64,000 nt of DNA, taken from contig NC_091475.1 in assembly GCF_036971445.1 (NCBI RefSeq), positions 175,832,001 to 175,896,000 on the forward strand, in the 5' to 3' direction. Each line of letters opens with the position of its first letter. Position 1 is the stretch's first letter. This DNA is from Narcine bancroftii. Its lineage: Eukaryota. Under the pieces are notes generated by a model that did no database searches, had not been told where the DNA came from, and saw nothing but the letters and a program-made list of their open reading frames with translations. Of this stretch, positions 1 through 64,000 are shown one piece after another. The translations under genes and the position numbers were made by a program.

Positions 1-481
1 ATTCCCTTTGATGTTGCTACGATTCTGTAAATAGTTGCTGCTTTCTCTACTTGTTTCAGCTTGCAACTTATGCAGTGACTGGTGAATTCTGTTTTTCAGG
101 TTTCAGTGAAAACCGCATCCACAGTAAAGGGTGGAGTAGTGAACATTCTCCTTGGAGAATGAGAGGAGGGAAATTAAGAGAAAAGAGAGGAAGGCTGACA
201 TAGGAATGCCACAAATGGGGACGGGGGGAAGAGAGAGAGAGAGAGAAAACACCAACTCATGACCCTCGCACTTTTTAAACAGGAAGATGCTGGAGAAGTA
301 GGAGAGCGGAGGAGAATTAGATTGGCAGATACGGTCATTATCAACACTTCCAGGTCCGTCAATGGTGAATGCTTCGGTGGGGCAACTTCCCATCTCTTTG
401 GGCCTGATCTATGTAAGCATATTGGTTTTCCACAGCTCTTCCTGGCTGTTTCCTGTTTACATTATCTTGCTGAGGCTGAAA

Positions 482-710
482 GAACAAAATTCAAAACTCT
501 GAATTATTGTCAGAGTGCATACATGACACCACCCTGAGATTCCTTCTCCTGTGGGCCAGGCAGAATTTCTACTTATATGTACTCAAGGAAAAATCTGTAC
601 TCAAGGAAAGAAATGAATACAAAAGAGAGAAAGGTAAACAACGAAAGAGAGCAAACAAATACAGAAAATAAATATTCAATAATAAATAATGTGCAAAGTA
701 AGAGCCCTTA
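482..710 (-). mobile_element. Rex1/Babar-like LINE 3' end remnant
   Basis: Clearly similar to 50432-50728 (catacatgacaccaccctgagattcc..., aataaataatgtgcaaagtaagag), which continues into Rex1-type 3' sequence. Confidence 0.55.
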
Positions 711-1249
711 AGTTGTGATCGACCTTGGCTGAACAATACCCTCATCGATAGGTGCCAGATGTGATTTGCCAGATAGTACGTCTGCACTCAAGCTGCAGAT
801 ACTTTTTGGAGCTCTAAAGCATTTTACACAGCAAGGGCAAGAATGGTGCCAATTTCTTACCAAATGTTTCACAAGGATTTTCTGGCAGGGATCTTCATTC
901 TGCATACCAATATACCCGAATATAGCAGAATTCTCCAGAAATCTGTGAACATTGCTTTATTATTTTCTCCTTCCCACACTGCCTCCACCGTTCTGCAAAC
1001 ATATGAGTCTCTGGGGGTACAAATCGTGTGACACCCATACCTCTTTCCAGCTGGCAGCAGCAAGAATAGAGCATGCCCTGGGTGGTGTGGATCGTTGATG
1101 ATTGCTGCTGCTCTCCATATAGATTTTCACGAAGGTTGAGAGAGTTTTGCCCCTGATGTTCTGAGCTGTAAAACATACCGAAATGTTGGAGAAACTCAGC
1201 TGGTTTTGCAGCATCCATAGGAGAAAAAGATAAGCTGCTAGACCAGCTG

Positions 1250-1253
<4 letters not shown>

Positions 1254-1330
<77 letters not shown>
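1254..1330. repeat. (GT)n microsatellite
   Basis: Perfect TG dinucleotide run. Confidence 0.98.
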
Positions 1331-1332
<2 letters not shown>

Positions 1333-1417
1333 TGAGCTTGCTGGTAGTTGGGTGATGAGACACAGTGTATCAGTAAGTGAGGCTAATGGTGCATTCACAG
1401 GCCTCTCTGGTATTTTT

Positions 1418-1640
1418 TTTACACATACAGCAGTCACAGGCCCTTTTGGCCCATGAGCCTGTGTCGCCCAATTGCCCCCAATTAAACTACACCCCCATTA
1501 CATTTTGAAGGGTGGGGGAAACCAGAGCATCCAAAGGACATGGGGAGAATGTACAAACCCCTTCTAGACAGCGCTGGTTTTGAACCCAAGTCGCCGGCGC
1601 AGTAACAGCGTTGTGCTAATGTCTGCGCCAACTGTACTGT
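1418..1640 (-). mobile_element. tRNA-derived V-SINE (HE1-like)
   Basis: Reverse strand shows a tRNA-like head (box B-like gggttcaaa), V-domain core (ttgtacattctcccc) and CR1-like tail; homologous to five other copies in the window. Confidence 0.8.
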
Positions 1641-2071
1641 GTCTTCTACATTCCCTCTTTAAGATACTGCAGCATTATGTGAGAATTAAACAAGGTCAAC
1701 ATCTCAATTTGTGTGTGTACCAGAGGCAGACAGATATCCAGTAAGTCCAAATTATACAATCGTGCAACAGCAGAAAGCAATAGATCACATGATACAATGC
1801 TTAAGGTAATACCAACTAATATGCTACAGTGTTAATTTTTCATCGCTCTTCTCTTCCAGGTTCTTGGAGGTTGTGGTGTTGATTCCATGGCGCTGGGGTG
1901 CCTCATGCAGCACTGAAGATGCAAGGCACCCCTCCACTTTGCCACCTTTTCCATCGAGAAGCTTAATGTTTGAACGAATCAGTTGATCCCACTCATCCCT
2001 TCTTTCCACCTAACTCGGCAATTTGTTTTAAAAGTTGTGGTTTATGTTACTCTCTCCACTCACTGCAGATA

Positions 2072-2297
2072 ATCAGAATCAGAATTTATTGTCAGGAACA
2101 TGTCACGAAATTTGTTGTTTTGCAGCAGCGTTAGAAGTGCAAAAATAAATTACATTTTTGAAAAATAAATATTTAAATTTGTGGAAAAGAAGAGCAAGTG
2201 AGGTAGTGTCTGTGTTTCATCATTCATCACAAATCTGATGGCAGAGGGGACCACGCTGTTTCTGGAGCATCTTCGGGCTCTTGTACCTCCTTCCATA
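2072..2297 (-). mobile_element. Rex1-like LINE 3' end remnant
   Basis: aatcagaatcagaatttattgtc is the reverse complement of the aataaattctgattctgatt tail at 8770-8790. Confidence 0.7.
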
Positions 2298-3544
2298 ACA
2301 CATTAGTAAAAAAACATTCTCAGATCATCGCTGCTTCATTTCACAGAGGCATTACTTACATGTGCTTCTGCTTATGGATACAGCATCTACCTGTCATCAA
2401 GCCTCCAAATTCTGAATGCTCTGAATACATAATTCCTTAATCTTCTCTGCTCCACAGAGAGAAAATCTTGCCACACAACTAAAATCTCCTACCCACAAAT
2501 ATTGGAGGCACAGCTCCCCAAGGAGGCCAATTAGAAACACAGCCCACGCAAACTTCCTTGCTTTGTGCAATCTAATTTCTTGACAGATACATTTTTTTTT
2601 AAAAATCAGAATTCATGTCATTCAGTAAGGGAATGTTTCTTTTATAGTGACAAAGGAATTAGATAGAAACAACTTAACTGATAAGCTTTAAATCTAAACT
2701 GAGATGTAATTCAACCCATCAAACCTAGCCTATCTTGAATCCATGGATGATCATCTCTAACATTAGCATTTCTCTCCTGTCACTTGTCAATCCCTAATTT
2801 AAGAGTCACTTTTATCCCTTACCAATAAACCATCATCTGTACGCTATCTGTGGTGTGATCATTCCTAAGAAATCACCCACTTGAATCAAACCTCTAATGG
2901 CACTTCAGTCCATACCTTGCAACTTCCCCTCTAAACTAGCCCATCACTGCAGTTAGTGAAATCAGTTAATTTACTGCATCGGTGACCTCAGCCATTGAAA
3001 AGACTAAGAAGGAAATTGTCACCAGTTTTTCTGAAGTCAACAAATGTGTGCAAAGTTTGAAGACATCTTTAAAGATTTCACGGTAATCTTGAGTGAAGCT
3101 TTAAAAGGATAATTTTCAATGTATCGTCACCCTATTCAAACCCATAAAAATCAACAGGCAGATTTTTTGTTTGGCAAGTAATCATTGAAAAGTTTGTTCA
3201 TAATAATGTTTTAAAAATATTATTTTGGTAATATATTTAAACAGCCATAATAGATTATGATTGAATTCATTAACATTTTAAGATTTTTCCTTTTATCATA
3301 ACTTTAAAAAGGTGTTCATTATTGACATTCAATTAGATATAACCCATTGTGTAACTGCATACATGCATTTTGAATGCAGCACAACTTTTATTGAAATGCA
3401 GTGATATGTTGTGAGCTTGGCTCATGTAGTAAGTTATCCAGCAAACTTGTTACTGCACACAATAACATGCTGAAATCTGTCCTGATGTTATTACAGCTGC
3501 AGACTAGAAGAGTTACCAGTACGAAAGAACTCTTTAATGGGCCT

Positions 3545-4102
3545 CCATGTCGATGCATTCATGAAGGTGGCTCGCCAGCAGCTATACTTTGTGAGGAGTT
3601 TGAGTAGATTTGGTCTGTCACCAAAGACTCTTGCAAATTTCTACAGGTGTACCGTGGAGAACATTCTAACCGGTTGCATCACTGTCTAGAATAGAGGGGC
3701 CAATGCTCAGGACAGGAAAAGGCTACAGAGAGTTGTGAACTCAGCAAGCGTTGTCATGAGCATCAGTCTTCACTCCATCAAGGACATCGACACGAAGTGG
3801 CGACTTAAGAAAGAAAACCTCTCTCCTCGAGGGCCCTCACCACCCAGGCCATTCTCTTTCCTCACTGCTACTATCAAGAAGGAGGTAAAGGAGCCTGAAG
3901 ATGATCACCCAGCAGCACATGAACAGCTTCTTTCCCACTGCCATCAGTTTCTGAATGGACAATGAACCACAGGCACTATCGAATTTTCTTTTCTTTTGCA
4001 CTAATTTATTTATTTTTAAAAGTAATTTATAGCTATATTTGCACCTGTAATGCTGCAAAACAATGAATTTCTTGACATGTTCACAATAATAAATTCTGAT
4101 TT
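3545..4102 (+). mobile_element. Rex1-like LINE 3' fragment
   Basis: Homologous to 8230-8790 (ttctacaggtgtaccgtggagaacattct..., aataaattctgatt tail). Confidence 0.8.
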
Positions 4103-5063
4103 TATTTAATTCTGCCCTGTTTCTTTGCCGCATAAATAGAGAAATGAAAGGTTCAGAAACATGTAAACAAAAGTCCAAATGAATTATTTCAATTCCACAG
4201 CTGTGACGGGGTCTTACCTGTTCTGTTGAATTTTTGCTGTGCCCTATGCAATTCCAACCACAGTCCGGGCTGGAAATTAATATTGGAGACATTGTTTGTG
4301 CTTGGTTGAAGATGCCAAGAGAGCAGCAAATTATTCCTTTCTCAGTCTGAAACTCAGCATTATCTAAGGCATTATTCTTCAAAGCTTATTTGACAGGTAA
4401 ACATTATAAAAGACAGGTAGAAGGAATAAGCCACAAATTATTCTTGCCTAATTATCTTTGAACATTTTCTTCTGAATGGTGTACTGTAATTGCTAGCTCT
4501 GTGCTGACTTCAAATAATGTTGTTCTCTGTTATGTTTTGCTCTTTGAAGTTCTTAACAGCTGCAAAGTGCTGTTCATGAGTAATGTCTGTTTTTATGTTT
4601 TTACAGAATGAAGGATAAAGTGGTGCTGTGAGTTAAGAACTTTCATCTCCATCTCCTAATTTAGATCCATCATAAATTGAGAAGATTTTTGGAGCTGAAT
4701 CTTTTCCAAAGTGGATGGCATTTTCACTGAATGAATGGTAGAACTGGACTTTTTGTGTGTGGGGATTGCCCAATTACATTGTCATTATTAGGAACTAGGA
4801 TTGTTTGCTAATGTATGTTATGTGTGCAAGAGAAACTATTAAAAAAAAACGCAGTAAAGGAGCAAAGAATGAGAAAAGGGAAGCAGAAGTGCATTTACTA
4901 CAGCTTCAACACTAAAAAAAAGTAAAATTGAGAGAATCTCTGAGGCTGAACTTTCCCAAAGATTCACTTGGTAAAAACAGTCCAATGTAAATCTTAGGTA
5001 GGTGGAGGGCGAGTTGGTGCTCAGCGAGGGCAGATCTCAATGAGACTCAAAGTTGGATGAATG

Positions 5064-5366
5064 TAAAACCATAGAAAATTACACCACAGAAAACAGACCC
5101 TTCGGACCTTCTAGTCTGCACTGAGCTATTATTCTGCCAAGTCCCACTGGCCTGCACCCAGTGCATAGCCCTCCACACCCCTCCCATTCACGTACAAATT
5201 TTTCTTAAATGTGGGAACTGAGCCTGCATTCACCACCTCAACTGGCTGCTCATACCCCACCCCCACTACCCTCTGTGTGAAGAAGTTCTCCCTCATGTCC
5301 CCCCTAAACATTTCCCTTTTCACCCTTAACCCGTGTCCTCTAATTTGTATCTTACCTACCCTCAGT
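5064..5366 (-). mobile_element. CR1/HER1-like LINE 3' fragment
   Basis: ORF 5129-5323 encodes FRGDMRENFFTQRVV, the CR1 ORF2 C-terminal motif, followed by the CR1 3' UTR. Confidence 0.85.
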
Positions 5367-6049
5367 TCTTGAATCTGGAAATGCTGGACTTCAGGTTCCT
5401 GGACCTTCTGCCTGAAGAGAGCAGTGAGAAGAGGATGTGACCAATGTGATGGCGATTCTTTATGATGTTGGCTGCCTTCTTGAGGCAGTGTCTCATAAGT
5501 GTCTTAACTGGATGGGAGGTCGGAGCTTGCAATGAACAGCTACACTTGTCATTTCTACATTTCTAATTTATCAAATTGAATAGCTGCTACAGCTAGCGCA
5601 AAGCAGTTACAGCACCGGGTTCACATCTGGCGCTCTCTGTAAGGAGCTTGTACGTTCTCCCCGTTTCTGTGTGTGTTTCCTCCCACTGTTCAAAAACGTA
5701 ACGAGGGTCTAGGTCAATTGGGTGTAATTAAGTGGCACGGGCTCATGGGCCAAAAAAGCTTCTTACTGTGCTGTGCATTAAAAAAAATGCATGAGATATT
5801 CGTTTGATGAGGCATTCATGTAATTTACAGAGCATTGTTATCAAGTGAATATAACGATATCAACAACTACTGACAAAATCATCCTCTTCTCACTGCTCTC
5901 TTCAGGCAGAAGGTCCAGGAACCTGAAGACCAGCATTTCCAGATTCAAGAACTGAGGGTAGGTAAGATACAAATCAGAGGACACGGGTTAAGGGTGAAAA
6001 GGGAAATGTTTAGGGGGGACATGATGGAGAACTTCTTCACACAGAGGGT
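5268..6049. repeat. 170-bp inverted repeat (arms 5268-5437 and 5880-6049)
   Basis: Arms are reverse complements with 3 mismatches by manual alignment; each arm contains the same CR1/Rex1 junction. Confidence 0.9.
5581..5787 (+). mobile_element. V-SINE (HE1-like)
   Basis: ccgggttcacatctggcgctctctgtaaggagcttgtacgttctcccc core and A-rich end. Confidence 0.75.
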
Positions 6050-6455
6050 GATGGAGCCCTGGAATTCTCTACCCAAGTGGGTTGCAGAAGCTAGGTCATT
6101 GAAGGCGGAGGTAGATACATTTTTGAAACTTCAGGGAACTGAAGGCAATGGGAACACAGAAGAGGAGATACGGCCTCCGAAAGATCAGCCATGATCATAT
6201 TGAATGCCAGGACAGGCTTGAGGGACAAAGTCACTTATTCCTGCCCCTAATATTTAATATATAAGGTGTGTCTGAAGGGCAATGTTAGGGTTTTCATGGG
6301 GGATTTTAACATGCATGTAGATTGGGAAAATCAGGGTGGTACTGGATCTCAAGAGAGAATTTTTAGAATGCCTACGAGATAGCTTCTTAGAACAGCTTGT
6401 GACTGAGCCGACCAGGAAAATGGCAATTCTAAATTGGGTATTGTGTAATGAACCA
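5951..6455 (+). mobile_element. CR1-like fragments (ORF2 3' end, then endonuclease fragment)
   Basis: FFTQRVMEPWNSLP C-terminal motif; then MGDFN-like and EFLECLRDSFLEQLVTEPTR endonuclease motifs. Confidence 0.75.
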
Positions 6456-6464
6456 GAGACAAAC

Positions 6465-8790
6465 GTGACAATTATGTCCCCGTCCTGCTCCCCTGACATG
6501 GAACATCTGGTGATCAAGTGAAGCACATTCTACCTGCTGAGGGAGTTCACTGCCATCATCCTGGATGCAGTGTATATTCTGCCTCAGGCTAATGTCAGGC
6601 TACCACTGGAGGGGCTGAGCACTGTGATTAGCAGTCATGAGTCAACGCATCCTGATGTCTTCCCGATCATTGCAGGAGACTTCAATCACGCCACTCTGAA
6701 GAAGTCTCCAACAAGCTACCACCAACACATCACCTGCGAGACCAGAGGAGTAAATACACTTGACCACTGCTACACCTCCATGAAGAACACCTACCAACCC
6801 ATACCATGAATGTAATTCGGCAAGTCTGATCACCTGGTTGTACTTCTACTCACAGCGTACAAGCAGAGACCAAGGACCAGTGGGGAAGACGATGGAAGTA
6901 TGACCGAGAGAGGTGGAGGAGCACCTGCAGGATTGCTTTAAATTGTGGACTGGACCATATTCAAGAACTCACCCTTAGACATGAATGAATATACGTGTGC
7001 CTCCGACTTCATCAAGACCTGCATGGAAGAGTGTGTGTCCAGGAGTTCCACAACCAAAAGCTTTCAATGAATCAGAAACCTGCTGAGGATGAAATAAGAG
7101 GCGTTTAAGGCCAGTGATCCAGATCTCTACGGCAGGGAGTGCAGGCCATTACATCCTACAAAGCGAGGTCGAACACCATAAACGGCTGTGATGCTTCACT
7201 ACCCAAATGAGCTGAACACCTTCTATGCTTGCTTTGAGAAAGAAAGCTCAATAGTGCCTACGAGAATCCCTGTAAAGACTGATGATATTGTGATATCTGT
7301 CTCTGAGGCCAACATCGGAATATCATTCGAGAGGATGAACTCTCGCAAGGCACCAAGTCCTATTGGCATACTTGGTAAGGTACTGTACTGGAAATCTATC
7401 CCAATCAACTAACCGTAGTGTTCACTGACATTTTCAATCTCTCACCACTGTAGTCAGAGGTTTCCAACTGCTTCAAAAGGGCATCAATCATCCCATTGCC
7501 CAACAAGAGCAGAGTGGGTTGCCTCAGTGACTACTGCCCAGTAGCATTCACATCTACTGCGATGAAATGCTTTGAGAGGTTGGACATTAACAGAATTAAC
7601 ACATATCTAAGTAAAGGACTGGACCGAATGAAATTTACCTACAGTCATGATTGCTCCACAGTAGGAGCAATAACACTGGCTCTCCATTTAGCTCTGGATC
7701 ACCTAGACAACAGCAACTCAAACATCTGACTGCTCTTCATCAACTACAGCTCAGCTTTCAACACCATTATTCCCTCAGTGCTGGTCAACAAGCTCTAAAC
7801 CCTGGGTCCTTGCATCCCTCTTGCAACTGGATTCTTGACTTCCTCATTGGAAGACCACAGTCAGTATGAATTGGAAACAATGTCTTCTCTTCAATGACGA
7901 TCAGCACAGGTGGACCTGTACACTGTTCTACTCACTCTACCCTCATGACTGTGTGGCCAGGCACAATTCAAAAGCTATCTTCAAATTTGCCAATGACACC
8001 ACATTTGCCAGAGAATCACAGATGAAAATGAGGAAGTGTAGAGCAAGGAGATAGATCAGCTAGTGGAGTGGTGGCACAACAACAACCTTACACTCAACAT
8101 TAGCAAAACTAAGGAGATGATTGTGGCCTTCAGGAGGAAATCAGGAGAACATGAACCAGTCCTCATCAAAGGGTCAGCAGTGGAGAGGGTCAGAATTCCT
8201 GGGTGTCATCATCTCTGCAGCCTCCACGTCGACGCAATCACAAAGAAGGCAGCTGTACTTTGTGAGGAGTTTGAGGGGATTTTGTATGTAACCAAAATTG
8301 CTTGAAAACTTCTACAGGTGTAGTTTGGAGAGCATTCTGGCTAGTCGCATCACTGTCTAGTGTGGAGGCGCCAATGCTCAGGACAAGAAAAAACTCCAGA
8401 AGGCTGTTAACTTAGCCTGCGACATCACGGACACCAGTCTTCACTCTATTGAGGGCACCTACAAGAGGCGGTGTCTTAAAAAAACAGTCTCCATCCTCAA
8501 GGACCCCCATCACCCAGGCCGTGCCCATTTCACTCTGCTACCATCAGGAAAAAGGTACAGGAGCCTGAAGACGAGCACTCAGTGGCACAAGGACTGCTTG
8601 TTCCTATCTGTCATCAGGTTTCTGAATGATCAATGAACCACAGACACTATTTTACTTTGTCGTTTCCTTTTTCTTGCACTATTTTATTTATTTTGAGATT
8701 TGCTTTTCTTTAAATATTTGCACTGTGACTGCTGCCACAAAACAATGGATTTTATGATGTGTCAATGACAATAAATTCTGATTCTGATTC
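6465..8790 (+). mobile_element. Degenerate Rex1/Babar-clade LINE (endonuclease + RT)
   Basis: Broken ORFs with CSPDMEHL, IIAGDFNHA, TLDHCY, DYCPVAFTSTAMKCFERL, KFANDTT and LNISKTKEMIV motifs; (TTCTGA)n tail. Confidence 0.9.
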
Positions 8791-8922
8791 AGAGATCATT
8801 CAAGCCCTGACTCCTACAACACTTGAGAAAAAAAAGCTGTAAGTACTTACAGAACAAGGAAGAAAATAGAAACTTTTGCAGCAAAAGTTTAAGATCTGTC
8901 TTAAAGTGCTTCACAGTCAATC

Positions 8923-9182
8923 GGACGGTGTGTAGATTCATTGGCTCACAGCATCAAGGCTCTTGAGTTCATCCTGGTCTCAGGTCCTGTCTGTGTGCAG
9001 TTTGCACACATTTCCTCCAAATGCTCCAGTTTCTTCCTAAATCCCAAAGGTTGTGTGTTGATAGGTTGTTTGCTGTAAAAAGCTCCTGGATGAGGGTGTT
9101 AATGAGAAGAGGGATTAAAGGAGGGTTGGTATAAATGAGTGGACTCTGTGGTGCGAAGGCCCTGCTTTCATGCTGCGTCTCT
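8923..9182 (+). mobile_element. Old V-SINE
   Basis: Degenerate tRNA head and gtctgtgtgcagtttgcac...tcctccaaatgctccagtttcttcc V-domain. Confidence 0.65.
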
Positions 9183-9855
9183 TTGGCACTGAAGTCATTT
9201 CAAATCTTGCCACTGTCGCAATGCAGAGAAACAAAATGCTGTCAACTTGTGCAAAGCACAAAGCAGCTGGGAGATGACTAACCAGTGACGCTGGATCAGC
9301 TCAACTCAGCTACTCTGTCCAGGAGTTAACTTGCATCCAATTAGGGAGCCTTGGCTTACTGAACATCCAAAAAATTGCATGTCGAGAAAATTGTTTAAAC
9401 CCATAAGCAGAGAATTAAAACATCAGTTTCATGACATTGAAAGCTGCAAACGGGCATGATGTACACAAGGCGATCGAATCCCTTTCCTTTATAGGGTGGG
9501 ATTTTGGTGAAAGATAAACATAATGAAAAGAAAAACAGTGACTGCAGAGGGAAAGAAATGGACAAGAGGGGCTCCTACCTGGAAACCTGTGGTTCTCCTT
9601 CATAGAACTTCAAGATTAAATTTTCTTTTTTACATGGTACCTTGTGGTGCCATGACAGCTGAAGATGTTATTCCCAATCAGATCAGAGTCCAAGCTCAGG
9701 ATTTCGAATTCCACAATGAAAAAATTTCAAATGTTCTTACTGTCACCCATTGTCTGAATGCAGTTTAAATTGCATAATGACATCAAATGATTGAAAAGAA
9801 ATGATCATATTGATGTTGCATCTTAAAGTGGCTCCCTGTTAGCTATATTACAATA

Positions 9856-11427
9856 CAGTAATCCCCTGGTATCCGTCACCTTTGGGGGTAGGTCATTGCC
9901 AGATAAATGCATTTTCAGTTGTGACTTACTCTTACAATCGCTAACTAATACACTTGCATTAAAAATAAACAGTTTAAAACACAAAAATACTATACTGTAC
10001 AAACACTGAACAAACTTCACTTACATGAATATATAAACCTTAAAGCATTTTACTTTATTTTCAGTCACATTCTATAAAAATATTTCACCATCACTACATC
10101 TGCAGGTTCCCTCCCCTCCATGGAGACTCATCATAATGAAGAAAAATCCCCAAAACATCTGTATGACAGATCAGAAATACCCTTCAGGAGGCAGGTGTGG
10201 ATGTATCAATGGCAGAAACACAGAGGCTACACTGCAAGATGCAAATCATGGCAAATGTGGTGTGTTTTAGATCTTAGGGAGTTCCTTTACACCTCCACAC
10301 TTTACTCTTGCTATCACTTTGATACAGGTTAATCTTGGTCTCATCTGTTCACAAGAGTTTCCAGAATTCTGCAGGCTCTTTTAAATACTTGGCAAACTGT
10401 AATCTGGCCATTCTTTTTCTGTTCATGGAGTCTCCTGCAGACAGTAGTCGTTGACATAACCACACCTGCCTCCTGAAGAGTATTTCTGATCTGTTGGACA
10501 TACGTTTGGGGAATTTGTCTTCATTATGAAGAGAATTCTTCTGTCATCTGCAGTGGAGATCTTCCTTGGAGTACCAGTCCCTTTGCAATTACTGAGCTCA
10601 CCAGTACCCTCTTTCTTAATTATGTTCCAAACTTTTGATTTTTGTAATCCTAAGATTTGTTTTATTCTTGTTTTTCAGCCTCATAATGGCTTCGTTGACT
10701 TTCATTGGGACAATTCTGGTCCCCATGTTGAGAAATGGCACCCACACACTCCAAAGGTGATCAAAAGCTTAGAAGCAAGGCAATCTCTCTTATACTTGCA
10801 CCAATGAAGCAATTAAACATACCTGAGTACTCACACACACCCAAACATCATGGTGCCCTGAAATGGGGGAACTATGCATAAAAAGTGCTGTAATTTCTAC
10901 ATGGTCAAACCAAAATGTATACAAATAACCTTGAATAAAATCTGGAATGTGCACTTTAATTACATGTGAATTGTTTGATCACAAATTTTAAACTGTGGAG
11001 CATAGGGGAAAATAAAGGAAAATAGATGTTTTTGACCCTAACATTATGGAGGGCCCTGTACTTATAAATAAACTCCCCCAAGCTCATAGATAAAGCCTCT
11101 GACTAGGGCAACTCTTAATAAGCAGGGACAGGAGACACTTTAAGAGAGTTACCCAACAGTGAGAGGCACCAAACCAGCTCTTCATTCCAGTCGATACCAT
11201 TGCTGTTTCATACAACTTTATTCAAACAGCAGTTAAGAGCAAAGCCTGGCCAAGGCCCTCTGCTGGCTGTAAAATCCCATCTTCAGCAAAGGTTTATGTG
11301 TTACTTCAGAGAGCATTTACTTTTACAATATTAAACTTAAATATTTTTAAACCATTATTTTATTTTTTTAAATCCGAGATTTTTTTTTTGCCAGTTGCTT
11401 GAATTCCAGATACCAGGAGTTTTACTG
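9856..11427. mobile_element. TA-flanked non-autonomous Tc1/mariner-pogo-type DNA transposon, interrupted by a Tc1 fragment
   Basis: Terminal inverted repeats (TIRs) CAGTAATCCCCTGGTATC ... GATACCAGGAGTTTTACTG, with TA on both sides. Confidence 0.7.
10320..11058 (-). mobile_element. Degenerate Tc1 transposon fragment
   Basis: Minus strand encodes the TDETKIN catalytic motif near 10330-10350; the end aacattatggagggccctg-TA resembles a Tc1 terminus. Confidence 0.7.
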
Positions 11428-11949
11428 TACATTGAGTTGAATAACATTGTGTGGATTTTTGAATTGAATTCTTTATTGTCACATGTTAAGATACATTGAA
11501 GAGCTTTGTTTTACATGCTATCCAGCCAAGTCAACCCATATGCAAGTCCATCTGGTAGTGCAATAATAAAACAAAAGTGCAGAGAAGTGAGAGCTGGAGT
11601 AGAGTTAGAAGAAGGTAGAACAATTATAATGAATGTAAGGAGAAGATCTGCAAGGAAATGCTTGCAAAATGTTACCACACTCTAGCTTGATGACTTGTTG
11701 ATGCCCTTTAGTGGCTGTAAGTTTCTTGAGACATTCCAAGATCAGAAATAGTGCTGTAGGAATGTAGGCATTTCTTTCAATATTCTTCCCAGACTTAACA
11801 CCAAAGTCATTTTACAATGAAGTTACTTATTGTAAGTAAATACTGTAACAAACTTCAAGTGTCATTTCCATTATTATTTTGAATTAGGGCTGACAAATCA
11901 ATAAAACAATGTTTGTTTAATTTTAATTTTTTTTAAATTTGATTTTTAA

Positions 11950-12198
11950 AATCATTTTAGTGAACACAGCACGGTAACAGGCGCTTTCGGCCCACGAGTC
12001 CGTGCCGTCCAATTACATCCAATTAACCTACAGCCCCAGGTACATTTCAAAACAGTGGGAGGAAATCGGAGCCCCCGGGGAAAAACCATGCAGACACGGG
12101 GAGGACATACAAACTCCTTACAGGCAGCGTGGGACCCCAGTCCCAATCACTGGCTCTGTGAAGCATTGTGCTAACCTCTACGCCAACCGTGTCGCCCC
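11950..12198 (-). mobile_element. V-SINE (HE1-like)
   Basis: Well-preserved copy: head ggggcgacacggttggcgtagagg, V core, CR1-like tail. Confidence 0.85.
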
Positions 12199-13656
12199 AG
12201 TTAACCTATTAATTTTATGATCATTTTGTTGATTTATTGGGAGATCAAACTGGAATTTCCCTGGAAAAATGTTCTTTGCCTCTAGCTTCTTACATACTGT
12301 AAGTATGTCAACAGCTCTGATTTGGGAGGAGTTATCTATCTATTCAATCACGGCTATTAAAGTTGCAGATGAAGTGTAACAAGTCAGGTTGCTGAATTAT
12401 TCTATGTTGCTTTTTTAACATAAAACGGGGAAACTAGCTGAGACATAAAAACATCATGGCATATTTCTTAAACATATACAGGAAATAGAACAAAGGCATG
12501 TATACATGAATCTAACTGCAAGCGGGTAATGTTTTATTTCAGCCTGCATGTCTAATCCTAATCAAATGCAACAAGAATGAAAATACATTCCATACACCCA
12601 TGATTCAAAATCCCATACGGATTCCTGCCAGTAGCTGGGTAATAATACACTACCCATTCAACCTTTGAAACAAAATATAAGTCCTCAGCTATCAAAAGTG
12701 GACTGACCCCAAACATCAGGCAGATGAAAGTGCTCTTAGCATGGTCTGTGATACGAAGAACTGTTACTTTGTTGTGGGCTCTGGGAGTGTATAGATGCAA
12801 ATTCCTGTGATGTGCCTCCAAGAAACAAAATCTTCCAGTGAATTAATCCCCAGCATGGACTACAATGACTGAAAGTGTAGATTACTACCTGCAGCACATT
12901 CCATTTTATGGGCCACTTCAGTTGGAGACAAAACAAAGAGCCTTTATATTTATGATGAGGTACATGCGACTTTTCATGGCAAGAGAATCAGAACTGTGTC
13001 TTGCATGCAGTCCATGGATAAAACACCACAAGATACTCTTTGTTTTAGAGAAATGCAATCAGACCATTATTAGTTGGTGTGTATGAGCAGCATCTTTCTG
13101 ACATTCACAGCCCATGCACTTCAACTCACATCAAGCCATTATTTAGATGTCAATTGCTCTCTTTAATTGCAATATTTCAATAAATAAATACAATTGGCTA
13201 CAAATAAGATTCATACAATTAGGTTTTGTTGGAGTAAAATAAATGTAACCGTCTTCATATCTGTCATTGAATGTTGTGATCAAATTCCCTTAATAACCAT
13301 AATCCTCTTACTTCGATGGTCTTAATAAAAGCCATTTCCTGCTTGATACAGATCAAATCTATCACCCAAGCTCTGGACTCTCCAAGATACTCATGCTTGC
13401 TAATAAATCTCTCCACGGCTTTTCCTCTGACCTTACTTTTCCTCTATCACACAATCTCTTTTGATCTTTTCCAAATGCATGTACATTTGATTCCATTAAC
13501 AAGCTTCCTTTCCCATCTTACTTCAGTAGTTATTAATTTCATAATTACATCCCTTACTTCTTAAATGCCCCTTTCGATACTTGCAATGGCACTTTCTTTC
13601 CCGCCTTCATTTGTTTTGACAGACCCACTCCGTGTGATTTGAACCTTCTCAACTTA

Positions 13657-14652
13657 ACCATATAACCACTTACAGCACAGAACAGGCCAGTTCGGCCCTA
13701 CTAGTCCATGCCGTAACAAATCCCCACCCTCCTAGTCCCACTGACCAGCACCCGGTCCATACCCCTCCAGTCCTCTCCTATCCATGTAACTATCCAGTCT
13801 TTCCTTAAATGTAACCAATGATCCCGCCTCGACCACGTCTGTCAGAAGCTCATTCCACATCCCTACCACCCTTTGCGTAAAGAAATTTCCCCTCATGTTC
13901 CCCTTATCATTTTCCCCCTTCAATCTTAAACCATGCCCTCTAGTTTGAATCTCCCCCACTCTTAATTGAAAAAGCCTATCCACATTTACTCTGTCTGTCC
14001 CTTTTAAAATCTTAAACACTTCTATCAAGTCCCCCCCTCAATCTTCTACGCTCCAGAGAAAAAAGCCCCAGTCTGCACAACCTTTCCCTGTAACTCAAAC
14101 CTTGAAATCCTGTCAACATTCTCGTGAACCTTCTCTGCACTCTCTCTATTTTGTTTATATCTTTCCTATAATTTGGTGACCAAAACTGTACACAGTACTC
14201 CAAATTTGGCCTCACCAATGCCTGGTACAATTTCATCATAACCTCCCTACTCTTGAATTCAATACTCCGATTTATGAAGGCCAACATTCCAAATGCCTTC
14301 TTCTCCACACCATCTACCTGAGTATCAGCCTTGAGAGTACTATTTACCATCACTCCTAAATCCCTTTGTTGCTCTGCACATCTCAATAGCCTACCATTTA
14401 ATGCATATGACCTATTTAGATTTGCCTTTCCAAAATGTAACACCTCACACTTATTGTATTAAATTCCATCAGCCATTTCTCAGCCCTCACCTCCTAAATC
14501 ACCTTTTAATCTACGGTAATCTTCCTCACTGTCCACAACACCACCAATCTTTGTATTGTCCGCAAACTTGCTTATCCAATTCTCCACCCCTACTTCCAGA
14601 TCGTTAATATATATAACAAACAATAGTGGACCGAGGACCGATCCCTGAGGAA
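13657..14652 (-). mobile_element. 5'-truncated CR1/HER1-like LINE
   Basis: ORFs 14012-14443 and 13732-14028 encode the CR1 RT C-terminus (LVRPNLEYCVQFWSP, FFTQRVV); frameshifted; short-repeat tail. Confidence 0.95.
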
Positions 14653-14697
14653 TGTACTTCTCTCGAATGTATTGTCAATTCATTCTCCACTCTCCTT

Positions 14698-14970
14698 TTT
14701 TTTTAAATTTATTTTTCACACCATAAATCGCATTAACCATGATACACACTTTTTCCTTTTCACACATATACAGTGCCATTTTCTCCCCCCCCTCCCTCCT
14801 CCCATCCCACCCTCCCTACCTCCCCCCTCCCGTCCATTTAAGGTATAAAATCTAGGATACATTAAACCAGTCAGACAATGTTGTCATTCAATAAAAATAC
14901 ACCAGAAATTCCACTGAGTCCATTCTTTTCATTTCCTTTTCCTTCCGTTAACTTAGGTAGTGATTGTCTG
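14698..14970 (-). mobile_element. 5'-truncated L1 (3' UTR only), same family as 40133-46113
   Basis: Aligns with 40133-40410; poly(T) on plus strand; 17-bp TSD cattctccactctcctt at 14681-14697 and 14971-14987. Confidence 0.9.
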
Positions 14971-15095
14971 CATTCTCCACTCTCCTTGAAGAGCTCTGAG
15001 ATCTGCCCTTTCATTCTGCATGGATTGGCACATGTAGTCAAGGAGCCTCTCAGATCTTAGTGCCAATTAAAAAGTTGCAGGATCAAACACCCCAT

Positions 15096-16126
15096 TGATC
15101 AGTGGTGTGCCTCAAGGATCTGTATTGGGCCCATTGTTGTTCGTTATATACATTAATGATCTAGATGATGGGGTGGTGAATTGGATTAGTAAATATGCAG
15201 ACGATACTAAGATAGGTGGAATAGTGGATAATGAAGAAGGTTTTCAAGGATTGCAGAGGGATTTGGGCTGCTTAGAAAAGTGGGCTGAAAAATGGCAGAT
15301 GGAATTTAATGCTGATAAGTGTGAGGTGCTTCATTTTGGTAAGAAGAATCAGAATAGGACATATGTGGTAAATGGGAGAGCATTGAGGAATACAGAAGAG
15401 CAGAAAGATTTAGGAGTAACGGTACATCGTTCCCTGAAGGTAGAAACTCACGTGAATAGGGTGGTGAAGAAGGCTTTTAGTATGCTGGCCTTTATCAATC
15501 ATTGCATGGAATATAGGAGTTGGGAGGTGATGTTGAGATTGTATAAGACGTTGGTGCGGCCTAATTTGGAGTTCTGTGTGCAGTTCTGGTCGCCTAATTA
15601 TAGGAAGGATATAAACAGAGTGGAGAGAGTGCAGAGAAGGTTTACCAGAATGTTGCCTGGGTTTAAGCATCTGGAGTATGGGGAGAGATTGGACAGATTG
15701 GGTCTTTATTCTTTGGAGCGTAGAAGGTTGAGAGGGGATTTGATAGAAGTATTTAAGATTATGAAAGGGATAGACAGAATGGATGTGGATAGACTATTTC
15801 CGTTAAGAGGAGGAAAGATTAAAACAAGAGGACATGAGTTAAGAATTAAGGGGCAGAGGTTTAGAGGTAACATGAGGGGGAACTTCTTTACTCAGAGAGT
15901 GGTAGCTGTGTGGAATCATCTTCCGGGAGAAATAGTGGCGGCGGAGTCAATTGTATTATTTAAGAAAAGGTTGGACAGGTATATGGATGAGAAGAAGATG
16001 GAGGGTTATGGGCATTGTGCAGGGTGGTGGGACTAGAAAGGGGTGTTTGGTTCGGTGCGGACTAGAAGGGCCTAATGGCCTGTTTCCGTGCTGTAATTGT
16101 TATGTTATTATGTTATTATGTTATGA
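15096..16126 (+). mobile_element. 5'-truncated young CR1-like LINE with open RT fragment
   Basis: 313-aa uninterrupted ORF with GVPQGSVLGP and YADD motifs and CR1 C-terminus; (TTATG)-like tail. Confidence 0.95.
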
Positions 16127-16249
16127 TTTCAATGGTGATTAAATGGCCGTGGATTACTTTTCAAAACTTATTTCACTTCAGTTCAATGTTTATAATTCCA
16201 AATGTGTTAATTAAATTATCTTTTAAACTTACTTTTTTTCCATGTTTTT

Positions 16250-16770
16250 AAGTCAAGTTTACTGTCATCTGATTGTACAAATATAACCTGACGAAACAGC
16301 ATTCTCCGGTCCTCGATGCAAAACCCGCAGACGCACAACGCACAGGAAAATACATATGCAAAACAAGTGTTTCATCTATACAAATAAATAAATAAATATT
16401 GTTTCCTGAATATGAGGGTCTCGGATGGTTAGTGTGAGCAGTTCCTTTGGTTGTTCAGTATTCTCACCACCTGGGGGAAGAAGTTGTTCCTCAGCCTGGT
16501 GGAGCTGGCTCTAATCCTCCTGTATCAATTCCCCATCGGGAGCAGATGAATGATGCTGTGTGCAGGGTGGAAGGGGTCCTCAATGATTTTGTGTGCCCTC
16601 TTCAGATAATGATCCTGATAGATGACATTAATGGGGGTGGGGGGTGGGGAGAGGGAGACTCCAGTGATTTTTTTTGCCATTCTTATGGTCCCGTGGATTG
16701 ACCTCCGATCCATTTCTCTGAAACAACTGCACCACATTGTGATCCAGCCGGCCAGGATGCTCTCGATAAT
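16250..16770 (-). mobile_element. Rex1-like LINE 3' fragment
   Basis: IESILAGWITMW...KIIEDPFHPAHS is the Rex1-type ORF C-terminus. Confidence 0.75.
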
Positions 16771-17132
16771 CATTTTCTTGAATGTTAATAGTTTTTAAAT
16801 ACTCTGAATGCTAAACAATTAAAAATTATGTAAAGTCATGCAGTTTTTACCTGTTGGAAAACTCAGGGTGGGATGTGGTTGGTGGGCAGTTTTAAGAGGA
16901 AATCTCCTCATTATACCACCAACCAGACCTTACCCCTGGATTCCAGAATGACAGGTCAGTGAGACAGACTTTCAGCATGAAGACCAGAGCACTGCAGGCA
17001 TAAGGGGAGCATAGGAAATGATTCCAAGCACTGCATCAACTGACCAAGATCTAGTAAAAATAAATTCGGGCACTGAACTAACAATTAACATTTACATATT
17101 ACAGATTTAGAATTCTCACAATACAGAAATAG

Positions 17133-17370
17133 TTTTTTTAAAAAGTTTAGACATACAGCACAGTAAAAGGAGCTTTCAGCCCACGAGCCTGTGTCACCCA
17201 AATACCAATAACCCTTGTTCGTTTTGAAGGGTGGGAGGAAACTGGAGCACTGGGGGAAACCCACACAGACACAGGGAGAACTTACAAACTCCTTACAGAC
17301 AGCGCTGGATTGGAACCTGGGTGGCTGTCAGTGTAATAGCGTTGCACTAGAACTATGCTAACCGTGCCAC
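17133..17370 (-). mobile_element. V-SINE (HE1-like)
   Basis: Homologous to 11950-12198. Confidence 0.85.
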
Positions 17371-19517
17371 CGATTTTACCACTTCATTCTCCAAGCATTC
17401 TCCTCTGTCCCTCTCCCCATTTCACTTCTGTGAAGCTTTTGTCTCTCTCGAATACCATCGGTTCTCCATTTACACTTCATCCCCCATACAGAAGGTGTCA
17501 AAGTCCTTTGTTTCTTTCTTGACAAGAGACCTTACCAGTCACCTTCCACCACCATCCTCTTCCACCTGGCAGAACTTGTTCTCGCTCTTTATAATTTCTC
17601 CTTTGACCCATTCCATTTTCTTCAAATGAAAAGAGAAGCCATGGGTCCCAGAGATGCCTGCCAGTTTGTGGGCTTTGTGAAGCAATTTCTACAGCAAGCC
17701 TACACAGGCAAGGCCTCTCAACTTTCCCTATATTGATAGCTATTTCTGAGCTGCCTCATGCACCCATGATGACCTCGTCAACTTCATTCACTTCGCTGCC
17801 AACTTCCTCCCTGATCTCACATTCATCTCTGGCAACATTCTCCCTTTTCTTGATCTCCCTATCTCCGTCTCAGGAGACAAGCTTTTACAAACCCATCAAC
17901 TCCCACAACTATCTTGACTACTGTTACTTTGTGAGCCCTGATTGGACTGTACCTCCCATGGTGTTCCATAAATGGAGGAGAGGTATTTCAGCCCAGAATG
18001 GTGTTGTCCCGTTCGACCTGCTGGCAGGACACCGCCACCAGAGTAGGTGTCCACCATTGTCACTATGAAGGCCTTTTCCTTTTGGCGTAGGAGAGGTCCA
18101 ACATAGACTACTTGCCAGACATGGCCTGCTCCTGTGCACCGCCAAATAGGCCCCAGTGTACTGGCCGTCCAGCCCCGTGGTTTAACCTATTGGTATGTGG
18201 GGCAAATATCTACCACAGCCCGTGCTTGATCCTGGGTTAATGCCACCCCAAGCCCTCTGCCCACCATTGTATTCTATAGGACCCCAGGTGACCGCTCTTC
18301 CTGTGGGCCCATGTCACCAGGTCACTGGAATCTACATAATCAGAATAGATGGAGGCTGTACAGATTTGTGCTGCATGGTCCATGGTGGCATTGTGAATGG
18401 CCTCCACTGTGGCATCCACAAGGGAGACTGTGAGTACCATCTGCTCAGCCTGCTCCCAGAGGTATCTCCAGTGCTGCTGACCCCATAGTGGGCAATTGTG
18501 GATCTCCCACCCCGCGTCGTGATAACAAGGTATCCAAACCACCACTCTGTTCACTACTGCCCATAAGTCCGAATAGATATGGAGTGGACCCATTGTTGAT
18601 TTAATCGTGAGAAATCCTGCAGCCAGCTCATACCCCCACCCCTTCCTGAGTTAGGGTCTTACCACTGGCTGGGTGCCGCTGCTCACCATAACTGCTTCCT
18701 GTTTGGCTTTCAACTCGAGCCATCCGTGAACCTCGCTTGTTGCTCTTTCTCTTTGGTGAGGGATTCAAATGGCTGACCAAGATACGGGGGAGGGATTGAC
18801 GACGGGAACTTCAGGAGGGACATGATTTTCTTGTGCAGCCTACTGACTTCTTCTGGCCCTGCTTCTGCCTTGTCACCAATGTACCATCGCCACAACAACA
18901 GAGGAGCACTGCACGTGTCCACCGCCTAATGGACAGGTGAGACCAGAGTACAACAGTCTCATTGGCTGTTTGGTGCTCTGTGGTGAGGAGAGCCAAATAG
19001 CCTACCAGGAGCTGGCGTTCTAAAGGGATATAGCAGGAGGTGGGCTCGGGAATGCTCTTTGTCCAGAAGCCAAGTGGAACTCTGAGGCCTTTAATTTTCT
19101 ACCAGATGCTCCAGTTGCCCATTATGGTGGTGGCTGAGACCAGGAGACTAGCGACAGTGCCTGCTCCATGGCTTGTTTTGCCATCTTGAATGCTAGCTGC
19201 TGTCCAAGGCCCAGTGTTCTTCCTGGAGGTGGCATACAGCAGGTGTAAGATAGGGGATATGCTGCCGCCAGTAGCCCAAAAGGCAGCAAAATTCTGTGTT
19301 TCAGCTTTGCCGGTGGGCACTGTTGTGTTTAAAATATTATTTTGTGTTGCCTCCAGGATATCACTCTGGCCTGAGTGCCACTGGACAAATATGGCAAATT
19401 TGGGGGTGGGGGGGGCCTTGTCCCACAGCCGGAGTAGCCATGCAGCTAAATACTTGCCCCCCCACCGTCAGCTGGCGGTATCTGTCCGCCCGCCCAGCCA
19501 ACTTCTTGGGGGAATAT

Positions 19518-20496
19518 TGTTACTAGCCCAAAGGAACCCAAAACCCTCTAGCAATAGACATTCACCAAGATGAGTGGTTTTTAAAACAAAAGTAATTTTT
19601 AATCAACTTTAAACATGAAAATAGAATCAAACATTAACTTAACTCTATACATAACTAACCCAAATTAACCCCCTTCTAATTCTAAGCACACGTGTATGTA
19701 ATGTGTGTGTGTAAATTCAAGAAAAGTTCTTTGGTTCACAGTTCAATCTCACTTCTCCTTCTTCCAAGTTTTCTGGTTGCAGGCAATCAGAGCACAGAAT
19801 TTAACATGTATAAAGTTCACCAGGCTTGGTGCTTGAAAGGTAAATGTTTACCGCTCAGGAAGGTTCTTGTAGGGTTTGCAGAGTTGTTGCTCCAGGATTT
19901 CCACAACTGAGGTACCAGCACTGGTCACCTCAGGGTCTCGCAGATGAAACTTGCCCCATCAGAGTTTTTCAGATGGTAACCTCTTTCTTTCAGGTTATGA
20001 CAGAACTCCTTCTGTTCCTCTTATTCCAAGCCATCCACTGCTTTTGGAACTTTTCATCAGTTCTTCCTGGATTGCACTGTGTCACACACACACCAGCTGA
20101 GAGAGCTTCTCTTCTCTCTCTCTCTCTCTCTCTCCAACTGAAACTCCAAAGAGAGCATGTGACTCATGTCTTGCAAAACCCCACCTTCTCCAGCAAATAA
20201 CAGGAGTTCTTTCTTCTGCTCTATCTGTTGTTATCTAAGGTAAACAATCCAGAGTTGACCTTTCTGTGACCGCTTTACAGAAAGGGTACTGATAGACAGC
20301 ATGACTCCAGCAAGACTATAGTCAAGCAACACCTACTTGTTCAATTAACACCTACTTGTGAAAGTTGTTTACATTTTCCAGAGATCTTGCAATGTGAATT
20401 CTTCAGTCTTTCAAATAAGATCTGTTTTAAAATGTGTGTATGTATGTGACCTACTCTAAACCTTATAAATTCTCCCCAAATATTAATATTGTTACA
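19518..20496 (-). mobile_element. Solo LTR (Gypsy-type) nested in the ERV gag
   Basis: TGTTAC...TGTTACA termini; reverse-strand homologue of 50729-51743; ATAT/GTAT flanks. Confidence 0.8.
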
Positions 20497-21318
20497 GTAT
20501 TCCCGGGCCTCTGATCTCGTACTGGCCCCTCACCCATCCACTCGGACCCTCTCCATTCTCAGCAACTTCCCTGTTGTGGAAGGCCAATGGGCAGTCCTTG
20601 TGGCGGGTCTGGAACCGCGTGGTTACCGGCCAGGCTTGTAAGGTCTCCGGGACGAGAGGGGGTGGGGCGCATAACCTAACTCCACCTCCTCAAAGTTATC
20701 ATTGTGCAGCCACTTGTCCCCATCTCTTGCCCACGCATGACGATGGTTCTGATTTTTCAGGATCAACCTGCCAGTCGGATTAGTACGCTGTCTGAAGCTG
20801 TTGTGTCTCGACTAGCTGGTAGACAGCTTCAGTGTACCTAGCATCCAAGCTCCTGATACACGCCCTGGCAGCGTCCACAGTCTCTGCAGGGACTATGATG
20901 GAGCTTTAGTCATTCAATCTATTCATCTTTCTGGGCGTTCTGATTTCTTAAATCAGACATGATACCCCACTGGCACCTAAGTACAGATATCAGTAACCAT
21001 AGGGCTCCCCCTTGTCTTGGGAAAACCTGATTCATCAAGGAGGGGGATCAAATAGTGCCCTATCTTCACTCCATGGGGGTCCAGCCTGTCGATCTAGTCG
21101 ACTAGCATGGTTTGCCAGCCACGCTGCTAAACAGCTGAACCCCTGGCAGTCATCGGTCCTCCCAGGGAATTTATATTCCGATTCCGGGGTTCCCTTACTA
21201 GCCATTGGTAAGCAGGTACACAATAATGTATGCACCCAACAGGACACCCACATACACACTTGCTAGCCAATCTCCCACATGGTTAGTACTCCACCTGTGT
21301 CCAGCTGAAACTCTTTGA

Positions 21319-21336
21319 ACCCTGCTCGCAGCACCA
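21319..21336 (-). promoter_or_regulatory. Primer-binding site, tRNA-Ser-like
   Basis: TGGTGCTGCGAGCAGGGT lies 2 nt after the LTR CA and is close to the complement of the vertebrate tRNA-Ser(TGA/CGA) 3' end (from memory). Confidence 0.75.
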
Positions 21337-22339
21337 ATTGTTGTGTTTGGAATAGTATCAAGTTCAGTGGGTTCACAGAGAGACAAGTCTGGACACAAGT
21401 GTTACAATCAAAGGTAACTTTATTAAACACAAGGGAGATAAACAAGGGAAGATGTCAAATGATATTTACTACTACTAAATAATTATATTGACATTCACAT
21501 CAGACCCAGATTGGACTCCAATACCAGTGGCCACCTATCCTCTACACAGTACGAGACAAAAACTATATTGGTGTAAGCAGGCACATCGGGCATAAGGGAC
21601 TCTGATATCCACACTCTCCTGCATGTGTACACACTTTACTGATAGGGACTTTCAAACACACTCCCGATTCCCTTTAACAAAAGGGGTTGAGGTCTCTGCA
21701 AGCATTGACCTATCACAGTCCACGACTCAACTGAAGTATAGTACACATCTTACCCGGGACCCCTCCAGCAATGTCCACAGTAGCAACCTGGCATGGAGCA
21801 ATGTCTGGGACTTGGACCAAGAGGAGGAGGAGAGAGAGAAATGTGGTATGCATCAACATTTTATCCTGTTGTGAGCTGGATTGGCAGGTAATGCAACTTT
21901 CTAACAAGTTTCAGACAGGGCGGTCACGTGACCACCCACAATCCTCAATGTTCCAGACAGACAGGGAGGCACATGTTTCTCCACAATCTGCATATAACAA
22001 CTAAACCTCTTCCCACCCTGTCCCCAGCAAGGATTCTATTCCATTCATGCAATTTCTCCATCTCCACTACATCTGTTCCTAAGATGAGGCCTTCCAGTCC
22101 AGATCTTCTGAAATATTTACCTTCTTCCATAAACGTGGCTTCCCCTCCACCACCATCAACTTAGCCCTCACCCGCATCTCCTCCATTCCCCGCACATCTG
22201 CCTTGACCCCCTCTGCCCCCAGATGTAGCAAACATAGGATTCCCTTTGTCCTTGCCTCCCAACCCACTAGCCTCTGTATCCAACACATTACCCTCTGGAA
22301 TTTCTGCCACCTACAACAGGACCCTACCAATAGACACAT

Positions 22340-22561
22340 TGATTCACCATCACTGACTGAAAACGACTGAATTTGAGCAAACGAATAGGCTTTTATTTGC
22401 TATAGAACAAAAGCACCTCCATTCTGCTCAACTGTCCTGCACTGGGGCACTGGGATGTAGAACAGTCACCTTTATTCAGAAGCCTGTAGGAAGGGTCATA
22501 GGTACAGCCGACCAATGGGTGTGCCCAAACAGATAAATATATACATATAGTGGTTATCCCA
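22340..22561. mobile_element. Short LTR-like insertion in the Penelope remnant
   Basis: About 220 bp starting TG and ending near CA; interrupts colinear Penelope sequence; ACAT on both flanks. Confidence 0.45.
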
Positions 22562-23386
22562 AACATATTCCCCTCTCCGTCTTCCACAGGGACTGCAACC
22601 TCTGTGACTCCATTGTCCAATCATCCCTCTCCATCAATCACGCCACCACCCCCCCCCCCCCCCCCCCACCCCGGCACCTTCCCCTGTGACTGTAGGAAGT
22701 GCCAGACTTGCACCCACATCTCCTCCCTCACCACCATTTAGGGCCCCAGTCAGTCCTTTCAAGTAAAGCAATACTTCATTTGTGTATCTGCAGGAGTTAC
22801 CTACTGCAACTGGTGCTCCCTCCCTTATCCACCTATGACCTCCTGCCTGTGCTCCGCCCCCAGCCCCTCCCCACCTAGCATTCTGTTAAGACTCAAGCCC
22901 AAAATATTGGTTATGTATCTTTATCTTTGCTACATAAAGTACACTGACTGATCAGCTGTGTTTCTCCAGTGTTGTGTTTTTAATTTTATCTATTGTTCCT
23001 GCCATCCAACCACACTGGGGGCATTATGCATTGGTGCATAATAATAACCTAATAATCATCACAGATTTGTTATGTGAGTGGAAACCCATCCCACCACAGG
23101 GAGAATGTGTAAACTCCACACAATGGTATTGGAGGTCGCCAGGGTGTTCGGAAAACTAATAGCCAAATATCATCCCTGTGTGTTCTGAGGTCCCTGCCAC
23201 TGATATCAATCGCGGTCTCTGCCCCAATTCTGTACAAGCCTTAAATCTGTATCAACTTGATACAGGCATTTCTGAATTATACTGAAACAGGAAACGGGTG
23301 AGCGCATCTCTCATATCTACATTGGATGCAATTTCAGTATTGACAACAAGTAATGGAACAAGTAAATATTGATAAAAGTGAATTTT

Positions 23387-23744
23387 CTTTCTTTTTCACT
23401 CTTTTTATTAAGTTTCAGATTAATAAATATAAGAATGATACAGAGATCAGGATTTCATTAACAACGGTTAACATACAAACACAGACATCAAGCCTTCGAT
23501 TATATAGATCGAGCCTTCAATTTCTCTTAAAGCCAAACATGAAAAGGAATCAAATTTTATTGCAAAAATATCACCCGAACTAAGAAACAAAACAGAAAAG
23601 AAAACAAAACCTGGGCTACCATGTTTCAGCGGTTAAACAATTATTTTGTGGTTAATTCCCCTCCTCTACACTCACACAAACAAATGTTGAGAAGGATTCG
23701 GAAAGGATCAACTTACGTCATATGAAAATGTTGAATAAATGGCC
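23387..23744 (-). mobile_element. 5'-truncated L1 3' end
   Basis: 17-bp TSD tgataaaagtgaatttt (23370-23386, 23745-23761); minus strand begins with ORF2 end PFIQHFHMT-stop; AATAAA and A-rich tail. Confidence 0.85.
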
Positions 23745-24632
23745 TGATAAAAGTGAATTTTAATCACTGATTTAAAATTTCAAAGGTCTCATTCATGAGG
23801 AAACCTGTTATCCTCAGCTGGCGTGGTCCACATGTAGTTCAGTCTGGATGACTGGCGTCATTTCATATGAGGGTGACCAGCAAATCAGCAAAGGTTCAAG
23901 ACGACTATTAACATCTTCTCAGGACAACCCGGGCTGGGCTGTGCCAGGGTCATCCATATTCTAAGAATGAACACAAAACTACAGTGCACCTCTGTAGAAC
24001 ATGCTGCAATCTAATTCCATGATTGAAGCACATTGTCCAAGGAGAGTCATTCTGTCCCACCAGAGGCTCTACACAAACTTGTGTTGGGGTCACATCTTTC
24101 ATCTCCATCAGCAGCAAAAACAAAATACAACTCGGTGGGAATGAGCAGCAAGTTTTTGATTCAGTTTTAATGGTACTTTTACAAAATGTGAGGCATGCTT
24201 TGATAGTTGGACACTCCATGAGACTCAACAATCTATTGGCTAGAAAGTTCTTGCTTTTACAAGATGAGATTGACTCAACGGAAACAGAACAGAAACAGCT
24301 AATTTTGGAACACAGAAATTTAGAAAAAGGAGTTGGTCATTAACCCTTTGAGCCACTTTCAATATTCAATGAGATCATTGCTTATCTATTCCTCATTATT
24401 TTCCTGTTCCATCTTTTAACACTAACATTGACGACTGTACAACTGCCTTCTATTGAAATCCATTGGCCACAGATTTGACTGTTAACTTAGTCCATTAACT
24501 TCTGTGCAATTTTATTCCTTAATTTGTACTACTTACAATGTAACTTATTTTTGTATCAATGACAAATCCCATCACGTTTTGTTTTTAATGTCAGGCTGTC
24601 GCACCACGACTTACCTTCCTATCCTGGTCAGG

Positions 24633-25450
24633 ATCAGATCAGATCAGATACATTTATTGTCATGTAATAAAACAGAAATGTCATGTTACATGAAATTGGC
24701 TTTAGTCTGCCATAGTTGGATAAAGATTCACCATTAGATATTACCTGGCACCCCTTACAGTCAGAGAAAGAGAAGCAAAAGAGAGTCCCCTCAGAGCCAT
24801 TGAGTGACTGTGGATTCGCATCCAATGCTTCTGCAGCCGCACATGACTCCAGTTCAGTTGAAACCATCAGCAACACGAGCCCAAATCCAAACCCCTGACA
24901 CCATAAGGAAGCTTTCAGTGCCAGGGCCCTTCATACCCTCAGCACCCTTTCGAATCCCGGTTCTGATACCGGGTTCTCATGAGCCAGTCTCCAGCAGTTT
25001 GCAACTTGGTGAGTTCTTTGATCTCAAGTCGCTAGCAGCCCCACATCCTGTGTGGGTTCCTCACCTATGTTGCAAACAGTTCGCTTCCTGTACGTGGCCT
25101 TCAGCCGCAAAGCCCCTCGCTGGTCCGCCACCATGGTCACTGTCCACAAGGACATCTTCTCTGCTTCCTCCCAATGGGGTGCGTTCGCCCCATAACTGGT
25201 TTCCTGCACCAGACCTCTGCTCCCTTGGAGTCTGCAACCTCTCAAGGCACGGCCAGCTTCTGCCCAGACCCTACGGTCACAGGATTTTAAATAAAACACA
25301 TCGCTCCTTTAACAAGCCATTTAAACCCTGTACAGAGCCATTGGCAGTAGGACCCTTTGGGAGAACCCTGTGCCTCCGCTCCCCGCTCTCCCTGGGTCCA
25401 CAACAGCGGCTGCGCTGCCATTACTGCTGCTCCAACAGCGCTTCCATTTT
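24633..25450 (-). mobile_element. Probable non-autonomous retroposon with Rex1-type tail
   Basis: Left end agatcagatcagatacatttattgtc resembles reversed Rex1-type tails; GC-richer body without RT similarity. Confidence 0.4.
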
Positions 25451-26864
25451 ATTGGACAATCAAATGCCTTTTGAGGATCTGTATATCCCCAGGACATTAT
25501 TTCTTTTGTTTTGCTTGCTTTAAATTTGACAAGTCCCTGTCCCTGAGATTAGGCTGGAAAACAAAAGCTCTGTTGAAGGATTAAATGACCTGAAATATTA
25601 ACTCTTGTTTCTCTCTTCATAGATGCTGCCTTCCCTAATGATCTCGCAGCACTTTCTTTTTATCTTGGGGTCCTCGCAAGATGGAGCATGCTGTCCTCTT
25701 CCTCCACCTTAAATAATGACTGGCAGAATTCATTCAAGTTTGTCGTTTGGTTACATCCATAAAACCTTTCATCATTATCAACTTTTAAAAGCTTGGATAT
25801 TGCTCCTTTCCCCTCATAACTGGGTAAAAATTTTGCATTAATTTTGATATCCATTCCAACCAAAAATATCTAGAGTTAAAACCCAATAATAAATGCTCTT
25901 TTATTGGTAGCCTATGACTAAGTTAAACGCTTTCTATAAGGGTTGTGTCTTCAATGATCTAAAGTGTCTGCAAAATTTCATTAACAATTAACAAATGACT
26001 TAAAGAAACCCGAGATATTTAATGTGAACTCCAGGCCTTGGCCTTTAGATGTAATAGTGAAGATTAAAACTCGACATTTTTCAGTCCTTTCCATTCTGAA
26101 ACATAAGAACACTCAATAAAAGCATGGCACTGATACATGTAAGAAAGGCACTTAATATATGGTTTGCAGCTTACTAGAGTGGAACTTGTTTGTACTTGTA
26201 TTTTAAAGGTAACCACTACAAAACTGCTGGTTTGGTTTCCAAGAGGATGTAAGTGGCTGACAAGGCCAATTTGTGTAGTAGGAGATGCCTGCTCCAATTG
26301 CATGATTAACAGCTAATGTGCTTGTATTGTGAGCCATACCCTGCCTGTAGTTCCACTGTTCAAACAATGCTGTCAATCTATTGTAGCTCTGACAGGGGTG
26401 GAGCTTAATCACGTGGAATGATCCAAACGGCAATGTCAGAGAATCAGAATCAGGCCCAATGTGTCCATGCCAACCAAGTGCTCATCCCATTTGCTTACAT
26501 TATGCCCGTAAACTTCTAAACATTTTCTGTCCATATACTCTGTCAAACTGATTCTGAAGCAAGAACACCTCCCAGATTTCAGGTCAATGTTGACATACTT
26601 GATGGCGACTAGCATCAAATCACACGAAGCAGAGTGCAGGTAAAATGCTAGTTTTAATAGGCTAATATATACAGCTAGGTCTTGAGGTCTTGCCTCTGTA
26701 CAAGCCTTGGCCAGAATGGGGGGCGGGGGGGGAATGGATCTCCACCGGTTTATATATGCAAGGTAGTGGTGTAATAACAGACCATCACAATATTCATATG
26801 TGACTTAAGGGAGCCCATGAAACATTTCTTTAGGCTTCTCTGCCAGCTCTTCCTTCCTTCAGAT

Positions 26865-27170
26865 TAGACCATAGAACTACACAGGAACAGGCCCTTCAGC
26901 CCACATGTGTGCCAAATATGATGCCCCAATTAAATTAAAACATGGCTGCTTGTGCATGATACCTATCCCTCTATTCCCTGCATATTCATCAAGAAGCCTC
27001 TTAAACACAACTATTGTACCTCCTTCTACCATTACTTCTGGCAGCCTATTTCAGGCAGCCACCACTCTGTAAAAAATAATCGCTCCATACATTCCTTTAA
27101 ACGTTTTCCTCCCATCCCTATCTTAAATGCATGCCCTCTAGAATGCGACATTTTTATTCAGTCAAACACT
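26865..27170 (-). mobile_element. Old CR1 3' fragment
   Basis: ccatagaactacacaggaacaggcccttcagccc 3' UTR and degenerate ORF2 end. Confidence 0.6.
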
Positions 27171-28016
27171 TGACATGAAGTTCTCATTCCATGATCAGTC
27201 AGGTTATTGGTAGAAAATTCCTACTCATCTGAGAACCTTGCATCTTATCCTCATTGGTTTTCTCAGACAGACCATATACAAGTGGTTTACCTCGATGGCA
27301 TGATGTTTCTACAGGATTTGGGTTTCACATACATACAATAAGGTTGGCAACACAACAGCTTTGTATACCTCTAATTTTGTTTGCCAACAAGCCTCAGCAC
27401 TCTAACACTGCTATGTTAATTCTGGGACAATTTGAATATTTGAACATATAATTTGAATGGTACGAGCTAACATGAGTTTATAAATGTGAAAGACAAACTT
27501 TCCCTGCTGGGAGATAGGCTCCTGGTGCAGAATAATTAAACTCAATCAATCCAACATAATCAATTCACTCTTCATGTAATACAAGAGTCAGTTTAATTCA
27601 CTTCTGGCCAAAGAAAATATTTTTACTCAACTTTCAGATTCTAAAAGCAAATATTTTAGAACATTAATTTTAATTAATGTTCTCTTCCAATCATGTTGAT
27701 ACCCCTTTGGCTGATCTGCGTTTTCTTAATGGAGGGTGATGATCTCCAGCCCTGTAACTCTGGCTGAGGTCAGCTTTTACAGCAGGGACTGCTGTCTGAA
27801 CCTAGGGCCTGTTCAGTCTTCGTAGATTAGTTTCACGTCGGGCAAATAACCAAAACATTGTGGGGGGACATTCAGTTAAAAAATAAATTATATGAGATAT
27901 CACTTCATTAATTATAACCATGGGTATGAGATTCTTACTGTTTATCTTTACAAGAAATGTTATTGAACAGATTGTTTATTAAAGGCAGGACTGAGTGTTT
28001 TTGTACATCATAAAAT

Positions 28017-28235
28017 GGGCGGCACAGTTAGAGTAGCTGTTAACGCAACGCTGTTACAACACCAGTGGCCCAGGTTTGGATCCGGCGCCGTCTGTAAGGC
28101 CTTTGTACATTCTCCCTGTTTCCACGTGGGTTTCCTCTGACCTTTCAAAATGTATGGGGCTTATAGGTCAATAGGATGTAATTGGGTGACCGGGGCTGAA
28201 ACAGCCTGTTACTGTGCTGAACGTCTAAATCTGAA
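28017..28235 (+). mobile_element. V-SINE (HE1-like)
   Basis: gggcggcacagttagagtagc head, V core, CR1-like tail. Confidence 0.8.
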
Positions 28236-30808
28236 CGATTTAAAAGACAGCAATATTCAATGTGAAATATGTCAGTAGTCCTTTCACGTGAATGCTGACT
28301 GAGAACGATGGCTTTGGGCAGCTTATAAGGCATCGTTCTAACCTCTACTATTGGAAATGTTGTCCACGTACAGACAATCCCAACACTGGTTTTCATACGA
28401 GAGACAAATTCAACCTCCACAACTCAGGAAACTTGATATGTCGGGGGGGGGGGGGGGGGGTTAATGTAAGAGATTATTATCAGGGTCAATATATTATTTG
28501 GCATTTATAAATGTATGGGCTAATAAAGGAATGTCATCTCAGATTTATTAAAGGCAAACAGTGTTTAATTAACATTTGAATTCCTCACTGAAGTAACAGA
28601 GAATTTGAAAAAAGGGTTCATGTTCATATGTGCTTTCTGAATACCAGAGTGGAAGTATTAACAAAGTATTAACAAAGCTGTAGTAACATGGTTAAAAAAA
28701 ATCTAATTGAAAGAGAACTGTAGAAGGGAGAAACTAGAAGATCTACAGATGCTGGGCTCTAGTGCAGTAGACAAAAGTGCTGGAGAAACTCAGCAAGTCA
28801 TGCAACAGCCAGAAAAGCTGAAGGACAGATGACTTTTCAAGTCTGAGTCCTTCTTAAAGGATGTCGAAAATCAAGCAGATGCCTGAGTGAAAAGGTGGGG
28901 TTCAGGGCAGGGGGAAGGAATATAGGCTAACAGATAAGATGGATTGTTGTATGTGGAGGAAATGTGGCCTCCCTGCCTGACTGGAATGTGTGTATTGTGG
29001 GTGGTCACATGTCCTCCCTCTCTGTAACTTATTCGGAAGTCACCTTACCTGTCAATCAAGGTTGGACTCCGGCCACCCATTAGTGTACACCTTGTCGTTG
29101 GCAAAGTTATATCACCTAGGGTCATTATTGGCTAGATGCCCGGATCAGAACTGTATAAAACATCAATGCATAGCACATTCTTTCTCTTTGCCTCATGGTC
29201 CAAGCCCTGGCCATTGCTCCTATGGACATCGCTGGAAATGTCGTGGGTAAGGTGTTCACTACACTGATGCTGAGCCATAGAATTGCGATAGATCAATACT
29301 TGCAGAGGGCCACACACCCATTGGTACAGAGAACTGGGTGTGTGTGAGTCCATTTTGTGGTGTGTGAGCATGTTGAATATAGGTTCACTATTGTCAGAGT
29401 CCAACCTAGGTCTGAGGTGAATGTCTACATCATTGCTTAAAATAGTGATTGAGTACCGTTTAACATTCTCCCCTGTTTGTCTCCCGTGTGTTAATTAAAT
29501 TTACGTGTGATTATTAACACTTGTGTCCAGACTCATCTCTGTGTGATACTCTTCCCATCAGAACAATTGGCTTTGCGAGCAGGATTCAAAGAGTTTCAGC
29601 TGGAGAGACGTGGAGTCTTTACCATGTGGGAGTGGAAGATCGTACTAAAGATGTGAGAGCTTGTACTCACAAGTGTGTGGGTGTCCTGTCTGGTGCATAT
29701 GTGATTGGGTACCTGCTCACCAATGGGGGCAGCAGGAGGTGACTGACAAATAGGAAAGGAACACTGGGGTTGGATTATAAAATCCACAGGTGGACCAATG
29801 ACCATCAGGGGTTTGGCTGTTCTGTGGTGTGGCTTGCAAGCCACGTCATACCGGTTGACTGGATCAACAGGCTGGACGCCCATGGAGCGAAGCTAGGGCA
29901 CCACCTGGTCTCACTCCTAGAGTTACTGGGGTTTCCTGAGGCCAGAGGGAGTTGTGGGGGAGCTCCCTACTTAGGTGCTAGTGGGGTATCACATCTGATT
30001 TAAGTAATCAGGGTGCCCAGCAGCAGTGCTGTTGTGCACGACAGGAGCCAGTGCAAGTGTGAGTGACCAACCTATAAATTGAAATCATGGAGGCAGCTTC
30101 CAAACTGATTGAAACACAGCAGCTGAAAGCAGCTCACTGGTCTGGCTCGCAGCTTGACCCAAACAATATCCAAGCCATTGTCCATCGGGGGAGGGGATTG
30201 ATATGTGGTTGGGGATGGGTTTGTGTTGATGGATGTTGATGATCATGAGGAAACTGAGTCCCACGGCACAGGTCCTCCCTCTGTGTGCCTGAGCCTTAGA
30301 GCTTACAAAGGCCATGCAGTCCCAGGCCTGCCACGAGTGCATCCCGCCAACCTTCCAAAATGGGGAGGTAGCCAAAAACGGTGGACTTCAGGTGGGCATG
30401 CTACCAAAGAGCTAACCGAGCCAGGTGAACACCTAGCTATGCAGCTGCCACAGCTATGGGACTAGTGGGCCACCAATTTCATCAGGAAATAAGCGCACTG
30501 GGTGGTCTGTCTGACCAATAGATGATTGGCACCACCCTTTGGGAATGAGTGGTGCCTACAGTTGGGCCAGGTCCCCTCCCCTTGCACAGCTAGCCACAGT
30601 GAACACCATTGGCGTGGGGTCACAAGTTGTTGGGGAGTGGGCACTGATCGTGCTCACCATTTCCCAAGGGACATGAAGGTGGCTGATCAGCAAGAAGCTG
30701 TTGTCATTTATTATGCAGAGAATTTTAATCAAGTCAGGCAAGATTTGTTGCCATGGAAATGTTATCACTGGACTTTCCAGCTTAACAACCCACATCCCTT
30801 GTTTCAAG

Positions 30809-31298
30809 TCTTTGGCTTGGCTTCGCGGACGAAGATTTATGGAGGGGGTAAAAAGTCCACGTCAGCTGCAGGCTCGTTTGTGGCTGACAAGTCCGATGCG
30901 GGACAGGCAGACACGATTGCAGCGGTTGCAGGGGAAAATTGGTGGGTTGGGGTTGGGTGTTGGGTTTTTCCTCCTTTGCCTTTTGTCAGTGAGGTAGGCT
31001 CTGCGGTCTTCTTCAAAGGAGGTTGCTGCCCGCCAAACTGTGAGGCGCCAAGATGCACGGTTTGAGGCGATATCAGCCCACTGGCGGTGGTCAATGTGGC
31101 AGGCACCAAGAGATTTCTTTAGGCAGTCCTTGTACCTTTTCTTTGGTGCACCTCTGTCACGGTGGCCAGTGGAGAGCTCGCCATATAACACGATCTTGGG
31201 AAGGCGATGGTCCTCCATTCTGGAGACGTGACCCATCCAGCGCAGCTGGATCTTTAGCAGCGTGGACTCGATGCTGTCGACCTCTGCCATCTCAAGTA
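30809..31298 (-). mobile_element. 5'-truncated RTE-clade LINE nested in the ERV-like element
   Basis: ORF 30862-31290: QLRWMGHVSRMEDHRLPKIVLYGEL and C-terminal CxxC..H zinc finger. Confidence 0.92.
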
Positions 31299-32207
31299 CA
31301 GCCTTTGTAATGGACCTTTTTTTAAAATTGCACCTTGAGCAGTGAACTCTGCATAAATGCTTCTCAGCATTCTCAGGAAATTGTGCTTTTGATGTAGATC
31401 ATAATTAAGATGTTACAGAATCACAAACTAGCAGGAAATATTACATATATTTTGTTTCAACTGACAATGACAGCATTGCCCCAGCCCTCCCATTAACAGA
31501 CAAATACCTCATGGGATGGGGGCTTCAGGAGGTTTTATTTAAGATCACTAATTGACTTTCAGTCCAGCTCCTCCTGGCTATTGTTACAGGGATCCCACAC
31601 AGGCACCTGTGGCACCCGTTTAAAAAGAAAACAGGCAGGAAAGGCATCCTGGTGTCAGTCGACAGTCAGGGATTATACCCTGGATATATATGTCTGCCAG
31701 CCTGCCCCCACTTCATCACGGGATAGCACAGCAATGGCCATCTGGGCACTGTGCCAAGGTGCAGGTTGTGCAAGGCAAGAGAGGGCTCTTCTGCTCGTGG
31801 ACAATTGATGGTAAGGGTGATCACGTTTGCTAGCCAAGCCAGAGAAACCAGTCAATGACCAAACAAATTTCTTTCTCTACCCTCCCCTCTGATACTGCAG
31901 CACCCTGCTCCATAAGAAACACAGTGATCCTGTTTGGTCGGGGGGAGCTGGTGAGACATTGTCATTGAATTTGATTATATATGTGCCTTGTCCAGCATGA
32001 TCCGCATGATTGGTATCATTTTGTTAAAACGTTTTTTTGTTCTTTTCTTTTCCTTTTTTTAGTTATAACATAGAGTTATTGATGGTTCTTCATTGTGATT
32101 GCAGAGTATTGTGACTTCTGAGGGGTGGAAGGTTGTGCGTAGAGGAATTGTGGCTTCCCTGCCTATCTGGAATGTGTGTATTGTGGGTGATCACAAGTGC
32201 TCCCTGT

Positions 32208-32350
32208 TTGCAACTTATTTGGAAGTCACATCACCTGTCAATCAAGGTTGGTACAGGTGATTTAAATGAGCCAACAGCAAGGAGTGCACTCATGGGTGGC
32301 CGGAGTCCAACCTTGATTGACAGGTGATGTGACTTCCAAATAAGTTGCAA
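32208..32350. repeat. Perfect 44-bp inverted repeat in the 3' LTR
   Basis: 32208-32251 is the exact reverse complement of 32307-32350; 55-bp spacer. Confidence 0.95.
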
Positions 32351-32646
32351 TAGGTCGACACTTGCAGAGAGCCACACCTCCATACAGGAAACTGGGTGTG
32401 CGTAAGAGTCCTTGTTTGTAGTGTGTGTGTGTGTGTGTGTTGAGAAAAGATTCACTATTGTTGGATTCCATCTTAGGCCCAAGGTGATTGTCTATATCGT
32501 TGCTTAAGTGAAATAGTAATTGAGTGCCGTTTAACATTCTCCTGTTTGTCTCCCATGTGTTAATTTGTTATGTGAGATTATAACTCTTGTGTCCAGACTC
32601 AAATCTCTGTGAACCCACAGAACTTGATATTCTTCCCAACATGACA

Positions 32647-33030
32647 TGGATACACATGAGAGGGTAGATGAGTAGAAGGAGAGCAGAAAGGGCTAAAGGT
32701 AGCTCTCTGATAGTAGAACAAAGGGTCGGGCTTGGGGAGCTGGAGGAAGAGAAACAGAAGAACAAGGAAAAGAGGCTGATGAGGGAAACAGAAATTAGAG
32801 ATCGATATTGATTCCATCTGGTTCGAGACTTCCCAAATAAAAGCTGCTGTTCCTCCAATTTGCTGGTGGTCTGAACTTAGCAGTACACAAGGCCATGGAC
32901 AGATATGTGAAATTGAAGTGGTTGGCCTCTGGGAGCTCTTTCCTGTTGCAGCAGGCAGAACGAAGGTGCTCAAGGTGGAAGTAAAATTGTTTTTCAGGCC
33001 AGAAGGAAATATTAAATGATGTTCCCAAGA
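32647..33030 (-). mobile_element. Penelope-like 3' remnant (continues at about 28730-28944)
   Basis: EEQQLL / FYLGSLEPDGINID matches the Penelope GIY-YIG C-terminus; the other flank carries gatgctgg...gctggagaaactcagc terminal sequence. Confidence 0.7.
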
Positions 33031-33635
33031 TTCAAGACATTTTCTTAATTATTCAGTATGATACAGTTGAGTGTAGAACTATTTTAAGTTTGAAGGTAAG
33101 AAACTCATACGGTGTATATATATAGTAAACAATGAGGTGGATAGTACAACACCAGAAGACATGTTGTGAAATACATAGTGGACAAAATTCAATGCAAAGA
33201 ATTCAAGCAAAATGTACAAATTCTGACAGGAATGTAGGCACTGAGAAAGCTGTGAATGTTATATGTGCCTGGACTTGTGCATCAATATCGATGGATGCAC
33301 TGTGATGCTGTCCAACAGGGGAATCACATCACGTGACTGCTTTGTGAGGTTTTAACACCGATAACAGGAATTTGAAGATTCAGTAGGTTAAGTGATTCAC
33401 TTCTTTGATAAGTGTGGGACCAGGAGGCAGAAGTAGTGTGAAACAATCGGCAAGCATGCCTTTGATTTTATTGGATACCAATCCTATGTAGGCTAAAGGT
33501 TTGAATGATCAAAAGCTGAACTTGCACAATTGCTGTCCTGATAGAAATGCTATCCTGGAATTTTGGAGAATTTTATCCACAAGTGACTGGCACAATTGCA
33601 GGTGTATTAAAGCCCCAAGTCTACATAACAGAGCC

Positions 33636-34282
33636 TGTTAGTAAGTTTTGGCAATGAATTACTGGTGTGACTTTTCCGTTAAATCCTGAATTAATGTTGT
33701 TAGGAAATTTTGAAAGTATTACTCCTAAATTACTTTTGTCAGATTCTCATTTGAAATTTGTTAAGTTAGCTTTAGCAATAGCAAGGAAATGTATTGCTGT
33801 AACATGGAAATCTGATGTCTCATGAACACTAGAAAGATGGCAGTATTCCTTCAGAAAAAAACATAACTTAAGGGGTAAATATTCCTTATTTCTACAAATT
33901 TGGAGCTCATATGCTAGAATAATGAGATTGAAATTATATTTTTTTTAAAAATCCTCCTGACCCGTGAAGTTTTCCCTGAATGAATAATAATTTTTGGAAT
34001 GATATTTTTGGGATCCTTGAGTGTCACCTGATGCAATCCAAATTAATATGTAGCAATGTAATTATGTATTTACAATAGATTTAGATCAGTTATGGGATAA
34101 GATTAGATGGTGGGGGTAGGGGTTTTATTTTTAGTTTAATTTTTCATTAGTTTTTAGGTTTTTTTTCTTCCTTCTTTTTATATATTTTCACATATATTTG
34201 TAAATGTTGTATTATTGTGATTTATTATTGTTTGTTATTATTATTTTATATATGTTGATTTAAATAAAATATTCAAAAAAAA
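33636..34282 (+). mobile_element. Old 5'-truncated L1
   Basis: KFVKLALAIARKCIAVTWKSD matches the ORF2 C-terminus; AATAAA + A tail; 14-bp TSD tacataacagagcc (33622-33635, 34283-34296). Confidence 0.85.
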
Positions 34283-36457
34283 TACATAACAGAGCCCAAA
34301 ATGCATTGGTGAGACCACTTCATTCAATATTATTTTGTTACTTCACATAACCTTCCTGCTCAATAGATCACAGTCAGTGTGAAGTGGACAGTTTACAATA
34401 TACCCCTGCATATCTCTGAAGGTTGTAGGAAAACAGAGAAGGCTGTTTGAAATCAAAGCATATGGGATCTTTGCCTTTGCTGAAAGAAAATTTAGTTCAA
34501 AAGGAAAAAGTTGGGCCTTAGAGTAATCTTGTGACAACACACTTTAGGAACTTTGTCAGTGCCTTTGAATGTGTGCAGTGGATGAGTCAGCCCCACCTGA
34601 GCATATTTCCAAAAGGTATCCAGACGATAGTTTCAACTCCCGGTGAAATCCCTGAGGCTATTGAAAGCTTAAAGGGGCTTCTTGCATCATTGAGGGGCTG
34701 GGAGTTACAAACAACGATCAAGGATGCCATGAGGAACACACTGGTGGGCACCGAAGTTCTAATGAGGTTTTACATTGGTGAGGTCATTGGCCAAGGAAGC
34801 CTGATTGGATATAATGACTGAACTCTTTGTGACCCAGCAGTCCAATGTATATGAATGAACAAGATTTCAAAATAAATAAGCCTCTAATTAAGACATGGGA
34901 AAAAACAGTGGAAGTTTACACGAATGGTGGGAGGATGGAGGGTCTTCAGTTATATGAGGTAACTGAAAAACTTGATGTTAGGGCAAAGGAAATACAGAGA
35001 AGCTCTAATTGGGATATTCCAAATTTAAAAGTTCTGACAAAATGGAGAGAAATATTTTTGAGTGGCTAAAAAAAATGCAGATTCTGGATATCAGATATAA
35101 AACCTGGAAGCAATGATCAGGTCAGGTGTTATCCTGTGGAAAGAGAAACAGAATTAACATTTCCTTTCTGATGTCCTTTGTCAGAGCTGAGGAGGGAACA
35201 CTGATAGATTTTAGAAGTGAAGAAGGTTGGAGAAATGGGTGGATAGGAACTGAATAAAGTGACACATAAGCAGCTTATCTGTGTTATGTGTTGTTAATAG
35301 TTAATACAGAGGGCACTAAAAGAGGGAGAAAAACAGGGCTAAACTCAAAGATGGTGCAAAAATGGCCAGGCCTGATGCAGAAAGTATAAATGACCTAAAT
35401 TGCCAGTTAGTGTGCCAGGTCGTATTACAAGGATGGCATTAACATCAACTCCAGTTTCTGTTAGGCCTACCGCCACCCCCATCTTTCCTGTCACGCTCTC
35501 TCTTCCATTTTCCCTTTGTCTCCTTTACCCAAGATAGGCATTCATATAGAAGCCCCTTCCCCCTACCAATTCTCACCTTTCCTTTCTTATGCCTCTTTTC
35601 CATATCTAAATCATTGCCTTTTGTCTGTTGCTCTCTGCTCCTCTCCGTTATTTATTTTATTCAGGCACCTGTCTGCTTTTTCTCAACCATTGAAGAAGGG
35701 CTCATGCCAGAAATATATCTTTATCTCCTATGGACTCTGCTGGACTTGTTGAGTTCCTCCAGTATTTCACAATTTTGACACTGTCACACTCTGTCAAACC
35801 TTCTCGCTCTGAACATGCAGCAATCCACTCACCAAAACCAACCTCCACATTGTTATCAAACCTGCTGTGGAGGTGCTAAGGGCAGGGTGTTGTTTGGTCA
35901 ACAAATCTCCAGAGACTGACTGTTAGCACTCTGTGCCCTCTCCTCTCCTCCTCTCCACCACTGGATCACAGCTCTACCAGAGAACACTCGTCCAAAGGGT
36001 CGTGGATCCCATTTCCTCAGGAAAGCTTCCCTCCACAGCCTCTAACCTCAATCTCCCACACAGGCACAGCCTGATTCAACCCAAGATACACAAGGCTGTC
36101 TGGTAGGGCCATTGTTTCTGCCAGCTCTTGTACCACAAAACTTTTTTTTCTATCTTGATTCCAATGTTTCTCCTCATGCCCAAATCTGGAGATGGTCTGA
36201 TCCCTTCTGTCACTTTGAAAGTTTCTTTATGTGCTGCCAATTGCCACTCTTCTATCATCTTCACGAGGCCTGATCAGACTCTTCCTCATAGCTGTTGGAT
36301 ATCAACAAGGTTGGGAAGTTGGGCAGAATGGACATCAGGAATGGGCTGGTGTCTGCCAGCAAGATAGCAGTGAGCTGTCCAACAGCAAGCTAATATACAA
36401 TGGCACATCCAGCCACAGTTAGATGTTGTAAAATGCCTTCTTTGAAAATGGTGACCC

Positions 36458-36725
36458 TGTGGCGGCGCACATCCTCATGGTGAATCGGCGCCGCTTGTAT
36501 CACCACGTGACGGGGCAGCCATAGGGAAATGGCGTTGTCAGAGGTTTCTCTCTGACTCCAGCCTCCCTTCCATCGTCCACCCTGGGCAGCGATTATGATG
36601 TCACAATGCACCAGGTGACTGAGCTCATGTTGCCCTTATAGGGGCGTGCTGAATTTGAATTAAAAACTGTCATTAATGACCCTCAACATGGTGGCTGTGT
36701 TTCTTCCACTGGTCACACCACCACA
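36458..36725 (+). mobile_element. Short solo LTR (Gypsy-type)
   Basis: TGTGGCGGCGCACATC...CACCACA termini, TATA-like cttataggg and attaaa; same start as 54013. Confidence 0.6.
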
Positions 36726-37311
36726 ACACCAATTTTCCTGTTAATAAGTGTGATAAAAATTAAAATGCAAACTAGTTAATCATACACATTATCAGCCCTA
36801 GTAATAAGACACAACTCTGAAACCAGAAAGTTTATCTTGCTTCACAAAACTAAATTCATCTCATTAAAAACCACACTTCAACCTTTTACCATTGACAAAC
36901 TTGAAAACATGCATTCAAAAAAAAGCTTTCCTCTGTCTCCTTTCCTCCAGCCCCCACCCCCTTCCCTCTCCATTCAGAGATCTCTGGTTTTCATTAAAGT
37001 CCCTCCCCTGTCTCTCTTTCCCTATCCCTCTGCTTTCCTCTAGCTCCCTACCCCCTTCTCTCTCCATTCAGAGAGCTTCGCCCCATCACTTCCCAGCATT
37101 TTTCTTTTGTGCTGTATTATGCCCCCCCCCCACCCCCACCACTACCTAAATGCTTTTTTGAAGGACTCGGGGCCAAAATGTTGGTTACTCATCTTCGCTG
37201 TATAAAGAACGCTGCATGACCTGCTATGTTTCTCCAGCACTTTAATGGATTGAAATAAAAAAAATGTTTTTATGAAATATTTTGTATTTTAATGAATAAT
37301 AAAAAAACAAT

Positions 37312-37317
37312 TTTATT
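37312..37317 (-). promoter_or_regulatory. Candidate polyadenylation signal AATAAA of the minus-strand gene
   Basis: TTTATT on plus, about 165 nt downstream of the stop at 37482; weak evidence in AT-rich DNA. Confidence 0.5.
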
Positions 37318-37481
37318 TTAACATTTTAATGAAAACTAATTAAATTAGGTACAATACAAAATATGTTGAAGACACTGAAATTACTTTACAAATCACATTA
37401 TATATACAAATGCATGTATAAATTCTATAGTATTCCACAGACACATATGTAACTCAAACTTCCTGCAGACATATTTTTTCA

Positions 37482-37579
37482 TTACTTAGAATCAAAAAAG
37501 AAAGTTTCAAAGTTTAAATCCAGGTCTGACACCAAGGCATCAACAAGGTCATCCATGGAAGGTTTCTTTTGAAGCATGC
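37482..37579 (-). CDS. Terminal coding exon of an unidentified gene: (G)[31 protein letters not shown]-stop
   Basis: Acceptor ttttatttgcag, phase 1, open to TAA; non-repetitive; in frame with the 40-nt exon upstream. Confidence 0.7.
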
Positions 37580-39398
37580 CTGCAAATAAAAGCTTGTAAT
37601 TACAAATTTACTCCACCATTGTTAACTAAGCCTATTAAAATAATCTCCAATGTAAATCATTTCCTTTGAAGATTGGCTCTAGCTGTAGTCTGTTCTATTT
37701 CTCAAATGCAATTTCACTCCTGATTAATCACCTCTTTTGTTTGCTTTAAGCTTTTGTCCTTTTTGGCTCAACTTGCTTGCTTCTTCTGACATTATTGTGA
37801 TCTGATTAAGTGGAATAAAGAAAGACCACCATGGTATTTTACAAATGAGAATAATGGAGCCTATTTTTAAGAATAAGAAGGTTTTTTTGATAATCAAAAG
37901 TGTTTTTGCTATAATAACTCACACGGATCCTTTCTACTATATTTCAGATAGAAAATGCAGAAAACTGTAAATTGAAACACACCAATTATTAAACCTCATT
38001 CTATTAAAGATCTTGTTTCACATATGTTGGAAAGGAAAAGTAAACAACCTTCTCCAAACGTATCTAGTTTGTTCATACCACTGAAATGTCAATATAGTTC
38101 AGTCATTCTCGTAGCCATTATCTTACTCCATACAACTTGGAGTGAATGAGCAAATGAGCAGAAATATCCATGGCAGATTTATCACATACTAAGGAAAAAG
38201 TTTCATATTGTGCTATCAATATCCACTTTATACAAACCATTATAGATAGCAACCAATTAGAAGGTCAAATATGTTATCAGGAGATAAATCTATCATTGCT
38301 TATTCAAAAAGCTTTCAGAGAATTTACATTTATGATATGAAACCTTCACTTACCAAAATGTTTGCAGCAGTGCCGATTAACATGCTCGTATTATACAAAC
38401 AGTAAAAATTAATTATATCTCACACCCTTAGCATGATAAACAAAAAAAATTTAATTACAAAGATTTACTTTTTAAGAGTTTCAATCAATCAAAATATCTG
38501 TAATAATGATTTTAAAAATTGTAAACGTGACAACAAAGGATGCGCTTAGGACTGTGCCCCAAATATCAGTATTTGTCTTCACTGGTTTGATATTTATAAG
38601 AATAGAATGATCAGTTCTCATCCCAGAACCCTAGGAAATGGGTCAGTTTAATATCAGCATCACTTTGTTGTGAGCTTTTACCGTCTAATTTTCAAGATTG
38701 TATAAACCACAGAGTCCTTGCAGGTGACATATTGGAGTGTCTCCAGACCACAGATGTAAATATGCAGGTGTGGAAAGACAGTGAACTGGTAAGGTTCTGA
38801 CAGCCTCATACATCTTATTTCTGACAGCACAGTACATAACACACAAGGGTCCCACTGTACATAGCAACCATATTAGATTTAAAGCAATGAGCTCTCTGAG
38901 TATTAGACAATGTACTTTATAAGGATTCTCGTCTCCTAGACAATGTGGCACTGAGTTACAAAGGTAGCAGACTCCCGCATAATACATCATGTTTATTGCT
39001 TCTTCACAGGAGGTGAGTGAGATTCTTTCCAAAGCTTGAGAGCATTCCGCAATGTTTAACTATATTGCTCCCAAACTAACCACACTGTCCATCTTCTACA
39101 AAGGGAAAGTATTCATTTACTTGCTGAAGAGCAAAATTTACAATGCTGGTAACAATCTGCTGCAACCAGAAGAAAAAGTCACATACATAGTGAAATTCAT
39201 AACAGAATTTAAACACAAATACAGTTTGTAAAAACTTAAACAAATTGCACAAAACTGTGACGACCCAATTATTTTGAGGTGGTAAGCAAAGTTTTTAACT
39301 TAGTTGAAAGATTTTCAAGATATATGTGACCAGGTTTAAGTAATGGTTACAAGGTTTAAATAGTGGGAGATTGAAAATGAAAATTAAATTTAATATAC

Positions 39399-39438
39399 CT
39401 TTTAGACCTGGAAGCTGGGAAGTTAAAGTCAATGCTTT
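39399..39438 (-). CDS. 40-nt coding exon KALTLTSQLPGLK(G)
   Basis: ttattgttttag acceptor, AAG/gtatat donor; phase 0 to 1, joins the terminal exon in frame. Confidence 0.65.
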
Positions 39439-40465
39439 CTAAAACAATAAACAAGTTTTGGATACATCATTACCACTAAATGTTACTTCGCAATATTAAA
39501 TAGAGAAACAAAATCTGCTGCAGTTTTAAATCGTGGAAGGAACTCCATGGGATCAGACAGCATTTTTGTGCTTGAGGTAGATTTTCAATTCTATTAGTCT
39601 GTCCCTAGTTTTTAAACAGCATGAATTGGGCAGGATAAAGACTGAGCAGTTTGAAATGGGTTTTTCAACAGTTTCACACTTGGGGAGGAGAAGTCAAGTT
39701 CTGGAAAATGGCTTGGGCGACATCTCCATGAAAGCACAAATCTGCAGAGAAATGCGTACAATTTGTATCCAATATAGCCCTCATTGTGAGCGTGTGGCTT
39801 CATTAAACTCTTTGGGCACTGTGATTCACAGTGTTGAGATACATACTGAGATTCTACATGCCCTTGATGCCCTCAGAAGGATTGGTGGGGAATAAATTGC
39901 CTTTGACCAATAGTCAGGGGGCTCAAAAAATGATCCTCAAGGACCTATAAGAGAATCAGACAATGGATTCCCTCAGATGATTCTCCGAGTAAACTGCCCA
40001 AAACCCAAGTGCCAAACTGCCACAGAATTAGAATTTTTAAAAAAGCACCAAGACCTTGATTGGTTGGTTATGAGCAGAGCCTTTAATCAGATTCTGCATG
40101 CACACCCAAGTCTCACTGTCACTACAGCTTCCTTTTTTTTTAAAATTTTTTATTTTTCACACCATAAATCACAATAGCCATGATATACACTTTTTCTTTT
40201 CCACACATTTACAGTGACTTTTTCTCCCTCCCCCCTCCCTCCTCCCAAGCCACCCCCCCACCCCCCCCCTCTCATCCATTTTAGGTATACAATCTAGGTT
40301 GCATTAATTCAGTTAGACAATGTTGTCATTCAACAAAAATACACCAGAAATTCTACTGAGTCCATTCTTTTCTTTTCTTCTCCTTCCATCAACTTAGGTA
40401 ATGTTTGTTCCCGGTAGGTTTTCGCTATTGTATTTAATGTAAGGCTCCCATACTTGTTCGAATAT

Positions 40466-43400
40466 TTAAATATTATTTCTTAAACTATATGTTATTTTTT
40501 CTAATGGAATACATTTATTCATTTCTATATACCATTGTTGTATTTTCAAATTATCTTCCATTTTCCAGGTTGACATAATACATTTTTTTGCTACGGCTAG
40601 GGCTATCTTGACAAATCTTTTTTGTGCATCTTCCAAGTCAATTCCAAATTCTTTATTTTTTATGTTACTTAGGAGAAAGATCTCTGGATTCTTTGGTATA
40701 TTGTTTTCTGTTATTTTATTTAATATCTGATTGAGATCATCCCAAAATTTTTCTACTCTCTCACATGTCCAGATTGCATGAATTGTTGTTCCCCTTTCTT
40801 TTTTACATCGAAAACATCTATCAGATACTGTTGGGTCCCATTTATTTAACTTTTGCGGTGTAATGTATAGTCTGTGTAACCAATTATATTGTATCATACG
40901 CAGCCTCGTATTTATTGTATTTCTCATCGTTCCAGAGCATAACTTCTCCCATGTTTCCTTTTTTATCTTTATATTTAAATCTTGTTCCCATTTTTGTTTA
41001 GTTTTACCATTTGTTTCCTCATTCTCCTTTTCTTGCAGTTTAATATACATATTTTTTATAAATCTTTTGATTAACATTGTATCTGTAATCACATATTCAA
41101 GGTTACTTCCCTCTGGTAAACTCAAGTTGCTTCCTAATTTATCTTTCAAGTAGGATCTCAGTTGGTAATATGCCAGCGCTGTATCTCCAGTTATATTGTA
41201 CTTATCTCTCATTTGTTCAAAGGATAAGAATCTACTTCCTGAAAAACAATTTTCTATTCTTTTAATCCCTTTTTTTTCCCATTTTCTAAAGGCAAGGTTG
41301 TCTATTGTAAAAGGGAGTAGCTTATTTTGCGTCAATATTAGTTTTGGTATTTGGTAATTTATTTTATTTCTTTCTACATGAATCTTCTTCCATATATTGA
41401 GGAGATGGTGTAATACTGGAGAAGTTCTATGTTGTACCAATTTTTCGTCCCATTTATATAATATGTGTTCAGGTATCTTTTCCCCTATTTTATCTAATTC
41501 TAGTCTCGTCCAGTCTGGTTTTTCCCTTGTTTGATAAAAATCTGATAGGTACCTTAATTGTGCGGCTCTATAATAATTTTTGAAGTTTGGCAATTGTAAG
41601 CCTCTTTGTTTATACCATTCTGTTAATTTATCTAGTGCTATCCTCGGTTTCCCCCCTCTCCATAAAAATCTCCTTATTATTTTCTTTAACTCTTTGAAGA
41701 ATTTTTCTGTCAGTTGTATTGGCAATGCCTGAAATAAGTATAGTATCCTTGGAAAAATGTTCATTTTAATACAGTTTATCCTTCCTATCAGTGTTAGTGG
41801 TAGCTCTTTCCAATGCTCTAAATCGTCCTGTAATTTTTTCATTAGTGGATTGTAATTGAGTTTATATAATTGGCCTAGATTTTTGTTTATTTGCACACCT
41901 AGGTATCTTATTGCCTGCGTTTGCCATCTGAATGGGGATTCCTCCTTAAATTTTGAGAAATCCGCGTTATTCATAGGCATTGCTTCACTTTTATTTACGT
42001 TTATCTTGTATCCCGACACTTCTCCATATTCCTTCAATTTCTTATATAGTTCTTTTATTGATAGTTCTGGTTCTGTTAAGTACACTATCACATCATCCGC
42101 AAACAGACTGATTTTATATTCCCTGTCTTTTATTTTTATTCCTTTTATATTATTATCTCTTCTTATCGATTCTGCTAGTGGTTCTATAGCTAGCGCAAAC
42201 AATAATGGTGATAGTGGGCATCCCTGCCGCGTTGACCTGCTTAAGTTAAATTGCTTTGATACATGTCCATTTACTGTCACTTTCGCTAACGGTCCCTTAT
42301 ATAATGCTTTAATCCAATTAATATACTTCTCCGGTAAACTGAATTTTTGCAATACTTTGAACAAGTAATTCCATTCTACTCTGTCGAAGGCCTTCTCTGC
42401 GTCTAAAGCAACTGCTACTGCCGGTGCTTTATTTCCTTCTACTGCATGAATTAAGTTAATAAATTTACAAATATTGTCTGTTGTGCGTCTTTTTTTGATA
42501 AATCCAGTTTGGTCTAAATTTACCATTTTCGGTACCTGTTCTGCTAATCTGTTCGCTAATAGTTTAGCTATTATCTTATAATCTGTGTTTAGCAGAGATA
42601 TTGGTCTATATGACGCTGGTGAGAGTGGATCTTTCCCTTGTTTTAGTATCACTGTAATTATTGCTGTTTTACATGAATCTGGTAAGTTTTGTGTCTCATC
42701 AATCTGGTTGATTACATCCAGGAGGGGCGGTATTATTAGGTCTTTAAATGTTTTGTAGAATTCTATTGGGAGTCCATCCTCTCCTGGTGTCTTATTATTT
42801 GGTAAATTTTTTATTATCTCTTGTATTTCTACTGTTCCAAATGGTTCTGTTAATTTATTTTGTTCCTCTATTTGTAGTTTTGGTAGTTCAATTTTAGTCA
42901 AAAATTCATCTATTTTCCCTTCTTTCCCTTCGTTTTCGGTTCGGTATAATTGTTCATAGAATTCTCTGAAGTTTTCCTTAATTTCTTTTGGATTATATGT
43001 AATTTGTTTGTCTTTTTTCCTTGTTGCCAATACCATTTTCTTAGTTTGCTCTGTCTTAAGCTGCCATGCTAAGATTTTGTGTGTTTTTTCACCTAGTTCA
43101 TAATATTTCTGTTTTGTCTTCATTATATTCTTCTCCACCTTATATGTTTGTAATGTTTCATATTTTATTTTTTTATCCGCCAATTCTCTTCTTTTGGTTG
43201 TATCTTCCTTTATTGCTAATTTTTTTTCTATGTTTATTATTTCCCTTTCCAACTGCTCTGTTTCCTGGTTATAGTCCTTCTTCATCTTGGTTGCATAACT
43301 TATTATTTGCCCTCTAATGAATGCTTTCATTGCGTCCCATAGTATAAACTTATCTTCCACTGATTCCGTATTTACTTCAAAGTACATTTTTAATTGTTTT

Positions 43401-44191
43401 TCAATAAATTCTCTAAAATCCTGTCTTTTAAGTAGCATGGGGTTTAATCTCCATCTATACATTCTTGGAGGGATGTCCTCTAGCTCCATTGCCAATAACA
43501 GGGGTGAGTGGTCCGATAATAGTCTAGCTTTATATTCCGTTTTCCTAACTCTCCCTTGAATGTGGGCTGATAACAGGAATAGGTCTATCCTTGAGTATGT
43601 TTTATGTCTAGTCGAGTAGTATGAGTATTCCTTTTCTTTTGGGTTTTGTTTCCTCCATATGTCCACAAGTTTCATTTCTTGCATTGATTTAATTATAAAT
43701 TTGGTTACTTTGTTCTTCCTGTTAATTTTTTTCCCCGTTTTATCCATATTTGGATCCAAATTCAGATTGAAATCCCCTCCTATTAGTATGTTCCCTTGCG
43801 TATTAGCTACCTTCAAAAAGATATCTTGCATAAACTTTTGATCTTCTTCGTTAGGTGAATATATATTAAGTAGATTCCAAAGCTCTGAATATATCTGACA
43901 TTTTATCATAACATATCTCCCTGCTGGATCTATTATTTCCTCTTCTATTTTAAATGGCACATTTTTGCTAATTAATATAGCCACTCCTCTTGCTTTTGAA
44001 TTATACGATGCTGCTGTTACATGTCCTACCCAATCTCTCTTTAATTTCTTGTGCTCCAATTCAGTTAAGTGTGTTTCTTGGACAAATGCTATATCTATTT
44101 TTTCCTTTTTCAGTAAATTTAGTAGTTTCTTCCTTTTAATTTGGTTATGTATTCCATTAATATTTAGAGTCATATAGTTCAGCGTAGCCAT
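40466..44191 (-). CDS. L1 ORF2 (APE endonuclease, reverse transcriptase, C-terminal zinc knuckle), 1241 aa
   Basis: Motifs LNINGI, QETH, GGDFN, SDHS, YRPISLLN, RQGCPLSP, FADD, CFRC..HAIWTC. Confidence 0.97.
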   Translation of the reverse strand: MATLNYMTLNINGIHNQIKRKKLLNLLKKEKIDIAFVQETHLTELEHKKLKRDWVGHVTAASYNSKARGVAILISKNVPFKIEEEIIDPAGRYVMIKCQIYSELWNLLNIYSPNEEDQKFMQDIFLKVANTQGNILIGGDFNLNLDPNMDKTGKKINRKNKVTKFIIKSMQEMKLVDIWRKQNPKEKEYSYYSTRHKTYSRIDLFLLSAHIQGRVRKTEYKARLLSDHSPLLLAMELEDIPPRMYRWRLNPMLLKRQDFREFIEKQLKMYFEVNTESVEDKFILWDAMKAFIRGQIISYATKMKKDYNQETEQLEREIINIEKKLAIKEDTTKRRELADKKIKYETLQTYKVEKNIMKTKQKYYELGEKTHKILAWQLKTEQTKKMVLATRKKDKQITYNPKEIKENFREFYEQLYRTENEGKEGKIDEFLTKIELPKLQIEEQNKLTEPFGTVEIQEIIKNLPNNKTPGEDGLPIEFYKTFKDLIIPPLLDVINQIDETQNLPDSCKTAIITVILKQGKDPLSPASYRPISLLNTDYKIIAKLLANRLAEQVPKMVNLDQTGFIKKRRTTDNICKFINLIHAVEGNKAPAVAVALDAEKAFDRVEWNYLFKVLQKFSLPEKYINWIKALYKGPLAKVTVNGHVSKQFNLSRSTRQGCPLSPLLFALAIEPLAESIRRDNNIKGIKIKDREYKISLFADDVIVYLTEPELSIKELYKKLKEYGEVSGYKINVNKSEAMPMNNADFSKFKEESPFRWQTQAIRYLGVQINKNLGQLYKLNYNPLMKKLQDDLEHWKELPLTLIGRINCIKMNIFPRILYLFQALPIQLTEKFFKELKKIIRRFLWRGGKPRIALDKLTEWYKQRGLQLPNFKNYYRAAQLRYLSDFYQTREKPDWTRLELDKIGEKIPEHILYKWDEKLVQHRTSPVLHHLLNIWKKIHVERNKINYQIPKLILTQNKLLPFTIDNLAFRKWEKKGIKRIENCFSGSRFLSFEQMRDKYNITGDTALAYYQLRSYLKDKLGSNLSLPEGSNLEYVITDTMLIKRFIKNMYIKLQEKENEETNGKTKQKWEQDLNIKIKKETWEKLCSGTMRNTINTRLRMIQYNWLHRLYITPQKLNKWDPTVSDRCFRCKKERGTTIHAIWTCERVEKFWDDLNQILNKITENNIPKNPEIFLLSNIKNKEFGIDLEDAQKRFVKIALAVAKKCIMSTWKMEDNLKIQQWYIEMNKCIPLEKITYSLRNNI

Positions 44192-44789
44192 TTTATATTT
44201 TGTTTATCTTCTCTTTCCGTTTTTCCATCATTACCTTTCCTCCTTTTCCATTTCTGTTTTCTTATTTTCAACTCTTTACCAGACAACATTCCTACAACAT
44301 CCAACATTTTCCTTATTCTCCTATTTCTATCTTCTTTATCCCCAGTCTCCCCTTCCCCTCCTGAGTTGCCCTTTATCCCTTGTCGGACAACCACATCTCC
44401 CCTCTCCATTTGGATTTGCGAATCCACTCGCAAGCGTCAACTGATTTTGCAGTGACCGCTCTTTTCCCCCACCCAGCCCCCCCAGAAAAGATTTCGCTTT
44501 TTATATGTCACAAAGGTCACTCTTTTAATTCCCTCCTTATTCTCTCTATTCCATTACCTTCTCTTATTAATTCTTGTCTATACTCTCTATGTTTTCCTCT
44601 AATTACAGATACTTTCACATATGCCCATTGTCTCTATTCACTCTTATACCTCTTTACCCGCATACATATCAATCGTGGTCATTTTTACCCTCCTTACCCT
44701 TCTTCATCCCTCAGTCTATTTTTGTCTTTACCCACATACATATCAATCGTGATAATTTTTGCTCTCATTACCCGTCTTCATCCCTCAGT

Positions 44790-45635
44790 CTATTTTTGTA
44801 ATTGTTCTGCAAATTTTCGTGCTTCTTCTGGATCCGAGAATAGTCTGTTTTGTTGTCCTGGAATAAATATTTTCAATACCGCAGGATGCTTCAGTGTAAA
44901 TTTATATCCTTTCTTCCATAAAATCGCTTTTGCTGTATTGAACTCTTTTCTCTTCTTTAGGAGTTCAAAGCTTATATCTGGATAAATGAAGATTTTTTGC
45001 CCTTTATACTCCAGTGGTTTGTTGCCCTCTCTTACTTTTTCCATTGTCTTCTCCAGTACCTTTTCTCTTGTAGTATATCTTAGGAATTTTACTACAATAG
45101 ATCTTGGTTTTTGTTGTGGTTGTGGTTTAGGGGCCAATGCTCTATGTGCCCTTTCTATTTCCATTTCTTGCTGTAGTTCTGGACATCCTAGGGCCTTAGG
45201 GATCCATTCTTTTATAAACTCCCTCATATTCTTGCCTTCTTCATCTTCCTTAAGGCCCACTATCTTTATGTTATTTCTTCTGTTATAATTTTCCATTATA
45301 TCTATTTTTTGGGCTAGTAATTCTTGTGTCTCTTTAGTTTTTTTATTAGATTCCTCCAATTTCTTTTTTAAGTCTTCTACCTCCATTTCTGCTGCTATTG
45401 CCCGCTCTTCCATCTTGTCCATTTTTTTCCCCATTTCTGTTAAGGTCATATCCATTTTATTTATTTTCTCTTCTGTGTTGTTTATTCTTCTTCTTAAATC
45501 ATTGAATTCCTGTGTTTGCCATTCTTTAAATGACTCCATGTATCCTCTAACAAGAGCAAGTATATCCTTTACCTTGCCTTTCCCTTTATCTATTTCACTG
45601 TACTCTTCCTCTTCTTCTTCCTCTGGGTTGACCAT
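44790..45635 (-). CDS. L1 ORF1 (coiled coil, RRM, CTD; Transposase_22-like)
   Basis: ENYNRRNNIKIVGLKE, IERAHR, PRSIVVKFLRY and IFIYPDIS motifs. Confidence 0.95.
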   Translation of the reverse strand: MVNPEEEEEEEYSEIDKGKGKVKDILALVRGYMESFKEWQTQEFNDLRRRINNTEEKINKMDMTLTEMGKKMDKMEERAIAAEMEVEDLKKKLEESNKKTKETQELLAQKIDIMENYNRRNNIKIVGLKEDEEGKNMREFIKEWIPKALGCPELQQEMEIERAHRALAPKPQPQQKPRSIVVKFLRYTTREKVLEKTMEKVREGNKPLEYKGQKIFIYPDISFELLKKRKEFNTAKAILWKKGYKFTLKHPAVLKIFIPGQQNRLFSDPEEARKFAEQLQK

Positions 45636-46439
45636 CTGTTGTTTCTTTGCTGCCCTTTCCTCCTCTTCTTTCTTGTTTCCATTGTCTTCTGTGGTCTCTT
45701 CTTGCTGCAGGTGTTCTGCAGCTGTCGTTGCCGGCTGTGGAGATCGACTCCCCAGCTGGTCCCCCCTCCCGTCGGTGTGTTTTTTTTCATGCGCGGTTGC
45801 GCACTTTTACTCGGCTCTGTGAGCCATTGTTGTAGTTCTTTTTCTACCGACCTGAGGTAGTGGGCTCCTCTCTCCACAGCGGGCCTCTTCGGACAGGTAA
45901 GGCCTTCACCTTTTTCCTCCGTTGTCTTCTCTTCCTCTCTTCTTTCCGTTGATTTTGATTTTTCTCCTTTTGTCTCCATCTTCTTTCCACCTTTATACTC
46001 ACTTTTCTTTAACTTGTATTTCTGTGCCTTTGTATTTTCTCTTGTTTTTCCCGACTTTTCTGGAGAGGGCTGGAGTTCACCGTCCGGCCACTACTCCATC
46101 ACGTGACTCCCCCCACTACAGCTTCCTTGAGGTGGGTGCAATGGGGCAAGACTGTTGCCCAACCACTTCTGGAATGTGTGCTTGCCAAGGAACAGAGTAG
46201 CAGTGGATTTTGTCATACTGTTCGTACCAAGCTGCTTAATGACAGGATCTCCATTTCATGGGCTTAATGACAGGATCTCCATTTCATGGGCTAATATAAT
46301 GGTGCACACAGAGATCAAAAGTAGGTGCTGCTAAAAGGTTACAAAAGTCATCCTTTGATTTGCCCAAACATTGCTGATCTTCCAGGGCACGTAGTTGCCT
46401 ACAACTGAATGTTGCTGACTGGTCCAGTTCTACACAATG

Positions 46440-46546
46440 ATGGGGTGCTGGTCAGTGGGACTAGGAGGGTGGGGATTTGTTACGGCATGGACTAGTAGGG
46501 CTGAACTGGCCTGTTCTGTGCTGTAAGTGGTTATAGGGTTATATGG
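46440..46546 (+). mobile_element. CR1 3' UTR fragment
   Basis: Near-identical to the reverse complement of 13657-13755. Confidence 0.85.
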
Positions 46547-49500
46547 AAGTGGTGTACAAAAAGCACTATAGAGAAGACCAGATTTAAAGCTTTCCTGTCT
46601 TTGCATATTGAGAGGCTGGTACTTCTTAAAAAAACCTCTGTCTGTTTGCTCAGGAAGTTATGTGAAGGAAAACTAATGTCATGCTGATATAATGTAAATG
46701 AAATGTTACGCCTTGCACTGAGAATGGCAACATATGAATGTAATGTATTTTATATTTGTAAAGGTTGTTCTATTTCTGAAATTTAAACAATCTTAGACAG
46801 CAGGATTTCTGGTCCTCTTGGTTCCACTACGGAATTCACTTTAAACTCCAGCAGCCTTACTGATTTTCAAAAGCTTTAGCAGTTCCATGCTGAGGACCAG
46901 GTTAAAATGTCATTGGGATCCCATGAATGTCATGACCCCCATTTACATTTACTAATGAGGCTACCTTAGTGCTATTCTAACCTCCTCTGTTGGTCACGAG
47001 GAAGTTGGCAACTGCCAGGCAGGATCAGGAGCGCAGAGCTTGCTCTGTTTTGACTTCCCTGCACCATTGTTACCAGTCAATCAGAATCAACATTCCCAGT
47101 TCTTGCTCAGAGAAGCACTTAAAATTACAAAAAAGCCTCCATACATGGGATGCATTATTCTAAGTATGCTGCATTGACATTGCAAAGGAGAACGGTGAGA
47201 TTAAGTCACTTCTGGTATGCAGCATTTGACTTCGAGAGTGACTAAGTTATCAAAAACGACACAAGTAATTAAAACTTGCTCTTAAAAAGAGAATATATTT
47301 AAAAATCTTTACACTGCTCTTGAAAAGTATAAAAAATTAAATTACAAAAGCAATGATTCACAAATACAAAAACATAATAATATAAATCAGAAAAAAAAAA
47401 TCCTAAACCCAAACAGCCAATAAGTCAACCTGATTTCGAAACTGTCTGAAATATGCATTTTCAGATTGGGTTTAATGACTGTATTAGCCAAGGTTGAAGT
47501 ATTCACCAGAGTGAGAACTCTTTTGTAGGTTAATGGAAAGAATGGGGAGAAAACAGAAAAGAAAGTTCATGTTGGATAAATATAAATGCTGGATGTGCAG
47601 GTTTGAAATATTCTTGTAACATTTAGCTTTCAGTGCTAAACTGATACTCAAATCGCATTTGCCTAAGTGCTCCCTTTACAGAGTAAGATGCCATTTGTTA
47701 CAAACAATATGTTGAAGTTATTGATTAAGCTTTCCTGCATGTTTCTCTATAGCCTTTCTTTTCTAGTGGTTGGTTATTTGTGCCTTGATCTCTCTCAAAA
47801 GAAAGAAGAATATAATACCCACAGTGGTACTTCTTTTTAAAACATCAAAATGATTAAAATGGGCAGAATGACTGCAACCAAACTAAACATTATTACTAAC
47901 AGGTTCATGTCAGTCTATTGTTTTGCAATATAGCCATAGGATGCAGACTGGTTAAAGGATGGAGACTGATTAATAAGCTGTTGGCTTTATGATAATCACA
48001 AATATTGGGCATAATTAACCAACGAATAATATGAAGCTAAAACCCTTTGATGAAAATAATGTGGACTGCTCCAGACATTTTTGAAGAGCACTTGTGCATC
48101 AAGTAGCAAGGAAATGACTATCTTCACAAAGAAGCTCCGTATCAGAGGGGAAAGTATTGCAGAACTCATTTCATCAACCCTCAAATATTTTCACTTGAAC
48201 ACAAGACTCTGTGATAACAATGTCATTTCAGAGAAGAAAGAAGAAATTACACTGTGAAAATTATGTTATAAACAAAGAAAAATAACTTGAATCCAAAGGT
48301 CATTTAATATAGATGACGAGGCAAAAACTAGTGCCTGGATTTCACTCACTTAACACTAACACTACGTTTATTTTGCCAGGCAAGAAAACTGCTCTCCGAG
48401 AAGTAGGAAATTAAATCTTAGGAAATTTAAGAAATGCATCAAATTAAAGTCTGCAAAACTGTGGGACACAAGTCTTTACCAATTTAAAAATCATCTATCT
48501 GGATGTGACAGGCACAAAAAGTGAAAGTAAACTCAAAGTTCAGGAATGAATTAGGAGGCAAGTGACCAGCCACCCGTTGCCCTGGCATTGTTTGAAATAA
48601 AGCCACTGCTGTAGAAACCAAGGACACCACTCTGTCATGCTCCCCATCATCTGCAAACACTGCTTCCATGTCTAAGCTGACAACAACTTGCTCAGCTGCA
48701 CTATTCTATTACGTGAATCCTTCCACTGTCTATAAATTGTCAGCCCTTGACCGACATAAAACAGAAACCTCTTCCAATCGGTATTAGGGAAACTAAAGGA
48801 ATCATCCCCCTCAGTGCAATTGTTGAATTTTAAAGTTATGTCTGTCAAATCAAATTCATTCACCTCCATCCCAATGTTTTCTGATCTAAATCGAGTCGAC
48901 TCTTGCTTAAGCACTAGCTCAATTTTTATCCTTGCATTCATCCTTCCACTCTGTTATGACTAACTGCTTCCATGCCTACAATCAGTACTCCTCTAATCCT
49001 GGCCTCCTTAAGTCCCCCAAAATGGATACTGTGCTTTTGGAAGCCATGGTCCTAAGTGCAGATTGTTTTCTCTAATTTATTTTATTTTTTCCTTCAAGAC
49101 AAGGCAATGATGCTGGCTCAAACCACCAAATTTCATGATTTGTTCACGACGGTAAATTTTGATTCCCTAAGCCTACCTCCTTGGCCAAAACTTTGGTCAT
49201 ATTCTCTCTTGAATAACAGTTTCTTGACATTGCAACTTCTTGTTTTACCAGTCATTTTAAGCAGATTTATTTTGGGGAAAAAGGGACCTTATGGATGCAA
49301 ATTCAAAGTGCATTTCACCATTAGTCCACCTCTTTCATACAGAGGGAATTAATAATTCACGGGAAATTTACTAAAATGCAATTTTACAATAAAGTCATAA
49401 AAAGAAAAAAGAAAGAAAACATTAGATAAATGACATTAACTTACTGAATCAATTTACTTAGTCTGCACATGAAATTAGTTTTTCAACAGCACAATCCTTA

Positions 49501-49787
49501 ACAGAAACTGAGGCCCTTTCTACGATTGTTTGAAACTAATGTCTCTTTCACCAAATTATCAAGAAATACTACAATCCCAAAATGAATATTCAATTTAAAT
49601 TCCCACTTCCCCGATTAGAGAGCCACATTTGCCAGACATGGCAAATTACAGATGATATAAATTGAGAGGTTATCTAGCACAAATCTCTCTGCCTAATATC
49701 CAGTCAAGTCTTCAGATTTGCATTAATAGATCAAATAAATCAGACTATAAAATTAAGAGTTATGTGCTTGGTTTTCCAATATAATCT

Positions 49788-50373
49788 TCTTTTTCTTTAG
49801 CTTGGCTTCGCCGATGAAGATTTATGGAGGGGTAATGTCCACGTCAGCTGCAGGCTTGTTTGTGGCTGACAAGTCCAATGCGGGACAGGCAGACACGGTT
49901 GCAACGGTTGCAAGGGAAAATTGGTTGGTTGGGGTTGGGTTTTTCCTCCTTTGTCTTTTGTCAGTGAGGTGGGCTCAAAGGAGGTTGCTGCCCGCCAAAC
50001 TGTGAGGCGCCAAGATGCACGGTTTGAGGCGTTATCAGCCCACTGGCGGTGGTCAATGTGGCAGGCACCAAGAGATTTCTTTAGGCAGTCCTTGTACCTC
50101 TTCTTTGGTGCACCTCTGTCACGGTGGCCAGTGGAGAGCTCGCCATATAACACGATCTTGGGAAGGCGATGGTCCTCCATTCTGGAGACGTGACCTACCC
50201 AGCGCAGTTGGATCCTCAGCAGCGTGGATTCGATGCTGTCGGCCTCTGCCATCTCGAGTACTTCGATGTTAGGGATGAAGTCGCTCCAATGAATGTTGAG
50301 GATGGAGCGGAGACAAGTCCGAGTCTCCGCTCCATCCTCAACATTCATTGGAGCGACTTCATCCCTAACATCG
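49788..50373 (-). mobile_element. 5'-truncated RTE-clade LINE with 5' fold-back
   Basis: Same family as 30809-31298; 10-bp TSD aatataatct (49778-49787, 50374-50383). Confidence 0.92.
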
Positions 50374-50375
50374 AA
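50262..50375. repeat. Perfect 53-bp hairpin with 8-nt loop
   Basis: 50262-50314 is the exact reverse complement of 50323-50375. Confidence 0.97.
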
Positions 50376-50431
50376 TATAATCTAGTTCCCTTAAAAATCA
50401 CCTTGTATAAATATCCTTTAAGATGCCAAAA

Positions 50432-50728
50432 CAGTTCAAAGTTCAAATTTACCATCAGAATACATATGTGACATCACATACAACCCTGAGAATCTTCCTC
50501 CTGCAGGTCAGATAGAATTTATACTAATCAGTAACTTATGCTGTGCACAAGAAGAAAGATGTGTATACAAAAATGAAATGTAAACAAACTGTGCAATACA
50601 AAAAAAACCACTCAGAAATAAATAATGTGCAAAGTGAGAGTTCTTAAATGAGTCTCTGATTGAGTCTGTTGTTTAGGGGTCTGATGGTGGATAGGTAGCA
50701 ACTGTTTCCAAACCCAGTATGAGTCTTG
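50432..50728 (-). mobile_element. Rex1-like LINE 3' end, interrupted by a solo LTR
   Basis: gttcaaagttcaaattt reversed tail; homologous to 482-710. Confidence 0.6.
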
Positions 50729-51743
50729 TGTGACAGATTATAGATGTTTTTTTGGGAGATAAATTGGGCAGGTTTTTTGGTGTAGGTCACATACAAACAT
50801 TTCAAAACAGATCTCATTTAAAATACTGGAGCTCTGCTCAAGCTGGACAGGCTGGCTCCGAGAACCTTTGCAAAAACTTTGGAGAGTGCCCAAGGACTAA
50901 TGGATTGTTGTTTTGGAAAGCAACAGATGAAAGAACTCGGAGGAGTAGTTTTGGAGTAGGCTCTCTGGGAGTGCTGCTTGCTGTTCTAAGAGGTTTTGCA
51001 AGCAGAAAGGGAGCGAAACAGGCTTTTCTCTGAGAGGGAGAGAGAGGGAGATCAGTTCGGCAGTTTTACAGTCAGCAGCAGCAGCTGGGACTGGAACAGG
51101 AGAAGCTGGCAAACTTGTGGAAAAACCCCGTTTTGAAGACGGGTTGTGAGTGCTTAGTTCAGCCTGGTCAAAGGCCTTATGGTTCATACAAGAAGAGAGG
51201 ACTGGCTGCCTAATGTTTCACTTGAAATAAGAGAAACCAAAAGGAACTCTGTAGTGACCAGAAAGAAAGAGATTATTATCTGGAAAACACTGATGGGGCA
51301 AGGTTTTTCAGCAAGACACTGAAGTGGCCGATTAAAAGGGATCAGTTGTGGGTATCCAGCGAACAACAAATCTCTCTCTCTGAAAACCGACAAGAACCTT
51401 CCTGAGCGGTGACCATTAATCTTTCAACCACCAAAGCCTGGTGAACTTCCTAAATGTTAACTTCTGTGCACAGTCTAAGAACTGCCTGCAACCAGTAAAC
51501 TTGGAGAAATGAGAAATGAGATTGGACTTTGAATCGAAGAACTTTTCTGAATTTACACACACTTTACACACACGTGCACTTAGAATTAGAAGGGGGTAAG
51601 GTAGGTTAGTTAAAAGTGATAAGTTAAAGTGTGATTTTGTTTTCATGTTTAAAGGTAATTAAAAGGAACTTTTGTTTAAATAACCATTTGTCTTGGTGAA
51701 TATCTATTGCTGCTGGGTTTTGGGGTCCTCTGGGCTCGTAACA
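50729..51743 (+). mobile_element. Solo LTR (Gypsy-type), about 1 kb
   Basis: TGTGACA...GTAACA termini; perfect 4-bp TSD CTTG; homologous to 19518-20496. Confidence 0.88.
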
Positions 51744-52775
51744 CTTGTAGCACCTATACCTATTTGAAAAGCTCAAAATAAATAAGTTTACCAAAAATAT
51801 GAAACACTGAATGAAATCCATTGAGGTTCTATCATTATAGAAGTTGAAGAAATGGTTAATCCATAATGTTAAAACTAGATTCAGAGTTAAATGAATCTCT
51901 ATTTGTACATTTCAGAATAGAACCCTTCATGGATGTCAATCATCTACCAGTGCCATTACACAAGACCCAAAGTTTATAATATTGTGGTTTAGTACTTGTC
52001 TGCTTTTGAACTGAAAAGTTAAGCATTTGTAAACTTTTAGTGGAAGAACACAACTCTTTAACTACAACAAATAGTACATCTAAAACACATCAGGAAACCT
52101 TTTCAGATTATTGCAGGATTAGATAACAATTTAATCAATCCATAGATGAAACATTTTCCTCAATGTGTTTGTTTCCACCACACCCCTTTTCAGAATTTTT
52201 TCAATGAGTTTTTGCAGTAACTGATCCAACATGGCAATTATGTGAGTTGTAAAGACTTGGTTCACTTTAATACATCATAATGAACTTAATAGATCAGACC
52301 CAAAGCAGGAGGGACACACCTTTGCCTGGAGCCTCTGTGCAGCTAATTTCTCTTTGAAGTGTAGAATTCAGCATAATCAAGTGGTGAGCTATTTACATTT
52401 GCTGAAAACTCAACAAATCACTATTTACATGGGAACACAAATTTCATAAAAGGGATGAACTGCAAATGCACAGTACATGTTTACATTGGGCCTTGAAATT
52501 CCAGAAATAATGTAAAGCACATTTTCAACACCAGTATTTATTTTGATGTAAATGAAACCAAATGGAAGGAAAACACAGAAATGCTGGAAGAACTAGCAGA
52601 TAAAGATACATAACCAAATCAAGAAAATCGATAGACACCATGATTGAAATAAACAGCCCGAAAAATCGGTGCTGTCCCCTCCTATCATCTCCTGCCTTTG
52701 CCATCCCTCTCCCCGCTACCCTTTTGTTCGGACTCCTGCTGGCATTCTCTCATACCACGTCAGTTATGTATCTTT

Positions 52776-53573
52776 AGGCTTCTTCAGGTGGATTCTCCGC
52801 TAAGAATGCGCCTGAAGAGGAGAAAGTGGCCCTTTGATTTGTCGTTCAGGTGGCAGCGCTAAAAGCGCAACGCTGGCCACCTGAAGGGACAGCTGCACCG
52901 GGATGTGCATCTGAGCGCATTCCGGCTCCTGTCCCTTGGGCTATCAAGTTAGGATGGCTGGCTGTCAGCTGGGACAGCCAGCACGGGCTATCAGCGCGGG
53001 GACGAATGTCCCCACACTGATCACTCTGCCCCCCCCTGCGGGGGAGAAGGGGGGCTGGGGCGTCCGGAGCTCGAGTCGGTTACCGGCATTGTTTCGGCCA
53101 GCCCCCTTCTCCCCCGCCAGCTGCTCCAACCCCCTTCTCCCCTGCCGGCCGCTCCAGCCCACTTCTCCACTGCCAGCTGCTCCAACCTCCTTCTCCCCCA
53201 CTGGCCGCTCCAGCCCTGCAGTCCCCACGCTGACAGCCCAGCCCCCTTCTCCCCCACCGACCGCTCTAGCCCCGCAGTTCCTGCGCTGACAGCCCAGCCA
53301 GCTGCCCCTGCCCCAACGTCCTGCGCCGGGGAAGGGGCAGCTGGGAGAGGAGCTAACAGGCACTCTGTCATCCCAAATACTGCCGCTTTTAGGCTGCTGC
53401 ATTCAGATGGATGGGGAGGCCACTGTGCTGTGGTGATTGTCCCTCTTGGATGAGGAGGGTTACAAAGTTCGCCTTGCAAGCGCCTCCTGCACATTCGTGT
53501 GGCCTCTCAACAGCCGCATATTGCCAAAATATGCAGCTTTACAAGCGGGGCAATTGGCCACCTGGAAGTGCCT
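52776..53573. mobile_element. MITE (PIF/Harbinger-like) with GC-rich internal minisatellite
   Basis: Imperfect TIRs AGGCTTCTTCAGGTGG / CCACCTGGAAGTGCCT, TTT flanks; interrupts a Penelope-end repeat. Confidence 0.65.
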
Positions 53574-53877
53574 TTTGCTACATCTAGGACACTGTTTGAC
53601 CTGCTGAGCTTCTCCAGCATTTTGAGCTTTTTAAGGAATGTATCTTAATGAAATAGAGAAAGTTTAAAGTAGAAAACAGATATCACATTACTAAACAGCA
53701 GTTAATAAGGACAAATCTGGACTCGGTTTCTTTTGCCTGAACTTGGCATGGATTTGTTTCATTTTTGACTTTTGGATATCTGACAGCAACATTCAATTGA
53801 AAATAACTTTCCACTAATTTTTCAGTCCTGCCAATGCAAAGAAAACAGAAGTTTCATCTGTTTTATAATACAAATAC

Positions 53878-53908
53878 CTGCAGTACTGTATATTGATTCC
53901 TTTCACTT
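53878..53908 (-). CDS. 31-nt coding micro-exon (SERNQYTVLQ in the preferred frame)
   Basis: tttgttttgtag acceptor, CAG/gtattt donor; ends in phase 0, matching the 40-nt exon. Confidence 0.55.
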
Positions 53909-54012
53909 CTACAAAACAAACATAAAATAATTTACCACATGTTAACTTTGGATAATTTTGCATTCTTTAAATAGTTATCACAGCAAGTTTCAGGCCATCA
54001 TAATCATCGGCC

Positions 54013-54298
54013 TGTGGCGGTGCACATCTCTGACGGCAGGCGAACCAGCTCCACATGTTAGGGTCTCGGCAGCGGAGCAGCAGTGTCAAGATGGTGCCAC
54101 CAGGACAGTCTTTTCCGCCAGCTGGGTCGGGTTAGCATGTGCATAGGGCAATGTCGTGACGTGGTTTCTGGCACGAGGGCGGGACTTACCCGTGGGCTTA
54201 TAAGGCACAGTGCGGGAAGATTCAATAAGCAACTGGAGTGCAGATGAGCCCAATGAGTACTGATCTCGTTCTTTCGACTCCAATTAGCTGCCGCTACA
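54013..54298 (+). mobile_element. Short solo LTR (Gypsy-type)
   Basis: TGTGGCGG...CCGCTACA inverted termini; cttataag TATA-like box. Confidence 0.6.
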
Positions 54299-54887
54299 GT
54301 GCAGCCAAATGTTACCAAAATTTCAAAAAAAGGTTTCCACTTATGGATTCAACAGACTATATTTGCAAACATGAATAAATGTTGTATCGTACCACACAAA
54401 ATGTTCATGCATTGACCAAAATATGAATTTAGAAAACTGCAAATGATTGTAAATCTATTATAAAAATAAAGTTGAAGACTTCCCCTCTAATATGTCACAA
54501 AAACAAAATTTCCATGCAAGTTTATAACAAATTTTAGAATAATTCATGAATGAAACTATAAAAATTTCAGAAACTTGAAAGTTAACATTAAAAACCATGC
54601 TCAGTGAAGCTATGCAGTTAATAAAGATGGAAGATTGTTGCTATAGCAGCAGATTGCAAAGGCTACCATTTTCCACTTTGTTGCTCTTAGCAATGAGCAT
54701 CTCAGATTCAAGTAGATAATGACAAATGATCCAAGGGTCAAGAGGAAAACCAACCCCACCCCCACCCACCAATCTCAAAAGACTGAAATCTTCACCAATC
54801 TCAAAAGACTGAAATCTTCACTGCAGATTTCCTTGGTAAGGTCATACTTTTAATTTCAATAGATTCAACGATTGAACTTCTGTACAA

Positions 54888-54890
<3 letters not shown>

Positions 54891-54943
<53 letters not shown>

Positions 54944-54959
54944 TGTGTGTGTGTGTGTG
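54891..54959. repeat. (GT)n microsatellite
   Basis: Near-perfect GT run. Confidence 0.98.
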
Positions 54960-54999
54960 GGGCAGTTCTAGAAAATTGCATTTACAACAATTAAAATGA

Positions 55000-55500
55000 T
55001 GAAGGGGAAGAGAGGGTGAGAGAGATAGAGTGGGAAAGGCGATAGTGAAGGAAGAAGGAGGGGAGAATGAGGGGATAGAGGGAAAGGGGAGAGAGGGTGG
55101 GAGAGTGTGGGGGGAAAGGGGAAAAGGTGATAGGGGAGAGGGAGAGGTGGGAAGGGGTAGAGGTGGGAGTGGGGGCAGAAGGGTGAGAAGGGAGAGGGAA
55201 AGGGGAGAAGCAGAGGTTGGAAGGGGAAGATGCGGGAAAGGTGAGTGTGTGGGGGAGAAGGGAGATGTGGGAGAGATGGGGAAGGGGATGGGGAGACAGG
55301 GAGGGAGAAAGAGGGGAGAGAAGAGAGAGAGGGGGAGAGAGGTGAGAGGGGATGAGAGAGAACAGAGTGAGCCAGAGAGAGTGAGGGGAAAATTGAGAGA
55401 GGGAAAGAGGGGAGAGGAGGAAAGAGGGACAAGGAAGAAGGGGGGGGGGTTGGTGAATGGAATAGAATCTGTTCCAATGAGAAGGAGAAGGGATACAGAG
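55000..55500. repeat. Polypurine (G/A-rich) low-complexity tract
   Basis: About 500 bp almost entirely G and A on the plus strand. Confidence 0.9.
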
Positions 55501-55829
55501 GTAATGTTTAAAAAGCAATGGCCAGAATCAGAGGGAAAATGCGAAGGTGTTGTGGAAGATGGGATGCAGTGGTGGGAAATGGGAGAGAGCAGAGTTGTCT
55601 TGTTGACAACAAGTTGAACTGGTATGAGAGATGGAAAGTCAAGGTTTAATGGAATGGGAAGAGTGATGGGATTGTGATATAGGATGATACCAGACCACGG
55701 GTGTTTACAGGGTGAGAAAAATAGATTATTGTTAAGGAAAAAAGAGAGAAGTGAACTTTAAAATGCCGTGTCATTATTGAATAGGCTGCAAGTGGATTGA
55801 GATATTTTGCATTTTCCAAAGGATGTTAA

Positions 55830-55995
55830 TATTTTGTTCAAGTCCATTTGTGGCTATCACAATGGGATCTCCCTTTTGTCAACCATTGGAAAATTATGCA
55901 AAAATATTCTCCTCAACGACCGTATTCACTATCCCCAGAGATCCTCCCTGAAGTGCAATGCAGATTCCACATATCAAGAGAAACAATACAGATGA
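55830..55995 (+). mobile_element. Old RTE RT fragment
   Basis: GISLLSTIGK..ILLN and ILPEVQCRF motifs. Confidence 0.6.
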
Positions 55996-57346
55996 TTTTG
56001 TCATACATCATGGATCCAAGGATAGAGAGCATCAAGCTTCAAATTAATGCTTTGTCCTTTAATGAAGTGAATGAATGTCTAAGCCTTACACCGAACATCC
56101 TGAAATCTCCCAACCTGCATCTTTGCCACAACCAGTTGGACTGCTCACAGAAGAGCCGTTCTCCCTGTACCAGGCATAACGTGACAAATAAACTTAAAAC
56201 TAAATGTGCTCTCTGCCACAATCCGAATGTACAACCACAGCACTCCAAACTAAATTCATTGGAACTGTACACTTCCATTTGAATCATTAGCGCGTTAATT
56301 CATCTGGTTTCTCAACATTTCCACAATCTGTAATGCGAGTAAATGCAATGCTGTCAATTTTATACAAAAGCTCATTTCAAATTCATAAAAATTATGCTGA
56401 GAGTTGGAATGCACATATCTGGCTACCCGAGGAACTGCATAGTTATGATAGTTGCAACATAAAAAAGACCATCCAGAGGTAACACAATAATAATGAGGCT
56501 GATTTTTTAAAGAATTACAAAATACATCTTGATAAACTCTTATTTTATTTTTTAAAAGGAACTTTATGAACTACAAAATACCTAATGGTTTGGAACAATA
56601 GACTTAATTATAGCAAAACGAGCCAACATTTCCTGTCATTTTGCACAATTAAAAACAGAAATCCATAAGTTGCTGCCAGGAATGTCTCCTATTTCACAGT
56701 TGCAGTACTTGTAGATGCTAACAGAACTGATGATTTGATTTATGTTTTCAACGTGCTTTTTTCTTGCTGTACCGTATTGGAGGTGTAACTAAATTATTAC
56801 AGACAGATTGAGCTTTAATAATTGTTAAATACATTTCTGGCTCTGAAAACTCTTTATATGTGTGGAATTAAATTTCCTCAAAATAATTACTTTAGAATTC
56901 CATACAAGTTTTATGTTGATATTTCATCTACCATAGTCCCATGTGCAATCCAATCTTTATTTTGATCTCAGTAAAACATATATTAAAAAAATTACAGCTT
57001 TTTAAATTTGCTGTCAGAATTCTTCAAATTAAGATACTCATCTGCCAACGTAATGGCTTTCTTCCTTCTGGATGCACCAAATCTTCAACTGGAATCAGAC
57101 AGAATTGTTCACTAGAAAAGGATATATCCCAGCCTTATAGCCAGTTTAGTATTTGTCAGCAGATTTCCTAAAAATTTCACACCAAGCACCATTTCTTCAA
57201 CAATTTGCTGCAGAGATTCAGCAGGTCAAACATCATCAGTGGAAACCACCGAGATCCTCCAGCAGATTGTTGCTCCAGATTCCAGCATCTGTATTTCTTC
57301 ACTAGAAAATCAGGATCAATTTAACATATAGTGAATCAATACTTAC

Positions 57347-57368
57347 TGTTCGGATAAATTTTTCTGTA
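57347..57368 (-). CDS. Candidate 22-nt micro-exon (xQKNLSEQ)
   Basis: Perfect gtaagt donor, weak ttaatttaacag acceptor; phase compatible with the 31-nt exon. Confidence 0.4.
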
Positions 57369-58269
57369 CTGTTAAATTAATAAGAATCTTACTTGTTGCA
57401 TATATCAGTGATCAGAAAGAGAAAATGTAATAGGACAAAAGATAGTCTTCATTAGCTCTTTGTTTCCACAAAATCTTCTGCCCCATCATGAACTTTCTTC
57501 TAATTTTAAATATTTATATAACTCAAATCTCACATTTGAAAACAGCTGTTAAAATTCCAAAGAAAAAACAAGACAACTCAGCAACTATTACCAAATAGTC
57601 TTCATAGACGTTCCATAAAAATAAATTTGTATTTATTTTTATGGAACATGAGGATCATTGTCAAGACAGCATTGTTGTCCCTGAGAAAGTGTTGGTACAT
57701 TGCAGATTTTCAGATCAAAGTACCAAGTATTATAACCATAACCATATAACCATTTACGGTTGGAGGACAAACTAATTCGACCAAAGTGCCTCTGCTTTCT
57801 GGGAGCTTCATTATTTTTCTGCCTGCATCCATCCTGATAGAATCAACTAAAAGCTGATGCAACACCAAAAAAAAAATGGTGCAGCCTTGTTTAGCTCTGG
57901 ATTGAGAGGTTTTCCACTTCCAATTGTTAAATGAGAATCTGCTACTGCTATCTGTGGTAGAGTGGAGAGTTCCAGATTTCACCCTATGGACCTACCTGGC
58001 CTATCACAAATACAGTAATTCCCCCCCCCCCCCCAAGTATCCAGCACCTATAGGGATTGTTTGATGATGGATGTGTGAATTTTTTTGTTGCTTGAGATTG
58101 CCTGTTCTGTGATTGGCGAACTAATTGCTGAATTTGTTACCTATTTCTTTTCTGGATTTTTTTTGCCGGTTGCTCGATTCCAGATAATGAGAATTTTACT
58201 GTATTCACTTTGTCTTAATCATCCCTTGAACTTGAGGACAAAGCCTCAAGATTCTGGGAAACAAATTTA

Positions 58270-58520
58270 AGACAGATAAGAAAGAACTGCTTCTCCCAAA
58301 GTGCAGTGAATCTGTGCAATTCTCTGCTCAAGGAAGCAGTACAAGCTGCCATATTAAATGTATTTAAGACACTGATTTTTAACTATCTGGAAAATTGAGA
58401 GTTATGGGGAAAAGACTGGTAAATGGAGCCGAGCCAATGTCCAGATCAGCCAGGATCTTATCTGATGGCAGAACTGGTTCGGCAGGTCAAATGGCCTACA
58501 ACTCCCATTTTTTATGCTCT
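58270..58520 (+). mobile_element. Old CR1 3' fragment
   Basis: Degenerate ORF2 end and 3' UTR (agatcagccaggatctta...aaatggcctac). Confidence 0.6.
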
Positions 58521-59905
58521 ATCACAACCCATCCTTTCTGCACCTGAAAACTAACCAGCTTTCTCTCTTTCCCAGTTCTGACATAGGGTCTTTGCCCAAA
58601 TGCTGCCTCTACTGCTAATCATTTGCAGCCTTTTATGTTTTAGTTACAGGATTTGGAACCAGGACTGGTGATATATTTCCCAATCTAACTAGTGTTCTGC
58701 TTGGAGGGGAACATGCAGCTGGTGGTGTTCCCCAGCACCCCACTGCCTTAGTTCTTTTTTGCTGTAAAGGTCTTGAATTTGAGCAATGTAGTTGGAGCTG
58801 CCTGAATGAGTAGTTGGTGCATGGTACAAACTGAAGCTAATATGCCTTGCTGGCAGAGGAAGAGAATACATATGCTGTGGATGAGGTGCCAAATAAGTAA
58901 TTATTCTGCTGTATCCTTTGTAGTAGTGAGCTCCCTGAATGTGTTGGAACTGCACTCCTTCAGGTAAGCAGAAAATTCCATTCACTCACATTTCTGACTT
59001 GTGTCTTGCAGATGATGAAAATATTTTGAGAAGACTGCAGGAAATTTGTAAGGCTGGCTGACTTGAGTTTCTAGTTAATGGTGGCCCCAAGATGCGTGGT
59101 AAGGAATTCAGTGATAGTAATCCAGTAAAATGTCATGAAGAGACAGTTATTTTCTCTTTTTAGCTCGAGATAGTCACCAACTGTTATTTGTAAGATGCAG
59201 CTGTTATTTGTAAGATGCAGCTGTTATTTATCACCTATCAGTCAATGCTTGAGCATTCTCAGGATGCAAGGATGAACCACTTATTAATTGAATGGAACTG
59301 CACATTGCACAATCAGCTTGGTTTTTCCCCATCATTAAGTGAAAGTTATTTATGATGCAGTTGATGATGTTTGGGCCTATGACAAATTTCCAAAGAAATC
59401 CCGTTATGTAATACTGGGCCTGAGATGCTTGATCTTCATCAACCACAGCCATATTCATTTGTGTTGGTTGTTCCAAGTGCCATATCTATGGGATTTTTGG
59501 TTACAGCATTATTAGCAAATATTCCAAGGTGGAACAATGAACAAAATATCTTTCACTGAAGGCCGTAACCCTCACTAAAATTGCTGTGTCTAGATACAAC
59601 AATTCATCCAGAGCTAGACCATAGGATGAAAACTGGTTGTTGATACTACCCTTACATACATGATGTTGCATATAATATCTATCTATGTAGTACTATAATG
59701 TTGCAAATAGATAGCAATGGTTATTCTAATAATTAGAATACCTTGAACATAATCCTGGATTCTCCAACTAAATAAGCAAGACATTTTTATCTCAATGACA
59801 CGTGCTGATTGGAAATCAGATAACCTACTTTTCTCCTGATTTGATTTGTCTACATTTAGAACATCTCAGAACACTAGCCATTTCTTCATTGGATATGCAG
59901 CTTAA

Positions 59906-60906
59906 GCCCCTTTCACACTTGCATCCCACTAAATTGGCTGTTCAGTGTCCCAGGATAGGAATGGGGGGGGTGCGGGTTTGGCTTTACACACTTGACCACT
60001 GAACACTTTCAAGGACCCATCCCCGGGGTTAGGACTCTTCTACCTTCTACTGGTGATGTCAACGCATCGAGTGATGGTGAACCTGCCCCAAATCCTGATC
60101 AATGTATTATGATCTTATATTTGAACAAAATTTATCATGCCTAATTATAATGTAATTAAGCTTTATGTACAGCACAGTATGAGCCTTCAGTCCCTGTTGT
60201 TGTGCCGACCTATATAAACCTTTATAAAGGGACCATGGGAAAGTGAGAGCAATAAATAGTAATAGCGGACAATTTTTAAACAGGGTGGTAAAATTGGTGA
60301 CGCTTTAGCTCACAATTTATATAGCGTGGGAAAGTTTGTAGCACTATCTCGTACAATTTAAACAGCGTGGGAAAGTTGGTAGCACTATAGCGTACAATTT
60401 ATAAATACCGTGGGAAAAAGCGATGGTGGATCTGCCTTCCAAGAATTCCATGCAGCAGAGAAAGGGCTGTATGTCCAGCTGCATGCATGGAGCATTCATA
60501 GAGGGGTTTCTCTGCCGCACAGTATTCTGGGAAGTCAGGTCCATTATTAATATTTTCCCCCAGTCTTTATAAATTGTGCTCTATAGCGCTACCAATTTTC
60601 CCACGCTGTTTAAAAATTGTCCACTATTGTTATTTCTTGCTATTTTGTCTCTCTCTCTCACTGCAACTTTCCCAAGGCAAAGTTTACACCTTCATTTTAA
60701 TCTTTTCTTCCTGCACTCATGCAAAAACTTGGATCATTTCCATCCCACAATCCAATTAGCCCTTTCACACTTGCCTGATTGCCACGCTGGCATCTGCAGA
60801 CGCTAGGGATTGTACTAGGCGTTGAGCTGATTTTGCTTTCACACTAGACACTTTAAAGGCCGATTGGCGTTGGATTCCTGGGATCACTTGCAAGTGTGAA
60901 AGGGCC
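59906..60906. mobile_element. PIF/Harbinger-type MITE
   Basis: TIRs GCCCCTTTCACACTTGCA / TGCAAGTGTGAAAGGGCC with TAA TSD on both sides. Confidence 0.8.
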
Positions 60907-61553
60907 TAAAAACCCTTGAGGTTCAATTCTCTCAATTTAGAAATCCTGTAATTCCCAGCAGTTTCTATCTATGAACGAACACATCAGAGTTCTTCACTCT
61001 AGTTGCCGTGCTCCGGCCCTACCACTCTTGTTTTTGCTGTATACATGGCTTCACTCTCCAGTCTCCACAATGCTCAATTTATCAGAATGGAAATACACCA
61101 CTCTAAACATCAGAACTGGACTCTAGCCATATAAGCAATGCAATGGTTTAGTTTACTAGAATATCTTACTTTGATCAACAAAGCATTTTGGAAATGGACC
61201 AACTCAGTAACCATGACATTCATCTGAAAAAGCAACTTTTATTTTGCTTATCCAGTTGGAACGCAACACAACTACAACACTCAAAACTCATTTGTTAATT
61301 CTATGGTAACTATGTCTTATTAAACTGAAATACTGTTGTTGTTGGCTTAAATGAAACTTTATGAAGCACACACATTCCAGGTGGCTATAACTACATTTGT
61401 TTTCCTTCTAGTTCAATTTCTTCTTTCCTGCCAGGGTTAGTACAGGTCAAGAGTTAAAAAGTACTAGCAGCTCATCTGTATTTTTGATAATAAAATTAAA
61501 GGAACTCTACAAAACAAACAAACAAAAAAGGGCTCCCAATTTATATTCATTCT

Positions 61554-61621
61554 TCAAAAGTTAATGTCTTTCCTTTCCAGCTGCGCAGCGATGATCAAAG
61601 GAAGTTTTGAAAACGGAGTCC
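61554..61621 (-). CDS. Candidate alternative terminal exon: xTPFSKLPLIIAAQLERKDINF-stop
   Basis: tattgttccag acceptor, phase-1 open frame to TGA, AT-rich UTR-like sequence with AATAAA at 61238-61243. Confidence 0.4.
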
Positions 61622-61646
61622 CTGGAACAATACTAAATTAAACATG

Positions 61647-64000
61647 TGTAGCGTCTGCTATGGCAAGTGCTATGGAATATAGAGACATCCACATGGTGTG
61701 AGGGTGAACCAGTAACTGACTTTATTATTTTAATTCCTTGCGCTGTGCATAAGGGAACACACATTTCCAGTGACGCGTGTGCCAGATTCCAAAAGCGGGG
61801 AGTTCCCCGAGGGAAAATGTGGCTTCAACAGCGGGCTTCTCCTCGGGAGTGAAGTGGGACCCACGCCATCTTGAGTCGGCCAACTATGTCAGTGATTTGG
61901 CCCATCTAACCGCGCAGCCCCCCCACCAGTATCACGACCGTCCTCTGAGCAGGTTGCTGTACAGTCTCTGGGTAGTCAGCTTCTGCGTCTGACCTGGGGG
62001 GTCCAGGGCCGGCAAGTCTGAGTCTAGGTACGCTGCCTTGAGGCAGTCGATTGTGAATCTGTCCTGTCGACCACCAATGTCCAGTGTAAACATGACAGAG
62101 TATCTCTGCAACACCTTGAGTGGTCCTTCGTAGGGACACTGTAGGGGTGTTTCTTCTTGTCCTCTCCGCATGAAGACGAGGTCGGTGGACTTTAGGTCCG
62201 CGGGGATGTGGCAGGGTGGAAACCCAAGTCAACCTCTGGAGGACATTTAGGGCGCTGGGCTGTGGGCCAGGGAGGTTGAAGCGAATGTCCTGGAAATGTT
62301 AAGTGGGAAACCGTACCCCATCTCGGTGGATGAGGCTAGTAGATCTTCCTTCAGTGCTGTACAGATGCCCATGGGAGCTCGCCCACTCAATTTGGGCCTT
62401 GTAGTCAACCAGGCCATTTACCTGAGAGGGGTAGGCCGTAGTGTGGTGTAACTGGCTGCCGCGGAACTTAGTTAGGTTAGCCCAGAGCGAGGAAGTGAAC
62501 TGTGCCCCTCAGTCCGAGGTAATGTGGGTCAGGACTCTGAAGTGTGCAACCCACGTGGATAAAAAGGCTCTGGCGCATGTCTCTGTGTTGCACGTGGGTA
62601 GGGGTATGGCTTCCAGCCAACAGGTAAAACGGTCGATTGTCGTGAACAGATACTGCATACCCAGGCTCACAGGGAGTGGGCTGACAATGTCTACGTGCAC
62701 ACGCTCAAACCAGTGCTGTGCCACCTCGAAAGTCTGGAGTGGGGCTTTGACACTGCAAACAGATTTTAGCCTACAGGGTCACGTCTCGGCAGAGGTCATG
62801 CCACACGAACTTGCTGGACAACAGGCGGACCGTGGATGTTATGGAGGGGTGGGACAGGCCGTGGATCTGGTTGACAACCCACCATCGCCAGGTCGCAAGT
62901 AGGATGGGTCTGGGGAAGCCTGTGGATACGTCGCATAATAGGGACGGGCCTTCTGGCGAGGGGCAGAAGTCACTGACCTTCAGGCTGGTGATGGCAGTCC
63001 AGTAGGTCTGGACATCTGCATCCTCTGCCTGGTTCTTGGCAACATCGTTCCCCTGAGGTTGCAGCAATCATGGGTCTGGATAACGCGTCAGCCACTACGT
63101 TGGACTTGCCTGCAATGTGGTGAATGTCCTTGGTGTACTCCGAGATGTGGGAGAGGTGATGCTGTTGCCTTGCTGACTATGAGTCTGAGACCTTGCTAAG
63201 TGGTGTATGGTCTGTGTAGGTGGAGAAAACCCTTCCCTCTATCATATCAGAAGTGTCGCATCGCCAGGTACAGGGCCAACAGCTTAAGGTTGAACGTGCT
63301 GTATTTGAGCTCTGGTGTCCAGAGGTGTTTGCTCAAGAAGGCAAGGGAGCACTAGTGCTCATTGACCCACTGCTCCAGCACTGCACCCATTGCTTTGTCC
63401 GATACATCTGTTGTAAGGGCCACGGGGGAGATTGAGTCTGCATGTGCCAGGATTGTGGCCTGCACCGGTGCTGCTTTCGTGGTCTGGAATGCTTCTGTGG
63501 TGTCCAACGTCCACTGGGGCGTCTCGTTGCCGAGTTTGATGAGGTCTAACAGGGGCTGCATGAGGGCCCCTGGTAGGAAGTTTACCATCCCCAGGAACTC
63601 CTGCAGGCCTTTGATTGTACTCAGCTTGGGAAAGTTCTGGATGGCCTCTACTTTGTCCAGCAGTGGTGTGGCTCCCTTTGGTATCCAAGAAAGTCGACTG
63701 TCTCTAGGCCAAACTGGAACTTGGCTGGGTTCACCATGATTCCGAACTGCTGCAGCCTGTCGAAAAGGCAGGTCAGGTGCGTCCTGGTGTCAGGGCTGGC
63801 GGTGAGAATGTTGTTCAGGTAGACGAAGATCAAGTCAAAGTACCTACCGACCATTTCCATCAGTCGCTGGAACGTCTGGACTGTGTTCTTCAATCTGAAG
63901 GGCATCCTTAGGACCTCGAAAAGGCCGAAGGATGTGATGATGGCCGTTTTCAGGACGTCACTGGGATGCACCGGACTCTGGTAGTACCCTTTGATGAAGT
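61647..64000 (-). mobile_element. Degenerate Gypsy LTR retrotransposon (RT, RNase H, integrase, PPT, 3' LTR 61647-61916); continues beyond the window
   Basis: KTAIITSFGLFEVLRMPF, VYLNNIL, ALTTDVSD, IHGLSHP, VHVDIVSPLP, ITSD and PYEGPLKV motifs; G-rich PPT next to the LTR. Confidence 0.93.

Follow-up and report, generated by a model that had tools for sequence, protein, structure and literature searches.

Analysis of a 64,000-nucleotide stretch of the Narcine bancroftii genome (hereafter the window) revealed an element on its minus strand (17922-21999) that is, with a probability of about 90%, a dead, twice-deleted and decayed class III (ERV-L/S-like) provirus in a ray host, likely primed by tRNA-Ser. 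This copy has a single LTR (the 5' one), stops mid-integrase at about position 17930 and is without env, RT core and 3' LTR. It encodes nothing functional; the LTR could at most be a remaining promoter. The chondrichthyan host put forward in the original prediction was supported, and is likely an electric ray: a host AChE exon is identical at 421 of 450 positions to chains that we take to be Torpedo AChE (1009 bits, versus 734 for the best non-matching group). That prediction had also presented the element as the best novelty candidate in the window; its novelty proved smaller than claimed, the better lead being a young sister family located outside the window.

Anatomy of the window copy

All seven motifs quoted in the original prediction were found on the minus strand between positions 18282 and 19446, spread over three different frames. 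The window pieces preserve the order RT, degenerate RNase H tether, separate RNase H and integrase (Table 1), and a tether combined with a separate RNase H is a retroviral trait. Pfam searches of 18 window frames returned nothing significant, with none of the 13 element frames at a meaningful score; the element was identified through its homologues, both genomic copies and proteins. The integrase remnant matches Hypanus protein P0002 at 54% (tblastn) and the Pol of the young sister family at 34%, and a copy of the same old family (L003) matches the integrase profile PF00665 at 1.4e-10.

Table 1. Features of the window copy and of a second element of its family.
Feature	Position	Strand	Remarks
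Left target-duplication copy, ACTAC	17917..17921	+	Inside a high-copy host repeat
Terminal 8 bases	17922..17929	-	Non-integrase; end in AACA, as does the family LTR end
Integrase remnant	17930..18273	-	Zinc-binding region to second catalytic aspartate region, then truncated
Connection end, RNase H (FTDGSS, IYSDLWAV), integrase start (WAHRKSGHLG)	18255..18907	-	Frameshifts and stops
RT thumb and tether (degenerate RNase H; LGFWTK, PLERQLL)	18919..19386	-	
Deletion junction, about 1.8 kb lost	19385..19408	-	Mid-gag joined to RT thumb
gag remnant with AAWLLRLWD (19420-19446)	19409..19517	-	
Nested solo LTR (979 bp) from a younger, unrelated family	19518..20496	-	TG...CA; 4-bp duplication ATAC/ATAT; splits gag
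Leader and 5' part of gag	20497..21318	-	67-72% to full-length copies; weak match to young-family Gag
Primer binding site, tRNA-Ser(TGA)	21319..21336	-	16/18
5' LTR, 661 bp	21339..21999	-	TG...CA
Right target-duplication copy, ACTAA	22000..22004	+	One change
Second, pol-less element of the same family	28946..32641	+	Both LTRs; primer site 14/18; young 491-bp insert

The deletion that joins mid-gag to the RT thumb removed C-terminal gag, protease and the RT catalytic core, which leaves the copy without protease and RT active site; in old-family copies L021 and L023 the flanking sequences are separated by about 1.8 kb. The nested solo LTR belongs to a family in which 7 of 11 other copies carry an exact 4-bp duplication. 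The eight terminal bases are likely the last of the deleted 3' LTR; they also match the end of the nested-LTR family at seven of eight positions, which counts against our preferred reading.

The Ser-like primer binding site proposed originally was upheld, 16 of its 18 bases being those predicted from a tRNA-Ser(TGA) gene that ARAGORN identified in this genome (L087). Among 34 other tRNA calls (30 loci, no tRNA-Leu gene among them) the highest match was 12/18, and Ser(GCT) gave 9/18. The tRNA-Ser(TGA) gene was recovered with a second search pattern, the first having yielded only provirus-side tRNA fragments (none of four loci with an ARAGORN or Rfam call). By itself, a primer site is not a reliable guide to class (PMC1224870).

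The predicted 5-bp target duplication is imperfect, ACTAC and ACTAA matching at four of five bases. An empty-site comparison on local loci gave no pair and was redone with 14 fetched host-repeat copies, in seven of which the flanks are joined with exactly a 5-base overlap, in support of the duplication (offsets in the remaining seven: 8, -7, 13, -9, 6, 865 and -9).

Old and young families in the ray genome

The window copy is a member of an old, abundant family, for which scoring of 40 among 444 candidates gave 46 matches at 67-80%. Paired LTRs are present in five of ten flank-fetched copies and the HxIDD motif in four. LTR pairs of the family are 16-25% diverged, that of the second window element being 85.5% identical over 372 columns (K2P 0.16). 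Absolute dating from these pairs was dropped: K2P values of 0.16-0.25 correspond to roughly 370-570 My if the shark rate that PMC4422223 assumes is applied, and to roughly 37-57 My with the mammalian rate given there. Env-bearing copies, sought as the original prediction had proposed, turned up as env remnants in related old-lineage copies L045 (E 2e-20) and L054 (E 4e-16) and as env in the young family; none of ten copies in the L021-L040 set has env. Among contigs of organisms B, C and D, none contained the orthologous insertion. In organism B a 151-base contig has exactly the sequence of 18034-18184, too little to use.

The young sister family, with gag, pol, env and near-identical LTRs, numbers hundreds of copies outside the window, and 636 exact LTR-PBS junctions were counted in the same genome. 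Its Pol carries the Pfam domains RT_RNaseH_2, RNase_H and rve and no dUTPase, and scores only about 165 bits against foamy and MLV RT chains. Its env is under purifying selection and matches TLV_coat (7.6e-15) and syncytin-2 (3.5e-16). Among 16 copies fetched from several hundred, the 5-bp duplication is exact in all 11 with both ends located; two copies have identical LTRs, five have all three frames full-length, and none has both. An invading ERV (ERVi) is defined in PMC10435555 by identical LTRs together with gag, pro, pol and env all undamaged in one element; that study screened 13 cartilaginous fishes, and in the portion of it available to us none of the 37 ERVi host orders is chondrichthyan. 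The young family may still be spreading in the Narcine genome. Runs X7, X8 and X10, RNA by guess only, cover the young family including env and are not counted as expression evidence; for the window stretch no RNA sample was listed.

Placement among class III retroviruses

The closest database relatives of the old family are stingray proteins, followed by ERV-L-like Pols of fish, amphibians, birds and mouse. Homologues came from an HMMER search of representatives, an initial search (integrase piece, longer proteins) having yielded none among 399 candidates. Summed tblastn bits for the pol remnant fall from 525 for stingray through 424 (caecilian), 388 (Xenopus) and 357 (killifish) to 290 for a dUTPase-bearing Pol of the mouse cluster (P0182, which we infer to be MuERV-L), 114 for STLV-6 and, among Gypsy-like proteins, 104 and 71. 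Annotated Pol relatives occur in stingrays, teleosts, bichir, lungfish and amphibians, so that the group extends beyond tetrapods.

The phylogeny suggested with the original prediction was carried out for RNase H-integrase (43 rows) and RT (33 rows), the HERV-L, HERV-S, snakehead and foamy references named there being absent from both trees; these superseded a quick tree that bore a long-branch warning and from which 16 short, redundant or off-target rows had been removed. Both trees place the window pieces in the clade of the old family, whose sister is a stingray protein (100/100). Pol groups with ERV-L/S-like elements and not with class I, class II, foamy or Gypsy; homologue scores and both trees support the predicted class III assignment, P0182 being read as MuERV-L. 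A ray-only clade of old and young families is supported at 99/97 in the RNase H-integrase tree and is unresolved in the RT tree. Stingray Pol models (Hypanus sabinus XP_059827331.1; Hemitrygon akajei P0193 and P0171) are sisters of both ray families, at 100/98 for the young one in the RNase H-integrase tree, with 53% and 62% identity. They are annotated as uncharacterized proteins, and no description of the provirus was found.

HERV-S is tRNA-Ser-primed, carries a gamma-type env, has no dUTPase and encodes a class III Pol. The ray families resemble it in all four respects, a likeness of organisation only; HERV-S has env, whereas the window copy does not. ERV-L elements carry dUTPase after integrase, are Leu-primed and env-less, and typically make a 5-bp target duplication. 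The duplication is common to the ray families, which are unlike ERV-L in being without dUTPase, in Ser priming and, in some copies, in having env. The dUTPase domain is present in P0182; no match to it was found in ray loci, where a short C-terminal segment was all that matched, and the window copy is without the region. HERV-L has no Gag zinc finger (PMC1224870), and likewise none was found in the open young-family Gag or in any frame of ten old-family loci, where decay could hide one.

The original prediction had treated such a lineage in cartilaginous fish as a surprise. In the available part of a 2018 study (PMC6001957, S2 Fig), however, Rh_ty_ERV3 of whale shark and No_fu_ERV1 of killifish are already listed right next to HERV-L, murine ERV-L and HERV-S, and stingray Pols are annotated. 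Rh_ty_ERV3, a member of clade Huo in that source, has a cartilaginous-fish host like the ray families, and by eye its Gag shares with young ray Gag a W-L-x-x-x-W-D-x-G segment and a downstream block. Within mostly open-access literature, repeat databases not covered, no published description of the ray families themselves was found.

That the remnants derive from a Gypsy-type LTR retrotransposon rather than a retrovirus is hardly credible. In its favour, env is absent from the window and ten fetched copies, Ty3 RT heads the solved-structure matches of one decayed RT piece (on a par with foamy RT), and an AU test on the RT tree does not reject the old family beside the Gypsy-like outgroup (p = 0.147). 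This last result makes the position of the old family inside the group tentative and concerns only root placement, because the Gypsy-like rows are set apart by a branch of about 2.4 changes per column (100/100). Tether and RNase H, a top structure match to foamy integrase and five-fold higher scores for ERV-L-like Pols all speak against Gypsy; env remnants in related copies, both trees and the summed tblastn bits largely refute that identity, and the clustering with Gypsy that the original prediction had named as its counter-case was not seen. Highly improbable, too, is a snakehead-retrovirus-like element comparable to elephant shark CmiERV lineage I. Such elements are known from cartilaginous fish (PMC4422223), belong like the ray family to the large clade Huo in the available part of PMC6001957, and are represented in neither tree. 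They differ from the ray families by motifs: by eye, snakehead-like shark RTs read NGFWS and QYVDD, whereas old and young ray families read NAFFS and HYIDD, and snakehead Gag has the single zinc finger (PMC1224870) that both ray families appear to lack. Young Pol, moreover, is 47% identical to P0182 over 959 residues. The motif comparison favours ERV-L/S over snakehead retrovirus as the closer relative.

Proposed history and significance

The ancestor would have replicated as an ordinary retrovirus, with LTR transcription, Ser-primed reverse transcription and a Gag-Pol made by reading through a single stop, the mode of the young sister family. Having reached the germ line through infection, it would have multiplied for the most part without env, its integrase cutting with a 5-bp stagger to insert the window copy into a host repeat. 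Once inserted, this copy would have acquired the solo LTR, decayed, and been stripped of two large segments.

Were the deletions older than the insertion, the window copy would instead be a non-autonomous subfamily member moved in trans, which we regard as unlikely. In favour of this, an element ending in AACA is still enclosed by the target duplication, many copies are without env, and the second window element is without pol. Against it, four of eight compared copies match both sides of the junction, with 1.7-3 kb between them, and none has the junction itself; other copies continue through integrase past the point where the window copy stops, and a further round of reverse transcription is impossible for an element that has no 3' LTR. 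A fairly recent jump into rays from a tetrapod or teleost is quite improbable. Class III lineages are intermixed across host classes in both trees (an owl lineage, for instance, with frog and lungfish), and host switching is frequent in clade Huo according to the available part of PMC6001957; against recency, stingray proteins are nearest to old and young families alike, LTR pairs are already well diverged, and the pol remnant is covered, at about 82-87%, by contigs of two other organisms (C and D). Either deep ancestry or host jumps fit the trees here, and an ancient jump into rays may have occurred.

The window copy itself, read as a class III provirus deleted after insertion, is an unremarkable fossil of which there are many like it. 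An old and a young wave, both with sisters in stingrays, occur together in this genome and could serve to test co-divergence against host jumping near the base of the jawed vertebrates, and the young family makes it testable whether an env-bearing class III retrovirus still replicates infectiously in a cartilaginous fish. Tentatively, and with the odds against it, rays may harbour a clade of their own of Ser-primed, env-bearing, dUTPase-less class III retroviruses, organised like HERV-S, that entered the germ line in repeated waves, the young wave still spreading infectiously in this electric ray. If so, the window would hold a fossil of an old wave, and with the young family an ongoing retroviral invasion would for the first time be documented in a cartilaginous fish.

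Anatomy of the window provirus

The element is a minus-strand provirus bounded by TG...CA termini at 21999 and 17922, and all seven motifs quoted in the original prediction were located on that strand (18282-19446), distributed across three frames. The target duplication reads ACTAC at the left end and ACTAA at the right end. Both flanks lie in a high-copy host repeat (4,837 candidates, 40 scored). Of 14 empty copies of this repeat that were fetched, seven join the two flanks with exactly five bases of overlap and the remaining seven with different values. Because half of the empty copies show this exact overlap, the 5-bp duplication proposed from the sequence is real, with one subsequent change. 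The Ser-like primer-binding site (PBS) was likewise borne out: it matches 16/18 bases of the site expected from a tRNA-Ser(TGA) gene in this genome, against at most 12/18 for 34 other tRNA calls (30 loci).

Old-family members in the window and their component features
Feature	Position	Strand	Remarks
5' LTR	21339-21999	minus	661 bp
PBS, tRNA-Ser(TGA)	21319-21336	minus	16/18 bases
Leader and 5' gag	downstream of PBS, upstream of nested LTR	minus	
Nested solo LTR, other family	19518-20496		979 bp, 4-bp duplication
Short gag stretch	between nested LTR and deletion junction	minus	
Deletion junction	~19385-19408		~1.8 kb missing, judged by copies L021 and L023
RT thumb, tether, RNase H, first half of integrase	3' of junction		interrupted by frameshifts and stops
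Second old-family member	28946-32641	plus	two LTRs, no pol

The ~1.8-kb deletion takes out C-terminal gag, protease and the RT active site, and the window copy (17922-21999) contains neither env nor a 3' LTR. Homology with other copies ends at ~17930, eight bases short of the element end, most likely because a second deletion spared just the final bases of the 3' LTR. Within the terminal eight bases (17922-17929), the last four fit the old LTR end and seven of eight fit the end of the nested LTR family. The window copy is dead.

The nested LTR and a second copy at ~50776-51743 form one solo-LTR family with 4-bp duplications (7,366 candidates), for which no internal genes were found and which is nearly missing from the runs of two other sampled organisms (C and D) that contain the old ERV family. 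Open minus-strand frames of 1,245 aa (40469-44203) and 338 aa (44793-45806) look like an intact L1/Tx1-type LINE, classed by eye. A GC-rich minus-strand stretch (62404-63821), where RT, RNase H and integrase give weak matches, is likely a Gypsy-type element, and a long inverted repeat (14000-15768, 73-93% complementary), overlapped by a 321-aa LINE RT-like frame (15071-16033), is likely a head-to-head pair of LINE copies.

Relatives, host and distribution of the old family

A protein search with the integrase piece of fetched locus L003 returned 533 proteins at E <= 0.001, with Hypanus sabinus (53%), Hippocampus, Polypterus, Geotrypetes, Pelobates, Trachemys, Oryzias, bilby and marmoset among the top relatives. 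Summed tblastn scores for the window pol remnant, which count low-scoring pieces too, were highest for a stingray Pol (525 bits), followed by caecilian, Xenopus and killifish, with a mouse-cluster Pol carrying a dUTPase at 290 and STLV-6 at 114. A Gypsy origin of Pol is very unlikely, two Gypsy-like proteins scoring 104 and 71 bits against 525 for the stingray Pol. We infer that the mouse cluster is MuERV-L and that the outgroup is Gypsy-like.

Phylogenetic inference used one natural frame per window piece and a sampling that leaves out HERV-L, HERV-S, snakehead and foamy proteins. The RNase H-integrase tree (43 rows) assigns both window pieces to the old-family clade, to which the Hypanus protein is sister (100/100), and unites all ray sequences in a single clade (99/97). 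The RT tree (33 rows) likewise puts the window piece in the old clade, along with a Hemitrygon protein (100/100); a ray-only clade was not recovered with resolution, and the AU test did not reject a topology in which the old family branches closest to the outgroup (p = 0.147).

The traits by which HERV-S and ERV-L are known include primer, env and duplication. In organization, the ray elements resemble HERV-S in their Ser primer, env and lack of dUTPase, but differ from ERV-L proper, having neither dUTPase nor a Leu primer. The predicted class III assignment holds for the ERV-L/S-like group, as indicated by tblastn ranks and trees, but not for ERV-L proper; judging from sequence, the element is a member of that group, its likeness to HERV-S being one of organization. 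Since the trees include no snakehead protein, the probable separation from snakehead-like elements comes down to motifs compared by eye and the absent Gag zinc finger, a trait taken from PMC1224870.

Clade Huo takes in class III and occurs in all major vertebrate groups, and in the text of S2 Fig the whale-shark element Rh_ty_ERV3 and the killifish element No_fu_ERV1 stand immediately next to HERV-L, murine ERV-L and HERV-S (PMC6001957); by eye, the Rh_ty_ERV3 Gag appears homologous to the ray Gag. A screen including 13 cartilaginous fishes names, in the part available, 37 orders with invading ERVs, none of them theirs (PMC10435555), and the accessible part of PMC12287698 adds nothing further on fish. 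No published description of these ray families was found in a search that excluded repeat databases and subscription papers.

The acetylcholinesterase exon of the genome is identical at 421 of 450 positions (counted from the alignment) to chain 1gqr_A and equivalents (1009 bits), the next group scoring 734 bits and chains that are presumably mouse and human at most 640. Because the best match is to 1gqr, which we take to be Torpedo, the host is a cartilaginous fish, as predicted, and likely an electric ray.

Element DNA yielded 46 genomic matches at 67-80%, self match aside (40 scored of 444 candidates), and the LTR 4,756 candidates, the 40 scored lying at ~75-81%. Among ten copies fetched with flanks, LTRs are paired in five, the HxIDD RT motif occurs in four and env in none; two more distant copies, L045 (E 2e-20) and L054 (E 4e-16), do carry env. 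Pfam-type domains were recognized in the RT of one copy (RVT_1, 1.3e-12) and the integrase of another (rve, 1.4e-10). LTR pairs of five copies and the second window member diverge by K2P 0.16-0.25. That member has no clear target duplication, an internal inversion within its 3' LTR and a 491-bp insert in its body that is 96-99% identical to other genomic copies. Contigs from organisms C and D span the pol remnant at ~82-87% and scarcely reach the nested LTR; the old family thus extends beyond this species label, via descent or parallel invasion.

A young env-carrying sister family

A genome-wide RT search revealed many near-identical places carrying a 1,043-residue frame. Sixteen copies, selected for long frames (loci pooled within L046-L055 and L062-L081), show the order gag, single in-frame TGA, pol (RT, tether, RNase H, integrase, with no dUTPase) and env (TLV_coat 7.6e-15; syncytin-2 3.5e-16), with a Ser(TGA) primer site. 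Duplications of exactly 5 bp flank all 11 copies with both ends located. LTR pairs were recognized in 14 copies; nine of these pairs are 99.2-100% identical, two of them fully. All three frames are retained in 5 of these 16 long-frame copies, none of the sixteen combining them with identical LTRs. Searching the genome for a 30-base LTR-primer-site pattern gave 636 occurrences (reversed control, 0). In the database, the family comes closest to a Hemitrygon protein, at 64% across the searched portion; it is present in three further samples of the same organism label and was not found in organism C at 90%.

Comparison between young subfamilies gave dN/dS values of 0.28 (env) and 0.13 (pol), which point to probable spread by infection at least until the subfamilies split. 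Seven loci (L067, L069, L074, L077, L078, L079 and L110) share one internal env deletion (~residues 82-440), which suggests an env-less young branch spreading inside cells. At L082, L084 and L085 (~1470-1540), up to ~55 bases of the primer tRNA-Ser, including CCA, are joined to the young LTR end, the TGA anticodon being retained in one; here the primer was copied beyond the usual 18 bases, leaving a fossil trace that directly shows which primer was used.

The young family, together with established retrovirology, suggests a life history in which RNA would be transcribed from the LTR, Gag-Pol made by read-through of the stop, tRNA-Ser(TGA) used to prime reverse transcription, with the long primer copy kept at three loci, and integration completed with a 5-bp stagger. 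An env-bearing ancestor would have entered the germ line, with subsequent spread largely without env. The window copy itself is ordinary, and it is the young sister family that offers the lead worth following.
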